From contig CAWANH010000029.1 of assembly GCA_963783375.1 (NCBI GenBank), forward strand, positions 1,280,001 to 1,344,000: 64,000 nt of DNA. Direction: 5' to 3'. The notes below the pieces were generated by a model, which made no database searches, was not told the DNA's origin, and saw only the letters and a program-made list of their open reading frames with translations. This stretch comes from Candidatus Eiseniibacteriota bacterium (GTDB lineage: Bacteria; Eisenbacteria; RBG-16-71-46; JABDJR01). This document shows, in pieces, positions 1 through 64,000 of this stretch. A program made the position numbers and the translations under genes. Position 1 is the stretch's first letter, and the number at the start of each line of letters is the position of its first letter.

Positions 1-123
1 CTCACCGCCGGAGAGCACGTGATCGGTTTCCGGGTGGAGGACGTCCGCCCGGCGAACGATCATCACGACTTCGGCTACTGGCGAGTGTCGGCGGTGATGG
101 AGGGATGGCCGACTGGGCCCTGA
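1..123 (+). CDS. 3' end of a gene truncated by the window edge; possibly a peptide-N-glycosidase F-like C-terminus
   Basis: Frame 1 reads LTAGEHVIGFRVEDVRPANDHHDFGYWRVSAVMEGWPTGP* with GC3-rich codons. The family guess rests only on loose resemblance. Confidence 0.35.
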   Translation, partial: LTAGEHVIGFRVEDVRPANDHHDFGYWRVSAVMEGWPTGP

Positions 124-189
124 CCCGGCGGTGTGCTAGAGTTCCAGCACCCCCGGTCGGAAAGGATCCGCTCCGTGACCGTTTCCCGT

Positions 190-1155
190 ATGACCCTCGC
201 GCTCCTCGCGATTGCCCTCGTGTGCGCCCTCGCTGGCCCGGCCTCCGCCCAGCAGGTCGCCGACACCAGCTTCGTGAGCCGGCTCGACCATCCCACCTTC
301 GCCAAGGGCCAGGGCCCGCGGGTGGTGATCGACGGCGCCCACCACAACTATCACACCGCCGACGGACGCTACTGGCCCTTCGCTGAGCTACTGCGCACCG
401 ACGGCTACCGGGTGCGCGGCTCCGGCGTCCGGTTCACGCCGGAGGCCCTGAAGGACGCCGACCTCCTGGTGATCGCCAACGCCCTGGCCGCGGAGAACGA
501 GAGCGGATACGACTGGGTGCTTCCCGTGGCCTCCGCACTCGACTCCGCCGAGGTCGCGGCGGTGGCGGACTGGGTGCGGGGCGGGGGTGCGCTGCTCCTG
601 ATCGCCGACCACATGCCCTTCCCCGGCGCGGTGAGCCACCTCGCCGAGGCCTTCGACGTCCACCTCATGGACGGCTTCCTATTCGCCGGGCCGGATCTCT
701 CGGAAGGGACCTTCGATTTCGCGAAGCCGGGGGCGACGGCGCCGGCAGGCGCGTTCGTGGCCGGAACCCTGGCCGATCACCCGATCACCCGAGGCTCCCC
801 CGCCGGCGAGGCGATTCCTTTCGTGCGGACCTTCACCGGCGAAGGGTTCCGCGTCCCGCCGGACGCGACGAGCCTTCTCACCCTCGGCGAGCCCTCGGCG
901 GTTCTCTTCCCCGCCGTGGCCTGGCAGTTTTCCAAGCTCACCCCCAACGTCTCGGCCGAAGGGCTCTCCCAGGGGGCGGTGCTGCAGTTCGGCCAGGGCC
1001 GGGTGGCGGTGTTCGGGGAGGCGGCCATGTTCACCGCCCAGCTCGCCGGACCGAACCGCGTGCCGGTCGGGATGAACGATCCGGCCGCGCCCCACAACAA
1101 GCAGTTCCTGTTGAACCTGGTGCACTGGCTGACCGGGACGGCCGCGAAGCGCTGA
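190..1155 (+). CDS. Secreted DUF4350 / class I glutamine amidotransferase-like protein
   Basis: Signal peptide (MTLALLAIALVCALAGPASA); VVIDGAHHNYH, GGALLLIADHMPF and GRVAVFGEAAMFTAQ motifs. ATG at 190 preferred over GTG at 133. Confidence 0.75.
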   Translation: MTLALLAIALVCALAGPASAQQVADTSFVSRLDHPTFAKGQGPRVVIDGAHHNYHTADGRYWPFAELLRTDGYRVRGSGVRFTPEALKDADLLVIANALAAENESGYDWVLPVASALDSAEVAAVADWVRGGGALLLIADHMPFPGAVSHLAEAFDVHLMDGFLFAGPDLSEGTFDFAKPGATAPAGAFVAGTLADHPITRGSPAGEAIPFVRTFTGEGFRVPPDATSLLTLGEPSAVLFPAVAWQFSKLTPNVSAEGLSQGAVLQFGQGRVAVFGEAAMFTAQLAGPNRVPVGMNDPAAPHNKQFLLNLVHWLTGTAAKR

Positions 1156-1219
1156 GCGGACTCCCGCGCCGGGGCCTCGCGTATCGCCGCCAATCCATCC
1201 CGCCGCGGGACCGCCCGGG

Positions 1220-4200
1220 TCACCGCGCCGAGCGCACCACCACCAACCGGTCGGCGAAGGTCTCCCCCGCGGTCTGGAGTCGGTAGAAGTACACCCCGGT
1301 CGCCGCGGCACGACCGGCGTCGTCCCGGCCGTCCCAGCGGGCGGTGTTGAGGCCCTTGTCCCCTCGGCCGTCGAACACCGTGGTCACGTGCCGGCCGGCG
1401 AGATCGTAGATCTCCACCCGCGCCGGGCCCGCCGCGGCCAGGCTGAAGGTGATGGCGCCCGCCACGCCGCCCCGGAACGGGTTGGGCGCGAAGCCGAGGA
1501 GCGCGGTCACCGGCTTCCCGCCGGGCTGCCCGGGCACCGCGGTGACCGGAAAGCTCGTGGGACAGGGGTCGGCCGGAGTCGATCCGAAATAGGAGAGCAC
1601 CTCGCTCAAGCGCTGCCGGACCGCATCGGTGCCGGCGCAATCGGCGGCGGAGCGGCGCCGGGCCACCGACACCCCGTCCACCACCGTGCGACGGAGCTTG
1701 GTCCCGGAGTCGACCAGGAAGTCGTTGGCGATCGAGGCGTACTCCGCCGAGCCCTTGTCCGGTCCCTCGTAGGTCTCGTCGGGAAGCGGCGATCCGTAGA
1801 CGACGGCGCTCGACGGCCCCATCACGTTGAACTTGTGGAAATCCGGACACCCGTTCCCGGCCGCGACCTGACCGGGCCCCCGTCCCAGGGGTGCCGCGAC
1901 CGGAGGGGTCGCGATCGCGGCCAAACCCATGCACGGCGTGTTGTCGGCCGCGGTGCCCATCGGACAGTTGTAGGAGTGAACCGCGCTGCACACCCAATCG
2001 ACGCCGCAGACCTCGCTCAGAAGGCTCGCCGGAAACGGGTTCCCCGAGGAGGCCGCGGCATAGGCCGTGGACACCAGCCGGTCCCCGCTGAGATAGAGCC
2101 CGGATACCTTGGGAAGCCCGGCCACGGGAAGCGTGAGCCAGGACCGCAACACGACCGCGTCCCCCGCGGTGAGGGCGAAGTAGGTGGTTCCGTTGCCGGT
2201 GTCGAAGAGAATGAACCGGTACTTGGCGAGCTGGTCCAGCGTAGCCCCGTACTTGCTCCCCTGGGGTCTCCCCAGCGAGGCCGAGGCAGGGATGTCCATG
2301 CGGTCCCAGGCCGTTCCCTCGTAGTTCGTCGAGCCGGCGGGGTAATAGCCGGCGAGCCCCCCCTCGATGGTCGACCGGGCGGCGGGGTCCTTGGTGGCGT
2401 TCACATAGAGAACACAGTTGAAGGTGGTGTCGGCGGCCATCGAGGACGGGAGGACCTCCATCTCCAGGGTGTTCCCCCCGGCGGTGTCCGGCACCGTGGA
2501 CCAGGCGTCGTATCCGGGGTAGCTGGGCGAGCTCGGGAGGTAGCGCGCCTTGTAGAAGAGCATCAGCCGCGATCCGGGGGTGAGGAGGTCATCCGGAAAG
2601 ACCTCGTTGGCCAGACGGCTGTTGTGGCCCAGGAGATCGAGGTCCGAGGCGTCGTGATCGGTATCGGAGCCGGTGAAGTTCGGATCCTCCTCGTGGTACG
2701 CGGTCATCCAGATCATGGACGCGTTCGAGGAGGCGGTTCCGTGGGCGCCGTTCTGCTCCGCGGTGTCGATCCGGGCCGAGTACCAGTCCAGCCCGCGCCA
2801 CGCGCCCTCATACCGCTGGTCCCCCAGCCAGGCGCCCAGGGCCGAACCGTCGATGCCGGGACCGGGCGCCACCGCGAACTGGACCCGGACCTCCGCCCCC
2901 CCCAGCGCCCCGCGGACGAGCAGGGTGTCCCCCAGGCTCGAGTTGGCCTCCTCGAAGGTGGTGCGGGTGGCGCGGTCCACCCGCCCCGGCGACGAGAACC
3001 CCAGGGTCCCGTCGGTGGGGAACGCGTCCTGAGGGCCTTCTCCGGCGCTCAAGCTCAGGAGCGGGGCGGAGGGTTCCCCGTATACCCCGAACCGGACGTT
3101 GTCGATGTAAGGGCTGGGGTTCCCCTGGCCGGTGCAGATCCCGGTGAACGAGGCGCAAAAGCTGAACACGCCGATCGCGATCCGGACCTGGGTCGCTTCG
3201 GGTGGGATGAGATCGGTGAGATCCAGGCGGAACGGGTAGTTTCCGCTTCCGTAGCAATCCGGGCCGGATGTGATGTAGAAGTCCCCGGTGCTGACGAACG
3301 GGCTGGCCGGGGACGTTCCGCCTCCGGAGCAGGTGAACGGGGACCATTGCACCTGGACGTCGATGCCGACGCCGTCCTCGAAGAGGAGATCCTGATACCC
3401 TTCGAACTCGATCAGGCGCCCCGGCTTCCCGGCCGCCCCGGCCCGGACGAGATCGATCCAGGGCGAGATCGCCAGGTTGTGCTGGTAGAGGTTGTGTTCG
3501 GGATCCAGTTTGTCCCGGAAGACCAGGACCGAGTCGGCAAGGACGCAGGGGCAGCTCGACTCCGCCGGCGGCAGATCGGCGGAGGCGGCGATGTCGGACC
3601 AGTCCCCTCCCGGGCCCGGCGTGGCCGGGAGCAACCCCCATCCCCCGTCGTCGGACTCGAAGTCCTGGTAGTCGCTCACCCCGCCCCCGAGAATCGAGAC
3701 GTCGTCCACCGCGAACGCGCCGCAGGAGGTGGCGTTCAGGCCGTCCTCATCCGAGTAGCTGGCGTCGGATTCCATGCAGAACCGGAGCGTGAAGGGACCG
3801 GGGCTGCTCCGGAGAGTCGTCCCGGGAACGAGGACCAGCGAGGCGCTTCCGGAGGTGGCGCCGGTATAGCTCGCGAGTTCCAGGTCGGCCGCGGAGCCGT
3901 TCCCGGTGGTGTCCACCCGGACGTACGAGAAATCGTACCCGTCCTCGGTGTCGTTCACGAAATCGTAATCGAAGGTCACGGGGGCGGCCGAGGTCAGGGT
4001 GAACGTCTTTCCCCGGCAGATCCGCCAGCCGTTCCCGTAGCCGGGGCCGGCGGCGGCGTAGCAGAGATCGTTCGCCTCCTCGGCGAGCACGCCGCACCAG
4101 AGCGACGCGTCGCCCCCCAGACCCACCGCGCTGCCCACGCACGGCGATCCCATGAAGTCCGAGACGGTGAGCCGCCGGAAGTAGGTCGCCTCGCTGTAGG

Positions 4201-4588
4201 TCAGATCGGTGCCGACCCAACCTTCCATGGTCGCGTGGAGTTCCTGCCCCGACGGGGCCGGATTCTGGGGGCTTCCGTACTTGAACGGGTTCACCCCGGG
4301 AATCGAGTAGTCGTAGCCCGAGCCGACGCCGGAATCGAAGGTCCAGACGCCCCCGGGGATGGCTTCCCAGCGGACCGAATCCGCCGCCCACACCGTCCCT
4401 CCAAACCATGCGGTGTCCTGGGAGGCGGCGCCGAGGACGCCGGCCGGCGGGGAGGAGTGGATCGTCCGCTCCCCGGCCGCCGCCTCCATCGTGCGGACGT
4501 GCGTGGGGTCGATGACCGGGGGGCGCGCGGCGGCGACGGCGGGGAGGAAGAGACCGATGAGGACGACGGCCGCGTGTCGGTTTGTCAT
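1220..4588 (-). CDS. Large Cys-rich secreted protein with a C-terminal FlgD-Ig / T9SS-like sorting domain
   Basis: N-terminal signal peptide; GGAGG RBS; C-terminus PNPF...IYDLAGRHV...WDGRDDAGRAAATGVYFYRL; internal DTEDGYDFSYV and SDASYSDEDG InhA/MAM-like segment. Confidence 0.85.
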   Translation of the reverse strand: MTNRHAAVVLIGLFLPAVAAARPPVIDPTHVRTMEAAAGERTIHSSPPAGVLGAASQDTAWFGGTVWAADSVRWEAIPGGVWTFDSGVGSGYDYSIPGVNPFKYGSPQNPAPSGQELHATMEGWVGTDLTYSEATYFRRLTVSDFMGSPCVGSAVGLGGDASLWCGVLAEEANDLCYAAAGPGYGNGWRICRGKTFTLTSAAPVTFDYDFVNDTEDGYDFSYVRVDTTGNGSAADLELASYTGATSGSASLVLVPGTTLRSSPGPFTLRFCMESDASYSDEDGLNATSCGAFAVDDVSILGGGVSDYQDFESDDGGWGLLPATPGPGGDWSDIAASADLPPAESSCPCVLADSVLVFRDKLDPEHNLYQHNLAISPWIDLVRAGAAGKPGRLIEFEGYQDLLFEDGVGIDVQVQWSPFTCSGGGTSPASPFVSTGDFYITSGPDCYGSGNYPFRLDLTDLIPPEATQVRIAIGVFSFCASFTGICTGQGNPSPYIDNVRFGVYGEPSAPLLSLSAGEGPQDAFPTDGTLGFSSPGRVDRATRTTFEEANSSLGDTLLVRGALGGAEVRVQFAVAPGPGIDGSALGAWLGDQRYEGAWRGLDWYSARIDTAEQNGAHGTASSNASMIWMTAYHEEDPNFTGSDTDHDASDLDLLGHNSRLANEVFPDDLLTPGSRLMLFYKARYLPSSPSYPGYDAWSTVPDTAGGNTLEMEVLPSSMAADTTFNCVLYVNATKDPAARSTIEGGLAGYYPAGSTNYEGTAWDRMDIPASASLGRPQGSKYGATLDQLAKYRFILFDTGNGTTYFALTAGDAVVLRSWLTLPVAGLPKVSGLYLSGDRLVSTAYAAASSGNPFPASLLSEVCGVDWVCSAVHSYNCPMGTAADNTPCMGLAAIATPPVAAPLGRGPGQVAAGNGCPDFHKFNVMGPSSAVVYGSPLPDETYEGPDKGSAEYASIANDFLVDSGTKLRRTVVDGVSVARRRSAADCAGTDAVRQRLSEVLSYFGSTPADPCPTSFPVTAVPGQPGGKPVTALLGFAPNPFRGGVAGAITFSLAAAGPARVEIYDLAGRHVTTVFDGRGDKGLNTARWDGRDDAGRAAATGVYFYRLQTAGETFADRLVVVRSAR

Positions 4589-4955
4589 GTCGAGCCTCCG
4601 GGGTAAGGGAGGGTTGAAAGACGCCAGGGGCCAGGGTCGAAGGGCTCGGGGCCCGAGCGCAGTCCTCTGCCCGGGCCCTTCGGGGGGCGGGGCGGGCCAA
4701 GACCACGACGCCCAAGCCGAGCGCGAGGAGCATGAGGACCGGAACCAGTTGCAGCCTATCCGGATGCATAGCAGGCTCCCAGGGAGAGTTGCTGAAGCAG
4801 GCGGCGGGAGCCCCGTACAGGGGAAGCGCCTACCGGTCTACCAACAAATATATCTGAATTTCATTCGAGTGCAAACACTTGCGACCGGGCAAGTAGAGGA
4901 TGGACGATCTCGGACCCCTGCGGGAGAGATGCCTCGTACGCCCGGCGCGCGTTGG

Positions 4956-7900
4956 TCAGGGGGTCAAGCGGTGGGGGCGCCTTCCGGGGGGAGCGACGCG
5001 CTCGGGCGGGGAGCCGCCGGCCGCATATCCTGGAGCGCCCGCACCTCGAAGGCCCCGAGCGCGGGCGGCCTCGATCCCGCACACCGCCGCCGCCGCCCCG
5101 GGGAGGGTGGTGATGCAGGGAACCCCCTGGGCCATCGCCGCCAGCCGGATGAGCTTCTCGTCCGCCTTGGCCCGGCGCCCCTGGGGGGTGTTGAGGACCA
5201 AGCGCACGGTGCCGCCCTCGATCAGGTCCACCACGTCGGGCTTCCCCTCCCCCGCCTTGTGGACGCTTTCGACCGGCACCCCGTTCATGGCCAGGAACCG
5301 CGCCGTGCCCTCGGTGGCCACCAGGTCGAACCCCATGGTCACGAGCTGCTTGGAGAGGAACACCACCTCGCGCTTGTCGTCGTCGCGCACGCTCAGGAAC
5401 ACGGTGCCGCTCTCGGGGAGCGGCTCCCCCGCTCCCGCCTGCGCCTTGGCGTAGGCTTCCCCGAAGTGCGCGCCGGTCCCCATCACCTCGCCGGTGGATT
5501 TCATCTCGGGACCGAGCAGCGTGTCCTGCCCGGGGAACCGGTCGAAGGGAAGGACCGGCTTCTTCACGCTGATCAGGAACCGGGGCGAGCCGGGATCTCC
5601 GACCGAAGCGTCGCTCGCTTCGGGGAGCGGATCGCCGAAGATCGCGTCCACCGCAAGGTCCACCAGGGGGATCCCCGCCGCCTTGCTCACGAAGGGAACG
5701 GTGCGCGAGGCGCGGGGATTCGCCTCCAGCACGTACACCGTGTCGCCCTTGACCGCGTACTGCACGTTGATCAGCCCCCGGACCCCGAGGGCCCGGGCCA
5801 GGCGGGCGGTGATCTCCTTCAGCTCGTTTTCGCTCTCGCGGCCGATGGAGTACGGCGGGGTGAGGCACGACGAGTCGCCGGAGTGGACCCCGGCCTCCTC
5901 GACGTGCTCCAGCACCGCCCCCACGACCACATTCCGGCCGTCGGAGACCGCGTCCACGTCCAGCTCGACCGCGTCCTCCAGGAACGCGTCCAGGAGCACC
6001 GGCTCCTCCTCGGAGATGCGGATCCCCGCGGCGATCAGCGACTCCAGCTCGTTCCGCCCGTACACCGTCCGCATTCCCCGCCCGCCGAGGACGAAGGACG
6101 GCCGCACCAGGACCGGGTAGCCGATCCGCTCCGCCTCGCGGACGAGGTCCTTCCCCGCGGTGACGATCCGGCTCCGGGGCTGGCTGAGGCCGAGCTTCCG
6201 GACCAGGGAGCGCCAGAAGTCGCGGTTCTCGGCGTCGTCGATGGCCTTCCGCGGGGTGCCGAGGATCGGCCAGCGCGCCTCCTCCACCGCGCGGGCGAGC
6301 TTCAAGGGCGTCTGCCCCCCGAACTGGAGCACCACGCCCCCCGGCCGCTCCTTCTCCAGCACGTTCAGCACGTGCTCGCGGGTGAGCGGCTCGAAGTAGA
6401 GCCGGTCGGAGGTGTCGTAGTCGGTGGAGACGGTCTCGGGGTTCGAGTTCACGAACACCACCGGGCGGCCCTTCCGCCGGATCGCCTTGGCCGCGCGCAC
6501 GCAGCAGTAGTCGAACTCCACCCCCTGCCCGATCCGGTTGGGACCGCTCCCCAGCACCACCACCGCGTCCGCGCCGAGGGGCGCGCCCTCGTCCTCGCGC
6601 TCGTAGGTGGAATAGAAGTACGGGGTCTCGGCGGGAAACTCCGCCGCGCAGGTGTCGACCGCCTTGTAGACCGGCGTCACCCCCAGCCGTTTCCGGAGCG
6701 AGCGGACGTCGTCCTCGGGGAGCCGGAGGAGATGGGCCAGGTGGGCGTCCCCCAGGCCGTGGCGCTTGGCCTCGGTGAGGAGCGCGGCGGCGGCGCTCTC
6801 GTCGTTCTGCGCCAGGAGCGCCGGCAGCTCTACCCGCACCCGCTTCTCGCACCCGACCACCGTGTTCATCCGATCGAGGAACCAGCGATCGATTCCGGTC
6901 GCCCGGGCGAGTTCCTCCGGCGTCCGCCCCCGCCGGAGCGCTTCCAGGAGCTGAAACGGCCGCTTCCAGGTGGGGCGGGCCAGGGTCGCGTCGGCCGCGG
7001 GGTCGGGCGAGCGCGGGACGGCGGCGCCGGTGATGAGCCCCTCCAGATCGTCGATCTCGAGGCTCATGAGCGCCTTCATGTACGCCTCGGGGAAGGTCCG
7101 CCCGATGGCCATGACCTCCCCCACCGACTTCATGCGGGTCCCCAGGGTGTCGTCGGCCTGGGGGAACTTCTCGAAGGCCCAGCGCGGGATCTTCACCACC
7201 ACGTAGTCCAGGGTGGGCTCGAAGCAGGCGGGGGTGACCCGGGTGATGTCGTTCTGGATCTCGTCCAGGGTGTAGCCCACCGCGAGCCGGGCGGCGATCT
7301 TGGCGATGGGAAAGCCGGTGGCCTTGCTGGCCAGGGCGCTGGAGCGCGAGACCCGGGGATTCATCTCGATCACCACGATCCGCCCGTCGCGCGGGTTCAT
7401 GGCGAACTGCACGTTCGAGCCCCCGGTGTCCACCCCCACCGCGCGGAGCACCTCCAGCGCCATGTCCCGGAGCCGCTGGTACTCGCGATCGGTGAGGGTC
7501 TGGATGGGGGCCACGGTCACCGAGTCCCCGGTGTGGACCCCCATGGGATCCACGTTCTCGATCCCGCACACGATGACCGCGTTGTCGTTCCGGTCCCGCA
7601 TGACCTCCAGCTCGAACTCCTTCCAGCCGGTCAGGTCCTCCTCGATCAGCACGGTGTGGACCGGGCTCAGGCGGAGCGCGTCTCTCACGATCCGGGTGAG
7701 CGCTTCGGGGTCTTCCGCGCGGCCGCCCCCCGCCCCGCCCAGGGTGAAGCTCGGGCGGAGGATCACCGGGTAGCCGATCGCCTCGGCCTGTTCCGCGGCC
7801 TCCTCCAGGCTGTGGGCGAAGTGGGAGTTCGGGAGCGGGATGTTCGCGCGCTTCATCGTGTCCCGGAAGAGATCGCGGTCCTCGGCCTTCCGGATCGCCT

Positions 7901-8294
7901 CCAGGCTGGCCCCGATCAGCTCCACCCCCAGCCGTTCGAGAACCCCTTGTTCCGCGAGCTGGACCGCCACGTTCAGCGCGGTCTGCCCGCCCAGGGTCGG
8001 AAGCAGCGCGTCCACCCGCTCCTTCTCCAGGATCTTCGCCACCACGTCGGGGGTGATCGGCTCCAGGTAGGTCCGGTCGGCCACCTCGGGGTCGGTCATG
8101 ATGGTGGCCGGGTTCGAGTTCACCAGCACCACCCGGTAGCCCTCGTCCTTCAGCACCCGGCAGGCCTGGGTCCCGGAGTAGTCGAACTCGCAGGCCTGCC
8201 CGATCACGATGGGGCCGGAGCCGAGGATGAGGAGGGTGGTCGGGCCCGGCTTCCCGTCGCGACGGTGTACCCGGGTACTCGCTTGACTCGTCAC
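4956..8294 (-). CDS. carB: Carbamoyl-phosphate synthase large subunit
   Basis: [61 protein letters not shown] and a C-terminal MGS domain. Confidence 0.98.
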
Positions 8295-8334
8295 TGGATC
8301 GCGTCCTCGGGGGTGGTTCGGGGTGAGGCCGGCA

Positions 8335-9636
8335 TCAACCGACAGGCCGGTTCGAGGTTCGAGGATCCGGGTTGCCCTTCGCCCGGAAGAGATAGCGGGC
8401 GTCCCGGGGCCCGGCGTTGGCCTCGGGGTGGAACTGCACCGCGTGGACGCGCAGGTCCGGCGCGTGGAAACCCTCCAGCACCTGGTCGTTCAGGCTCAGG
8501 TGGGTGGGCTCGACCTTCGACGGCCCGTCTCCCCCGGAGAGCGCCCGAAGCGAATCCGGATCCACCGCGAACCCGTGGTTCTGGCTGGTGATGAGGATCC
8601 GCCCGGTGGCGAGGTCCTTCACCGGATGGTTGATCCCGTGGTGGCCGTACTTCATCTTGTAGGTCCTGGCGCCGAGCGCCAGGGCCAGGACCTGGTGGCC
8701 GAGGCAGATCCCGAAGATCGGCACGCGGCCGATCACCTGGCGGACGGAGGCGATCAGGGCGGTGAGGGCGTCGGGGTCGCCGGGGCCGTTGGAGAGGAGG
8801 ATCCCGTCCGGGTCGTCCCGGAGGAGCTCCTCGGGGGTGGCGTTCGGGGCCACGATACGCACCCGCGCGCCCCGACGGCGAAGCGCGGCGTCGATCCCTT
8901 CCTTCATGCCGCAGTGGACCAGGGTGATGCGGGCGCCGTTCGCGACAAACCGGCCCGCTTCGGCGGATTCCGGGTCTCTCACCGGCGACGCGTCCCCGTT
9001 CCGGGGCTCGCGTGGGAACTCGTCGGCAAGCTCCTGCGCGCCCGCCACCGCCTCCGGCGCGCGCCCGAGGAGCCAGGACGGCCAGTCGTCGGAGCCTCGG
9101 AAGGCGGTGTCGGAGAGAGACGGGGCGACCTCCCGCACCAGGTCCCGCCCGGCCAGCCCCGGAAACGCCTTCACCCGGGCGAGGGCCACGTCGGGGGCCA
9201 CCGAGGCCGGCGCGATCACCCCCCGGAGCGCGCCCATCTCGCGGAGATGGCGGGTGAGGGCGCGGGTGTCCACCTCGGTGAGGCACGGCACCTCGTGGCG
9301 GGCGAGGTAGCCGGTCAAGGTCTCCTCGCTTCGCCAGGAACTGGGCCGGTCGGTGAGGGAGCGCACAACAATGCCGGCGAGCGCCGGCCCCGAGGCCTCG
9401 TTGTCGAAGGCGTTCACCCCGGTGTTTCCGATGTGGCTCGCGGTGAAGGTCACGATCTGGCCGCGATAGGACGGGTCGGTGATGACCTCCTGGTAGCCGG
9501 TCATCCCGGTCTGGAAGACCACCTCGCCGATCCCCGGCGCATCGTTCCGGGCGGGGAGCCCCCGCGGAACGCCGCCCACCAAGGTGCCGACGAAGCGGCG
9601 GCCGTCCTCGAGCAGGAGGTAGCCGGACGCGGTCAT
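8335..9636 (-). CDS. carA: Carbamoyl-phosphate synthase small subunit
   Basis: [38 protein letters not shown] and QFHPE. Start placed at [12 protein letters not shown]. Confidence 0.97.
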
Positions 9637-9871
9637 CGGGGGGCGCCGGCCCGCGCCGGCACGAAGACGATCACCCGGATACACGCCGGTACTGGGATTG
9701 CCGGCTTGCGGACTGGGGGAAGCACCCGCCCGCCGGCTCGTGTCGACCGCCCGATGCGGCCCGCGTGTACCCGGGTAAACAAACCGCTCATGGAACCCGC
9801 CATCCGAAACTGCCCCGAAACGAACCGTGACGCCGTGCGCCTGAAGAGAACCGCAGAACCTGGCGTGCCGG

Positions 9872-10051
9872 CCCCCCCGCGAAGCGCGCGGCCTCCGGCC
9901 GAATGCCCTTCGACTCGTCGGGTCCTCCGACGGCCCCCCCCGCGAAGCGCGCGGCCTCCGGCCGAATGCCCTTCGACTCGTCGGGTCCTCCGACGGCCCG
10001 CCCCGCGAAGCGCGCGGCCTCCGGCCGAATGCCCTTCCACTCGTCGGGTCC
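9872..10051. repeat. Tandem repeat, about 2.9 copies of a 63-bp unit, in the pyrC-carA intergenic region
   Basis: GAAGCGCGCGGCCTCCGGCCGAATGCCCTTC recurs at 9881, 9944 and 10007 (period 63). The copies are near-identical. Confidence 0.95.
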
Positions 10052-10195
10052 GCTCCCTCGGACCGTCCACCGGACGCTCCTTCGGTCGCTCCTTCACCGC
10101 GAAGGGGCCCCCGCTTCGCGGCCCTTCGCGGTTCAGAACGCCTCCTCGCCCGAAGGGCAATTCGCCCCTCGGCTCGCGCCTACGCGTAGGACGGA
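10052..10195. repeat. Cluster of GC-rich hairpins and palindromes (REP-like)
   Basis: Inverted repeat ACCGCGAAGGG (10096-10106) / CCCTTCGCGGT (10122-10132); GCCC-GAA-GGGC; palindrome CCTACGCGTAGG; direct repeat CGCTCCTTC x2. Confidence 0.5.
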
Positions 10196-10225
10196 TGTCC
10201 GGCGTGGGGACAACTGCGGAAGGCG

Positions 10226-11590
10226 TCACGACGCGACGACCTCCGATGCTCCCTGGGGCGACACGGACTTGTGGTGGTAGAGCACGCGCCCCTGGGAGAC
10301 CGTCACCACCGGGAGCCCGGCAAGCGACATCCCGAGCCATGGGCAGTTGGCGCTCTTCCCCACGAAGTCCTTGGCGCGCACCTCCCACGAGGCTTCGAGA
10401 TCCAGCACCGTGAAGTCGGCCGGCCCACCGTCCCGGACCGGGCCGTGCTCCAGGTCCAGCACCCCGGCCGGTCCCAGGGACATGGCCCGCACCAGCTCCT
10501 GGAGTTCCAGGAGCCCCGGCTTCACCAGGCCGGTGTAGAGGGCCGAAAACGCGGTCTCCACCCCGACCACCCCGTTGGGGGCGGCGTCGAACTCCACGTC
10601 CTTCGAGATCTCGGTGTGCGGGGCGTGATCCGTGGCCACCGCGGTCAACACGCCGTCCCGGATCCCCTGGATCAGGGCCTGGCGGTCCGACTCCTCGCGG
10701 AGCGGCGGGGCCATCTTGAAGCGCGGGTCGTAGGACTCAAGCACCGAGTCGGTGAAGAAGAGGTGGTGGGGGGTCACCTCGCCGGTCACCCGGAGCCCCC
10801 GCGCCTGGGCCTCCCGGATCAGTTCCACCGTGCTCGCGCAGGACACGTGGGCCACGTGGAGCCGGCCGCCGGTCAGCTCCACCAACCGGATGTCCCGGGC
10901 CACGATCACTTCCTCGCTGGCCCGCGGCACCGGCTTCAGCCCCAGCTTGGTGGCCATGTACCCCTCGTGCGCCACCCCGTTCCCTTTGAGGTGCGCGTCC
11001 TCGGCGTGCACCACGATCACCTTCCCCAGCATCCCCGCGTACTCCAGGGCCCGTCGCATGAGGTTGGCGTTCATGATGGTGTGACCGTCGTCGGAGAAGG
11101 CCACCGCCCCCGCCGCGGCCAGATCGAACATCTCGGTCAGGGTGGTCCCCTCGAGCCGCCGGCTCACCGCGGCCATGGGATGCACCCGGCTCATCCCCGC
11201 CTCGCGGGCCCGCTCCAGGACGAACCGCACCGATTGCGGATCGTCGATGGGGGGGTCGGTATTGGCCATCGAGGCCACCGCAACGAACCCGCCCCGGGCC
11301 GCCGCCGCGGTGCCGCTGGAGATGGTCTCGGCGTCTTCGTAGCCCGGCTCGCGAAGGTGGACGTGGATGTCCACCAGCCCCGGCACCACCGTCCGCCCGG
11401 CCAGGTCGAACACCAGCGACTCCTCGGGGTGGTCCCCCGGCTGAATGAACCGGATGATGCCCCCGGTCACCAGGAGGTCCTGCCGCCGGGTCTTTTCGGT
11501 ATCGAGGTCCAGGAGATCCACGTTCGAAAACACCAGCGGACGGCGCGCGCTGTCCCACCCCGAAATCCGCATGGCTTGCCAGCGATCCAT
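10226..11590 (-). CDS. pyrC: Dihydroorotase
   Basis: PGLVDIHVHLREPG, FSDDG, HVAHVS, EVTPHHL and ATDHAPH; lies in the pyr operon. Confidence 0.97.
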   Translation of the reverse strand: MDRWQAMRISGWDSARRPLVFSNVDLLDLDTEKTRRQDLLVTGGIIRFIQPGDHPEESLVFDLAGRTVVPGLVDIHVHLREPGYEDAETISSGTAAAARGGFVAVASMANTDPPIDDPQSVRFVLERAREAGMSRVHPMAAVSRRLEGTTLTEMFDLAAAGAVAFSDDGHTIMNANLMRRALEYAGMLGKVIVVHAEDAHLKGNGVAHEGYMATKLGLKPVPRASEEVIVARDIRLVELTGGRLHVAHVSCASTVELIREAQARGLRVTGEVTPHHLFFTDSVLESYDPRFKMAPPLREESDRQALIQGIRDGVLTAVATDHAPHTEISKDVEFDAAPNGVVGVETAFSALYTGLVKPGLLELQELVRAMSLGPAGVLDLEHGPVRDGGPADFTVLDLEASWEVRAKDFVGKSANCPWLGMSLAGLPVVTVSQGRVLYHHKSVSPQGASEVVAS

Positions 11591-11662
11591 TCTTCTTGTT
11601 CCCCCTCGTTGTTCGTGAACCGAAAATTCGTGGTCGGCGGCGCCGGAGCGCGGCGCGATCCC

Positions 11663-13181
<1,519 letters not shown>

Positions 13182-13380
13182 TCAGGTTTCCTCGTGCGAT
13201 GGGGTTGGGCGAGCGGACGCGGGACGGAGGGGATGCGGATGAATAGGCGTTCGGCGAGGGAGTTCGGCGCGCCGTCCGGGCCGCGCGCACCGGGCGCACC
13301 GGGCGCCGAAGCCTCGGCGGGCGCGCACCGCGACCCCGGGGGGGACCGGGGAACGGCCGGCGGCGACGGTGCCCCCGGAC

Positions 13381-13412
13381 ACAAAAACACCTTCCCCCTG
13401 ACGGAGGAAGGT
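13381..13412 (-). terminator. Intrinsic attenuator terminator in the pyrR leader
   Basis: Minus strand ACCTTCCTCC-GTCA-GGGGGAAGGT followed by GTTTTTGT, between the PyrR site and the pyrR start. Confidence 0.85.
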
Positions 13413-13511
13413 CCGCTTGAAGGCTTCGGCTTTCGATTGTGAGTGGGCGGCTTTGCCTTCGATTCCGAAGGCCGCCGGCCGCCGGTGACGGGCTGGTGTC
13501 ACCTGGGACTC

Positions 13512-13542
13512 CCTTCCCGGGCTCGCTGGTCCGGATTAAAGG
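13512..13542 (-). promoter_or_regulatory. PyrR-binding RNA stem-loop (anti-antiterminator)
   Basis: Minus strand CCTTTAATCCGGACCAGCGAGCCCGGGAAGG resembles the PyrR-binding pattern CUUUAA...RGUCCnGnGAGGY...AAGG and lies upstream of a terminator and pyrR. Confidence 0.8.
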
Positions 13543-13830
13543 TGGCCGTGTACGTCGATGGAGGAATCTACCAGCGCATCCCCGACGGCGCAACCGGAAA
13601 TCTCCCCCGGGGCGGCCGGCGCGCGGCCCCCGCTCCCGAAAGCCCGGCTCACCGGCGCTCCCCTCGCGGAGGCGCCCGGTTCCCCCGACAGGCGGCCGGA
13701 AAATCGAAATGGCCCGGCCGCCCGATTTTGCGTCATACTGGTGCCCGAAGGCGGCGCGGACACGGGGCGCTCCTTCCCCGGCCGCCGGAGCGGCCATCCC
13801 CCCCTCGGCCCCGGAAGAGGGTCGAAATCC

Positions 13831-15177
13831 ATGCCGGATCACTCATGCCGTAGACGGCTCATCCCGATACTCCTCCTGGCCGCGGCACCCGGGTGGATCG
13901 CCGGATGTTCCCGGAACGACGGGGCCTCTCTCGGGCCCGGGTGCCTGGTCGAGCCCCACGCCACGGACTTCCAGGGACTGCTGGTTCCGCTCAGCCCGAA
14001 ACACACCTATTTCCTCGATCAGACCTACGTCATCGAGAACCGGGTGGAAACCTACTCCGTCTACGGGAACGAAGCCCTGTCCGGGACCATTTCCGTTCAT
14101 CTCGAGCCCCCGGTCGAACAACCTCCCCAGGTCCAGATTCTCGTCGCGGGACAAGAGCTCGCCTTCGAGATCGCCCCCCGCGCAAGCCTGGCTTTTCGTC
14201 TCAACGTCTTCGTCCCCCCCGGAACCAGTCCGGCCGAGTACGAAGGGAGCATCGACCTCGGCATCGCGTGCTCCCCGGTTCTTTTCACTCTTCGGGTCCA
14301 TGATCGGCCGGAGCCGCCTCCGACCCCCCAACCTCCCTGGGGGCCCGGGCTGAGCTATGTCCAGGGGATCGCGATAGGCGCCGGAGGAAGCCTCTACGCC
14401 GCCGATCAGATCGCCGACGAGATCTCGGCCCTGAACACCCGGGGCCAGCGATGGGACGTCCTCCGCGCCCTGGACGAAGGCGACAGCCTGTATCTCCCCA
14501 CCGGGGTGGAGACGGGTCCGGAAAGGACTCTCTTCGTCACCGACACCTCACCGGAGCCCCCGCACTACGGCCGCGTCTCCATGTTCGGCCCGGCCGACAC
14601 CCTGCTCGGGAGCTGGGGACCGCCGCCCACCGAGGATGACCTTCCCATCGCCTTCGGCCAGGCCTGGAGCATCGCCGTCGATCCGAACGGGGTGGGCTAC
14701 GTGGTGGATTTCTCCGGGAAGCGTGTCTATCGGTTCCAGGCCCCGCTCGGAGGACGGGAGTTCGCCTACCTGGGGACCTGGCTGCCTCTGGGTACGGTCG
14801 CTTCGCCCTACGGGGTCGCGGTGGACGCCGACCGGTGGGTCTACGTCTCGGACTACTCGGGGAACGCGATCTTCAAGTTCACCCCGAGCGGCGACCTGGT
14901 CCGACGCTTCGGCGCCCGGGGACGGGGACCGGGCCAGTTCATTCAGCCCGCGGGGATCACCGTCGACGGTCACGGCAACCTCTTCGTGGTCGACGGCGGG
15001 AACCACCGGATCCAGAAGTTCGATCCCGACGGCTCCTTTCTGACCGCCTGGGGCGCGGTGGGCGACTCGGTGGGAGAGCTGAACCGGCCGGTGGACGTGG
15101 CGGTGGGGCCGGACGACGCGGTCTACGTCTCCGATTCCGGGAAGCATCGCGTCGAGATCTTCCTGCCGCCGAGATGA
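13831..15177 (+). CDS. NHL-repeat beta-propeller lipoprotein with an N-terminal Ig-like region
   Basis: Lipobox-like WIAGC; NHL repeats (PAGITVDGHGNLFVVDGGNHRIQKFD, PVDVAVGPDDAVYVSDSGKHRV). Confidence 0.85.
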   Translation: MPDHSCRRRLIPILLLAAAPGWIAGCSRNDGASLGPGCLVEPHATDFQGLLVPLSPKHTYFLDQTYVIENRVETYSVYGNEALSGTISVHLEPPVEQPPQVQILVAGQELAFEIAPRASLAFRLNVFVPPGTSPAEYEGSIDLGIACSPVLFTLRVHDRPEPPPTPQPPWGPGLSYVQGIAIGAGGSLYAADQIADEISALNTRGQRWDVLRALDEGDSLYLPTGVETGPERTLFVTDTSPEPPHYGRVSMFGPADTLLGSWGPPPTEDDLPIAFGQAWSIAVDPNGVGYVVDFSGKRVYRFQAPLGGREFAYLGTWLPLGTVASPYGVAVDADRWVYVSDYSGNAIFKFTPSGDLVRRFGARGRGPGQFIQPAGITVDGHGNLFVVDGGNHRIQKFDPDGSFLTAWGAVGDSVGELNRPVDVAVGPDDAVYVSDSGKHRVEIFLPPR

Positions 15178-15329
15178 TAGCTCTCCCCGCGTCCCTCCCG
15201 TCACCGGGACGCGGCGCCCGCCCCCGGCGTTGCGCCGTGGAGTCCCCGGGGGGTACTCTCGGAGGCCCTGAGCGTAGCCTCGGACCTGGACCCCTCACCG
15301 TAGATCGAGAGCGTGGCGTCGTCCCACCC

Positions 15330-16734
15330 ATGAAAACACCATCTTCAACGCGCCGCCCGGACCCGATCTCCGGAAGCATCCGTTCGCGGGGTCGTAACGC
15401 GGGCCGGGGTCGGTTTCTGGTGGCCGTCGCCGCACTGATCGGGGCGAGCGTCGGATGCTCGCAGAAGACCGCTCAACCGCTCCCGCCCAAGTGCGAGCTG
15501 GACCCCCTGGAAATGGACTTCGGCGAGGTCCTGCTCCCCATCCCCGGCCAGTCGGACGTGGTAATGGTCCGGGACTTGAGCATCACCAACCGGGTCTACG
15601 TGAACTCCGCGTCGGGGAATGCGGCCCTGGCCGGGAGCCTGACCATCCGGGTGGAGAGCCCCCAGGAAGTGCCGGTCCAGGTCCGCGTGGTGCCGGTCGG
15701 CCACACGCTCTCCTTTGACATCCCCCCCCGGGGCACCGCCGCTTTCAAGCTGGAGGCGCGGGTCACCGCCGAGACCGGCACCGGCCTCCACACCGGGGCC
15801 ATCGATCTCGGCACCTCCTGCGGCCCGATCCCCTACCGGCTGAATGTCCGGGTGAGGGAGGAGCCCCAGCCGACCTATCTCGGAGCCTGGACCGCCCAGC
15901 AGTACGGCTTCAAGACCATCCAGGCCCTCGACGTGGACGACGAGGGGGACGTGTACGTGGCGGACAGCGAAACGGGCCGGATCACCAGGCACGATCCCAC
16001 GGGTCGGATCGTGGCCACCTACCGGAGTCTCGGGCGGGTTGGAGACCTGTGGCTTCCCACCGGAGTCGCTTCCGAGCGGAATTTCATTTTCACCGCGGAT
16101 ACCGACAAGTCCTCGGGCAAGGGCCGCGTGGCCATGTTCGACAGCACCGCCCGGTTCCGGGCGGCCTGGGGTCCTGCCGGGGATGAAGGGGGGCTTTTCG
16201 GCCTGGCCTGGGACGTGGCGGCCGACGGCCGAGGCTGGATGTACGTGACCGACGTGAGCCATCAGCGGGTGATCAAGTTCCGGGCCCCGCTGGACGTCGG
16301 CTTCAAGATAGAACGGGAGTGGGGTTCCCGAGGTGAAGGGCCGGGACAGTTCGGGGCGATCCAGGGGGTGGCCGCCGACGGACGCGGTCGCGTCTACGTG
16401 TCCGATTGGTTGAGGAACGTCATCCAGGTATTCGACGAGGACGGCTCCTGGCTCGCCGCATGGGGAGGACCGGGGAGCCGGGCCGGAACGCTTCGCCAAG
16501 CCGGCCGGCCTGGGTGTGGACCTCTCAGGGAACGTCTACGTGGCCGACCGGGCCAATCATCGCATCCAGAAGTTCGACCGGAACGGCGCGTTTCTCACCG
16601 CCTGGGGGGAGCCGGGAGTCAAGTCCGGCCAGATGTCCAACCCGGTGGACGTGGCGGTGGCGCCCGACGGCACGATCTACGTGGCCGACTCCGGGAACGC
16701 CCGGGTCGAAGTGTTCGCGCCGGCCCAGGACTGA
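15330..16734 (+). pseudogene. NHL-repeat lipoprotein paralog with one frameshift near 16491 (possible assembly error)
   Basis: Lipobox ASVGC and NHL repeats. Removing one base at about 16491 joins GSRAGT to FAKPAGLGVDLSGNVYVADRANHRIQKFD (ORF 16516-16734). Confidence 0.8.
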
Positions 16735-16882
16735 GCGGGAACGGGAACCCGGGAATCGTCGGGAAATACTTTCCCCGGCCGGCGGGTATTGATTCAGGGC
16801 CCGGAACGGGCGCCACGGAATTCAATCATCGACGACGCCCGGACGAGGGCGTCCAAGCAATTCTTGTGAAAAGGAGACGACG

Positions 16883-17449
16883 ATGCGAAGCTCCTGGAGC
16901 GCGCTCATCGGAGTGCTCGCCCTCGTCGGGGTCTCGGGCTGCAACAACTCCGTGACCGCCCCCACTCCCCCCGACAATCCCATCCCGCTCAAGGTCGGCG
17001 ACACCTGGCACTATTCGGGAGGCGTCGCCGACTCGGTGACCGGCACCGTCGTCTCCGACGGCAAGGTGTGGGCCCGGATCGGGGGGTCGTTCCTGGGCCA
17101 CGTGCTGGTGCGCATGAACGACCGGCACCAGTTCGTGGTGTTCTTCCCCGACGCCACGCCGCCCACCGAGAGCGTGCTCTTCGACTTCGATCTCCCGCCC
17201 AAGTCCCACTGGGTGTTCAACACCGGCCAGGTCCAGAAGGACACCTCCATCGAGCTGGTGAGCAACGACGACACCATCACCACGCCCGCGGGCACCTTCG
17301 ACCACTGCTACACCTTCTTCCTCGACGTCACCGGTCAGGTGGGGGCGGACCTCACCTACGTGGTGGCCCCGGACGTGGGGATCGTCTACCGGTCCAGCAT
17401 GGACGGGGTCACCAACGCGCTGGAGTCGTTCGTGGAGAAGGAGCCCTAG
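16883..17449 (+). CDS. Hypothetical beta-rich lipoprotein
   Basis: AGGAG RBS, lipobox VSGC, and PLKVGDTWHY / ITTPAGTFDHC / APDVGIV motifs typical of small lipoproteins. Confidence 0.8.
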   Translation: MRSSWSALIGVLALVGVSGCNNSVTAPTPPDNPIPLKVGDTWHYSGGVADSVTGTVVSDGKVWARIGGSFLGHVLVRMNDRHQFVVFFPDATPPTESVLFDFDLPPKSHWVFNTGQVQKDTSIELVSNDDTITTPAGTFDHCYTFFLDVTGQVGADLTYVVAPDVGIVYRSSMDGVTNALESFVEKEP

Positions 17450-17488
17450 GCACCCGGTGCGCCCCCGGCCTCTGATAGGATCCGCGTC

Positions 17489-18430
17489 ATGGATCCCGAT
17501 CGCCGACGGTTTCTCATCCGGCTCGGAGTCGCCGCCGCCGCAGCGGCTACGGCGCTGGCCGGCCTTCCGCGCCGGCTTCTGGCCGGATCGGGAACCCTCG
17601 GCCTCCCCGGTCCGTCCCTCGGCGAGCCCCTGGCGCTTCGCCGCCGGCCCCGCCGGCCCGCCGCCGGTTTCGCCCCCTTCCCGAACCACGAGGAAGAAAA
17701 ACTCTACGGCGCCGGCACCTACGGGACCGGAGGTCCCGACCTTCTCGCCCGGGCCTTCGCCGCCGGAGTCCGCCTGGTGGCGGTCAGCCCGGACTACGGC
17801 GAAGGGGCCGCCGAGAAGTGGGTGGGAAGCGCCCTCGAGGGCGCCCGCGATCCGGTCTTCGTCATGACCCAGATCCCGGTCGAGGCCTGGGAGGCCGAGA
17901 ACCGGGAAGCCGCCATGGCCCGGGCGCTCCGCCGGAGCCTGGGGCGTCTTGGGCGCGAGCGGGTGGAGGCCCTCCTGGTCCGAAACGCGGAACCCGCCCA
18001 ACTCCAGGACCCTGCCTTCCGGGCCTTCGCCCGGGACGCGCTCGACCGGGGCCTGGTGGGGCGGATCGGAGCCAGCGGCCACGGACCCGACCTGGAGAAG
18101 GTTCTCGCCGCCTCGCTGGAGGACGAGCTCATCCGGATCGTTCTCTTCGGCGCCCACCTCGCCGACTACCGGACCGTCCCCGATCTCCTCCCCGCCGCCC
18201 GGGACCGCGGGGTCTGCCTGGTGGCGATGAAGACGCGCGAGGCGGCGCTCTGGGGGCGCGCGGGGGGATGGCCGGCGGAAGCCGGACGACGGCGATTCTA
18301 CCCCTGGAACGGGGCCTGGGACCCCGCGTTCACGCGGCGGGCGCTGGCCCGGGCCCTCGAACGGACCTCCGCCCACAACGCCGTGTTGAGCCTCGGGCGT
18401 CCCGCCGACCTGGCCGCGATCCTGGGCTAG
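17489..18430 (+). CDS. Aldo/keto reductase-like protein with a Tat signal
   Basis: DRRRFL twin-arginine leader; PDYGEGAAE, SLGRLG, GLVGRIGASGH and VAMK. Confidence 0.75.
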   Translation: MDPDRRRFLIRLGVAAAAAATALAGLPRRLLAGSGTLGLPGPSLGEPLALRRRPRRPAAGFAPFPNHEEEKLYGAGTYGTGGPDLLARAFAAGVRLVAVSPDYGEGAAEKWVGSALEGARDPVFVMTQIPVEAWEAENREAAMARALRRSLGRLGRERVEALLVRNAEPAQLQDPAFRAFARDALDRGLVGRIGASGHGPDLEKVLAASLEDELIRIVLFGAHLADYRTVPDLLPAARDRGVCLVAMKTREAALWGRAGGWPAEAGRRRFYPWNGAWDPAFTRRALARALERTSAHNAVLSLGRPADLAAILG

Positions 18431-18434
18431 CCCC

Positions 18435-20570
18435 TCAGGCGGTATCCCCCTCGATCACCACCCGCGCCGGATCGAAGAAGTGCCCGAAGAGCCCCCGGGC
18501 CTCGGTCAACAAGGCCAGCCGGCGAGCCCGCTCCGCCGGATCCTCGGCCATGACCATGACGTCGTCGAAGAACCGGTCGATCGGGTCGCGGAGTTCCAGG
18601 AGCTTCTGAAGCATCGCCTCGTAGTCCTTGCCGGCTTCCGCTTCGGCCAGTTCGGCCCGGAGCCGGACCGTGGTTTCGTGGAGCAACCGCTCGGTCTGGT
18701 GGGCCCCGCCCCACGCGATTTCATCCGGGCTCGGGAGCGCGCCCTCGTCCACCCCCTTGAGGATGTTGGCCGCGCGCTTGAATCCGACGACCAGGCGCTC
18801 CAGATCCTCCCGCCCCCGAAGGCGGTGGAGCGCCTCGCCCCGGGCCAGGACGTCCAGCGGATCGTCCGCGTCGGCGGCCAGCACCGCCTCCACCTCGTCG
18901 TGGCTCATCCCCCGCTCCCGGAGGAAGAACGCGACGCGATCCCGCAGGAAATCCAGCACCTCGTCCCGGACGGCGGCCCGCCGCGCCTCGATCTTCTCGT
19001 TCCCCTCCCCGAACGCCCGGTCCGGTAGCCGTCCCGTCGCGGAGGCCACGATGCCCTCCAGCGAAACATGAAACTTGTTCTCCAAGAGTATACGGACCAT
19101 GCCGTTGGCCGCCCGTCGCAGCGCATATGGATCCTGGGACCCCGAGGGCACGAACCCCGCCGTCCAGCACCCCGCCACCGTGTCCGCCCGGTCGGCGAAG
19201 GCGACCAGGGTCCCCTCCAGGCTCTCCGGCAGGGGGTCCGACGCCCCCCGTGGCCGGTACTGCTCAGCCAGGGCCGCGCGCACCCCCTCGGGCTCCCCCT
19301 GGGCCTCGGCGTAGCGGGACCCGATCACCCCCTGAAGTCCGGTGAACTCCTTCCCGTCCTTGATCATCTCGCTGGCCAGATCCGCCTTGGCCAGCCGCGC
19401 CCCGCGAAGCGCGGCCTCCCGCCGCGCCGGCCACTGTACCGGGTACCATTGCGCCCCCAGCTCATCCACCAGCTTCTCCACCCGCTCCGCCTTGTCGCGG
19501 AGCGATCCCACCGACTCCAGCCAGACCACCTTGTCCAGGGATTCCGAGAGCCGCTCGAGCCCGGCCTTCATGTCCACCCGCCAGTAGAACCGGGCGTCCT
19601 CCAGCCGCGCCCGCAGCACCCGTTCGTTGCCGGCGATCACCTGATCCGGCTCGTCCCACCGCCCGTCGCACACCACCAGGAAGTGAGCCATGAGCCGTCC
19701 GCCCTCATCCTCCACCGCGAAGTACCGCTGGTGGGAGCGCATCGCGGTCACCACCACCTCCCGGGGAAGCTCCAGATAGGCGGTATCGAAACTGCCCGAG
19801 AAAACCGCGGGAAGCTCCGCCAGGAAAACCACTTCGTTCAGTAGCCCGTCGTCCTCCAGGCGCCGGCCGCCCAGGCGCCGGGCCTCGGCGTCCAGCTCGC
19901 GGGTGATGCGCTTTCGCCGCTCCGCCGGGGCCAGGACCACCCCCACCGACTCCAGCACCTCGTTCAGCCGGTCCGCGCTCCCCACCAGGTGCGCCCCCGG
20001 GGCCACCAGCCGGTGCCCCCGGGTCTCCCGCCCCGCGACCCGCCCCCCCACGGTCAGCTCCAGCACCTCGTCGTCGAGGAGCGCGAGCACCCACCGGACC
20101 GGCCGGGGAAACCGGAACCCGCCGCCGTTCCACCGCATCGTCTTGGGCCAGGAGAGCCCCTCCACCAGCCCGGTCAGGAACTCCGGGAGCACCTCCCGGG
20201 CTGCGCGCCCCGCCTCGTGAACCCGGGCGAGCACGAACTCCCCCTTCTCGCCGGACACGCGCTCCAGGGCATCCACCGCGATCCCGTTCTTGCGGGCGAA
20301 CCCCTCCGCGGCCTTGGTGGGCTTCCCGTCACGAAACGCAATGTCCACCCGAGGCCCCGTCACCTCGCGGGTGAGGTCCTCCTGCCGCTCGGCCAGCCCC
20401 TCGATCTCCAGCACCAACCGCCGCGCCGTCCCCGCCGTCCGCACCGACGCCGCGGCGAGGCGGAGCCCGGTCAGCCCCGCCCGCGCCCGGTTCCCGAGTT
20501 CCTCCAGCGCCGGCGGGAGGTATCCCGCGGGTATCGCCTCGCTCCCGATCTCCAGGGTCAACCGGCTCAT
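18435..20570 (-). CDS. glyS: Glycine--tRNA ligase beta subunit
   Basis: [44 protein letters not shown] and FFDDVMVM; ATGA overlap with glyQ. Confidence 0.97.
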
Positions 20571-21520
20571 CGCGCCGCCTCCTTCTCCGCCCGCTCCCGG
20601 GCCCGCTCCACCCACCGCTCACGCTCCGCCGGGTCCTCGATGAGCGGATACCCGAGCCGCTCCCGCTGGCGGAGGTAGGCCTTGGCGGCGAGCCGGGCCA
20701 ACCGGCGCACCCGTCCGATGTACCCGGTCCGCTCGGTCACGCTGATCGCCCCGCGCGCCTCCAGCATGTTGAACGCGTGAGAGCACTTGATCACGTAGTC
20801 GTAGCCCGGTCCCACCAGGTCCGAGGCCAACAGCCGCTCCGCCTGCCGTTCGAAGTCGGTGAACAGGCGAAAGTGCAGGTCCACGTCGGCCTGCTCGAAG
20901 TTGAACCCGCAGAACTCCTTCTCGTTCTCCAGGAAGAGATCGTTCCAGGTGAGGTTCCGGGAGATGCGGAGGTCCATCACCCGGTCCGCCCCCTGGAGAT
21001 AGGTGGCGATGCGCTCGATCCCGTAGGTGATCTCGGCGGAGATGAGATCCAGATCCATGCTCCCCACCTGCTGGAAGTAGGTGAACTGGGTCACCTCCAT
21101 CCCGTCCAGCCACACCTCCCAACCGAGACCCCAGGCCCCCAGGGTCGGAGATTCCCAGTCGTCCTCCACGTAGCGGAGATCGTGATGGGCCAGGTTCACC
21201 CCCATCGCCTCCAGTGACTTCTCGTAGAGCTCGAGCACGTTGTCCGGGGCCGGCTTCAGGAGCACCTGGTACTGGTAGAAGTTCTGCATCCGGTTCGGGT
21301 TCTCGCCGTAGCGACCGTCCTTGGGGCGCCGGCTGGGCTCCACGTAGGCCGCCTGCCACGGCTCCGGACCCAGGGCCCGGAGGAAGGTGGCGGGGTTGAA
21401 GGTGCCCGCCCCCACCTCGCTCGGGTAGGGCTGGAGGAGCACGCAGCCCTCGTCGCTCCAGAACCGCTGGAGCGCGATGAGCATTTCCTGGAAGTTACCG
21501 ACCGGCTTCGACGACATCAT
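20567..21520 (-). CDS. glyQ: Glycine--tRNA ligase alpha subunit
   Basis: [34 protein letters not shown] and EITYGIER. Confidence 0.98.
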
Positions 21521-21697
21521 GATCCTGCTCTCGATTGGAGACGACCTTCGGGCCCGGGCTGTCCACGGGCCGGGAGTTTCGAGGAGCCGTCGATTATACC
21601 GGCGGGCGGGATCGTCTGCTATACTGCCTCCATACCCTCCTCGCCCCCCGACGGGATGTGCGCCGACCTGGATCGGGCATCCACCGGGAGACCCGGC

Positions 21698-22447
21698 ATG
21701 AATCGAACCGCTTTCTCGATCGCCCTGTTCGCGGCGGCCCTGGCCTGGACCGCGGGCCCGGCCCGGGCCGAGACGTCCCCCGACGCCCCCTCGCCGCCCG
21801 CGGTCACGCCCGACGGGCCCCGTCCCAAGGCCCAGTCCGGGCAGATCACCTTGCCCCTGCACCCGCGGGAACCCAGGGTCTCCCCCATGGCCCGAAAACC
21901 CGGAACCGCCAGGGCCGTCCGCACCCTCGACCGGTTCGAGCTCGCGGTCATCGTCGGCGGGGTCTATCCCGCCGGCTACCTCGACACCAAGAGCGACAAC
22001 GGGGTCCAGATGGGGTTCCAGGGGACGTACTATCCGTTCGCCCGGCTGGGGTTCGGCATGAGCGTGGTTCACAACGATCTGGGTTCGGCGACCCGCTACG
22101 CGGAAACCCCGGTGAGCGCCATCACCGAGATCGGGATCTTCGGAAAGTTCCTCCTCGGGGGAGAGAGCGCGCTCACCCCCTACCTGAGGCTCTCCTCCGG
22201 GTTCTACACGAACCGAGCCCGGGTGTTCACGACGGCCTCCGGGCCGGATCCGGTCGGGTCGGCGGATTACGGCGGGGTCGGCGTGGGGATCGGCGTGGGT
22301 CTCCAGGTCCGCACCGGCACCCCCACCGGCTGGTTCGCGGAGGCCCTGGTCCAGAACGATTTCGCCGATCCCAACCGGGCCTACGTATTCACCGGCCTCC
22401 GGGGCGGGATGAGCTTCACCTTCGGAGGACACCGGGGCGCGCGTTGA
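21698..22447 (+). CDS. Putative outer-membrane beta-barrel protein
   Basis: Signal peptide ending ARA; Pro-rich linker; alternating Gly/aromatic beta-strands, the last LRGGMSFTF. Confidence 0.65.
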
Positions 22448-22453
22448 ACCGGA

Positions 22454-23095
22454 TCAGAGCGCCTCGAGCGTCTTCATGATCCCCGCCGCCCGCCGCTCCA
22501 CCGCCTCGAAGTCCCCTCGCCGCAGGTCCTCGGAAACGAAGAGCGATCCCACGAGCCCCACTCCGAACGCGCCCGCCCGAAGCACCGCGGCGAAGTTCTC
22601 CGGGGTGACCCCCGCGGTGGGGAGGATTCTCAGATCGGGGAACGGCCCCCGGATCTGGCTCACGTGGGTCGCGATATCCGCGGGCGCCGGGAAGAGCTTC
22701 ACCACCTCCGCTCCCGCCCGGATCGCGGTCTGCATTTCGGTCGGGGTGTAGGCGCCGGGCACGGCCACCGCGTCCAGAGCCGAGGCCTCGGCGATCACCC
22801 CCCGATCCACCACCGGCGACACCAGAAAGCGCGCCCCGGCCGCCGCCGCCGCCCGGGCCTCGCCCACGGTGAGCACCGTACCCGCCCCCACCAGCAGCTC
22901 GGGCTCGCGCGAGAACTCGCTCACCAGCTCCAGCGCTCCCGGGGTGGTCAGGGTGAACTCCACCATCCGTATGCCGCCCGCCACCGCCGCCCGCATGGCC
23001 CGCCGGGCGACTTCCGTATCCGGCCAGCGCAGTATCGCGCTCACCCGTCGCTCCCCCATCTCGGAGAGCGTCTTTTTCCACCTGGTTCCGCTCAT
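22454..23095 (-). CDS. eda: KDPG/KHG aldolase
   Basis: VEFTLTTP, VGAGTVL, GARFLVSP, TPTE, VKLFPA and PTAGV. Confidence 0.93.
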   Translation of the reverse strand: MSGTRWKKTLSEMGERRVSAILRWPDTEVARRAMRAAVAGGIRMVEFTLTTPGALELVSEFSREPELLVGAGTVLTVGEARAAAAAGARFLVSPVVDRGVIAEASALDAVAVPGAYTPTEMQTAIRAGAEVVKLFPAPADIATHVSQIRGPFPDLRILPTAGVTPENFAAVLRAGAFGVGLVGSLFVSEDLRRGDFEAVERRAAGIMKTLEAL

Positions 23096-23204
23096 GAGAC
23101 CTCCTCCGGTCCCCCCGGATGATCCACCTTGGAATTCGGGCTCCTACGATGCATACTGGGGAAGAATCCCCGCCAAGCCTCGGTCGTTATCGGGAGCCGG
23201 GCCC

Positions 23205-24257
23205 ATGGACTGGAAGACCTTCTATCGCGACGAGATATCGAGCCCCGAGGGACGCGCCCGCATCCGCGAGTGCTTCGAGACGTTGCCGGGGTACGACGAG
23301 GATATCGATCGGATCCTTCGCGACCGGGGCGTGCTTTCCTTTCCCCATACCTCCGTCTTCTACTCCGGCGGCGCCATCGCCCGGGTGGTGGCGGGACTGT
23401 ACCGAAACCGGATCAACAAGGTCATCGCGCTCGGCGTCCTGCACGGGGCCGCTCTCCCCCAACCCTACCGGGACAGCTACCGCGAGTATATCCGCCGCAT
23501 GACCGGCGCCGTTCCCGCCGAGGGCGACGCGGAAGCCTGGGACATGTTTCACCGGCTCAAGGGGGGGTTCGTCCCTCCCGGAGCCATCCGCACGGTGTTC
23601 GGTGAGCTTTCCTGCCCCATTCTCGGCCAGATCCCCGAGGGCATCGTGACCGAGGACGCCGACATCCTCCGAAACGAGTTTTCCCTCGATCTCTTTCTCG
23701 ATCTCATCGCGTTTCACGGGCAGGAGATCGGGTCGGCGCCGCCGGCCGTGGTCCCCCTGTACGTCGGCCTCACCCGGGATCCCTCCGGTTCCTACGAGAC
23801 CGCGTCGAAGCTCGCCGCCTGCATCGCCCACCGGTGCGACGAGCGGACGGCGGTGGTGGCCACCGGCGACCTGGTCCACTACGGTAACGCCTACTGCGGC
23901 GCCGAGGAAATGCGGCGCCTTCCCGCGGACCTGCGGAGCCTCACCCCGCACTTCCTCTCCCAGGTGCGGGATGTGCTGTCCCTGGGACTTTCCCGGCGCG
24001 ACTACGACGCCTTCCACGACGCCTCCACGCGGGTGTTGAAGAGCGATCAGTGGAATGTGTTGCCGGTGGTGGCCGAATTCCTGGGGGTGGGCGCGGAGTT
24101 CGAGATCCTCTCCTTCGCCCTCTCGGACTACGCCTCGATCCTGGGGGTGGCTCCACCGTGCCTGGTGGCCTCCACCCTCGCCGCCTTCCTTCCTCCCGAT
24201 CTCCCCGGAGGAGACGGGGAATCCACCCGCCCCGACGCCGGGGCCTATCTCACCTGA
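23205..24257 (+). CDS. Divergent MEMO1 / AmmeMemoRadiSam protein B-like protein
   Basis: SFPHTSVFYSG (cf. PHAG..YSG), GVLH, NEFSLD (cf. EHSIE) and ATGDLVHYG (cf. SSDxSHYG). Confidence 0.6.
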   Translation: MDWKTFYRDEISSPEGRARIRECFETLPGYDEDIDRILRDRGVLSFPHTSVFYSGGAIARVVAGLYRNRINKVIALGVLHGAALPQPYRDSYREYIRRMTGAVPAEGDAEAWDMFHRLKGGFVPPGAIRTVFGELSCPILGQIPEGIVTEDADILRNEFSLDLFLDLIAFHGQEIGSAPPAVVPLYVGLTRDPSGSYETASKLAACIAHRCDERTAVVATGDLVHYGNAYCGAEEMRRLPADLRSLTPHFLSQVRDVLSLGLSRRDYDAFHDASTRVLKSDQWNVLPVVAEFLGVGAEFEILSFALSDYASILGVAPPCLVASTLAAFLPPDLPGGDGESTRPDAGAYLT

Positions 24258-25032
24258 GCCCGGCGCCCCGTCCCAGCGACTGCGCCAACCGTAGCGCCCG
24301 CAACATCTCGTAGCGCTCGAGATGGGCCTGCAGGAAGGGCTCCATCACCCGGCCCACCGCCGCCGTCGCCGCCGCCTCGGGCGGGGCTTCGGCAATGTCG
24401 GCCAGGGTGGCGGTGAGAAGCCGGCGCAGGAGCCCGAGGGTCGGCCCGCCCAGATCCATCGCCCCCGGCACCCTCGCCGCGCAATCCGGGCAGAGAACGC
24501 CGCCCAGGAGGGCGGAGAACCCGATTTCCACCCCGTCCTCGACCGAGCCCTGGCACTCCACGCAGGCGTAGAGTTCGGGCCGGTGCCCGAGGAACGAGAC
24601 CGCCTTGAGCTCGAAGGCGCGAAAGACGGCGAGAAGCGCCCCCCGGTCCGCTTCCTCCAGCACCTCCAGGGTGCGCTGGGAGAGCGGGTAGAGGCGCCCC
24701 GGCGGCTCCTGTCCGGCCAGAACCTTCAGCAGGAACTCCAGCACCGCGACCCCGAACGCGTACCGCTCGGAGTCGTCGCAGAGCCCGAGATGGGGATCCA
24801 GGAGGGTGGCCTGGGAGAGGAGCTGAAGCTCCCGGGAGTCCTTCTGGTAGTAGACCACGTCGATCGAGGCGAAGAGCTCCATGGCGGCACCGAACCGGGG
24901 CTTGGCCGACCGCACCCCCTTGGCCAGGAGCGAGACCACCCCTTGCTCGGCGGTGTAGACGGTGAGGATCTTGCTGGTATCCCGGAAGGGGATGACCCGA
25001 AGGACGAGGGCCTCGCTCTTCTCGATGGCCAT
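24250..25032 (-). CDS. recO: DNA repair protein RecO
   Basis: ALVLRVIPFRDTSKI, LAKGVR, and zinc-finger Cys pairs CVEC / CPDC. Confidence 0.95.
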   Translation of the reverse strand: MAIEKSEALVLRVIPFRDTSKILTVYTAEQGVVSLLAKGVRSAKPRFGAAMELFASIDVVYYQKDSRELQLLSQATLLDPHLGLCDDSERYAFGVAVLEFLLKVLAGQEPPGRLYPLSQRTLEVLEEADRGALLAVFRAFELKAVSFLGHRPELYACVECQGSVEDGVEIGFSALLGGVLCPDCAARVPGAMDLGGPTLGLLRRLLTATLADIAEAPPEAAATAAVGRVMEPFLQAHLERYEMLRALRLAQSLGRGAGLR

Positions 25033-25038
25033 TGAGTC

Positions 25039-25815
25039 CTAGCGATCCTCTCCCGTGCCTTCTCCGATCTCCTCGCCGGCGTCGCCCCTCCGGCCGAACG
25101 GGTTCCGATTCCACCAACCGCGGCCCCGGCCCGGCGGCAGGTCGGGCAGGTTTCCGGACCCCATCCCCCGTCCGTCTTCCGGCACGAACGCCCCGCCGGA
25201 GATCACCATCTTGAGCCCCTCTTCCACCGTCATGTTCAGGCGGACGATGTCGTCCTCGGGGACCACCAGAAGGAACCCCGAGGTCGGGTTCGGGGTGGTG
25301 GGAAGGAACACCGACCGCACCCGGCGCCCGATCGTGGCCTGGATCTCGGTCCCCGGGACCTCGGTCAGGAAGACCAGGCACCAGAGGCCCTTCCGCGGAT
25401 ACTCGATCAACCCCACCGCCCGGAACACGCTCCGCCTGCTGGAGAGGAGGGCCGAGGCGATCTCCTTGACCGCAACGTAGATCTTGTTGAAGAGCGGGAT
25501 GCGGGTGAGGAGCTGGTCCCAGATCCGGTAGAACCGCCGCCCCACGTAGTTGTTGACCACCACCCCCACGAAGAGCACCAACAGGACCACGGTGATGAGA
25601 CCGGCCCCGGGAATCCCCCCCGGCCGCACCCAGCCGAAGCGGATGTCGTCCCACAACAGGCCGTCCACCCAGGCCAGGAGCCGGTAGAGCACCCACGCCG
25701 CCACCGCCGCCGGGGTCACCACCAGCACCCCGGTCAGGAAATGACGCCGGAGCCTCGCCCCCGCTTTCTCCGGCGAGCGGCCGACGGATTTGTCCGATCC
25801 CGGGTTCGTGCTCAC
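25039..25815 (-). CDS. DUF502 membrane protein
   Basis: FLTGVLVVTP, RIPLFNKIY, IEYPRKG, FLPTTPNPTSGF and VISGG. GTG start overlaps the upstream stop. Confidence 0.92.
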   Translation of the reverse strand: MSTNPGSDKSVGRSPEKAGARLRRHFLTGVLVVTPAAVAAWVLYRLLAWVDGLLWDDIRFGWVRPGGIPGAGLITVVLLVLFVGVVVNNYVGRRFYRIWDQLLTRIPLFNKIYVAVKEIASALLSSRRSVFRAVGLIEYPRKGLWCLVFLTEVPGTEIQATIGRRVRSVFLPTTPNPTSGFLLVVPEDDIVRLNMTVEEGLKMVISGGAFVPEDGRGMGSGNLPDLPPGRGRGWWNRNPFGRRGDAGEEIGEGTGEDR

Positions 25816-27014
25816 GATGGCTCTCCTGCCTTCTCCTTGTCGATCAGGGTGAGGCGCAACGCGTTGATCCGCTGGGGCTCGGCCTGGGCGACCTCCAGCC
25901 ACACGCCGTCCACCTGGAGGCGCTCGCCCGGTCGGGGGACACGTTCCAGGTGATCCAGCATCAGGCCGGCCACCGTGTCGTACTCCCCCTCCTCCAGATC
26001 CAGGTCCAGCGCCTCGTTCAGATCGTCCACCCGCATGGCCGCGTCCACCCAGTACACCCCGGGCTCCAGCCTCCGCAGCTCGACTTCCTCCTCGACATCC
26101 AGCTCGTCGCCGATTTCCCCCACCAGCTCTTCCAGGAGGTCCTCCACCGTGATCACCCCGGCCACCCCGCCGTACTCGTCCACCACCACCGCCATCTGAT
26201 TGTAGGTGACCTGAAGTTCCCGGAGAAGGGTGCCCGCCGGTTTGGTGGCGTTGGTGAAATACGGCTCGTGGGCCAGGGATCCGGCGGTCGCCTCGGGACC
26301 CGCGCTCAGAAGATCGAACACGTGAAGCACCCCCACCACCGCGTCCGGCGACTCGCGATGGACCGGGTAGCGCGAATACCCTTCCCGGGCCACAAGCTCC
26401 AGCATCTCCGGGATGCGCGCCTCGGCGGGAATTCCCACCACCTCTTCGCGCGGCACCATGACGTCCTCCACCAGGGCTTCGCCGAACTCGTGGAGGGTGG
26501 TGAGGAGGTTCCCCTCCTCGTCGTCGCCGGTGTCGCCGGTGAGCCAGCGAAGCTCGTGGTCCAGCTCCACCACCCGCTCCCCCGCGGAGAGGACGCGATC
26601 CACTCCCGGTACCTTCTGCCAGGTGACCAGGGCCCACCGGAGCGGATGGGCCAGCACCTGGAGCGGCCGGAAGAGCATGCGGCCGGCCAGCCCCAGGGGG
26701 CTCCGCCAGTGGACCGCGGAGAGCCCGGCGCCACCCAGCGCCCAGAGCGCGGCGATCACGAACGCCGCGGGCAGGGGATACCGCTCGGGCGCGACGGCCG
26801 ACGCCCCGGCCAGGCCCACCAACGCCCCCGACACCAGAAACCGGCCCAGAAGCCGCGCCTGTCGCGCCGAACGCGCGAACTCGCGGCACGCCGCCTCCTC
26901 CTCGTCGCTCTCCATCCGGTCCAGGGCGTTCCGGCCGAACCACACCGCGGCCTCCTCGAGGAGGGCCGCCGCCACGAAGAGCGCCGCAATCGCCGCCCAG
27001 GGGAGAGCGTTCAC
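25812..27014 (-). CDS. Hemolysin/CorC-family protein (TM + CBS pair + CorC_HlyC)
   Basis: VEDVMVPR, YSRYPV, AVVVDEYGG, TVEDLLEELVGEI and YDTVAG. Confidence 0.9.
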   Translation of the reverse strand: MNALPWAAIAALFVAAALLEEAAVWFGRNALDRMESDEEEAACREFARSARQARLLGRFLVSGALVGLAGASAVAPERYPLPAAFVIAALWALGGAGLSAVHWRSPLGLAGRMLFRPLQVLAHPLRWALVTWQKVPGVDRVLSAGERVVELDHELRWLTGDTGDDEEGNLLTTLHEFGEALVEDVMVPREEVVGIPAEARIPEMLELVAREGYSRYPVHRESPDAVVGVLHVFDLLSAGPEATAGSLAHEPYFTNATKPAGTLLRELQVTYNQMAVVVDEYGGVAGVITVEDLLEELVGEIGDELDVEEEVELRRLEPGVYWVDAAMRVDDLNEALDLDLEEGEYDTVAGLMLDHLERVPRPGERLQVDGVWLEVAQAEPQRINALRLTLIDKEKAGEPS

Positions 27015-28033
27015 TTCGCGCCCCGTTCGCGCTCGTCGTGGAGCTCTCCCACGATCTCCTCCAGCACGTCCTCCATGGTGACGATCCCGACCTGGCGCCC
27101 CAGGACGTCGACCACCACCGCCAGGTGAGTCCGTCCCTCCTGCAATTCGTCGAGCAGATCGGCCACGGTCTCCTCACCGCGCACGAAATACACCGGGCGC
27201 AACAGCGCGCCCACCGAGGCCCCGGGAGGAGTCGCGTCGTGGATCCGGGTGAGGAGGTCCTTCACGGTGACCAGCCCCACCACGTTCCCCTCGCCGGGCG
27301 CGCCGCCGTCCTCCCGGGCTCCGACCGCGGGGAGCCGGCTGTGTCCGGAAGCGCGGACCCGGTCCGCCGCCTCGGAAGCCGAGGCGTCGGCCTGGATGCG
27401 ATCCACCGCGTCCCAGGGCGTCATGATGTCCCCCACCACGATGGTGGTGCTGGCCAGAAGCCGTCTGAGCAGCCGTCGCTCCTCCCGGCCGAGCCGGCCG
27501 CCCGCGCCGGTCAGCGCGGCCCGGGATTCGACCTGGACCAGGCTGGGGGAACCCGTGTCTTCCTCGTCGGGGGCGCGGAGCTTGAGCAGGGGCCGCACCG
27601 CCCGCGCCACCGGGAGGGTCAGCCGCGCCCACGCCGCATAGAGAGCGCCGGCCCGGAGGCGGGCGGCCCGTCGCACCACCGAGGAACCGCCGGTGGCCTC
27701 GGCGGTGGCGGTCAGGAACCACCCCACGACCCACGCCCCCACCAGCCACTCCCAGGGACGACCCAGGACCGCGGTGGCCAGGCACAGGGGCACGAAGGCC
27801 GCGGAGAAGAACCTCGAGAAGCGCAAACGGAGACCCAGGGTCACCGGCTCGTCCTGGAGTCGCCGGAGAAGCGCCCCCACCGCATAGTCGGGTTCCACCT
27901 CCCCGCGTTTCTCCAGCCGCACGAGGTCGTACCGTAGCCCCGCCGCGGTGGCTCCCACCCACCACACCGCCGCCGCCGCACCCACCCAGAGCGTGAACCA
28001 AACGGGAAGGGAGACGCCGGCCACCGAGTTCAC
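27011..28033 (-). CDS. Membrane CBS-pair protein (CNNM/CorC-like, without the CorC_HlyC domain)
   Basis: DIMTPW, GHSRLP, LAVVVD and TMEDVLEEIVGELHDE. Confidence 0.85.
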   Translation of the reverse strand: MNSVAGVSLPVWFTLWVGAAAAVWWVGATAAGLRYDLVRLEKRGEVEPDYAVGALLRRLQDEPVTLGLRLRFSRFFSAAFVPLCLATAVLGRPWEWLVGAWVVGWFLTATAEATGGSSVVRRAARLRAGALYAAWARLTLPVARAVRPLLKLRAPDEEDTGSPSLVQVESRAALTGAGGRLGREERRLLRRLLASTTIVVGDIMTPWDAVDRIQADASASEAADRVRASGHSRLPAVGAREDGGAPGEGNVVGLVTVKDLLTRIHDATPPGASVGALLRPVYFVRGEETVADLLDELQEGRTHLAVVVDVLGRQVGIVTMEDVLEEIVGELHDERERGAK

Positions 28034-28479
28034 GCCCGCCCCTCCTCCCGCACCAGGGTGCCGGGGACGTAGCCGGTCAGCGCCCGGCGCTCCGCCGCCT
28101 TCATCCGGCGCCCTTCCACGGAGGTGTGATGGTCGTGGCCCAGGAGGTGGAGGATGCCATGGGCGATGAGCCGGGCCAGTTCGGACTCGAAGTCGTTGTG
28201 GAAGCGCGGGGCCTGCTCGCGCGCCCGCTCCACCGAGATGACGACGTCGCCGAGATAGTCGGGATCGTCCAGGGGGAAGGCCAGAACGTCGGTGGGCCGG
28301 TCCAGGCCGCGAAATCGAGCGTTCAGCTCGCGCACCTCCCGGTCGCCGGTCAGAACCAGGGTGACCGCACCCTCCCGAACCCCCTCCTCGCGGAGCAGGG
28401 TCCGGGCGAATCGCTTCACTCCGACCGGGTCAACCGCGATCGGTACTCCCCGCCGTCTCAGATGGACGCGCAAACCCAT
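28030..28479 (-). CDS. ybeY: rRNA maturation endoribonuclease YbeY
   Basis: PTDVLAF, LGDVVIS and HGILHLLGHDH. Confidence 0.96.
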   Translation of the reverse strand: MGLRVHLRRRGVPIAVDPVGVKRFARTLLREEGVREGAVTLVLTGDREVRELNARFRGLDRPTDVLAFPLDDPDYLGDVVISVERAREQAPRFHNDFESELARLIAHGILHLLGHDHHTSVEGRRMKAAERRALTGYVPGTLVREEGRA

Positions 28480-30745
28480 GCGCCGCCTCCCGCATGCCGA
28501 TGCCGGTCTCGAGCTCGGGGTGGAAGACGCGCTGTTCGCCGCCCTCCAGCGCCGCCTCGCCCCCGGCCATCTGCCACTGGTACTTGACCCGGCCGTGGTA
28601 GACCCCGGTGAGAACGTGGGTGAAGGCATCGCGGATCTTGGCCAGGTTCGCCATGGTGAGCCCGCACTCGTCGAGCTGGCCGTCGGAGATCCTGGCCTCG
28701 AAGAGGCGCGCCAGCACCGCACGGATCCGGTTCGGCGTGTGCTCGTCCAGGGACCGCACGGTGGCCTCGGCGGCGTCCGCCAGCATGACGATCGCCGTTT
28801 CCTTGGACTGCGGCCGGGGTCCGGGATAGCGGTAATCCCGCTCGTCCACTTCCGGATCCAGCTCCAGCGCCTTGTTATAGAAGTACTGCATCAGGGTCGT
28901 GCCCTGGTGCTCCGGAATGAAGGCCGCCACCCGGTTGGGAAGCCCCACCTCCCGCGCCACCTCGAGTCCCTCTCGCACATGGGATTCCAGGATGAGGCTG
29001 GACATGGTGGGGGTGAGCTTCTCGTGGGGATTACGCATCCCCTTGTGCATGTTCTCCCCGAAGTAGCCCGACTTGGCGATCTTTCCGATGTCGTGGTAGT
29101 AGCCCCCTACCCGGGCCAGGAGCGGGTTGGCCCCCACCGCCTCCGCCGCCGCCTCGCCCAGCGATCCCACCACCATGCTGTGGTGGTAGGTGCCGTTGGC
29201 CTCGATCATCATTCGCTTGAAGATCGGCCGGTTGAGGTCGGAGAGTTCCAGGAGGGTGATGTTCGATGCGAGATGGAAGACCCGCTCGAAGAGAGGTAGC
29301 AGGAACATGGCCACCGCGATCGAGAACGCGGCGTTGGCGCTGGTCCAACCCATCTCGGTCAGGATGCTGGAGCCCGGAACCCCCGACCCCACCAGGGTGA
29401 TTCCGGTGAGGATGGCCGCCATGCCCACCCCGATGGGGATGATCGAGCGCAGGAACTCCAGCCGCTGGAACACGCTTCGGACCGCGTAGACCGCGATCAC
29501 CCCGCCCACCGCGCCCACCAGGGTCACCGGCAGCCCCCACCCGGTGACCGACCCGATGATCACCGAGAGCGCGGCCACCACCGCCAGCCCCACGATCTCC
29601 CCGATCAGCAGGGTGACCAGGACCGCGGCCATGGGAATAGGGACCATGAAGGGATGGAGATCGGGGGCCCGGGCCACCACGCCTCCCAGCCCCAGGGTCA
29701 GGATCGACACGATGGCCACCACGGTCAGGAGTCCGAGGTCGTCCCAGACCTCGCGACGCGCGGTGCGGAGGAACATGACGAACAGGGTCACCACCACCGC
29801 CAGGAGGAGCAATCGACCCAGCAGCGGCAACAACCAGCTCACCAAGCCGCCTCCCGCCCCCCGCTCCACCAGGGTCTGACGCAACGCCTCCAGGATCCGC
29901 ACGGTGTCGCGGGTGATGCGCTCGTGGGCGTCCACGATCCGCTCCCCCTTCTGGATGGACGTGCGGTTCGGCGAAACCGAGGCCCGGGCCACCACCCGGT
30001 CGGCATCGGTGGCCGCCGGATCGTAGCTCAGGTTGGGCCGGGCGACCGCCCGCACCAGATCGGTCAGTGCGGTGCCTCCCGCCGGCCCCAGCGCTCCCGT
30101 TCCCCGCTCCGAAGTCAACGAGGCAAGCCGTCGCGGATCGAGGATGTCGGTGGTGGAGACCACCTCCTCTCCTTGACCGGTGCTCAATCGGATCCGGTTG
30201 TATCCGTCCAGGAGCCCCGCGTCCTCCGCGCCCACCAGCCCCCGCCGGTGGACTTCGGTCAGCACGCGGGCTCCCTCGCGGATCAACACCGCCCCCGAGT
30301 CCGCCGCGGCCAGCATCCGGATCGTCGCCGGGGATAGGGCCACTCCCGCCGAGTCCAGGAACCGGTTCACGCGGGCGCGGTTTCGGCGAATCCTGCCCAG
30401 GCGCGCAAGCCCGCGCTCGTCCGCCGAAGCCCCGGTCTCGCGGGTGAACACCGGGAGGACGGATTCCGCAGCCCTGGCCCGCTCCCGCTCCACCTCGTCC
30501 TGGGCCTTCGGCACTTCGAAGGTGAACGGCGCGATGATCTCTTCGGGCGCCACCGTCCCTTCCAGGTAGGTGGGCGGCATCGTGCTCACCGAAAGCGGAA
30601 AGGCGAACACGGTGGCGGCAAGGATCAAGGCGCCCAGGAGTGCCCGGACCAGGATCCGCGTGCGCAGACTGGTGGGGCGTCTCTCGTGGGCGAGTTGAAC
30701 CCGGCGCCGGCGGCGCCGGAACGGAAGATGTGGGGAGAACGCCAT
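28430..30745 (-). CDS. 7TM-HD (HDIG) phosphohydrolase, PgpH-like c-di-AMP phosphodiesterase
   Basis: Extracytoplasmic domain, 7TM region, GTYHHS, YYHDIGK, EHQGT, YRYPGPRP and MLAD; phoH-ybeY context. Confidence 0.9.
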   Translation of the reverse strand: MAFSPHLPFRRRRRRVQLAHERRPTSLRTRILVRALLGALILAATVFAFPLSVSTMPPTYLEGTVAPEEIIAPFTFEVPKAQDEVERERARAAESVLPVFTRETGASADERGLARLGRIRRNRARVNRFLDSAGVALSPATIRMLAAADSGAVLIREGARVLTEVHRRGLVGAEDAGLLDGYNRIRLSTGQGEEVVSTTDILDPRRLASLTSERGTGALGPAGGTALTDLVRAVARPNLSYDPAATDADRVVARASVSPNRTSIQKGERIVDAHERITRDTVRILEALRQTLVERGAGGGLVSWLLPLLGRLLLLAVVVTLFVMFLRTARREVWDDLGLLTVVAIVSILTLGLGGVVARAPDLHPFMVPIPMAAVLVTLLIGEIVGLAVVAALSVIIGSVTGWGLPVTLVGAVGGVIAVYAVRSVFQRLEFLRSIIPIGVGMAAILTGITLVGSGVPGSSILTEMGWTSANAAFSIAVAMFLLPLFERVFHLASNITLLELSDLNRPIFKRMMIEANGTYHHSMVVGSLGEAAAEAVGANPLLARVGGYYHDIGKIAKSGYFGENMHKGMRNPHEKLTPTMSSLILESHVREGLEVAREVGLPNRVAAFIPEHQGTTLMQYFYNKALELDPEVDERDYRYPGPRPQSKETAIVMLADAAEATVRSLDEHTPNRIRAVLARLFEARISDGQLDECGLTMANLAKIRDAFTHVLTGVYHGRVKYQWQMAGGEAALEGGEQRVFHPELETGIGMREAAHGFARPSETAGSTDRG

Positions 30746-30746
30746 C

Positions 30747-31733
30747 TCAGGCCGGCTCCTTCCGGTCCCCGGAGCCGTTCTCCGCGGCCTCGTAGATCTC
30801 GAACGCCTCCAGGATGGCCCTCACCAGGCGATGCCGGACCACGTCCCGGGGATGGAACTGCACGAAGGAAATCCCCTCGGTGTCCCGGAGGATCTCCCTC
30901 ACCCGCACCAGGCCGCTATCCGCCGGATCGACGAGATCCACCTGGGTCACGTCGCCGGTGATGACCGCGCGCGACCGGGCCCCCAGCCGGGTGAGGAACA
31001 TCTTCATCTGCTTCAGGGTGGTGTTCTGGGCCTCGTCCAGGACCACGAAGGCCCGCGACAGCGTCCGCCCCCGCATGTAGGCCAGGGGAGCGATCTCCAG
31101 CACCCCCAGATCCTGGTAGCGCTTGATCTTCTCGAACGGGATGAAATCGCGGAGCGCGTCGTAGAGGGGGCGCAGATAGGGGTCGATCTTCTCCTCGAAG
31201 GTGCCGGGCAGAAAACCCAGCTTCTCTCCCGCCTCCACCGCGGGGCGGGTGAGGATGATGCGCTCGACCTTGCGGGCCTTGAGGGCCTGGACGGCCATGG
31301 CCACCGCGAGATAGGTCTTCCCGGTTCCCGCGGGGCCGATCCCGAACACCACGTCGTGGGCCCGGATGGCCTCCACGTAGTCGATCTGACCCTTGGACTT
31401 GAGATGCACCCGGCCCCGCTCGAAGACCAGCTCCTCACCCCGGGACTGGGAGACCGCATCCGGCCCCTCCTCGGCCACCAGTGCGGTCAGGTAGTCCACG
31501 TCGCGGCGATCCACGACCTGGCCCCCGGCCACGCGCTCCGCCAGCTCGCGCACCACCCGGGCCGCGTGTTCGACGTTGGGGAGAGGGCCGGAGAGGCTCA
31601 GGGTCTGGCCCTTGAGGACCGAGGACACCTGAAATTGCTCCTCGAGGTGACGGAGGGTGGTGTCCTTCTCCCCGAACAGGGCCAAGGGTTCGATTCGGCT
31701 CAGATCGACGTTGACCGTATTCGCTCTGTCCAT
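30747..31733 (-). CDS. phoH: PhoH family ATPase
   Basis: GPAGTGKT, RPAVEAGEKLGFLPG, LAYMRGRT, DEAQN and GDVTQVD. Start could be 31748. Confidence 0.95.
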   Translation of the reverse strand: MDRANTVNVDLSRIEPLALFGEKDTTLRHLEEQFQVSSVLKGQTLSLSGPLPNVEHAARVVRELAERVAGGQVVDRRDVDYLTALVAEEGPDAVSQSRGEELVFERGRVHLKSKGQIDYVEAIRAHDVVFGIGPAGTGKTYLAVAMAVQALKARKVERIILTRPAVEAGEKLGFLPGTFEEKIDPYLRPLYDALRDFIPFEKIKRYQDLGVLEIAPLAYMRGRTLSRAFVVLDEAQNTTLKQMKMFLTRLGARSRAVITGDVTQVDLVDPADSGLVRVREILRDTEGISFVQFHPRDVVRHRLVRAILEAFEIYEAAENGSGDRKEPA

Positions 31734-31789
31734 GGTGCGGGGCTTCACGGACCCTGGGGTCCACCGTCCCCTGATTCATCCCTCCATGC

Positions 31790-31863
31790 TGGCTGGGGAG
31801 CAAGGGCTCGAACCTTGATTCTCGGCTCCAAAGGCCGATGTCCTACCGTTGGACGACTCCCCA
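31790..31863 (-). tRNA. tRNA-Gln (anticodon TTG)
   Basis: TGGGGAG acceptor stem pairs with CTCCCCA; anticodon arm TCGGC-CT-TTG-GA-GCCGA; T-loop TTCGAG; encoded 3' CCA. Confidence 0.97.
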
Positions 31864-31985
31864 CCGACGTGCGGGGGGCGGCGGCGGGCTCGACCCCGGC
31901 CGTCCAACGCTCCCGGCGCGCCGGGATTGCCCCCAAGAAATCCGCCCCAAAAATCAAATGGGTCCCCGCCGGAACCCACGACTAG

Positions 31986-32014
31986 ACGCTACCATCGACC
32001 CGTCGGGGTGTCAA
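31986..32014 (-). promoter_or_regulatory. Putative sigma70 promoter for tRNA-Gln and the phoH operon
   Basis: TTGACA-17 nt-TAGCGT, with TG upstream of the -10 element. Confidence 0.6.
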
Positions 32015-32089
32015 CTTTACCGCGGGAGCACGGATTCAGTAACTCGCTATATTGCAATTGGTTGCCAGCCCGTCTCCGCGGGGCGCCCC

Positions 32090-33919
32090 CTACAGCACCA
32101 CCCGGATGTGGAGGTCCTGAAGGTCGTGGGGATCCACTTCCGCCGGGGCCCCGTCCATGAGGCTCGTGGCCCGGGCGGTCTTGGGGAACGCGATCACGTC
32201 CCGGAGCGACTTGCTCCCGTTCATGAGCATGACCAGCCGGTCGAGCCCGGGGGCGATCCCCCCGTGGGGAGGCGCCCCGTACTGGAAGGCCTCCAGGAGG
32301 AATCCGAATCGGCGCTCCGCGTCTTCGGCGCTCATCCCCACCACCTTCATGACCCGCTCCTGGATGTCCCGCCGGTGAATACGGATGGAGCCCGAGGCCA
32401 GCTCGAGTCCGTTGGCCACCAGGTCGTAGAGGTTGCCGTGCACTTTCCCCGGATCGGTTTCCAGGTAGTCCAGGTGCTCCTCCAGGGGCATGGTGAACAT
32501 GTGGTGGGCGGGCTCCCACCGTCCCGACTCGGCGTTGAACTCGAAGAGGGGGAACTCCCGGACCCACAGGAACCGGAACTCCTTCTCCCGCCCCGCCACC
32601 AGGGGCTCGCCGAGCAGGGTGCGGACCGCTCCCAGGCCGCGGCAGGCGATGAGCCAGGTATCGGCCACGAACAGGAGGAGGTCTCCCGGCTTCGCGCCCA
32701 GGACGTTCCGGAGGGCCGTCCCGTCGCCCAGGAACTTCCCGATCCCCCCCTCGAGCCCCGCGTCGGTCACCTTGGTCCAGGCCAGGCCCTTGGCCCCGTA
32801 GGGCTTGGCCGCCGCCTCCAGGGTCTCGATCTCCTTCCGGCTCCGCGCCGCGCCCCCCGGCACCCGGAGCCCCTTCACCGTCCCCCCCCGGGCCAGCGCC
32901 TCGTCGAAAACCTTGAACCCGAGCCCCCGAACCGAATCGGAAACGTCGGTGAGTGGAAGCTCGAAGCGCAGGTCCGGCTTGTCGGTGCCGTAGGTGTCCA
33001 TGGCCTCGCGGTAGGTGAGCCGCTGGAACGGGATGGGGAGATCGACGTCAAGGCAGCTCTTGAACACGTGGGCCATGAGCCCTTCGACCACCTCGAACAC
33101 GTCGTTCTCGCGAACGAAGGCCATCTCCATGTCGATCTGGGAGTGCTCGGGCTGGCGGTCGGCCCTGAGATCCTCGTCCCGCAGGCAGCGCGCGATCTGG
33201 AAGTAGCGATTCATCCCGCTCACCATGAGAATCTGCTTGTATAGCTGCGGGCTCTGGGGAAGAGCGTAGAACTTCCCGGGGTGGAGCCGGGCGGGAACGA
33301 CGTAGTCCCGAGCCCCTTCGGGGGTCGGCCGCACCATCATCGGGGTCTCCACCTCGATGAAGTCGAGTCCGTAGAGGTACTTTCTCACCTCCAGGGTCAC
33401 CCGCGAGCGGAGCCGGAGGGCCCGCTGGAGCGCCGGGCGGCGGAGATCCAGATAGCGGTAGCGGAGCCGCAGATCCTCGGAGACCTCGGCTTCGTCTTCC
33501 ACCGGAAAGGGTGGGGTTCTGGACGCGTTCAGGACGCGCACTTCCGAGGCCTCGACCTCGATCTCCCCGGTGGGGAGCTCGCGGTTCACCATGTCGGCCG
33601 GGCGGGCCCCCACCGCGCCCCGGACCGCCAGCACGAACTCGGCCCGGGCCGCGCGCGCCTTGGCCAGGGTCCCGGCGCTCACCTTCCCCGGATGAAAGAC
33701 CACCTGGGTGAGCCCGGTGTGGTCGCGGAGATCCACGAACACCACCCCCCCGTGGTCGCGGGTGCGGTGGACCCAGCCCATGAGCACCGCTTCGGCGCCG
33801 GCGTCGGGGCCTCGAAGCTCCCCGCACAAATGGGTGCGGCTCCAATCCCCCAGAAGCTCCGGCTGGAGTTTCGGCCCGTCGTCGGGGGCGCCCCCGATCC
33901 GTTCGTTCTCAGACGTCAT
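32090..33919 (-). CDS. aspS: Aspartate--tRNA ligase
   Basis: RTHLCGELR, LRLRYRYLDLR, TPEGARDY, ALPQSPQLYKQ and GAPPHGG. The His in RDHGG suggests a non-discriminating AspRS. Confidence 0.98.
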   Translation of the reverse strand: MTSENERIGGAPDDGPKLQPELLGDWSRTHLCGELRGPDAGAEAVLMGWVHRTRDHGGVVFVDLRDHTGLTQVVFHPGKVSAGTLAKARAARAEFVLAVRGAVGARPADMVNRELPTGEIEVEASEVRVLNASRTPPFPVEDEAEVSEDLRLRYRYLDLRRPALQRALRLRSRVTLEVRKYLYGLDFIEVETPMMVRPTPEGARDYVVPARLHPGKFYALPQSPQLYKQILMVSGMNRYFQIARCLRDEDLRADRQPEHSQIDMEMAFVRENDVFEVVEGLMAHVFKSCLDVDLPIPFQRLTYREAMDTYGTDKPDLRFELPLTDVSDSVRGLGFKVFDEALARGGTVKGLRVPGGAARSRKEIETLEAAAKPYGAKGLAWTKVTDAGLEGGIGKFLGDGTALRNVLGAKPGDLLLFVADTWLIACRGLGAVRTLLGEPLVAGREKEFRFLWVREFPLFEFNAESGRWEPAHHMFTMPLEEHLDYLETDPGKVHGNLYDLVANGLELASGSIRIHRRDIQERVMKVVGMSAEDAERRFGFLLEAFQYGAPPHGGIAPGLDRLVMLMNGSKSLRDVIAFPKTARATSLMDGAPAEVDPHDLQDLHIRVVL

Positions 33920-35187
33920 GATTCAATCCTCAGAATGTCCTCTAGATGGGCTTCGAGGCCGGTGTCGTCCACCGACGCCTGGTCTCCCGAGACCATGTCC
34001 TTCACCGTCCAGTGCTTTCCGGCCAGCTCCCCTTCCCCCACGATCACCACCGTGCGGGCGCCGCTTCGGTTGGCCGCCTTCATCTGGTTTCCAAGGTTCC
34101 GCTCCAGGAGATCCACGTCCACCCGGAACCGCGCGCGGAGCCGGTGGGCGAGGCTGAGCGCGGCTTCACGTTCCCGATCGCCGCCCGCGGTCACCACCGA
34201 GACCTCGGGAGCGGGCGCGCCGGGGAGGGAGACGCCTTCGGCCTCCAGCGCGAGCAGGATTCGCTCCACCCCGGTGGAGAAGCCCACTCCGGGGGTGGCC
34301 GGCCCACCCACCTCCTCCACCAGGCGGTCGTAACGGCCGCCGCCCCCCACCGCGTTCTGCGCTCCGAGCCCGCCGTGCTGGATCTCGAACACGGTTCGGG
34401 TGTAGTAGTCCAGGCCGCGCACCAGCCGGTCGTCCACCACCACCTCGATGCCCGCGTCGCGCAAGAGCGTCAGCACCCGCTCCTGGTGGGCGCGGCAGTC
34501 GTCGCAGAGGTGCTCCTGGATGCTGGGAATTTTCGCCGCCACCGTGCGGCACCCCTCCACCTTGCAGTCGAGCACCCGGAGCGGGTTCATCCCCACCCGT
34601 CTCACGCAATCCACACAGAGCCCATCCAGGTGATCCTGGAGATAGGTACGGAGCGCCTCGGTGTAGGCCGGTCGGCAGGCGCCGTCCCCCACGCTGTTCA
34701 CCAGCGCCGTGACCCCGGTGAGACCCACCGCGCCGAGGAGCCGCGCGAAGAGCGAGATCATCTCGAAATCGGCCCCGGGCGAGTCGGCGCCCAGAAGTTC
34801 GGCCCCGATCTGCTGGTGCTGGCGATAGCGGCCGGCCTGGGGGCGTTCGTAGCGGAACATCGGGCCGAGGTAGTAGACCTTCCACGGTTTGGGTCCGGCG
34901 TAGAGCTTGTGCTCCACGAAAGCGCGGGCCACCGAGGCGGTGCCCTCGGGTCTCAAGGTCAGGCTCCGGCCCTTCCGGTCGGGGAAGGTGTACATCTCCT
35001 TCTGCACGATGTCGGTGGACTCCCCCACCCCGCGCAGAAACAGCTCGGTGTGCTCGAACACCGGGGTGCGGATCTCGCCGAATCCGTAACGCTCGAGCAC
35101 GCTTCGAAACGCGGCCTCCACCCGTTCCCACGCCGGAGTGCGGTCGGGAAGAATGTCCTGGGTGCCCCGGGGGGCGTTCAGTTTCAT
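33916..35187 (-). CDS. hisS: Histidine--tRNA ligase
   Basis: PRGTQD, KEMYTF, LRPEGTA, FRYERPQAGRYRQ, LVRGLDYY and GGGRYD. Confidence 0.98.
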   Translation of the reverse strand: MKLNAPRGTQDILPDRTPAWERVEAAFRSVLERYGFGEIRTPVFEHTELFLRGVGESTDIVQKEMYTFPDRKGRSLTLRPEGTASVARAFVEHKLYAGPKPWKVYYLGPMFRYERPQAGRYRQHQQIGAELLGADSPGADFEMISLFARLLGAVGLTGVTALVNSVGDGACRPAYTEALRTYLQDHLDGLCVDCVRRVGMNPLRVLDCKVEGCRTVAAKIPSIQEHLCDDCRAHQERVLTLLRDAGIEVVVDDRLVRGLDYYTRTVFEIQHGGLGAQNAVGGGGRYDRLVEEVGGPATPGVGFSTGVERILLALEAEGVSLPGAPAPEVSVVTAGGDREREAALSLAHRLRARFRVDVDLLERNLGNQMKAANRSGARTVVIVGEGELAGKHWTVKDMVSGDQASVDDTGLEAHLEDILRIES

Positions 35188-35612
35188 GATCCGGTGCTCC
35201 CGTGCGAGTTTTCCGCCCCACCCCGGTCCCGTTGCCAGAGCCAGTGGGGGGAGTTCGAGGTCCGGCCCCGGAGCCATGCGTCCACCGAGACCGCGATCAG
35301 GACCGCGGTCAGGTCGGTGAGCCAATCTCCCAGACTCTTGTCGCGACCCACCGTCCCCTGAAAGGTCTCGTCCAGGGCGGCGATCCCCGCGCCCATGATC
35401 ACCGCCAACGCCATCCGGAGCCCGGCCCGGCGATTCTGGAGGGTGCGCCCCCACGCCCGGGCCAGGAGTCCTCCCAGGAGGGCGTACTCCATGAAGTGGG
35501 CCACCTTGTCGGCGTTGACCACGTGACCGGGAGGCGCCAGGGTCGGGATCGACGACAGGGTGAAGATGAGGGCGGCGTAGGTCGCCACCGGCAGCCATGC
35601 GCTCAGACTCAA
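35184..35612 (-). CDS. VanZ family membrane protein
   Basis: IFTLSSIP, DKVAHFMEY, DETFQ, GR..S..D. TTG start overlaps the ptsN stop. Confidence 0.85.
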   Translation of the reverse strand: MSLSAWLPVATYAALIFTLSSIPTLAPPGHVVNADKVAHFMEYALLGGLLARAWGRTLQNRRAGLRMALAVIMGAGIAALDETFQGTVGRDKSLGDWLTDLTAVLIAVSVDAWLRGRTSNSPHWLWQRDRGGAENSHGSTGS

Positions 35613-36103
35613 CCCGTAATCCGCTCTTCCTCGTGTCGAATGCAGGCCATGGCCTCGGCCGGAGTGCGCGCGCGCAGGAGGTTCCGCTGGAGATCTCCCG
35701 AGTAGAGAAGCCGGCTGATCCGGGCCAACACCCGGATGAACCCACCCCGTTCTTCGGGTCCCGCGACCAGGAACACGAGCTGGACCGGACGCTCGTCCAG
35801 CGCGTCGAAGTCGATGGGCCGGACCAGGCGGCCCAACGCCAGGGAGAGCCGGGTGGCTCCCGGGCTCTGGGCGTGGGGAACGGCGATTCCCCCCCCGATG
35901 CCGGTGCTCATGACCCGCTCGCGCTGCTGGATGTCGGCGACCATGCGCGAGGCGTCGGTGACCGCTCCCGCCTCCACCAGCGCCTCGACCAAAGCGTCGA
36001 TGACGGCATCCTTGGTGGACGCCGCCACATCCAGCCGCACGCACGACTCGTCGAGGATCTCGGTGAGCAGGGTCGTCCCTTTCGAATGAAAACGGCCTCG
36101 CAT
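35609..36103 (-). CDS. PTS EIIA component (Ntr/fructose type)
   Basis: RERVMSTGIGGGIAVPHA and IDFDALDERPV. Start uncertain. Confidence 0.9.
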   Translation of the reverse strand: MRGRFHSKGTTLLTEILDESCVRLDVAASTKDAVIDALVEALVEAGAVTDASRMVADIQQRERVMSTGIGGGIAVPHAQSPGATRLSLALGRLVRPIDFDALDERPVQLVFLVAGPEERGGFIRVLARISRLLYSGDLQRNLLRARTPAEAMACIRHEEERITG

Positions 36104-36191
36104 CGGGCCCACGGGCCGCGAGGGCTCTGGGTGATCCGACGGCGACGCCGAACGCCGGAACGGTAATGCGCGCAATCGGTTTCTCCGATGA

Positions 36192-36219
36192 ACTATATCA
36201 GCCGCCGGGCGGCTGTCAA
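36192..36219 (-). promoter_or_regulatory. Putative sigma70 promoter with a palindromic spacer, upstream of the EIIA-vanZ-hisS-aspS operon
   Basis: TTGACA-16 nt-TATAGT; CAGCCGCC-C-GGCGGCTG inverted repeat overlaps the -35 end and the spacer. Confidence 0.55.
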
Positions 36220-36301
36220 GGAACCGGGACCCCGCACCGCCGGATCCGGATTCCGGCTCGACCGGATACGGTCCCCGGGCGGCCGCGGGAGGCGGGCGCC
36301 G

Positions 36302-36970
36302 TCATCTCCGATACACGAAGCTCATCTCGAACCACGCCTCCACCGGCTCGCCCCCGCGTCGCGCCGGGACGAAACGCATGGCCCGGGCCGATCGTTCGAG
36401 GGCCTCACGGAGGGGAGCGGGGAGATCGGGTTTCCGGGGCACGACCTCGGCCACCCGGCCCCGGCGATCCACCCGCAGCCGCACCGAGATCTCGAGCGGC
36501 GAGGGGAGCCCCTCGGACTCCTCGGGGGTCAGGGGCAATGCTCCGGCCAGAAGCTTGGGGGGTCGATACCGGAGCGCGCCCGGCGCGCCGCTCCGGGGGG
36601 CCGTCGCCGCCGGCGATCCCGCCGCCGGTTCCGAGGCCCCGGCGCTACCCGCCCCCGTCGCCGCCGGCGTCCGGGCAGGATTCTCGGAGGGGGCCTCGGC
36701 CGGGGGCGGATCCTGGATGGGCGGGGCGGCCACCGCCGGAGCCGGCGGGGGGGCCTCGACCGGTTCCGGGCGCGGCGGCCCCGCCACGGCCGCCGGTCCC
36801 CACGGCACCAGCGATACCGTCAACGGACCTTCGAGGTGGCTCCCCGCCCGACCCGGCTCCTCCCGGGGAGTCAGCCCTTCCCACCAGCTGCCGGGCGCCA
36901 GGACCAGCGCGACGTGGAAGAGCACGGAGGCGGCCGCGGTCCGGGCCAGAACCCGGTTCTCGCCGCTCAT
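36302..36970 (-). CDS. TonB-like energy transducer
   Basis: N-terminal TM with SxxxH (SVLFH), Pro/Ala-rich linker, and a TonB_C-like end (VRLRVDRRGRV...FVPARRGGEPVEAW). Confidence 0.75.
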   Translation of the reverse strand: MSGENRVLARTAAASVLFHVALVLAPGSWWEGLTPREEPGRAGSHLEGPLTVSLVPWGPAAVAGPPRPEPVEAPPPAPAVAAPPIQDPPPAEAPSENPARTPAATGAGSAGASEPAAGSPAATAPRSGAPGALRYRPPKLLAGALPLTPEESEGLPSPLEISVRLRVDRRGRVAEVVPRKPDLPAPLREALERSARAMRFVPARRGGEPVEAWFEMSFVYRR

Positions 36971-38958
36971 CGCGCCCGCGCCCGTTCCAGGACGGTGAAG
37001 GGGCCGGAGCGCCCGGCGGCGCGTCCCCCCAGGAGATCCTCGACCTCCACCCGGAGAACGTAGCCACCGGGATCGAGAGGCGGCAGGTCCACCGAGAGGA
37101 GCTGGGACAGGTTCGGCCCCGGGCCCGAGTCCTCGAACACCAGCTCACCCTCCGGGCTCGACCCCCCGAAGGGAAGGAGGACGTGGAACCAGCCACGGGC
37201 GGTCTGCCGTCCGACGGTGACCCGGATCCGGACCGAGTGGTCCCCGTTCCCGTCCTGCTTCAGCCCGTAGGTTTCGAAGCCGATCCCGATCGGGCGGTCC
37301 CCCCGGTAGACGTGCCCGGGATTGGGAAGGGCGCTGCCGTAGGCCCAGGGATACCCCCCGTCCCCGGGATCGAACCCCACCTTGCTGAAGAAGGCGAGGT
37401 CGCTCAGGCTCGGGCGGGCGCGGGCGGTGTCCGGCGGGAGGGCCGCGTAGAGGTCGGACCGCCCCGCCTCCTGCCGATCGAGGGTCTCCATGCCCACGAT
37501 GAGGCTCTCGGGGAGCGCGTCGAGCCGGAAGAGACCGATGAGCCGTCCCAGGTCGTCCTTCTGGAACAGGGCCCAGCTTCCCACCGCCGCGTCGCGACGC
37601 GTCCAGGTCGAGTCGTAGAGGGCGATCCGGGTGGCCAGCCGGTAGGGCGCGTCCAGGACCCCGCCCGGCCAATCCTCGGGTGAGAGCGCCGCCGCCACCT
37701 CGATCCGCCCCCGACCGGTGGCCGGGTCGAGGAAACGCCAGATCTCGATCTCCTGGTCCCGCTCGGGCGACGGGAAGGGCGGCCGGTAAGTGGACGGGTA
37801 CTGGGCGGCGAAGAGGTCCAGGTTCGATGGGCTCCCGGAGATCGGCGGGAGAAACCGTCCGTTCAGGTTGTAGTCCAGGAAGGTGAAGAGGATCGTTCCG
37901 CCGTCCTGGCCGTAGCGAACGTCGATGGAGGGAACGGCCAGCCATGAGTTCACGCGACAGTCGGGGCCGCGCCGGACGTCGGCGAGGTAGCTCCAGTCCG
38001 AGGGAATGCCGTAGCGCACCAGCATCTCGCCCGGCGCGACGTCCCAGCCCGGGATCCCGGACGACTCCTGTCCGAACAGGAGCTCGGCCAGCACCATGCG
38101 CCGGTAATGATCGAGGAGCCGGGGGTTCTCCCGGTCGGCGGGAGTGGGGTCGCGCCAGCGCCAGTAGTCCCGCCAGTAGCGAAGGGTGTCGGCGGATGCC
38201 TCCCGTTCTTCTTCCGCCCGGGGGTCGACCGCGGCCAGGCTGATGAAGGGTTTTCGCTCCGTCTCGCTCATCAGGGCGAAAGCGGCGGCGTAGGCCCGGC
38301 GGGCCCGGGTCCAGGCGCCGGCCCGGGTGAAGAGCATGCCCCGGACCAGATGGGGCCACGCGCTTTCCGGCGCCGCGTCCCTCATCCGGGCGCAAAGGGA
38401 ATCCAGCGCGCCGTCCCTTCCCTGGATCGCGGCGATCCGCATCTCCCGCCTGAGGGTGGTGGTATCGCCGGGGTCGATGGCCAGGGCCCGCCCGTTCTCC
38501 CGCGCCGCATCGGCAAGGAAGCTCAGGCGGTGGAACTGCTCGAAGCGCCGAAGTTCATGCCCGGCCAGCTCGCCTCGAACGTCCGCCCGATTCGGGGCCA
38601 GCGCGATGGCCCGGCGGTAAGCGAGCCGGGCCTCGCGTCGGTATTTCCGGCGTTCCTGGAGCCTTGCCAGCTGCAGCCAGGTGTCGGGATCGCGATCGTC
38701 GATGAGAACAGCCTGATCGAGGAGCTCGGCCGCCTCCCGGCGGTTCTCCACGTCGTCGCTCGCCCCCAGGATGCGGGCAAGAGTGCGTCGCGCTTCCAGG
38801 TTCCGCCGATCGGCCCGGACCTCCCTCCGCAGTTCGTCGACGTGGGCGGTGGAGTCGGCCGGGGCCGCGTGGGAAGCGGGAGGAAAGGAGAGGTGAAGAA
38901 GTCCAACCAGGAGCGCTACGGCAACCCGCACGGGGCCGGTATGCCGTGGAGTGCGCAC
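36967..38958 (-). CDS. Secreted TPR + GWxTD-like domain protein
   Basis: Signal peptide ending ASHA; TPR-like helices; YWRWRDPTP...HYRRMVLAELLF...GWDVAPGEMLVRYGIP; C-terminal Ig-like PGGYVLRVEVED. Start approximate (38958 or 38931). Confidence 0.8.
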   Translation of the reverse strand: MRTPRHTGPVRVAVALLVGLLHLSFPPASHAAPADSTAHVDELRREVRADRRNLEARRTLARILGASDDVENRREAAELLDQAVLIDDRDPDTWLQLARLQERRKYRREARLAYRRAIALAPNRADVRGELAGHELRRFEQFHRLSFLADAARENGRALAIDPGDTTTLRREMRIAAIQGRDGALDSLCARMRDAAPESAWPHLVRGMLFTRAGAWTRARRAYAAAFALMSETERKPFISLAAVDPRAEEEREASADTLRYWRDYWRWRDPTPADRENPRLLDHYRRMVLAELLFGQESSGIPGWDVAPGEMLVRYGIPSDWSYLADVRRGPDCRVNSWLAVPSIDVRYGQDGGTILFTFLDYNLNGRFLPPISGSPSNLDLFAAQYPSTYRPPFPSPERDQEIEIWRFLDPATGRGRIEVAAALSPEDWPGGVLDAPYRLATRIALYDSTWTRRDAAVGSWALFQKDDLGRLIGLFRLDALPESLIVGMETLDRQEAGRSDLYAALPPDTARARPSLSDLAFFSKVGFDPGDGGYPWAYGSALPNPGHVYRGDRPIGIGFETYGLKQDGNGDHSVRIRVTVGRQTARGWFHVLLPFGGSSPEGELVFEDSGPGPNLSQLLSVDLPPLDPGGYVLRVEVEDLLGGRAAGRSGPFTVLERARAR

Positions 38959-38966
38959 CGCCGAGC

Positions 38967-41900
38967 TTACACGCGCGGGACCGGCCGGATGCCGTAGCGG
39001 GTTATCTTGTTCTTCAGGCCCTTGCGGCTCAATCCCAGTTCCTGAGCGGCCCGGGTCTTGTTCCAGGCGTGCTTCTTCAGCGCATCCACCACCAGCCGCC
39101 GCTCCACGTCCTCCACCGAGGCCCGGAGATCGTTCTCCCCGTGGTCCAGGACGGAGCCGCGGGCACTGTCGGTGGCGGAAAGGATCTCGCGGGGAAGGAG
39201 GTCCAGGCTGATGGACTCGTCGTCCTCGGCCAGGATGGCCGCCCGGCGAACCGCCTTTTCCAGCTCGCGAACGTTTCCCGGCCACTGGAAGCGCACCAGT
39301 CTCTGCATCGCGGTGCGGTTGAACCCGCTGATGGACCGCGAGGTCTGGGCGTTGAAGGTCTCCAGGAAGTACTCGGCCAGAAGCGGGATGTCCTCGGGAC
39401 GCTCCCGGAGGGCGGGGACCCGGATGATGATGTCGTTCAACCGGTAGTAGAGATCCTTGAGGAAGGGTTCCTCGTCCTGGTTCAGGAGATCCTTCTTGCT
39501 GGTGGCGCAGATCACCCGGACGTTGAGCTTCCGATAGCTGTTGGAGCCGACCGGCCGCACCTCGCCCTCGTCGAGAAGGTGGAGCAGCCGCCGCTGGACC
39601 CCGAGACCCGACTTGCCGATCTCGTCCAGGAAAATGGTTCCACCGTCCGCCTCCTCGAAGAGCCCCTTCTTGTCGTGGCTGGCCCCGGTGAAGGCCCCCT
39701 TGGTGTAGCCGAAGAGTTCGGACTCCAGGAGGTTCTCGGGAAGCGCGGCGCAATCCACGGTCACGAACGACCCCTCGGCCCGGTCGCTGGACAGGTGGAT
39801 GGCCCGGGCGATCAGGGTTTTCCCCGTCCCGGTCTCCCCCTGGAGCAACACGGTGAGATTGGTGCGATTCACCTTCTCCACCAGCTTCAGGATCTCGACC
39901 ATTTCCTGGTTCTGGGTGACCACGTCGGCAAGGAAGGTGCGGCGGCGAAGGCTGTCCTCCTCGGTGGGGATGATCGTCGCCTCCAGGGAGGCGCGATCCA
40001 CCAGGGCCTCGAGCTGGGAGGTGAGAGCCAGGCAAAGGTTCAGATGACTCGGCCCGAAAGAGGACCGGCGCCCCTCCTCCAGTCGATCGAGATACAGGTA
40101 GGCCGCCTCGCCGTTCCCGTAGATCGGAATGACCATGAAGGAGGACATCCGGCGGGTCTCGACGAGGCCGGTCCACGGCTTACGGACCGTGGTGGCGGCG
40201 TCGAGCACGATCTCCGGCCGCTCGGGCCGGAGCTGGGTCAGGGTAGCGACCAGCCGCTGGCTGATGGCCGACCCGATGCGATAGGTGGTCGTGGGAACCG
40301 GACCGTTGGTGAAGACAAGGCCGGCTCCGTCCGCTTCCACCGCCTGGGCCATGATCCCGAGCACGGCGTCCAGCTTGGCCTGGTAGGGGCGGCGGGATTC
40401 CACCACCTCTTCGAGCCGGCCCGCGGTGCGGAAGGCGCCGAGGTTGGTGACCGAGGTATCCACGAGCCGGGTCTCCAACTCGTTCTGAACCTGGGCCAGG
40501 AGCTTGACCAGGGAGGGGTCGGCGACCACATCCATGCCGCTCCGCGCCGCCTCGAGGTATTCCCCCGCCCGATCGAGGTCCCCGCGGCGGCTGGCCGCCC
40601 CCGCCAGCATGATCGAGCACTCCACCTCCAGATCCCGGAGACCGAGAGCCTTGAAACCCTGGCGGGCCTCGCCGAGGGCGACCTCGGCCCGAGCCAGATC
40701 CTTACCGCCGTGAAGCCGCAGGCGGCCTTCTTCCATCAGGGTGTGGGCCAGCGGGAAGGGGCTCCCCAGCCGGCGGAGCAGGTCCTGGGCCTCGGCGATC
40801 AGTTCGTAGCCCGAGGCCTCGCCCTGGGCCAGAAGCACCCGCCCGTGGGTCAGCTTGGCCAGGGCGGATTCCATGCGATCCCCCACCCGCACCGAAAGCT
40901 CCTCGGCGCGGCGGGCCAGACCGGCGGCGTCCGCCGGCTTGCCGTCGACCAGATCGAGGTCGGCGCGAAGCCGGAGAAGCTCCCGCACGAGATCGCCCTC
41001 GGGGGAGATCTCCATCGCCTTGCGCCAGGCCACCTCGAAGCAGCGACGGGACCGGGCCAGATCGCCGCGAGCCTGGTGAAGCTGTCCCAACGATCGGTAG
41101 GTGAGCGCGGTCTCGCGCGGATACTGCTCCTCCGAGCAGAGCTCCAGGGACTGTTCGAGGGATTCCAGGGCGTGATCCCAGCGCCGCTCGATCAGGTCCA
41201 CTCCGGCCGTTCCCACCAGGGCGCGGATCGTGCCCAGGGGATCGTTCACCGCGCGGCAAAGCTTGAGCGATTCGGAGAAGCACTCGCGGGCGCGCTCCCA
41301 GTGTCCCATCTTGAAGTGGACGATACCCAGGTTGTGGAGCCCGCCGGCATGCCGCTCGGGGTACTCCCCCTCGATGGCCTGGAGGCTGGAGGAGACCTGG
41401 AGATACTCCAGGGCCCGCCGCCAGTCGCACTTCTCCTTGTAGATCAACCCGAGGTTGTTGTAGGCGAGAGAGAGGCTGCGGATGTCCCCCGCGCCCTTGA
41501 AGGCGGAAAGTGCCTGCTCGAAACAACGCGCGCTCTCTCCCAGATCGCCCTTGCGGTTGTGCGCGGAGCCGAGGAGGTTCAGCGCGAACCCGCGGGAGGA
41601 CGGATCGGTCTTGGGATCGATAAGCTTCATGGCGTCGGCGCCGCAACGAAGCGCGGTGTCGATAGCGCCCTGTCCTAGGTGGATCTTCCCCAGCTTGATG
41701 AGGACGCGACCCAGCTCAGGTTCGTCCTCCGCCGCCCGCGCGGCGGCGGCGGCGTCCTCGAGGACGTTGAGCGCTTCCTTCCACCGGCCGATTCGCTCCA
41801 GACAGCTCCCGATCCCCTTCAATGCCCGGGCCTTCTGGGATGCGCTGACGTCCGCGTCCAGGGCCCGACGGTACGTCCGTACCGCGGACTCGTAGTTGGC

Positions 41901-42008
41901 GGCGGCCTGTTCCAGGTCGGCCACGCTCAACATCTCCTCCGCAGTCTGGAGCTTCTGAGCCTCGGCACTCACTCCCGGTGAGGCGCTTTTCTGGGCTCGA
42001 TCAGCCAT
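38967..42008 (-). CDS. Sigma54-dependent enhancer-binding protein (TPR - GAF-like - AAA+ - Fis HTH)
   Basis: Multiple TPRs (AYNNLGLIY, LHNLGIVH), GETGTGKT, ESELFG..KGAFTGA, FLDEIG, WPGNVREL, and HTH NKTRAAQELGLSR. Confidence 0.95.
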   Translation of the reverse strand: MADRAQKSASPGVSAEAQKLQTAEEMLSVADLEQAAANYESAVRTYRRALDADVSASQKARALKGIGSCLERIGRWKEALNVLEDAAAAARAAEDEPELGRVLIKLGKIHLGQGAIDTALRCGADAMKLIDPKTDPSSRGFALNLLGSAHNRKGDLGESARCFEQALSAFKGAGDIRSLSLAYNNLGLIYKEKCDWRRALEYLQVSSSLQAIEGEYPERHAGGLHNLGIVHFKMGHWERARECFSESLKLCRAVNDPLGTIRALVGTAGVDLIERRWDHALESLEQSLELCSEEQYPRETALTYRSLGQLHQARGDLARSRRCFEVAWRKAMEISPEGDLVRELLRLRADLDLVDGKPADAAGLARRAEELSVRVGDRMESALAKLTHGRVLLAQGEASGYELIAEAQDLLRRLGSPFPLAHTLMEEGRLRLHGGKDLARAEVALGEARQGFKALGLRDLEVECSIMLAGAASRRGDLDRAGEYLEAARSGMDVVADPSLVKLLAQVQNELETRLVDTSVTNLGAFRTAGRLEEVVESRRPYQAKLDAVLGIMAQAVEADGAGLVFTNGPVPTTTYRIGSAISQRLVATLTQLRPERPEIVLDAATTVRKPWTGLVETRRMSSFMVIPIYGNGEAAYLYLDRLEEGRRSSFGPSHLNLCLALTSQLEALVDRASLEATIIPTEEDSLRRRTFLADVVTQNQEMVEILKLVEKVNRTNLTVLLQGETGTGKTLIARAIHLSSDRAEGSFVTVDCAALPENLLESELFGYTKGAFTGASHDKKGLFEEADGGTIFLDEIGKSGLGVQRRLLHLLDEGEVRPVGSNSYRKLNVRVICATSKKDLLNQDEEPFLKDLYYRLNDIIIRVPALRERPEDIPLLAEYFLETFNAQTSRSISGFNRTAMQRLVRFQWPGNVRELEKAVRRAAILAEDDESISLDLLPREILSATDSARGSVLDHGENDLRASVEDVERRLVVDALKKHAWNKTRAAQELGLSRKGLKNKITRYGIRPVPRV

Positions 42009-42045
42009 AACTCCAACCCTCCGTGCTTAACCCGCGGCCGGGGGC

Positions 42046-42408
42046 CTAACGGACGTGGTAACCAAAGATGCGAGTACCGAAGACCGCGAGCAGCCAACCG
42101 ATCAGCTGTCCGAAGGGACTGCCGGGGACCGTCGGAGGCGCTGGGGGGTTGATTCTGCCGAACCCCACGCCGAACTGGCCGTCGATCTGGAACGTGTCGG
42201 GATCTGCATCGAGGCCGCCGGAATCGCCCGTCCCACCGTGGTCGCCGGTGGGCCCGGGAGGATTCTGTCCCACCAGGAACTCCCCCATGGGGCCGGGGTC
42301 GTTGTCGTTGGCCTGGACGGCGGGAACGGCAGGCAGCAACACCCACAACACGAGTGCCGTCGCCACCGCGAGGAGGGCGGGCCCGTGGGATGTGTGATTG
42401 CGTTTCAT
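42046..42408 (-). CDS. Small secreted Gly/Pro/Asp-rich protein (candidate signalling-peptide precursor)
   Basis: GAGG RBS; signal peptide MKRN...PAVQA; low-complexity middle with DADPDTFQI; hydrophobic C-terminus; 120 aa. Confidence 0.75.
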   Translation of the reverse strand: MKRNHTSHGPALLAVATALVLWVLLPAVPAVQANDNDPGPMGEFLVGQNPPGPTGDHGGTGDSGGLDADPDTFQIDGQFGVGFGRINPPAPPTVPGSPFGQLIGWLLAVFGTRIFGYHVR

Positions 42409-42460
42409 TGCGTCACCTCGCTCATCGGGTGTACATGGAAACCTTGTCACCATTACCAAA

Positions 42461-42476
42461 CGCACGTCCCATGCCA
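42461..42476 (-). promoter_or_regulatory. Putative sigma54 promoter (proximal)
   Basis: TGGCATGGGACGTGCG has GG-N10-GC spacing and lies about 53 nt upstream of the ATG at 42408. Confidence 0.65.
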
Positions 42477-42511
42477 TCCCACACGATTCCGTCCCGAATT
42501 CCCAAACACCG

Positions 42512-42654
42512 TAACTGTTTGAAAACTTGGGAGGTAGCCGGCAGGTTCCTCCCGGAGCCTCCGATTCTCTGAACGACAGTATAGCCGCCCCACCGGCTCG
42601 CCGCTACCCACCTGAAGGCGGATTTGAACTAACCTATTGAAATACAACAAGTTA
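42512..42654. promoter_or_regulatory. IHF-like sites in an AT-rich control region
   Basis: Minus-strand TTTCAAACAGTTA (42512-42524) and TTTCAATAGGTTA (42630-42642), each one mismatch from WATCAANNNNTTR; plus-strand ATACAACAAGTTA (42642-42654). Confidence 0.55.
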
Positions 42655-42691
42655 AATATGGTAACCAAGTACCCACCCCAGGGCCGGATTG

Positions 42692-42707
42692 TGCAACCGC
42701 ATTGCCA
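42692..42707 (-). promoter_or_regulatory. Putative sigma54 promoter (distal)
   Basis: TGGCAATGCGGTTGCA, a near-perfect match to TGGCAC-N5-TTGCW. Confidence 0.7.
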
Positions 42708-42973
42708 GGCCTGACGTCGGGGGCGAGCCCCGGTCCCCGGCTTTCACGATCGCTTTCACATTGACCTAAATCGTTGTGTTTGCTATGATTTGCCTGCTTT
42801 ACTCCCACTGCCACGCCCGGTCCGATCGTCGAGAAAAATCGCCCAGGACCGGTCGGCGACCAGTCTGAAGGCGAAGGCGGCCACGAGCAGGCCGGCATCC
42901 AGGGCAACCGCATCTTGAGACGCAACAGGCTCGACCTGCCCCCCCCGGCCGGAGCAGGCGTGGACCGGGGAGC

Positions 42974-44347
42974 ATGAAACAGCGCGCCATTCCCTTCCGA
43001 GAGCTGCTGCAGCAGGTCCTTCCCCTGGACCGGCTGCCGGCGGCGGACCGCGCCCGTGTGGAAGCAGCCATCCGGGAAGGGGATCCGCGCACCCTGGAGG
43101 CGCTGGCCTTCGAGCTCCTCGACCGCCTCGTCGACCTCGGCCATCTCCGCCTGGTGGAGGAGGTGCTCCGGGGGGATGAGAAGATCCGCCGCTACCGGGA
43201 TCTCACCACCGGCAACACCATCGCCCTGAGGCTCCCGGTGGGCGACGAGGACGAGGGGATCCACAAGATCCCGCTCCCGCTCCGGGACTGGAAGGGGGCG
43301 GCGTCCCTCGACCAGATCCGCACTCTCTTCAACCTGTACAACAAGATCCTGACCCAGGACTCCCATCTCCTTCGCGGGCCCAGGGACATCCTGCGCCAGG
43401 TCATGCTCACCGTGCGACAGATCCTCGGGTGCGAGCGCGTCACCTTCTGGATGGCGGGAAAGAGCCCTGAGGGAGGCCTCCCCCTGGAGAACCTGAACGG
43501 GGAGCCCTACGACCCGGATCTGGCCCGGGAATGGGTGCTCACCCGGCGCTACCTGGTGGTCCTTCCCGAGCTTCCCGCCCAGATCGACCCCAGCACCGGA
43601 CGTCTGGAAACCGACTTTCACTCCCTGGCCATGATCCCGGTGGGTGAATCCGATCAGGCGGTCTACGGGGTCCTCCACGCCTGGAGCGTCCATTCCCACT
43701 TCTTCGACGAGGATCGCCAGGGACTGATGAGCCTGCTCTCGGAGTTCGCCACCGACCTCCTCCGCCGCTCCGAGATCCTGGGCAACCTGGTGTTCGTCGA
43801 CGCCTCGACCCAGGTCTACAACCGGGCCTACTTCAACCTCCAGCTCGACAACGAGATCGCCCGCGCCCGCCGGGATTCGAAGCCGCTGGCCCTGGCCATC
43901 GTGGACATCGACGACTTCAAGTCCTTCAACAGCCGCTACGGCTACGAAGGGGGGAACCAGGTCCTGGCCAACACCGCCCAGGTCCTGAAGAACGGCCTCC
44001 GCCCCTTCGATTCGGTGGCCCGCTGGGGCGGGGAGGAGTTCGCGCTCATCCTGACCCCGCCGGTCACCCCGGAGGATGCCCTGGCGGTGTGCGAGCGACT
44101 GCGCCGGGCGACCGAACTCTCCCACTTCAGCATTACCGGGCTCGAGGGCCAGTCGGTGGCCAGTCGCATCACGGTGAGCATCGGAGGCGCGGTCTACCCG
44201 CAGGACGGCGCCTCGGCGGGTTCGCTGTGGAGGGCGGCCAACGCGGCTCTCGTCCACGCCAAGCGCACCGGCAAGAACCGGGTCGTGTTCGCCTCGGACC
44301 TCCCCCCGGACGCCGAAGCGGGCCCGGAGCGCGAGCGGCGCGGCTAG
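42974..44347 (+). CDS. GAF-like + GGDEF diguanylate cyclase
   Basis: DASTQVYNR, DIDDFKSFN, I-site RPFD and ARWGGEEF. Confidence 0.92.
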   Translation: MKQRAIPFRELLQQVLPLDRLPAADRARVEAAIREGDPRTLEALAFELLDRLVDLGHLRLVEEVLRGDEKIRRYRDLTTGNTIALRLPVGDEDEGIHKIPLPLRDWKGAASLDQIRTLFNLYNKILTQDSHLLRGPRDILRQVMLTVRQILGCERVTFWMAGKSPEGGLPLENLNGEPYDPDLAREWVLTRRYLVVLPELPAQIDPSTGRLETDFHSLAMIPVGESDQAVYGVLHAWSVHSHFFDEDRQGLMSLLSEFATDLLRRSEILGNLVFVDASTQVYNRAYFNLQLDNEIARARRDSKPLALAIVDIDDFKSFNSRYGYEGGNQVLANTAQVLKNGLRPFDSVARWGGEEFALILTPPVTPEDALAVCERLRRATELSHFSITGLEGQSVASRITVSIGGAVYPQDGASAGSLWRAANAALVHAKRTGKNRVVFASDLPPDAEAGPERERRG

Positions 44348-44430
44348 CCCGATCCGACGCCCATCTTCTCCCCCTCGCAACACGCCTTCGTGATTCGGAC
44401 GGGCTGGGCCCCCGGTCCCCATACCACCCC

Positions 44431-44460
44431 AAAAAGCGGGGCCCGGCGAACCCGGGCCCC
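44431..44460 (-). terminator. Intrinsic terminator downstream of HU
   Basis: Minus strand GGGGCCCGG-GTTCG-CCGGGCCCC-GCTTTTT. Confidence 0.8.
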
Positions 44461-44500
44461 AATCACTATGGAATCAGTACTCTATGCGGTGGAAAGGATC

Positions 44501-44767
44501 TCAGAGGCTGGTCTTGTAGGCCTTTCCGGGACGGAAACGGACGCTCTTCGAGGCCTTGATCTTGATCGCCTCGCCCGTCTTGGGGTTCCGGCCGATCCGG
44601 GCCTTGCGGTTGGAAACGCTGAAGGAGCCGAAACCGGCCAGGCTGACCCCGCCCTTCTTGGTCCCGCGCTTGATCGCGTCCAGGGTGGCGTCGACCGCCG
44701 CGGAGGCGTCCTTCTTGGTGAGCTGGGTCTTCTTGGCGACGGATTCGATGAGCTCTTGCTTGTTCAC
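44501..44767 (-). CDS. hup: DNA-binding protein HU
   Basis: (M)NKQELIE...GFGSF...RKARIGRNPKTGE..I; GGAGG RBS before the GTG. Confidence 0.95.
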   Translation of the reverse strand: MNKQELIESVAKKTQLTKKDASAAVDATLDAIKRGTKKGGVSLAGFGSFSVSNRKARIGRNPKTGEAIKIKASKSVRFRPGKAYKTSL

Positions 44768-44819
44768 GGTGGTGCCCTCCATTGGTACCGCTGACGCGCG
44801 TCATTGCGCGTCAACCGGA

Positions 44820-44848
44820 CTCATATCACCGTGGTATAAGTCCGTCAA
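44820..44848 (-). promoter_or_regulatory. Putative sigma70 promoter of HU
   Basis: TTGACG-17 nt-TATGAG. Confidence 0.5.
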
Positions 44849-45026
44849 CGGAAAAAGGCGCCAATGGAGTTGATTTTCCGGGGAAATGCGGACCCGCGGC
44901 GGCGGATCCTTCGGCGCGGCGGGAGTTCCCCGGACCGGGGGGCGGGGAATCCTTGCCCGCCGGGAGCTTCCCGCCCTCCGGATCGGGAATCCGACCCGGG
45001 GCGGGGTCCGGACCGGTCCCGAGGGT

Positions 45027-48000
45027 TCAGCGAGCCACCGCCACCCGCTCCAAGTGCTTGATTTCTTTTCCGTTACCGCCGTGGGCGTCGAACATGAGCA
45101 GGTACACGCCGTTGGCCACCCGGTCCCCCCCTTCGTCGCGGAGGTCCCAGGCGAAGGCGTTGGTCCCGGCGAGGGAGGGTACCGGGGTCCTGAGAACCCG
45201 CCGGCCGGCCACGGTGTAGATGGTCACCCGGGCGTCCCGGGCGCTTTGATTCAGGGTGTAGACGAACCGGCCCCCTCCCCCGTCGGCCGGGTTGGGGTAG
45301 AAGAACGAGTTCAGGAGGTCGAACCCCTCTCCGGAGACCTGGAACTTGACCGATCGGGTCACCGCGCCCCCCACCTCGTCGGTCACCCGAAGCTCGGCGG
45401 CATGCAGGCCGGAGCCCCAGGTACGCTGGAGATCCAGCGTCCACTGCCTTCCCTCGGCGTCGAGCTTGGTCATGACGGGCTCGACGGAGGCCCCGTCTAC
45501 CACCAGGGCGATGGCCCCCTGGGCGAGGGGCACCGGGCTGGTAATCCGGGCCTGGATGACCGCGGTGGAGTCCACCAGGTCGGCTCCGGAGGAGCTTAGC
45601 TTCTTCCCGTCCGCGCTGAACTCGGTCTGGAACTGAACGGGGAGGGTGAATCGACTGATTCGCCCGGACCAGTCGGTGGCCTCGATGGCCACGTCGTAGG
45701 TGCCCAACCGCAGCGCGGTCTTGAACTGGACCTGGTAGGTCTGGGCCCCCTCCGCCCCGGCGTCCGGAGGCACCACCGTCACCCGGCCCGGCGGGACCTC
45801 GGTTTCCCCCTCGGTGACCCGAATCGTGGAGACGTCCACGTCGTCCGAGATCGCCGCGGACACCAGGATCGAATCCTGGAAGGAAGCGGCGGCGAGGGGA
45901 GTGCCGTCGGCCACCTGGGAGCCGTTCACCTCGACCCGGAGGTCGGCGGCGGCGATGTCCACCAAGAGAGCGGGATCTCCCAGGGTCACGTAGGTGCGGA
46001 GCATCTCCGCCCAGTGGGAGGTCATCCCGTGCTCCAGCGCGTTGGCCACGAAGGCGCGGGTCATGCAATCGCCCAGGATCCGCCGCGGACGGCCGGTGGC
46101 CGGGTCCCGGGGAAGGTCCCAGAACAGGGCCCGCGTGGTGTACGACTGGGCGTCGGGATTGGTGAGCAGCAGTTCGTAGGCGGTCGAGGCCACGGTGGCC
46201 ACCGCGCCCCGGTTGGGGGCCAGGAGCAGGGACTCCCCGATTGATTCTCCCCCCACTCCCCCGTTGGACCCCTCGTTCGCGTTCTCGAATTCGGCCAGGT
46301 GGCAGGCGTAGCCGAAGAAGAGGAACGGTTTGCCCAGGTTGTTGATCCGGTCCACGTCCCGCACCGAGAGCCGGGGATAGTTCTGGAACGTGGTCTCGGT
46401 GGTGATGATGTTGCGGTTGGCGTGTCCGGTGAACTCCCACACCAGACTCCCCCGGCTCACCTGGTCGACCAGGGCCGGGGTGACGTGGGACCGAACCCAG
46501 GGAATGGTCTCGGTCAGAAGACTCTTGCCGTCACGGCTGGGGCAATTGCCCACGATCCCGGGACGGCGGCCGAGAGACGCGACGGTGTCCACGTAGGCGT
46601 TCAGATAGAACGGGACGCACTGGAAGTCCATGAGCCCGCTTCGACCGGGGATGGAATCGCACATCGCCTCGGTGGTGGACCGGAAGACGACCTCGTCCGG
46701 CTTCCAGCAGTACCCCGAGTTGAAGGTGATGCTGGTCGAGTACTGGTCGTCGGCGAAGAAGACGCCGCGTTTCCGCCAGTCGTCGGTGGGTTGGGCGTTC
46801 TCGAAGGCGAGGATCTTCTCCACCATCCGGTTCACCTCGTCCACGCTTCCCACCGGGAGCCGGCCCACGTGCATCTCCGGGAGCACGTCCAGCTCGTCGT
46901 CCCCGGGGCGGAGCGCCGCCACGTACCAGTTGTCGGTCCCGGCCAGCTCCCGCCCTCCGGGGCCGGGCACGTGGCCGAAGTGCATCATGGTCGGCACCCA
47001 GTCCGGATCCGAAGTGGCCAGATCGTGCCGGTAGTCCTCGCTGGCGTCGCCGCCCAGCATGAGGTAGCTCGGGGCGGGGTCCCAGTTGCGGTAGGCCTGG
47101 GTGAGGAAGCGCCGGATGGCCCAGGGGGTCTTGTCGCCTCCCGAAAACTCGTCGTACACCTCCAGCACGTCGCAGAGGAGCACCTGGTGCCCCTGGGATT
47201 CCCGGTGCTGGACGAGCGGGGCCCAGGCGTCCCGGAACCCGGGTTGGGTCAGGAGCACGTAGTCGCTTCCCCGACCGGCGACCAGGAGGTCGCGGGTGAG
47301 CCCGGAGGCGATGGCCGTGGTGCCGAGATCGGGGGGCAGCGGATGCTCCGAGGGCGGAAGTCCGGTGATCCGGCTGGGGTCGAGGGCCACGAACGTGCGC
47401 CGGCTCCCGGTTCCCACGATCCGGATGGTGGCCGCATATCCGCCCTCCGAGGCCTCGACGTGGGGGGTGAGCCATACCGGGTTGGCCGGGTCGGTGATCT
47501 CCAGGACCTTGACGTCGGGGGTGGTGAACCCGGTCACCCGGAACTCGAGATTCCCGGTCAGGGACCAGTTGTTGAACACCAGCCGGTCGTCGTGGGCGCG
47601 GAGGAGCCGGCTGTAGTTCAGGTCGAACCAGTCGAATTCCGACCCGCTCAGGTTGGTGGAGAACGGCGTCCGGCCCAGGATGTGAACCTGATTCGTGCCG
47701 TCCACCAGACACCCGTTGATGGGCCGCGCGCCCGAATGCCAGGTGAACGTCTCCTGCTTCTTGAAGTGATAGTCCTCGAGGAGGGCGCAGTTGTTCATCT
47801 TGAAGGACACGACGTGGGTGTCCGCGGGGGCCACGGTGTAGACCCCCTGCCAGAGGGCATCCACCTGGAACATCCCGGCCGGGTCGGGGTCGTGGAGAAC
47901 GATGGACACGGTCTCGTTCACCTGGCGGGGATCGAACCAGTAGAGGGCGGACTTGGCCGGGTAGATCGAATTCCCGTCCTGGGGGGGATTGTTGAGGTAG

Positions 48001-49214
48001 TTCAGGTCCTTCTCGTAGTGCGTGTCCTGGGGGAACGAGGTGACCGGGGTCCATTCCCCATCCGCCGGATAGCCGTCCGCGCTCGGGATGTCCCGCCCCC
48101 CTTCATCCGACGCGGTAACCCAGTAGGTATGGAAGTACGAGTAGCGGCCGTCGGTGGGCTGGGGATGGAAACGATCCCGGTAGTTGAACCCGTAGAACTC
48201 CAGGAAGTCGCCGTCGTCGAACACCCCGTTGCCATTGGCGTCATCGATCGCCCGGGGAAGGTTGGTCACCAGGAACGGGTTGGCGCGGTTGGAGTCGTAG
48301 CCCCGTTCCTCCACCCGCACCCTGCCTACCGCCTGGTCCGCGGGGAATCCTTCCGAGGCCAGGTCGGCGTAGGGGATGCGGCTGAATCCGGTGGCGCCGA
48401 AACGAACCCGAACGAACGGCTGACCCTCGGGAAAGGCGCGGGGAACGCTCTGGGGCGCGGCCTGGGTCCGAAACCCGCCGGCCGAGGCCCCGTTCACCAG
48501 GACCTTGTCCTGGAGCTCCTCCCAGCCCGGAGCATCGGGGCCGGCGGGAACCGTCCGCACCACGCCCGGCTTGGCGCTCGGCGCCTCGCCGCGGCGATCG
48601 AAGGAGACCGTGACCTCGATCTGGGTGGCCACCCGGTATTCACCGGTGGCCGGGATCACCTGGACCGGGCTCACCGACACCACCGAGACCCGCTGGTGCC
48701 GCCAGCCCGCGGTCGGGCCCAGCTCGGCCACCTCGGGCGGGAACCAGCCGGCGGACCGGTAGACGGCAGGATCGGGGGTGTAGGTGTCCACCTCGGTGGG
48801 AAACGGATCGCCGTAGACGAACCGGGACCGGGGGACGGGAACCGGGGCCGACCCGTGAAAGGCGGTGCTGGCGATCACCCGGGTGGAAATCCGGGCGACG
48901 GCGCCCTCGGGGAGCGCAAACGGGAAACCGCGGCGGGGCAGGTTCGGGAGTCCGGCGTCCTCGCCACCCCGTCCGCCGTAGCCGGGGATCGTCACCGAGA
49001 GGTAGGTTCCCCCTTCCGGGAGGTCCACCGGCGCGGTGGTGGGCGGGGGCACGGTGACGCGGAGAGTGAAGCCGTCGGGGCCCTGGCGGGTCAGCTCCGA
49101 CCGTCCCGAGGTCGCAGGAGCGGGCGGAGCCGGAGCCTCGGCGGCCGGGACCGCGGCGGCGAAGACCATGAGGGCCACGGCCGATAACACGAACGAGGGC
49201 ATAGCCAGACGCAT
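45027..49214 (-). CDS. C25 (gingipain) family peptidase, PorU-like, with propeptide and C-terminal FlgD-Ig domain
   Basis: Signal peptide; C25 propeptide-like region; VYDEFSGG, YLMLGGDAS, MHVGRLP, FTGH and YACH (His/Cys dyad), LGDPAL; C-terminal YPNP...WDLRDEGGDRVANGVY. Confidence 0.88.
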   Translation of the reverse strand: MRLAMPSFVLSAVALMVFAAAVPAAEAPAPPAPATSGRSELTRQGPDGFTLRVTVPPPTTAPVDLPEGGTYLSVTIPGYGGRGGEDAGLPNLPRRGFPFALPEGAVARISTRVIASTAFHGSAPVPVPRSRFVYGDPFPTEVDTYTPDPAVYRSAGWFPPEVAELGPTAGWRHQRVSVVSVSPVQVIPATGEYRVATQIEVTVSFDRRGEAPSAKPGVVRTVPAGPDAPGWEELQDKVLVNGASAGGFRTQAAPQSVPRAFPEGQPFVRVRFGATGFSRIPYADLASEGFPADQAVGRVRVEERGYDSNRANPFLVTNLPRAIDDANGNGVFDDGDFLEFYGFNYRDRFHPQPTDGRYSYFHTYWVTASDEGGRDIPSADGYPADGEWTPVTSFPQDTHYEKDLNYLNNPPQDGNSIYPAKSALYWFDPRQVNETVSIVLHDPDPAGMFQVDALWQGVYTVAPADTHVVSFKMNNCALLEDYHFKKQETFTWHSGARPINGCLVDGTNQVHILGRTPFSTNLSGSEFDWFDLNYSRLLRAHDDRLVFNNWSLTGNLEFRVTGFTTPDVKVLEITDPANPVWLTPHVEASEGGYAATIRIVGTGSRRTFVALDPSRITGLPPSEHPLPPDLGTTAIASGLTRDLLVAGRGSDYVLLTQPGFRDAWAPLVQHRESQGHQVLLCDVLEVYDEFSGGDKTPWAIRRFLTQAYRNWDPAPSYLMLGGDASEDYRHDLATSDPDWVPTMMHFGHVPGPGGRELAGTDNWYVAALRPGDDELDVLPEMHVGRLPVGSVDEVNRMVEKILAFENAQPTDDWRKRGVFFADDQYSTSITFNSGYCWKPDEVVFRSTTEAMCDSIPGRSGLMDFQCVPFYLNAYVDTVASLGRRPGIVGNCPSRDGKSLLTETIPWVRSHVTPALVDQVSRGSLVWEFTGHANRNIITTETTFQNYPRLSVRDVDRINNLGKPFLFFGYACHLAEFENANEGSNGGVGGESIGESLLLAPNRGAVATVASTAYELLLTNPDAQSYTTRALFWDLPRDPATGRPRRILGDCMTRAFVANALEHGMTSHWAEMLRTYVTLGDPALLVDIAAADLRVEVNGSQVADGTPLAAASFQDSILVSAAISDDVDVSTIRVTEGETEVPPGRVTVVPPDAGAEGAQTYQVQFKTALRLGTYDVAIEATDWSGRISRFTLPVQFQTEFSADGKKLSSSGADLVDSTAVIQARITSPVPLAQGAIALVVDGASVEPVMTKLDAEGRQWTLDLQRTWGSGLHAAELRVTDEVGGAVTRSVKFQVSGEGFDLLNSFFYPNPADGGGGRFVYTLNQSARDARVTIYTVAGRRVLRTPVPSLAGTNAFAWDLRDEGGDRVANGVYLLMFDAHGGNGKEIKHLERVAVAR

Positions 49215-49380
49215 CCTTGGGCTTCCTCCCTGGGGTCCTGGGGCGTCGAAAAGAGTCGAAATCTTACACCCTGGGGCCGGTCCCGGGTTCCCGGGGTTGG
49301 GGGCGGGCTGGGCTGCGGCTTGACCCGGCCCTCCGGCCCTGGTAGCGTCTCGAATCCGCATCTGGGGAAACCACAGCGAC

Positions 49381-50307
49381 ATGGCCGAAACCGTCACCAC
49401 CTCCCCCGCCCGGTCCCGCCTGGGGCTGTACTGGGAACTCGCCCGCCCCTTCACCCTCCTCGCTCCCGCCCTCGGGATGCTCTCGGGAGGCATCGCCGGC
49501 GTCGGGGCGCGCCCGCCCCTTCCCCTCGGGCCGACCCTGTTCCTGAACCTGGCTCTCGGCACCCTCATGGCCGCGTCCCTGAACGCCGCCTCGAACACCC
49601 TGAACCAGATCTACGATCTCGAGGTGGATCGGGTCAACAAGCCGCGCCGTCCCCTGCCCAGCGGGCGGGTCTCGATCGCCGAGACGGGGGCGCTGACCCT
49701 GGTCCTCTTCATCTTCGCCCTCCTCCTGGCCTGGCTGGTGGACATCCAGTGCTTCATCCTCGCGTCGGCGGCCGCGATCCTCACCACCGCCTACTCCGTC
49801 CCCCCCCTGCGCACCAAGGCCCGGGGCGTCTGGGCCAACGTCACCATCGCCATCCCCCGGGGACTCCTCCTCAAGGTGGCCGGCTGGTCGTGCGTGCGCA
49901 CGGTGATCGCGCCGGAGCCGTGGTTCATCGGGATGATCTTCGGGCTCTTCCTCCTCGGGGCCAGCTCCACCAAGGACTTCGCCGACATCGCGGGCGACCG
50001 GGCGGGAGGGTGCCGGACCCTGCCCATCATCTACGGGGTCCGCCGCGCGGCCTGGATGATCGCCCCCTTCTTCGTCCTTCCCTTCCTCCTGATGCCGCTG
50101 GGCTCGATCCTTGGGATTCTCACCGGCAACCGGGCCGCCCTGACGTTTCTGGGCATCGGTCTCGCGGCGTGGGGAAGCTACGTGGTCTACCTGATCCTCC
50201 GCGACCCCGACGCGCTGGCCACCACCGAGAACCACCCGTCGTGGACCCACATGTACCTGATGATGCTCGCCGCCCAGATCGGGTTCGCGGTGGCCTACAT
50301 CCTGTGA
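49381..50307 (+). CDS. UbiA-family prenyltransferase (chlorophyll synthase / DGGGP synthase-like)
   Basis: ARPFTLL, NQIYDLEVDRVNKPRRPLPSG, YSVPPLRTK and KDFADIAGD. Confidence 0.9.
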   Translation: MAETVTTSPARSRLGLYWELARPFTLLAPALGMLSGGIAGVGARPPLPLGPTLFLNLALGTLMAASLNAASNTLNQIYDLEVDRVNKPRRPLPSGRVSIAETGALTLVLFIFALLLAWLVDIQCFILASAAAILTTAYSVPPLRTKARGVWANVTIAIPRGLLLKVAGWSCVRTVIAPEPWFIGMIFGLFLLGASSTKDFADIAGDRAGGCRTLPIIYGVRRAAWMIAPFFVLPFLLMPLGSILGILTGNRAALTFLGIGLAAWGSYVVYLILRDPDALATTENHPSWTHMYLMMLAAQIGFAVAYIL

Positions 50308-50356
50308 CCGCCCCCGCCCACCCTTCCCATCGCCCCCCGGAAAGGAGGTCCGTCAG

Positions 50357-51112
50357 GTGAACGGGCTCCGAAACGCGCTCTACCTGGCCGCGGGCAGCGT
50401 GGCCTCCACCGCCCTCGGCTTCCTCCTCGGATGGTCGTGGCTCTTCCCGATCCTTGGCGCCGCCGTTCCCTACCCCCTCTTCATCCGCCGGGTCGCCGCC
50501 GCGCGCTACCGGGCCGCGGTGGGGTGGGTGCTCCTGTGGGCGGTTTTCCAGAGCCTCGCGGTGGGAGGGGGAGTATTGCTCTTCCCGGAACGCGCGGCGA
50601 TCACCGTCCACCGCGGCCCCTCCTATGCCCAGGAGATGATTCACTGGGTGCGGACCGGAGAGGGTGAAGAGGGCTCGCCCCGGCTCTACCTTCCCATCCA
50701 CCTCCGCCATTACGCGGGGTTCTGCGCGCTTTCGGTGCTCACCGCGGGGGCGGCATCCCTGGCCCTGGGGACGTGGCTCCTCAACTACATGAACTACTAC
50801 GTGGCCTCCCTGGTCCTGGTGAGCGGGGACCGGGTCACCGCGGCGCTGCTGGGCTGGCCGGTGTGGGCGGAGATCCGCGTGGTGGGCTACGTGATCACCG
50901 GCGCCGCCCTGGCCGCCCTCGGGCTCTCCATCTTCCGCCGGTGGACCGGGAGAAACGGGTCCCCCGAAACAGAGACGGACCGGGAAGCGCGCCTTCGCTT
51001 CCCGGTCCGCGTGTTCCTTCTGGGCCTGGGCCTCGTGGTCCTGGATGCGGCCCTCAAGGCCGTCCTGGCCCCCATCTGGCAGCCGGTGCTGCTCCGGGCC
51101 CTGACCGGCTAG
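50357..51112 (+). CDS. Hypothetical multi-pass membrane protein
   Basis: AGGAGG RBS, about 6-7 hydrophobic segments, coding-like codon usage. Confidence 0.8.
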   Translation: MNGLRNALYLAAGSVASTALGFLLGWSWLFPILGAAVPYPLFIRRVAAARYRAAVGWVLLWAVFQSLAVGGGVLLFPERAAITVHRGPSYAQEMIHWVRTGEGEEGSPRLYLPIHLRHYAGFCALSVLTAGAASLALGTWLLNYMNYYVASLVLVSGDRVTAALLGWPVWAEIRVVGYVITGAALAALGLSIFRRWTGRNGSPETETDREARLRFPVRVFLLGLGLVVLDAALKAVLAPIWQPVLLRALTG

Positions 51113-52857
51113 CTCGTCCCTTCCTCGGTCGTCTCGCCGGAGGCTCCCGTGGTGTCCGCCGGCGCGGCGAGCTGCTCGAGGGCCTGGGTATGGATCGTGA
51201 CCCCGATCTTGGCCCGCTCCTTCTCCAGGAAAGCGTCCAGCTTCTTGTCGGCCAGGAAGGTCCTGGCGTCCTGGTCCACCTGCTGCTTGATCTCCGCGTA
51301 GCTCACGAGCCGCTCGGGCCGGCGGGCCACCACCCGGTACACCGTGGCCAGATCCGTGCGGAGCACGGGGTCGCTGACCCCGCCTTCCTTGAGAGGCGCC
51401 ACCGTGTTGTCGCGGACCACGTCCTGGCCCTCGTAGAGCCACTGCGATTCCCCGTCGGCCACCAGCCCCGGGTCGGTCTTCTGGTACTTGTCCCGGAGGT
51501 CGGTGAACGACGTCCCCTGCTTCCAGTCCTCGGCCAGCTGCTTCATCAGCGCCTCGTCCTTGGAGGCGAAACTGGCCACCTTGTAGGAGGGCGGCGCCTT
51601 GTAGGCGTCCTTGTGGGCCTGGAAATAGGTGTCGATTTCGGCCTGGGTGGGCTTCACGTCCTTGATGACGTCGTTGTAATAGAAGTAGGTGACCCGCATG
51701 TTCTGGGCCCGGTCCAGGAGCCGGGCCTTGAGCACCGGATCGTCGGTGAAATGCAGATCCTCCGCCGCCTTCGAATAGAGGTAGTCCCGCATCAGCACCT
51801 TGAAGACTTCCATCAGGTCCTCTTCGTCGGAGCCGGTGGGCCATAGGCCGGAGGGATACCACTCCAGGCGGTTGGCGAAATCCCGGGCCGTCCAGTCGGG
51901 AGCGTTTTCGAAGTCCACCACCTTGGTCGTCTCCTCCGCGGCGGTGAAGGGAGGCGTGGACCGCTGGGAGTCGAGCTTGGCGTAGGGATTGTCCATCTGG
52001 CTCGGGCTCGGCTGCCAGTAGTACTTGGTCATGAGGAGGGCCTTGCCCTCGGCCGGGTAGCTGGGGCCGGCCGCCGCGATCAACGAGTCGAGAACGGCCT
52101 TCTGCCGGTTGAAGTAGAGCGGCTGGCGGAGGGTCTGATCCAGAACGCCGTCCATTTCCTGGCGGGAAGACGCCACATCGGCCGGACGCTCATCGAGGAC
52201 CTTGAAGAAGTAGGTCCCCATCGCATCCTTCATCGGGCCCAGGGTGCTCCCCACCGGAGCGGTCCAAACCGCCGAGTCCACCGCCCAGGGCAGGGTCCCG
52301 GCCTTGGTCCACCCCATGTCCCCGTCCCGGCCCTCGCCCACCCACTGGGCGGAATAGTCCTTGGCCAGTTTCTGGAAATCGACGCCCTTGTCGAGCTGTT
52401 CCTTGATGAACTTGTCCACTCCGGGGTCGACGATCAGCATGCCCAGGAGGTGGCGCTCGCGACCCATGTGGGCGTAGAGCGAATCCTTCATCCCCTCGGT
52501 GACGTGAACCTGGTCCTTGACCAGCTTGGCCAGGACCAGGTGGGAGACCTGGGTGTCCCGAAAGCGGCGCAGGCGCCACTGCTGCTGGAGAATCAGGTCC
52601 GGATAGACCTCGGTGGCCGCGATCTCCATCAGATCCTTGTTGATGAGATCCTTGAGAAGACCCTGCTTGCCCTCCATCTGGGTGAGATCGGGGCGTTCCT
52701 GGGGCTTCATCTTGAGGTACGCCTGCTCGAAGTCGGAGGCGCGGACGGTCCGATTCCCGACTTCGGCCAGGACGGGATCATCCGAGTTCTGGCCGCACCC
52801 GACGATCATCGCCGCCGAGAGGGCGACGAGCCCCGCCAGTACGTGGATTCGCTTCAT
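51109..52857 (-). CDS. Parvulin-type peptidyl-prolyl isomerase lipoprotein (SurA/PrsA-like, two rotamase domains)
   Basis: Lipobox IVGC; VLAEVGNRTV; DFQKLAKDYS..DGDMGW; a second degenerate rotamase region (LKEGGVSDPV). Confidence 0.82.
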   Translation of the reverse strand: MKRIHVLAGLVALSAAMIVGCGQNSDDPVLAEVGNRTVRASDFEQAYLKMKPQERPDLTQMEGKQGLLKDLINKDLMEIAATEVYPDLILQQQWRLRRFRDTQVSHLVLAKLVKDQVHVTEGMKDSLYAHMGRERHLLGMLIVDPGVDKFIKEQLDKGVDFQKLAKDYSAQWVGEGRDGDMGWTKAGTLPWAVDSAVWTAPVGSTLGPMKDAMGTYFFKVLDERPADVASSRQEMDGVLDQTLRQPLYFNRQKAVLDSLIAAAGPSYPAEGKALLMTKYYWQPSPSQMDNPYAKLDSQRSTPPFTAAEETTKVVDFENAPDWTARDFANRLEWYPSGLWPTGSDEEDLMEVFKVLMRDYLYSKAAEDLHFTDDPVLKARLLDRAQNMRVTYFYYNDVIKDVKPTQAEIDTYFQAHKDAYKAPPSYKVASFASKDEALMKQLAEDWKQGTSFTDLRDKYQKTDPGLVADGESQWLYEGQDVVRDNTVAPLKEGGVSDPVLRTDLATVYRVVARRPERLVSYAEIKQQVDQDARTFLADKKLDAFLEKERAKIGVTIHTQALEQLAAPADTTGASGETTEEGTS

Positions 52858-53107
52858 GTGATGGAACCTCCCTATGGCCAGAAAGGGGCGACCCGACGGT
52901 CGCCCCCAAAGCACCGAAAAACCCCTGGAAGTGTACCCTACCGGGAACGGTACCCTCAAGGTACGCCTCCCCGGGGGACCCATTCCACTACCGGGGGGGA
53001 GCTTGCTTGATTCCGGCCTCATCCGGCTGGTATCCTCTTCTGCCTTCGATGACAGGGACGGTACGGAACCGTGTCCGGGAGCCTCACACTCTGAGAGAGC
53101 CGATCCG

Positions 53108-56100
53108 TTGAATCCTAAGCCTTCCCCGGAGCAACGCGGCGCGCGTGCCGGACTGAGCCCGCTCGAGTCGGCCGTCCTCGCCCTCTTCTTCCTATCCGGC
53201 GCCAGCGCACTGGTCTACGAGGTGGTGTGGACGCGGGAGTTCACCACCGTCTTCGGCGGCTCCGCGTTCGCCATCGCCACCGTCCTCGCGGCATACATGG
53301 CCGGACTCGCCCTGGGGAGCACGGTCTTCGGCCGGTCCATCGACCGTCGCGGCCACCCTCTGCTGGTGTACGGGCTGCTCGAGGCCGCGGTGGGGGTCTG
53401 GGCGCTCCTGCTGCCCGCCATCCTCCACTTCCTGGACGGGGTGTACGGGGGGATCTACCGCGCGATGGAGCCGGGACCCTACGCCCTGGCCCTGATCCGC
53501 TTCGTGCTGAGCTTCGCCGTGCTCCTCGTCCCCACCACCATGATGGGCGGCACCCTTCCCGTCCTCGGGAAGCTCCTCTTCCGGAACTGGAAGGGGCTGG
53601 GGACCCGGGCCGGGCTCCTCTACGGGTCCAATACCCTGGGGGCGGTCCTGGGGACGGTGGTCGGCGGCTTCTTCCTCCTCCCCGGCATCGGCCTGAACGG
53701 CTCCACCTACGTGGCCGCGGTATTCAACGGGGTGGTGGCGGTGGCGGCGGTCCTTCTGGCCCGCGCCTTCCCTTTCCGGTCCGCTCCCCCGTCCCCCGAG
53801 GCCGCAGCGCCCGCCCCCCGGGCCTCCGCCCTACCGGCGGATCCCTCCGGCGCCGGCCTCCGGCGCACCGTGCTCTGGGTCTACGCGGCCAGTGGATTCG
53901 CCGCCCTGGCCTACGAGGTGGCCTGGACCAAGACCCTCTCCATGGTCCTGGGGACCACGAACTACGCGTTCACCTCCATGCTGGCTACCTTCCTCCTCGG
54001 CCTCTCCCTGGGGAGCCTCCTGTTCGCGCGGCTGGCCGACCGCTACGGTCGGCCCGAATCCCTGCTGGCCCTGGTCCAGGCGGGGATCCCGCTGTTCGCG
54101 CTCTTCACCATCCCGATCATGGGGCACATGCCCCAGTGGTTCGTGGACGCCTTCCCGCACCTCAATGGCTCGTGGTTCAAGATCGAGACCTTCCGGGTGC
54201 TCCTGGCCGGTTCGGCCATGTTCATCCCCACCGTGCTCATGGGGGGAACGTTCCCGCTGGTCACCCGCGCCTACGTGAACCGCTCCCAAACCGGGCGGAG
54301 CCTGGGCGCCCTCTACGCCGCCAACACCCTGGGAGCCATCGGCGGCTCCTTCCTGACCGGCTTCGTGCTGGTGCCCTGGCTCGGCCGGCAGAACTCCATC
54401 CTCGCCGCATCCCTGGTGAACGTGGCCGCCGCGATCCTGCTCCTCGCCGTCCTCGGCCGGCGGCGGGTGCCGGGAGCGATCCGGTGGGGCCTGGCGGTGG
54501 TGGTGCTGGGCATGGTGCCCGCGACCATCCTGGGCTTCCAGCGCTGGAACCCGCTGGTGATGGCCTCGGGTGCATACCTGTACGCCGGGGAACTGGGCAA
54601 GTATCCATCGATCGAGGAGAGCGCGGCCGGGGCGGACATCCTGCTCTACGACGAGGCCACCGAGGCCACGGTCTCGGTCTGGCAGACCGAGCAGGTCACC
54701 TCGCTCCGGACCAACGGCAAGGTGGAGGCCTCGACCCACGGCGACATGATCACCCAGAAGCTCATCTCCCACCTCCCGGTCTTCTACCACGCCGGAGAGG
54801 TGAAGGACGGGCTCATGATCGGCCTGGCCAGCGGGATCTCCGTCGGTTCGCTCCTCACCCACCCCTTCGAGCGGGTCGAGACCGTCGAGCTCATCCCCAG
54901 CATGGTGGACGTCGCGGGCTGGTTCGAGGACTTCAACCGCCGGTGCCTGGACGATCCACGTCACAAGCTCATCATCAACGACGGCCGGAACTACCTCCTC
55001 CTCACCCGGGAGAAGTACGACGTCATCGTGAGCGAGCCCTCCAACCCCTGGATCGCCGGGGTGAGCGCGCTGTTCACCCGCCAGTTCTTCGAACTGACCA
55101 AGCAGCACCTGAAACCGGGGGGAGTGGTCTGCCAGTGGGTGCAGATCTACCAGTACACCGAGGCCGATCTCAAGACCATGCTGGCGACGTTCATCGACGC
55201 CTACCCCTACGTTCACCTGTGGCGGGCCGCGCCGGGGGACCTCATCCTGGTGGGGAGCCTGAGCCCGCTCCACTTCCACCTGGACCAGGCCGAGGCCTCG
55301 TTGAACGGCCCGGTGGGCGACGACCTGCGCCAGATCGAGGTTCTCCCCCTCTCCCAGCTCCTGGCCTACTACCTCACCGACCGGGACGGGATCCAGCATT
55401 GGGTGGGCGACTGGCCCAAGCGGGTGACCGACGACAACCTCTACCTGGAGTACGCCGTTCCCCGCCATATGTACGACCTGAGCGGGCAGGTCAACATGAT
55501 GGTCCTCCAGGACGAACTGAAGCCGGTCACCCCGATCCTGGAGCCGGCCCCCACGGACAGCTCGCTGGCCGAATCCATCGACCGGTTCCGGCGCGCCCGG
55601 ATCCTCACCCTCCGGGCCCGGTTCCGGGGCCAGATTCCCCCCGGAACGCGGAACCTGGACGAGGCTCTTGGCCTGGCCATGGAGATCGAGCCGCGGGAAA
55701 TCCTGACCCGAACCCTGCTCTCCCACGACATCAACGAGCGGGGCATCCAGAAACTCCTGAACGGACAGTCCGCTCCGGCGGAGACGTACTTCCTCCGGGC
55801 GGCCAGGATCGGGGATTCCCTGGAGAAGGGGCTGGCCCTGAGCAACATCGGCACGATCAAGTTCCAGGCCGGGGATCTGGACAGCGCCCAGGTGTACTGG
55901 GATGAAGCCCGGGCCACGACGCCGGTGTACCCCACGCTCTCCTTCAACCTGGCGCTTCTGGCCGCTCGCCGGGGAAATTACGCCGAGGCGGTGAAGCAGT
56001 ACGCGGAGGTGGTGCACTGGAGCCCCGGAAACGCCCGGGCTCTGGGCGGTCTGGCCTACAACCGCGCCCTCCTGGGCCGGGATCTCGACCAGGCCCTCGT

Positions 56101-56380
56101 CGAGGCGAAACGAGCGGTGGCCCTGAGCCCGGTGGCGAACAACCTGGATACCCAGGGGTTCGTGCTGATCAAGCTAGAACGCTGGAAAGAGGCGGAGAAG
56201 GTCCTCGAACGCGCCGTGAATCTGGCCCCCGACCAGATGGCGATGCTCCTCCACCTGGGAATGGCGCGGGCCGGATCCGGAGCCGTCGACGGGGCCCGCA
56301 CCGCCTTCCAGGCCGTGGTGGACCGGAGCAAGGATCCGGACCTCGTTCGTGAGGCCCGGGAAGCCCTGGGGAAGCTGTGA
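53108..56380 (+). CDS. Fused MFS-like / spermidine synthase-like protein with C-terminal TPRs
   Basis: LFFLSGASALVYEVVWTR, duplicated LY..NTLGA repeats, IGLASG, DGRNYL, YDVIVSEPSNPW and TPRs. TTG start approximate. Confidence 0.88.
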   Translation: MNPKPSPEQRGARAGLSPLESAVLALFFLSGASALVYEVVWTREFTTVFGGSAFAIATVLAAYMAGLALGSTVFGRSIDRRGHPLLVYGLLEAAVGVWALLLPAILHFLDGVYGGIYRAMEPGPYALALIRFVLSFAVLLVPTTMMGGTLPVLGKLLFRNWKGLGTRAGLLYGSNTLGAVLGTVVGGFFLLPGIGLNGSTYVAAVFNGVVAVAAVLLARAFPFRSAPPSPEAAAPAPRASALPADPSGAGLRRTVLWVYAASGFAALAYEVAWTKTLSMVLGTTNYAFTSMLATFLLGLSLGSLLFARLADRYGRPESLLALVQAGIPLFALFTIPIMGHMPQWFVDAFPHLNGSWFKIETFRVLLAGSAMFIPTVLMGGTFPLVTRAYVNRSQTGRSLGALYAANTLGAIGGSFLTGFVLVPWLGRQNSILAASLVNVAAAILLLAVLGRRRVPGAIRWGLAVVVLGMVPATILGFQRWNPLVMASGAYLYAGELGKYPSIEESAAGADILLYDEATEATVSVWQTEQVTSLRTNGKVEASTHGDMITQKLISHLPVFYHAGEVKDGLMIGLASGISVGSLLTHPFERVETVELIPSMVDVAGWFEDFNRRCLDDPRHKLIINDGRNYLLLTREKYDVIVSEPSNPWIAGVSALFTRQFFELTKQHLKPGGVVCQWVQIYQYTEADLKTMLATFIDAYPYVHLWRAAPGDLILVGSLSPLHFHLDQAEASLNGPVGDDLRQIEVLPLSQLLAYYLTDRDGIQHWVGDWPKRVTDDNLYLEYAVPRHMYDLSGQVNMMVLQDELKPVTPILEPAPTDSSLAESIDRFRRARILTLRARFRGQIPPGTRNLDEALGLAMEIEPREILTRTLLSHDINERGIQKLLNGQSAPAETYFLRAARIGDSLEKGLALSNIGTIKFQAGDLDSAQVYWDEARATTPVYPTLSFNLALLAARRGNYAEAVKQYAEVVHWSPGNARALGGLAYNRALLGRDLDQALVEAKRAVALSPVANNLDTQGFVLIKLERWKEAEKVLERAVNLAPDQMAMLLHLGMARAGSGAVDGARTAFQAVVDRSKDPDLVREAREALGKL

Positions 56381-56393
56381 GGGGAGCCTGACC

Positions 56394-58595
56394 ATGAAAC
56401 GAATCATCCCGCTGACCGTCTTCGCGGCCGGCGTCGTCGCCCTGACCGCCGTCTCCGTGCTTTCCGTCGATCGGGGCCCCTTCGAGCGCACCCCGGTGGG
56501 GAGCGAGCAGGGCTATTGGGACGCCGCCCGGCAGGTGGCCTCGAGCGGGGCCGCCCCGGCTCAGCTCAACGTGCACCCCAGCCCGATCTATGTCCGGGCG
56601 CTCGCCGTCCTGGCCTCCGACGACCCTTCGGCCGCCCGCCGAGCCCATCGTATCCTCACCGCCGTCTTCCTCCCCCTGATCGCGCTCGGAGTGCTCGGCC
56701 TGGCCTGGAAACGGAGCGGACCGTGGGCCGCGACTACGGCCGGGATCCTCGCCGCGGCGGCCGGGCCGCTGGTGATGAGCGCGGGGGCCTTCAGCCCCGC
56801 GATCCCCGGGGCCCTCCTGGGGCTCGCCGCCCTCCTGGTCCTGGACGGGAAGCGGACCATGGCCTCCTGGGCGGTGGCCGGACTCCTGGTGGGCCTTGCC
56901 GGACGCATGGACGCGACCCTGGGATGGAGCCTCGGCCTCATTCTCCTGATCCTGGCCCTTTTCGCCTCCGGCCGGGGCGGTCGTTCGCGCCTCCCCGCCG
57001 TCATCCTCTTCCTCGGACTCTGGGCGGGGGGATCGGCCGCCGCGGGAGCGCTGGCCGGAACCTCGGACGTTCTCCCCCCGGTTCGAGGCGTGGACGTCTA
57101 CCGGGGGAACCGCGCCGAGGCCTCGGGGGTCGAGCCGCAACGCGGCGATCACGACGGCAGGGCCTGGTGGGTCCGCCGGGATTTCACCCGCGAGGCCGGG
57201 CGGGCCGAGAACCGTCCGGTCACCGCCGCCCAGACCGACCGGTACTGGGCGGGGCAGGCGCTCCGCGAGGCGTTCACCCATCCGCTCTCGAGCTTGAAGC
57301 GGACCGGGGTCAAGGTGCTGGCCACCTTCACCGGCGAGCCCCTGCCCCGCGAGGTGAGCGCGGCCTTCCTGCGCGACCGCGTGGAGGGGGGGTGGCTCAA
57401 CGTCATCACCTGGGCGGGGCGGATCCTCATCCCCCTGGGCCTGGTGGGGCTGGTCCTCCGCCGGCGGAAGGCGGGCGGGCTTCTGTGGGCGGGAGCCCTG
57501 TCCGGGCTCCTGGCCGCGCTCCTCACCACCGCCGACGCCGACACCCGACAGCTCACGGTCATGACGCTCCTCGCCGGGTTCGCCCTCTTTCTCACCGCGG
57601 TTCTCGATGCCCCGGCGCGGACCCGGATCGCCGCGGTGGCGGGAGGGCTGGCCGCGATCGCGATCTGGGGGATCTGGGCCCCGGCGGGCGCCGTCCCCGG
57701 CCTGGGGATCACCGGTCAGGACGTCTTCCAGCTCGGCTCGGTCTACGACCGGGAGAAGCGGGGCTCGGCGGCGCTCCGGGAATACGAGCGGTCCCTTCGT
57801 CTCGATCCGGCGAACCCGTACCCGCGGTTCGCCCTGGCCGCCATGCTGGTCCGCGACAACGTGAACGAGGAGGCCACCCGGGAGCTGGAGTCCCTGCGCA
57901 CCGACCACCCCGACTTCGTCCCCGGGCTGGCGGCCCTGGCCCGGCTCTACGAGCACAAGCAGGACTGGCGGGGGGCGGCCAACGTCTACGGCGATCTCCT
58001 GAATCTCGATCCGGTGAACGCGGAGTACTGGAACAACCTCGGCACCCTGGACGCGCAGATGGGAATCTACGATCAGGCGGCCATGGCCTTCCAGAGGGCC
58101 CTCCAGCTGAACCCCGCCTATGATGTGGCCCGGAACAACCTGCAGTCCCTCCGGGATCAGGGGCTGGTGGTGACCGCGGGCGGCGCCCCCGCCGACACCA
58201 CGGCGGTGATGGCCCCCGCCGATTCGCTTCGACTCATCCAGGAGCGCGTGTTGGGGCTCATCCAGAACCGGGACTTCGAGGGGGCGGAACAGGTGCTCCA
58301 GGACGCCTACCGGCGGATGGGGCGTCGCCCGGAGCTGGTCTACGCCGACGGGACCCTGAAGCTGGTGTGGGGGAAGTCCGGCGAGGCGGCGGAGCTCTTC
58401 GAGTCCATCTACCCCCGGATGAAGCAGAACCAGTTCTACCTCAACAACCTCGCCGCGGCCTATGCCAACCAGGGCGAGTTGAAGAAGGCGGAGAAGACCT
58501 GGAAGGAGGCGCTGGCGCTGCAGCCCTCCAACGTCCGCATCCAGCAGAGCCTGGCCCGGGTCCAGGCCCGGATCGACTCGCTCGGCGCGAAGTGA
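56394..58595 (+). CDS. Multi-TM GT-C-like (PMT/ArnT-like) protein with C-terminal TPRs
   Basis: YWDAARQV, SPIY, about 10-12 TM segments, VYRGN, then TPRs (YWNNLGTL, YLNNLAAAY). Confidence 0.7.
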   Translation: MKRIIPLTVFAAGVVALTAVSVLSVDRGPFERTPVGSEQGYWDAARQVASSGAAPAQLNVHPSPIYVRALAVLASDDPSAARRAHRILTAVFLPLIALGVLGLAWKRSGPWAATTAGILAAAAGPLVMSAGAFSPAIPGALLGLAALLVLDGKRTMASWAVAGLLVGLAGRMDATLGWSLGLILLILALFASGRGGRSRLPAVILFLGLWAGGSAAAGALAGTSDVLPPVRGVDVYRGNRAEASGVEPQRGDHDGRAWWVRRDFTREAGRAENRPVTAAQTDRYWAGQALREAFTHPLSSLKRTGVKVLATFTGEPLPREVSAAFLRDRVEGGWLNVITWAGRILIPLGLVGLVLRRRKAGGLLWAGALSGLLAALLTTADADTRQLTVMTLLAGFALFLTAVLDAPARTRIAAVAGGLAAIAIWGIWAPAGAVPGLGITGQDVFQLGSVYDREKRGSAALREYERSLRLDPANPYPRFALAAMLVRDNVNEEATRELESLRTDHPDFVPGLAALARLYEHKQDWRGAANVYGDLLNLDPVNAEYWNNLGTLDAQMGIYDQAAMAFQRALQLNPAYDVARNNLQSLRDQGLVVTAGGAPADTTAVMAPADSLRLIQERVLGLIQNRDFEGAEQVLQDAYRRMGRRPELVYADGTLKLVWGKSGEAAELFESIYPRMKQNQFYLNNLAAAYANQGELKKAEKTWKEALALQPSNVRIQQSLARVQARIDSLGAK

Positions 58596-58614
58596 GGCCC
58601 GCTCCGGGCGCCCG

Positions 58615-60251
58615 CTACTGGATGTAGGGCAGCGCCCGCAACCGCTCCTTCTGCTCCGGGGTCAGCACCTGGGCCGGCGCCCGGTCGAGAAGGAACCCCG
58701 GCACCGATTTCCTGCTCACCGGGTGCTTGTTCAGGAAGTCGGGCTTCATCACCTCGGTCCACACCCGCCCGTCCATCGCGTCGGGGACCACCTGCCCCAT
58801 GAGGGCCAGGAGGGACGGCGTCACGTCGATGATCTGGGCGTCCTTGAAGTCGCCACCCGCGGCCAGGCGCGCCCGGGCGTCCCCCTCGCGATTCCGGTGC
58901 ACGGCGGGACCGCGCACCGCGATGACTCCCTGGGGGCGATGGTTGGCGGTGAACGAGGTGGTCCAGACGTCCTGGAAGTAGGGGACGTCGGCCTTGACCG
59001 AGTCCGGCACCCCGCGGGTCACGAAGTAGTGCGGGATCTCCTGGAAGACCACGTCCGGGGCCTTCTCCACCACCGGCCCCTTGTAGAGGTCCTCGCGGCG
59101 GAAGATGTTCTCGAAGGGGCAGAGACCGGTCTTGGGGTCGTGGAGATTCATGGCCATCGTCTCGAACTTGTCGATGAACGCCTGACGGTCCGAACTCCCC
59201 TCGAGCCCTCCCTGCAGGATGTAGTGCATGATGCCGTTGGTGATGGTCATCTGGGGGACGGCGTGGGTGCCGAGCCACTCGGGTATGTCGGTGTCCTCGA
59301 CCCAGTTCGACAGGTTGAGCTGGCGATAGATGGGCCCGAATCCGTGGTCGGACATCACCAGCACGGTGGCGTCGGGGGGGAGCGCGGCCACCAGATCCCC
59401 GAACATCACGTCCAACCGCTCCCAGACGTCCTGGATGGCGTTCCCGAACTCCTTCGCCCCCTCCGCGGTGTGCTCGGGGTGGTTGGGGTCCATGTCCTTC
59501 CAGAAGAAGTGCTGCACCTTGTCCGAGGCGGTGAAGACCATCCAGATGAAGTCGTACTTTCCCGAATCGATCCACTGGCCGGCCACCCTGAACCGGTCTT
59601 CCTGGCGGCCTGAATGCCCTTCAGCATCTCGGCCTGGGTGCGGGTGAACAGGCTCTCCCCCAGATAGTCCAGGAGGTAGGGACCGAGCTGCTTCTGATAC
59701 TCGGGGGGATAGGTGTAGTTCACGTCACCGCTGGGGAAGGGGAACCCGCTGATCATCCTTCCCCGCACCGGGTCGGGAGGGTAGGTCATGGGGACGTTCA
59801 GCACCCCCACCCGGTAGCCGGCGTCCGAGAGGAGCATCCAGATGGGGGTGGCCCGCCGGTTGGTCGCGGTCTCGAGGATCTGCCCGTCCCCGGTCGGATC
59901 CTGCTTCTGAAAGTCGTAGATGCCGTGCTTGCCGGGATTGACCCCGGTGAAGCCCGAGGTCCAGCACACCGGGCTCAGGATGGGGTAGACGGTGGTCAGG
60001 TCCCCCACCGCCGCCTCGTCCATGAACCCCTTCAGATGGGGGAGCTTCCCCTCCTCCATCCAGGGCACCAGGAGATCCCAGGTCGCCCCGTCCATCCCGA
60101 TCACCACCACCGGAGGCTTGGACTTCCCGCACCCCCCCGTCCCCAACGCGAGCCCCGCCGCCGCCACGGCCAGCAGGCTCAGTACCAACCCCGCAAACGC
60201 TCCCCGCCGCCGCCGGGCCGGGGCCGTTCCGCTGCGCGACTCACTGGACAT
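58615..60251 (-). pseudogene. Alkaline phosphatase superfamily (type I phosphodiesterase / nucleotide pyrophosphatase) lipoprotein with one frameshift near 59600
   Basis: IGMDGATW, SPVCWTSGFTGVNPGKHGIYDF, then in another frame SDKVQHFFW, MSDHGF, ANHRPQG, IDVTPS and ERLRALPY. Confidence 0.82.
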
Positions 60252-61802
60252 AGGGCACCGCCTTGATCCGTTCCACGGCCTCGGAGCCGGTCTCCTCGGC
60301 CTCGGTCTTGTCCACCTTCACCGGGTGGGCATGGAGATAGTCGGGAAGGAAGAGCCCGGTGAGCACCCGTCCTTCCATGTACCCCGGCACCGTCTCCCCC
60401 TCCAGATACATGAGGGTGGGGGTGATGTCGAGCAGGTTCTGGCGGCCCTCGAGCTTCCCGTTCCCGAACATGGGTCCCGAGGCGATCAGGATCCCGTGCA
60501 CCTCGTGGTGGGCGCTGAAGGAGAAGGCCGGGGTGCCGAACGGGGGCCTTGTCCCCGCTCTCATTGATGAGGTAGTAGCCGGGCCGGGCCAGGAACACCA
60601 GGTCGGGGGCCTTGTCGGTGTAGCGTCCGGTGAAGACGTTCTCCTTGCGATCGCCGAAGATCACCGGGCAGAGCCCGTTCTGGGGGTCGCGGGCGGCGAG
60701 GATCCGGCGAAGCACCTCGTCCACCTCCGCGTCGTGCTGCTCCCGGGTCAGGGTCGCGTTGTACTCCCGCCCGATCTCCGGCACGTAGAGCATGGTGGCG
60801 TTGGTCTCGAGGGCGTAGGCGTCGAGTGATCGGCTTCTCGCCGTCCGGCGGGTGGGCGAGGAAGGACTCGGGGCGGAAGGCCCGGTGGACCCCGCAGAAT
60901 CCGTGGTCGGAGAGCACGATCACCGCCAGCTCCCGCCCCTGCGCGGCGGCCTGGGCCGAGGCCTGATCCACCAGCTCCCCTACCGCCTCATCGATCGCCT
61001 CGTAGACGTGAAGGATGCTGTCTCCGAACCGGGGAGCCAGGGCCGGATCGTAGAAGGGGTGATCCTTCTCCATGAACTTCCAGAAGAAGTGCTGGATCCG
61101 GTCGGTTCCGGTGAAGACCACCCAGTACATGTCGAGGTCGGGGTTCTCCTCCCCCAGTTCCAGGGCCACCTGCTTCCGTTTCCTGAAGGTGCCCACGATC
61201 TCCGATTCCAGATCGGCCTCGTGTCCCGCGATCAGGGCCTCCCCCATCCGGTCCAGGCGATAGCCCTCCCGGTGGAGCCGCGCCTCCAGCTCCGGAGGAT
61301 AGGCGAACCCCACGGAATCGGGATGAGGCAGGCCGGCCACCATGAAGCCGTCCACCGGGTCCGGGGGATCGGTCATCGGCATGTTCAGCATACCAACCTT
61401 GTGGCCGGCTTCGGAGAGGAGCGTCCACACCCCGGGCACCCGCCGGCTTCGCGCGGTCTCGCTGTAGACAATCATGCTGTCGGGGTCGAGGCGGAAGAAG
61501 TCGAAGATCCCATGCATCCCGGGGTTCACCCCGGTGGCGGCGGAGGTCCAGGCCGGGGGGGAGAGCGGGGGGATCACCGAGAGGAGGGGCCCGTAGACCC
61601 CGCCGTCTCGGAGGGCCTTCAGCCGAGGGAGGTGCCCCTGGTCCATGAAGGGTCCCATGAGATCCCAGGTGGCGCCGTCCATTCCGATCACCAGGACCTT
61701 GGGCGGGTTCTGCCCCTTGCCGCACCCACCCAGGAACGCGACCCCCAGGAACGCTATGCAACCGGCGAGGAGGATCGAGGCCCGGGGTCGGAGTCTTCTC
61801 AC
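60241..61802 (-). pseudogene. Alkaline phosphatase superfamily lipoprotein paralog with two frameshifts (near 60824 and 60544)
   Basis: IGMDGATW, PPAWTSAATGVNPG, TDRIQHFFW and SDHGF in frame A; APDLVF in frame B; HEVHGIL, DITPTL and IKAVPYVQ in frame C. Confidence 0.82.
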
Positions 61803-61808
61803 GTCGGG

Positions 61809-62525
61809 TCAGCGATTGTAGAGGGTCTTGACGCCACCCCAGGTGGACTCTTCGGTGACCCGCTTGAGACAGGGCAGGCTCCCCTTCTCGCTGTCGTCGT
61901 CGGAGAAGCCGACCCAGCCGAGATGGGTCGTCTCGAGGTAGGTGGTCGCGGGCCCGTCACAATCCACGAGCTGTATGTTCTTCCCCGGCCCGTCGACGAT
62001 CTCGAGCCGGTCCGGGCTGTAGGCGGTCACGGTGAAGTACCCGGCCACCGCGGTCACCCCGTCTCCAATCCCCCCCGGCTCGTTCCTCTGGCAGTTGGTG
62101 GTTCTCACCCAGACCATGGTGTTGCCGTGGCCGGCCCCGGCCCGGTTGGGCCAGCCGTCCTGAGGCCACTCGATGTCGGCGCAACTGGTCCACCCGAAGA
62201 TGTCCACGCCGCGGTGGATCTGGTCGTCGTAGCGAAGCCCGCACTGGACCCCGGAGATGCCCGGGCCGGAGTCCGCCTTGAACACACACAGAAATACGAA
62301 ATAACTCAAATTGAGTTCGCCCGTAACCTGGATCTGGTCGTCGTCACAGGCCAGGGGTTCGATCTTCTCGCAGTTGAATCGCGATGTGGCCTCGGAGATG
62401 TAGAAACCCAGGGTGGCGTCCTGTTGGTTGTTGAGTTGCGCCAGGGCGACCCCGGGGAGGGCCCCCGCGGCAATCAGGAGGATCGGGGCGATGCAAAGCA
62501 GGTTGCGAGATCTGGTAGCAATCAT
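61809..62525 (-). CDS. Secreted Cys-containing hypothetical protein with a C-terminal TWGGVKxLY motif
   Basis: AAGGAG RBS, signal peptide, ends EESTWGGVKTLYNR; paralog of 62864-63628. Confidence 0.85.
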   Translation of the reverse strand: MIATRSRNLLCIAPILLIAAGALPGVALAQLNNQQDATLGFYISEATSRFNCEKIEPLACDDDQIQVTGELNLSYFVFLCVFKADSGPGISGVQCGLRYDDQIHRGVDIFGWTSCADIEWPQDGWPNRAGAGHGNTMVWVRTTNCQRNEPGGIGDGVTAVAGYFTVTAYSPDRLEIVDGPGKNIQLVDCDGPATTYLETTHLGWVGFSDDDSEKGSLPCLKRVTEESTWGGVKTLYNR

Positions 62526-62759
62526 GGCCGAGGCAGACTCCTTGAGCCGAAACGGGAGGTGCTCGAAGCGACCTCCCAACCGGCCCTCTGAGGACACACC
62601 GTGCCCATCGGCACCCGGACCGCGGCGGCGTTCCACAACCCGCGGCCCGTCGGGGGTTTCTACCCCCCCGCCGGCACTTTTCTCCCGAAAGTTCCCTCCC
62701 GGGAATTCCCCCCCGGATCAAGCACCATAAGAGTTTAGCAGAGAAACCCCTCCCCGGCC

Positions 62760-62797
62760 AAAAACGAGACGGCGGCCCCCGCGAGGGGACCGCCGCC
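62760..62797 (-). terminator. Probable intrinsic terminator downstream of 62864-63628
   Basis: Minus strand GGCGGTCCCC-TCGC-GGGGGCCGCC followed by GTCTCGTTTTT. Confidence 0.6.
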
Positions 62798-62863
62798 GAT
62801 CGAACGAATCGTCAATGCTACCGGGGGGATAGCGGTTGTCCGCCTCCCCAACCCCGGCGCCGG

Positions 62864-63628
62864 CTAGTTCTGGTACTGCTTCTTGAGGCTCCCCCAGGTC
62901 GTGCTCTTGGTCGGGGTGTAGGGATCGGTGCAGGGGTTGTACCCACCGCCGGGAATGCCGAAAGCAACCTTCCCCGCCGCAGCCGGATAGGAGAGGTCGG
63001 AAAGAGCCGGTCCCGGACAGTCCACGATCTGGTACTCATCCGGGGTTTCCAGGTTCCGGTTCATGTCCACCGCCATGATGTCCGGGCCGTAGGCGTACAC
63101 GTAGAATACGCACGCCGTGGCGTGAACCTTGTGCGGCGGAATCACATGGCGCTGGCAGTTGGTGGTGCGGACCCAGATCAGCCGGTTGCCGCCGCTGGCG
63201 GACGGGAACTCGGTGGAAGGGTCCACGATGCTGTTGATTCCGTTGGTGTATTCGAGATCCGAGCAGAACGTGTACCCGAACACGTCGACGCCCTCACCGT
63301 CGGTCTGAACGCCGGGAGTATTCCCGTACGTCACGCCGAGGCTGACACCGCTGATTCCCAGCATGGAGTCCGCTTCGGCGACGATCATGAACACGTCGGC
63401 GCCAACGCCCACATCCCACTCATCGACGTAGTCCTGGCAGCCGACGCCCGCAGCCTCGGGAGAATTGTCGCAGTTGATGCCCTTGGTGTTGTGGGCCTGG
63501 ACATGCATGGTGACCACCGAGTTTTCCTGGCCGTTGGTGATTTGGGCCAGGACCTGCGCGCTCCCCATCATTGCGAACATGGCCGCGAGAACCGCGACGA
63601 ACCCGGCCTGTCTTATCAGCAGTTTCAT
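62864..63628 (-). CDS. Secreted Cys-containing hypothetical protein with a C-terminal TWGSLKxxY motif
   Basis: Signal peptide MKLL...VLA; ends KSTTWGSLKKQYQN; shares WVRTTNCQR with its neighbour. Confidence 0.85.
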   Translation of the reverse strand: MKLLIRQAGFVAVLAAMFAMMGSAQVLAQITNGQENSVVTMHVQAHNTKGINCDNSPEAAGVGCQDYVDEWDVGVGADVFMIVAEADSMLGISGVSLGVTYGNTPGVQTDGEGVDVFGYTFCSDLEYTNGINSIVDPSTEFPSASGGNRLIWVRTTNCQRHVIPPHKVHATACVFYVYAYGPDIMAVDMNRNLETPDEYQIVDCPGPALSDLSYPAAAGKVAFGIPGGGYNPCTDPYTPTKSTTWGSLKKQYQN

Positions 63629-63742
63629 GGTAGGACCCCCTTCTCCGAACATCCGTTGCGAGGGAGCGACTTCATTCGGGCTTTGTCTTGTAACCACCCA
63701 GCGGTGCCGCCCCTCCCGATGACACGCGCTTGGCTTCAGGAT

Positions 63743-63758
63743 AGCAGAGACTTTGCCA
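63743..63758 (-). promoter_or_regulatory. Putative sigma54 promoter
   Basis: TGGCAAAGTCTCTGCT has GG-N10-GC spacing and lies about 115 nt upstream of the ATG at 63628. Confidence 0.55.
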
Positions 63759-64000
63759 GACGGCTCGGCCAAACGACAAGCCCAAAAAAGACCGCGGTTT
63801 GGCTGCCGGAGGAGGTCTCGCCTCCGCCGGGCGCCCGCCGGGCGAGGGGGGTCGCCGGTCCCCCTTGGAACGTTCAGGACCGGCGGAGATGCGGGCCCGG
63901 GGGGGCTTCCCGGATTCGTGAGCAGTCTGGTAGACGTCGGCGCCCGTGTGCAGCGGCCAGGTCGGTGGTGAACTCGCTGCAAGGGAGATGGGGTCCAGCC

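Follow-up and report, generated by a model that had tools for sequence, protein, structure and literature searches.

Gene Organization of the Locus

The DNA analysed here, referred to as the window, is a stretch of 64,000 nucleotides from Candidatus Eisenbacteria. Four open reading frames on its minus strand follow each other in tight series, separated by gaps of 37 nt and 8 nt and then joined by an ATGA overlap. The four genes, both gaps and the overlap had been given in a preliminary description of this DNA and were all reproduced. The genes and the features within them, from the 5′ end of the operon, are as follows:

42046–42408, minus strand: precursor ORF, 120 amino acids, with a signal-peptide-like N-terminus, a Gly/Pro/Asp-rich linker, an acidic core, and a Trp-containing C-terminal segment
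42181–42207, minus strand: core motif ADPDTFQID of the precursor (residues 68–76), candidate ligand, with conserved columns in 11 relatives
42011–42022, minus strand: ribosome-binding region of the activator, GGAGGGTTGGAG, with nine bases complementary to an invariant C-rich stretch of RNA-B (see below)
38967–42008, minus strand: activator ORF, 1013 amino acids, with about 12 TPR hairpins (residues 15–520), a GAF-like segment, an AAA+ domain with GAFTGA, and a Fis-type helix-turn-helix (HTH) of the SRKGLKNKI class
36967–38958, minus strand: TPR and GWxTD-domain protein, predicted to be exported, 663 amino acids, GTG start, operon cargo in this clade
36302–36970, minus strand: TonB-like protein, operon cargo, 222 amino acids, with a hydrophobic N-terminal anchor, a Pro-rich linker, and a weak TonB_C match

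The names of the last two proteins, taken from the preliminary description, stood in part. The GWxTD protein passes the curated cut-off of the TIGR04514 GWxTD proteins (32.7 versus 28 bits), but its literal motif reads GWDVA. What sets it apart from those proteins is its N-terminal TPR fusion and the TonB-like gene that accompanies its own. The TonB-like protein has the anchor and the Pro-rich linker, but its TonB_C score of 17.8 bits lies below the cut-off of 24.6. The term "GWxTD" was absent from the literature searched, and a model of the protein folded without an alignment (pLDDT 37) was unusable.

The Activator

The Pfam matches of the activator comprise TPR_12 and other TPR families, PF00158 (Sigma54_activat, 204 bits) and HTH_8, in agreement with the earlier claim of a TPR activator with an intact GAFTGA AAA+/HTH; no receiver domain was found among the Pfam families listed. 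The AAA+ motifs (Walker A and B, GAFTGA, and sensor II) are located at residues 724, 771, 793, and 909, with Walker A at 724 and GAFTGA at 771. The loop reads GAFTGA in 78 and GSFTGA in 11 of 93 activators. RxDLxxRL is the arginine-finger motif of sigma-54 enhancer-binding proteins. Its first Arg position is occupied family-wide by other residues (Leu in 73, Ile in 8, and Ser in 1 of the 82 activators scored), and the second Arg is retained. The AAA+ motifs and the C-terminal HTH, together with the enhancer and the −24/−12 promoter described below and a host RpoN, are those of a sigma-54 enhancer-binding protein. A GAF-like segment at about residues 530–690, which the preliminary description did not mention, was inferred from Atlas feature matches to GAF clusters and is not among the 25 Pfam matches listed.

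The AlphaFold model of residues 1–540 has 26 helices and a pLDDT of 92.6. Among the matches listed, the best folds for the TPR array were of the LGN/Pins, TONSOKU, and OGT types, and the closest solved folds included peptide-bound LGN/Pins TPR arrays. The near-invariant polar residues R152, N184, N185, K191, and N226 cluster in three alternate helices. A search for transmembrane segments in the activator found none, and the protein is predicted to be cytoplasmic.

The Precursor

Comparison of the precursor genes in close pairs of the window's family gave dN/dS values of 0.16–0.68 in 15/15 pairs; the ORF encodes a real protein under purifying selection. Pfam and NCBIfam profiles gave no match, and with the precursor as query the Atlas returned only matches below 0.9, all of them to Eisenbacteria clusters. 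On inspection, the N-terminus has a basic start, a core of hydropathy 2.33, and a small-residue, cleavage-like site. The protein is likely exported and clipped. N-terminal hydropathy exceeds 1.6 in 87 of the 90 precursors from which the motif classes were drawn. Precursor length ranges from 82 to 135 amino acids across loci (family median 107.5), and conservation among them is limited to the signal-like start, the core, and a C-terminal Trp; the conserved columns in the alignment of 11 relatives are D69, P70, and W105. Several precursors (L040, L095–L097, L168, and L172) contain tandem duplications of the core. The C-terminal segment is conserved and hydrophobic, with an amphipathicity barely above that of shuffled sequences (0.57 versus 0.52). 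A role for it as a transmembrane anchor was considered and rejected for most precursors, as only 11/90 exceed 1.6.

Conservation of the Activator–Precursor Pair

Conservation of a small signal-peptide ORF 5′ of homologous activators was a check named beforehand in the preliminary description, and it was borne out. Such an ORF lies directly 5′ of the activator in 93/93 non-redundant TPR–(GAF-like)–AAA loci examined. Its start is signal-peptide-like in 92 of them, and the remaining one is truncated where its contig stops; 92/93 have a [GA]-[DE]-P/x-D core. Among 2880 small ORFs with a hydrophobic start, used as background, the loose form of this motif occurs in 168 and the strict form in 43. No such upstream ORF was found at 23 other activators of this genome (0/23) or at 53 TPR loci of other phyla (0/53). 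The activator–precursor system is present in 205/206 genomes of the phylum. The pair stays intact while promoters and every other neighbour vary, also in both paralogues of one genome, whose cores are nearly identical (ADPD versus GDPD). The conserved unit is the two-gene pair rather than the four genes.

Variants of the core motif follow the receptor clades (15 changes versus 39 when shuffled), which points to shared descent rather than co-evolution; associations between peptide and receptor columns are confounded by clade, so that co-evolution is inseparable from descent. A search of representatives at 50% identity returned matches that include many general TPR arrays. Partial TPR matches were found in 37/151 genomes of Acidobacteriota, together with one full-length match, L047. 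This 2.7-kb contig is nested inside the Eisenbacteria clade and is possibly mis-binned.

Promoter and Enhancer Sequences

The following sites were located upstream of the precursor gene:

42462–42476, minus strand: sigma-54 (−24/−12) promoter of the four-gene operon, TGGCAT-N5-GTGC, present in 15/15 clade loci
42512–42642, minus strand: two IHF-like AT-rich sites (42630–42642 and 42512–42524) between enhancer and promoter, with TAAC..TT blocks in the alignment
42594–42610, minus strand: weaker second enhancer-like half site, a weak feature with a GGGTAG block kept in the family alignment
42659–42675, minus strand: palindromic upstream activating sequence TGG(A/T)TAC-N3/4-GTA(T/C)CCA, about 200 nt 5′ of the sigma-54 promoter, predicted activator site
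42693–42707, minus strand: second sigma-54-like motif, probably non-functional

The preliminary description had counted two sigma-54 motifs. The one at 42462–42476 was kept in all 15 clade loci, 66–131 nt 5′ of the precursor start, but the one at 42693–42707 recurred in only 1/15, the closest relative. The IHF-like sites reported there were also seen, as matches to a relaxed IHF consensus.

The palindrome at 42659–42675, absent from the preliminary description, was found de novo in 14/14 clade loci with 300 nt of upstream sequence. With 29.8 bits, the operon copy has the best score among the 37 sigma-54-like sites of the genome, and 0/400 random 260-nt windows reached 12 bits. Each of two HTH classes has a palindrome of its own at about −200, and an upstream sigma-54 promoter was found in 10/16 loci of the SRKGLK class versus 0/53 of the SYPTL class. 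The enhancer sequence tracks the HTH of the activator. Since a conserved sigma-54 promoter is accompanied by a cognate enhancer, autoactivation is probable, and the activator likely drives its own operon in a positive feedback. In a sister clade, lipoproteins and more predicted secreted proteins are encoded behind a second sigma-54 promoter. A secreted 187-amino acid gene product is a weak candidate for a third target (promoter in 6/6 relatives, enhancer in 2/6).

Structured RNAs

The same enhancer precedes RNA-B, a structured RNA of about 430 nt that is unlinked to the operon (G000:C28, about 1072460–1072893). A DNA match to RNA-B was found in 8/9 relatives. All nine RNA-B loci have a sigma-54 promoter and at least one enhancer, and six of the nine have two; the activator likely drives transcription of this RNA. 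Two-sided changes were observed at 28 of 89 predicted base pairs in eight sequences. An Rfam scan of RNA-B gave no match, and RNA-B was not found in five family f12 genomes carrying the same operon (0/5). RNase P was considered as its identity and rejected, as the RNase P RNA sits elsewhere in the genome. A non-coding RNA output did not figure in the preliminary description.

The complement between RNA-B and the activator messenger amounts to 8–10 bp in family f1 and is weak in f2. GGGTTGG is found 5′ of the activator start in the window and 7/8 family-level loci, and in 0/2 loci of the sister family; in two sister-family genomes, the duplex falls to about −11 kcal/mol. By duplex energy, the pairing with the activator start ranks 389th among 3526 starts, the C-rich stretch of RNA-B is mostly paired in a single-sequence fold, and no compensatory change between RNA-B and the activator ribosome-binding site was seen. 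We tentatively infer that RNA-B may pair with this site as a negative feedback.

Another RNA, RNA-A, lies directly 3′ of the activator in the sister clade and has its own sigma-54 promoter. With its covariance model, the copy in this genome received a weak score (E 0.43). Because a search of the genome for 6S RNA gave no match, RNA-A may be a divergent 6S RNA.

Discussion

In our best reading, the locus is a peptide switch that resembles RRNPP systems in its input and LuxO/Qrr in its output; we hold this reading to be as likely right as wrong. The small protein would be exported and clipped, its acidic Asp-Pro-Asp core would return to the cytoplasm through Opp/POT-type carriers, and binding of the core in the TPR groove of the activator would turn sigma-54 transcription on. 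The activator would then switch on its own operon, in which the GWxTD and TonB-like envelope proteins would be cargo, as well as the unlinked RNA-B, which would pair with the activator's ribosome-binding site and provide negative feedback. The host has an outer membrane, and its genome encodes RpoN, seven family-5 peptide-type binding-protein matches, a POT transporter, and Omp85 proteins. The core likely binds the TPR repeat domain and so likely activates the operon and the RNA. A wider proposal is phylum-wide peptide quorum sensing independent of RRNPP, in which a re-imported Asp-Pro-Asp peptide would gate a TPR-fused activator and each paralogous circuit would have a separate operator and a separate large structured RNA feeding back on its messenger. 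We put it forward tentatively, as possible and somewhat doubtful.

Some findings speak against a peptide signal: a core with four strongly conserved residues offers little by which kin could be told apart, and the model assigns no function to the C-terminal segment that the precursors retain. A short, low-information core kept phylum-wide fits a monitor of export or of the envelope, in which the full-length small protein would bind the cytoplasmic TPR domain only if its own export slowed down and would report the secretion or envelope state of one cell, not density. FlgM and ExsE are secreted regulators with such a logic. Three further points agree with a monitor: the pair has neither a processing protease nor an importer linked to it; its targets belong to the envelope (the GWxTD and TonB-like proteins in the window, lipoproteins and predicted secreted proteins in the sister clade); and the conserved C-terminal segment, though hydrophobic, falls short of a membrane span in most precursors. 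However, the N-termini resemble normal signal peptides of strong hydrophobicity, the pair has no dedicated secretion system linked to it, and tandem cores better fit a signal released in multiple copies, so that we regard the monitor as rather unlikely. We would place lower still the probability that the small protein is merely co-transcribed and works outside the cytoplasm, membrane-tethered or at the surface, with Asp-Pro as a cleavage or sorting site, while the TPR/GAF-like region senses something else. Binding of the core in the TPR groove is a prediction, such TPR arrays have a wide range of partners, and the GAF-like segment would be a separate small-molecule input. Yet linkage in 93/93 loci, both paralogues included, while promoters and other neighbours change speaks against a bystander, as does the conserved basic/Asn patch of the receptor that faces the acidic conserved motif of its partner.

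The preliminary description had assigned a possible role in peptide processing or re-import to the GWxTD and TonB-like proteins, and had named conservation of a GWxTD gene 3′ of the activator as a check. The tight gaps, the co-location of the two genes in families f1, f2, and f12, and two TonB-dependent receptor matches in the genome agree with this version. However, among loci with at least 2.5 kb of sequence, the GWxTD gene was found 3′ of the activator in only 9/65 and the TonB-like gene in 9/65, and this genome's paralogous pair lacks both. Nine GWxTD loci have neither an adjacent activator nor the operon promoter and enhancer, the TonB-like gene travels with GWxTD even where no activator adjoins (L030 and L031), and the order of the cargo genes varies between loci. 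An alignment of 16 GWxTD homologues contained no HExxH or other recognised protease motif, and the 19 Pfam families matched were of the TPR type, as were the best 60 of 220 PDB matches, with no peptidase similarity among them. We conclude that a role in processing or re-import is very improbable, and the presence of GWxTD in so few loci argues for a clade-specific cargo, not a processing step.

An abstract-level search of mainly open-access literature on Eisenbacteria, sigma-54/TPR, and diderm RRNPP systems returned no description of such a system. Intracellular peptide–TPR signalling has been described so far from Bacillota (Gram-positive). If true, the peptide switch, sigma-54-wired in an outer-membrane bacterium, would give enhancer-binding proteins a new mode of input and would be a master switch of an uncultured lineage. 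GWxTD proteins and two structured RNAs not yet catalogued would be placed in a regulatory setting for the first time. The activator, enhancer, promoter, nine-residue core, and RNA are all defined, and the circuit could be rebuilt in E. coli.

The RRNPP(A) systems of Bacillota (Rap-Phr, NprR-NprX, PlcR-PapR, and AimR-AimP) share with the pair a gene for a small precursor, of Sec type there and putatively so here, adjoining the gene of a cytoplasmic TPR protein (PMC9765709 and PMC10075063). In the present pair the two genes are adjacent, and the receptor carries TPRs by Pfam and by its model. Propeptide duplications, reported in PMC10075063, recall the tandem cores. According to the same paper, validated propeptides have 21–50 amino acids within a criterion of 10–100. 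RRNPP receptors have 250–500. The precursor and the family median exceed the propeptide range, and the activator exceeds the receptor range. The RRNPP output, as given in PMC9765709, is an N-terminal HTH or a three-helix bundle, whereas here it is a C-terminal AAA+ domain with HTH_8. The pair also differs in its precursor lying 5′ of the activator, its internal acidic core, its extra C-terminal segment, and its outer-membrane host. By profile, a Rap protein ranked 44th of 71 solved structures, and no Rap protein was among the 35 Foldseek matches listed. The pair is not an RRNPP member.

The predicted output resembles LuxO-Qrr of Vibrio, where, according to PMC3262071, an activator-dependent small RNA represses its activator by pairing with the mRNA, shown for Qrr/luxO and predicted here. 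LuxO, whose status as a sigma-54 activator rests on its NCBIfam description, receives its input from a phosphorelay, whereas the input here would be a TPR array with a co-encoded protein; RNA-B, in addition, is set apart from Qrr by its length and lack of an Rfam match. Nla19 of the Nla19-Pxr system of Myxococcus xanthus is a response regulator without a partner peptide (PMC5568312), and the Rfam scan that served as the sequence comparison with Pxr was blank; the likeness to the sister clade lies in a small RNA with its own sigma-54 promoter directly 3′ of a sigma-54-dependent regulator.

Results

The conserved unit of the four-gene operon (window 36302-42790, minus strand) is the gene pair of precursor and activator, and this pair is real and phylum-wide. 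A profile of the N-terminal 690 residues of the activator matched 205 of the 206 phylum genomes, a tally that counts partial TPR matches too and extends to 390 matches beyond the listing. Loci were drawn from 60 high-scoring places among the matches listed, 30 best-per-genome loci and earlier searches, and reduced to 93 non-redundant activator loci, not counting the window; the shorter TPR activators (about 830 aa) of other Eisenbacteria lie outside this sample. The preliminary description had asked for a small signal-peptide-like ORF upstream of homologous activators, and this was borne out. With a core motif definition loosened after data inspection (a short acidic [GA]-[DE]-P/x-D stretch; ADPD in the window), scripted screening recovered, in 89/93 loci, an 82-135-aa ORF that lies upstream, begins with a hydrophobic stretch and carries the motif. 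Manual reading supplied the other four: GEPD in L134, GDSD in L148, GDPD in L182, where the precursor start is lost at the contig end, and the variant GVPD in L177. The strict form, [GA][DE]PD, is present in 63 of 90 precursors; among small hydrophobic-start ORFs of the window's genome the background is 168/2880 for the loose motif and 43/2880 for the strict one. No such upstream ORF accompanied the 23 other activators of this genome or 53 TPR loci of other phyla, and the precursor ORF is under purifying selection in all 15 close pairs. The same genome (G000, contig C28) holds another pair:

L040:4380-7907 (= G000:C28:1470379-1473906), plus strand: second precursor-activator pair, with two GDPDQY repeats in the precursor

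Its activator is 33% identical to that of the window, the GWxTD gene is absent, and its HTH and enhancer are unlike those of the window pair. L047, a 2.7-kb contig under Thermoanaerobaculia, carries a pair nested in the Eisenbacteria clade, which may reflect mis-binning or transfer.

The four minus-strand ORFs were read with the lengths and gaps originally reported, and domain searches with a motif check confirmed the TPR repeats, the sigma-54 AAA+ domain with GAFTGA and the Fis-type HTH of the activator; Atlas features suggest a GAF-like segment between TPR and AAA+. The finger motif is FLKDLYYRL (residues about 849-857, window 39440-39470, minus strand). Of the 82 family members scored, 81 have Leu or Ile in place of the first arginine of the usual motif. 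The third protein exceeds the GWxTD model cut-off (32.7 versus 28 bits), and the fourth, TonB-like protein scores below the TonB_C cut-off. The genome also encodes RpoN, Omp85 proteins and a POT transporter, with seven family-5 solute-binding and two TonB-dependent receptor matches. The operon is flanked by:

window 42974-44347, plus strand: GAF-GGDEF gene, divergent to the operon, with a 560-nt intergenic region common to both
window 35609-36175, minus strand: PTS EIIA gene, with aminoacyl-tRNA synthetase-like genes onward

The active-site motif of the former is GGEEF. A 1523-aa peptidase C25 (PorU/gingipain-like) protein with a C-terminal FlgD-Ig/T9SS-type tail is encoded 2 kb upstream of the operon (window 45027-49598, minus strand). 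The EIIA gene lies 3' of the operon in eight loci, one of them L109, whose GWxTD gene is outside the operon.

The GWxTD and TonB-like genes are clade-specific cargo. Conservation of the GWxTD gene downstream of activator homologues had been proposed as a check; among loci with at least 2.5 kb of sequence it follows only 9/65 activators, as does the TonB-like gene (9/65). Every GWxTD case falls in families f1, f2 and f12, with variable gene order, and homologues also occur with no activator, promoter or enhancer adjoining. An alignment of 16 homologues conserves W, D, P, N, R and G residues and contains no recognised protease motif; among the matches listed for the protein, all are TPR-type. 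The processing or import role once proposed for the two proteins was therefore removed. A title- and abstract-level literature search found no description of GWxTD.

Judging from promoter sequences, the operon is most likely under the control of the activator that it encodes. In the window clade (SRKGLK-type HTH), a sigma-54 promoter lies 66-131 nt ahead of the precursor in 15/15 loci, and in all 14 with enough DNA a de novo motif search detected a palindrome lying about 200 nt ahead of the promoter. In the sister clade (SYPTL-type), a CTATAAA-N5-TTTATAG-type palindrome precedes a promoter 3' of the activator in 40 of 62 loci searched; the two palindromes track the recognition helices SRKGLKNKI and SYPTLLxKI. 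A matching sigma-54 motif is missing upstream of five further SRKGLK-type activators (L109, L139, L169, L174, L180), three of which keep the palindrome. In a window-clade matrix scan of 37 sigma-54-like sites of the genome, the operon ranked first, followed by two other promoters. Other features behind sigma-54 promoters are:

L217:7141-7704 (= G000:C28:1011140-1011703), minus strand: 187-aa predicted secreted protein, no Pfam match
L218:6462-6895 (= G000:C28 about 1072460-1072893), minus strand: RNA-B, structured noncoding RNA of about 430 nt, with a window-clade enhancer
L040 about 8134-8260 (= G000:C28:1474133 onward), plus strand, and L101-L152: RNA-A, directly 3' of the sister-clade activator

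The promoter of the 187-aa gene is kept in 6/6 relatives, and the enhancer in its own genome and 2/6 relatives. In L108, L110, L114, L141 and L147, the activator is followed by a second sigma-54 promoter, behind which come a conserved lipoprotein, member of a cluster of 49 loci, and one or two proteins predicted to be secreted, whose CxxCH motifs are possible heme c sites.

RNA-B, a conserved noncoding RNA, is a predicted output of the activator. Its promoter is at G000:C28:1072919 (minus strand), and the ~430 nt hold no conserved ORF and end in a terminator, 3' of which lies a genuine TonB gene (71.8 bits). A DNA match was found in 8/9 relatives, with at least one enhancer in 9/9 loci and two in 6/9. 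Among 89 predicted pairs, 28 changed on both sides (8 sequences, kinship ignored). An RNA-B 23-mer occurs in 9/206 genomes, all f1 and f2, and an Rfam scan gave no match. RNA-A, also without an Rfam match, comprises a sigma-54 promoter, a GGAGG-GGGGA-CCTCC hairpin and a long stem, in which 8/16 pairs changed on both sides; the promoter followed by GGAGG...CCTCC occurs in 164/206 genomes (control, 0). GGTCCCC, the complement of its 5' end, is the commonest 7-mer in sister-clade precursor leaders (24/74). In family f1, RNA-A is followed by a gene for an AAA ATPase.

An invariant stretch of RNA-B, CUCCAACCC, has its complement in GGGTTGGAG of the activator ribosome-binding region. GGGTTGG stands at that site in the window and 7/8 family-level loci versus 1/74 other-clade loci; in family f12 it is in the precursor leader (4/5 loci). 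Counting against feedback, the pairing ranks 389 of 3526 starts and is about -11 kcal/mol in family f2, the seed is mostly paired in the single-sequence fold, and no RNA-B was found in family f12. RNA feedback is a tentative proposal, with chances somewhat short of even.

Discussion

The predicted TPR structure is confident (pLDDT 92.6) and similar to those of the LGN/Pins, TONSOKU and OGT arrays; in such arrays the NLG motif contributes its Asn to the lining of the peptide groove. The near-invariant polar residues R152, N184, N185, K191 and N226 sit in helices 8, 10 and 12, and a second, acidic set (E299, D339, E343, D377, E380) lies further along. The basic/Asn patch set against the acidic core, together with the obligate pair, points to predicted direct binding of the four-residue core to this domain. 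Since an export signal is predicted for the precursor but not for the activator, the core would be either clipped and re-imported or active before export.

In the mechanism that we consider plausible, the precursor would be exported and its core clipped off, the core would be re-imported to the cytoplasm, and it would there bind the TPR domain and gate the activator; such signalling has about an even chance of being correct. A monitor, whose core acts before export, agrees with the same export signal and is rather unlikely. Less likely than either are a bystander role of the small protein, which is improbable beside the obligate pair, and processing or re-import of the peptide by the GWxTD and TonB-like proteins, which their standing as one-clade cargo makes very improbable. 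Extending the re-import mechanism to phylum-wide peptide quorum sensing independent of RRNPP, with an Asp-Pro-Asp peptide, paralogue-specific operators and feedback RNAs, is possible and somewhat doubtful.

No description of a TPR-sigma-54-activator with a precursor was found at title and abstract level, and the system is undescribed in the literature searched. The activator agrees with sigma-54 activators in every feature tested except the first finger arginine, lost family-wide. The pair departs from RRNPP systems in propeptide size, receptor size and the N-terminal output domain, as these appear in the portions of PMC10075063 and PMC9765709 consulted, and is therefore not placed among them. 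By analogy, the input side of the pair may be likened to RRNPP, and its output side to LuxO/Qrr and Nla19/Pxr.
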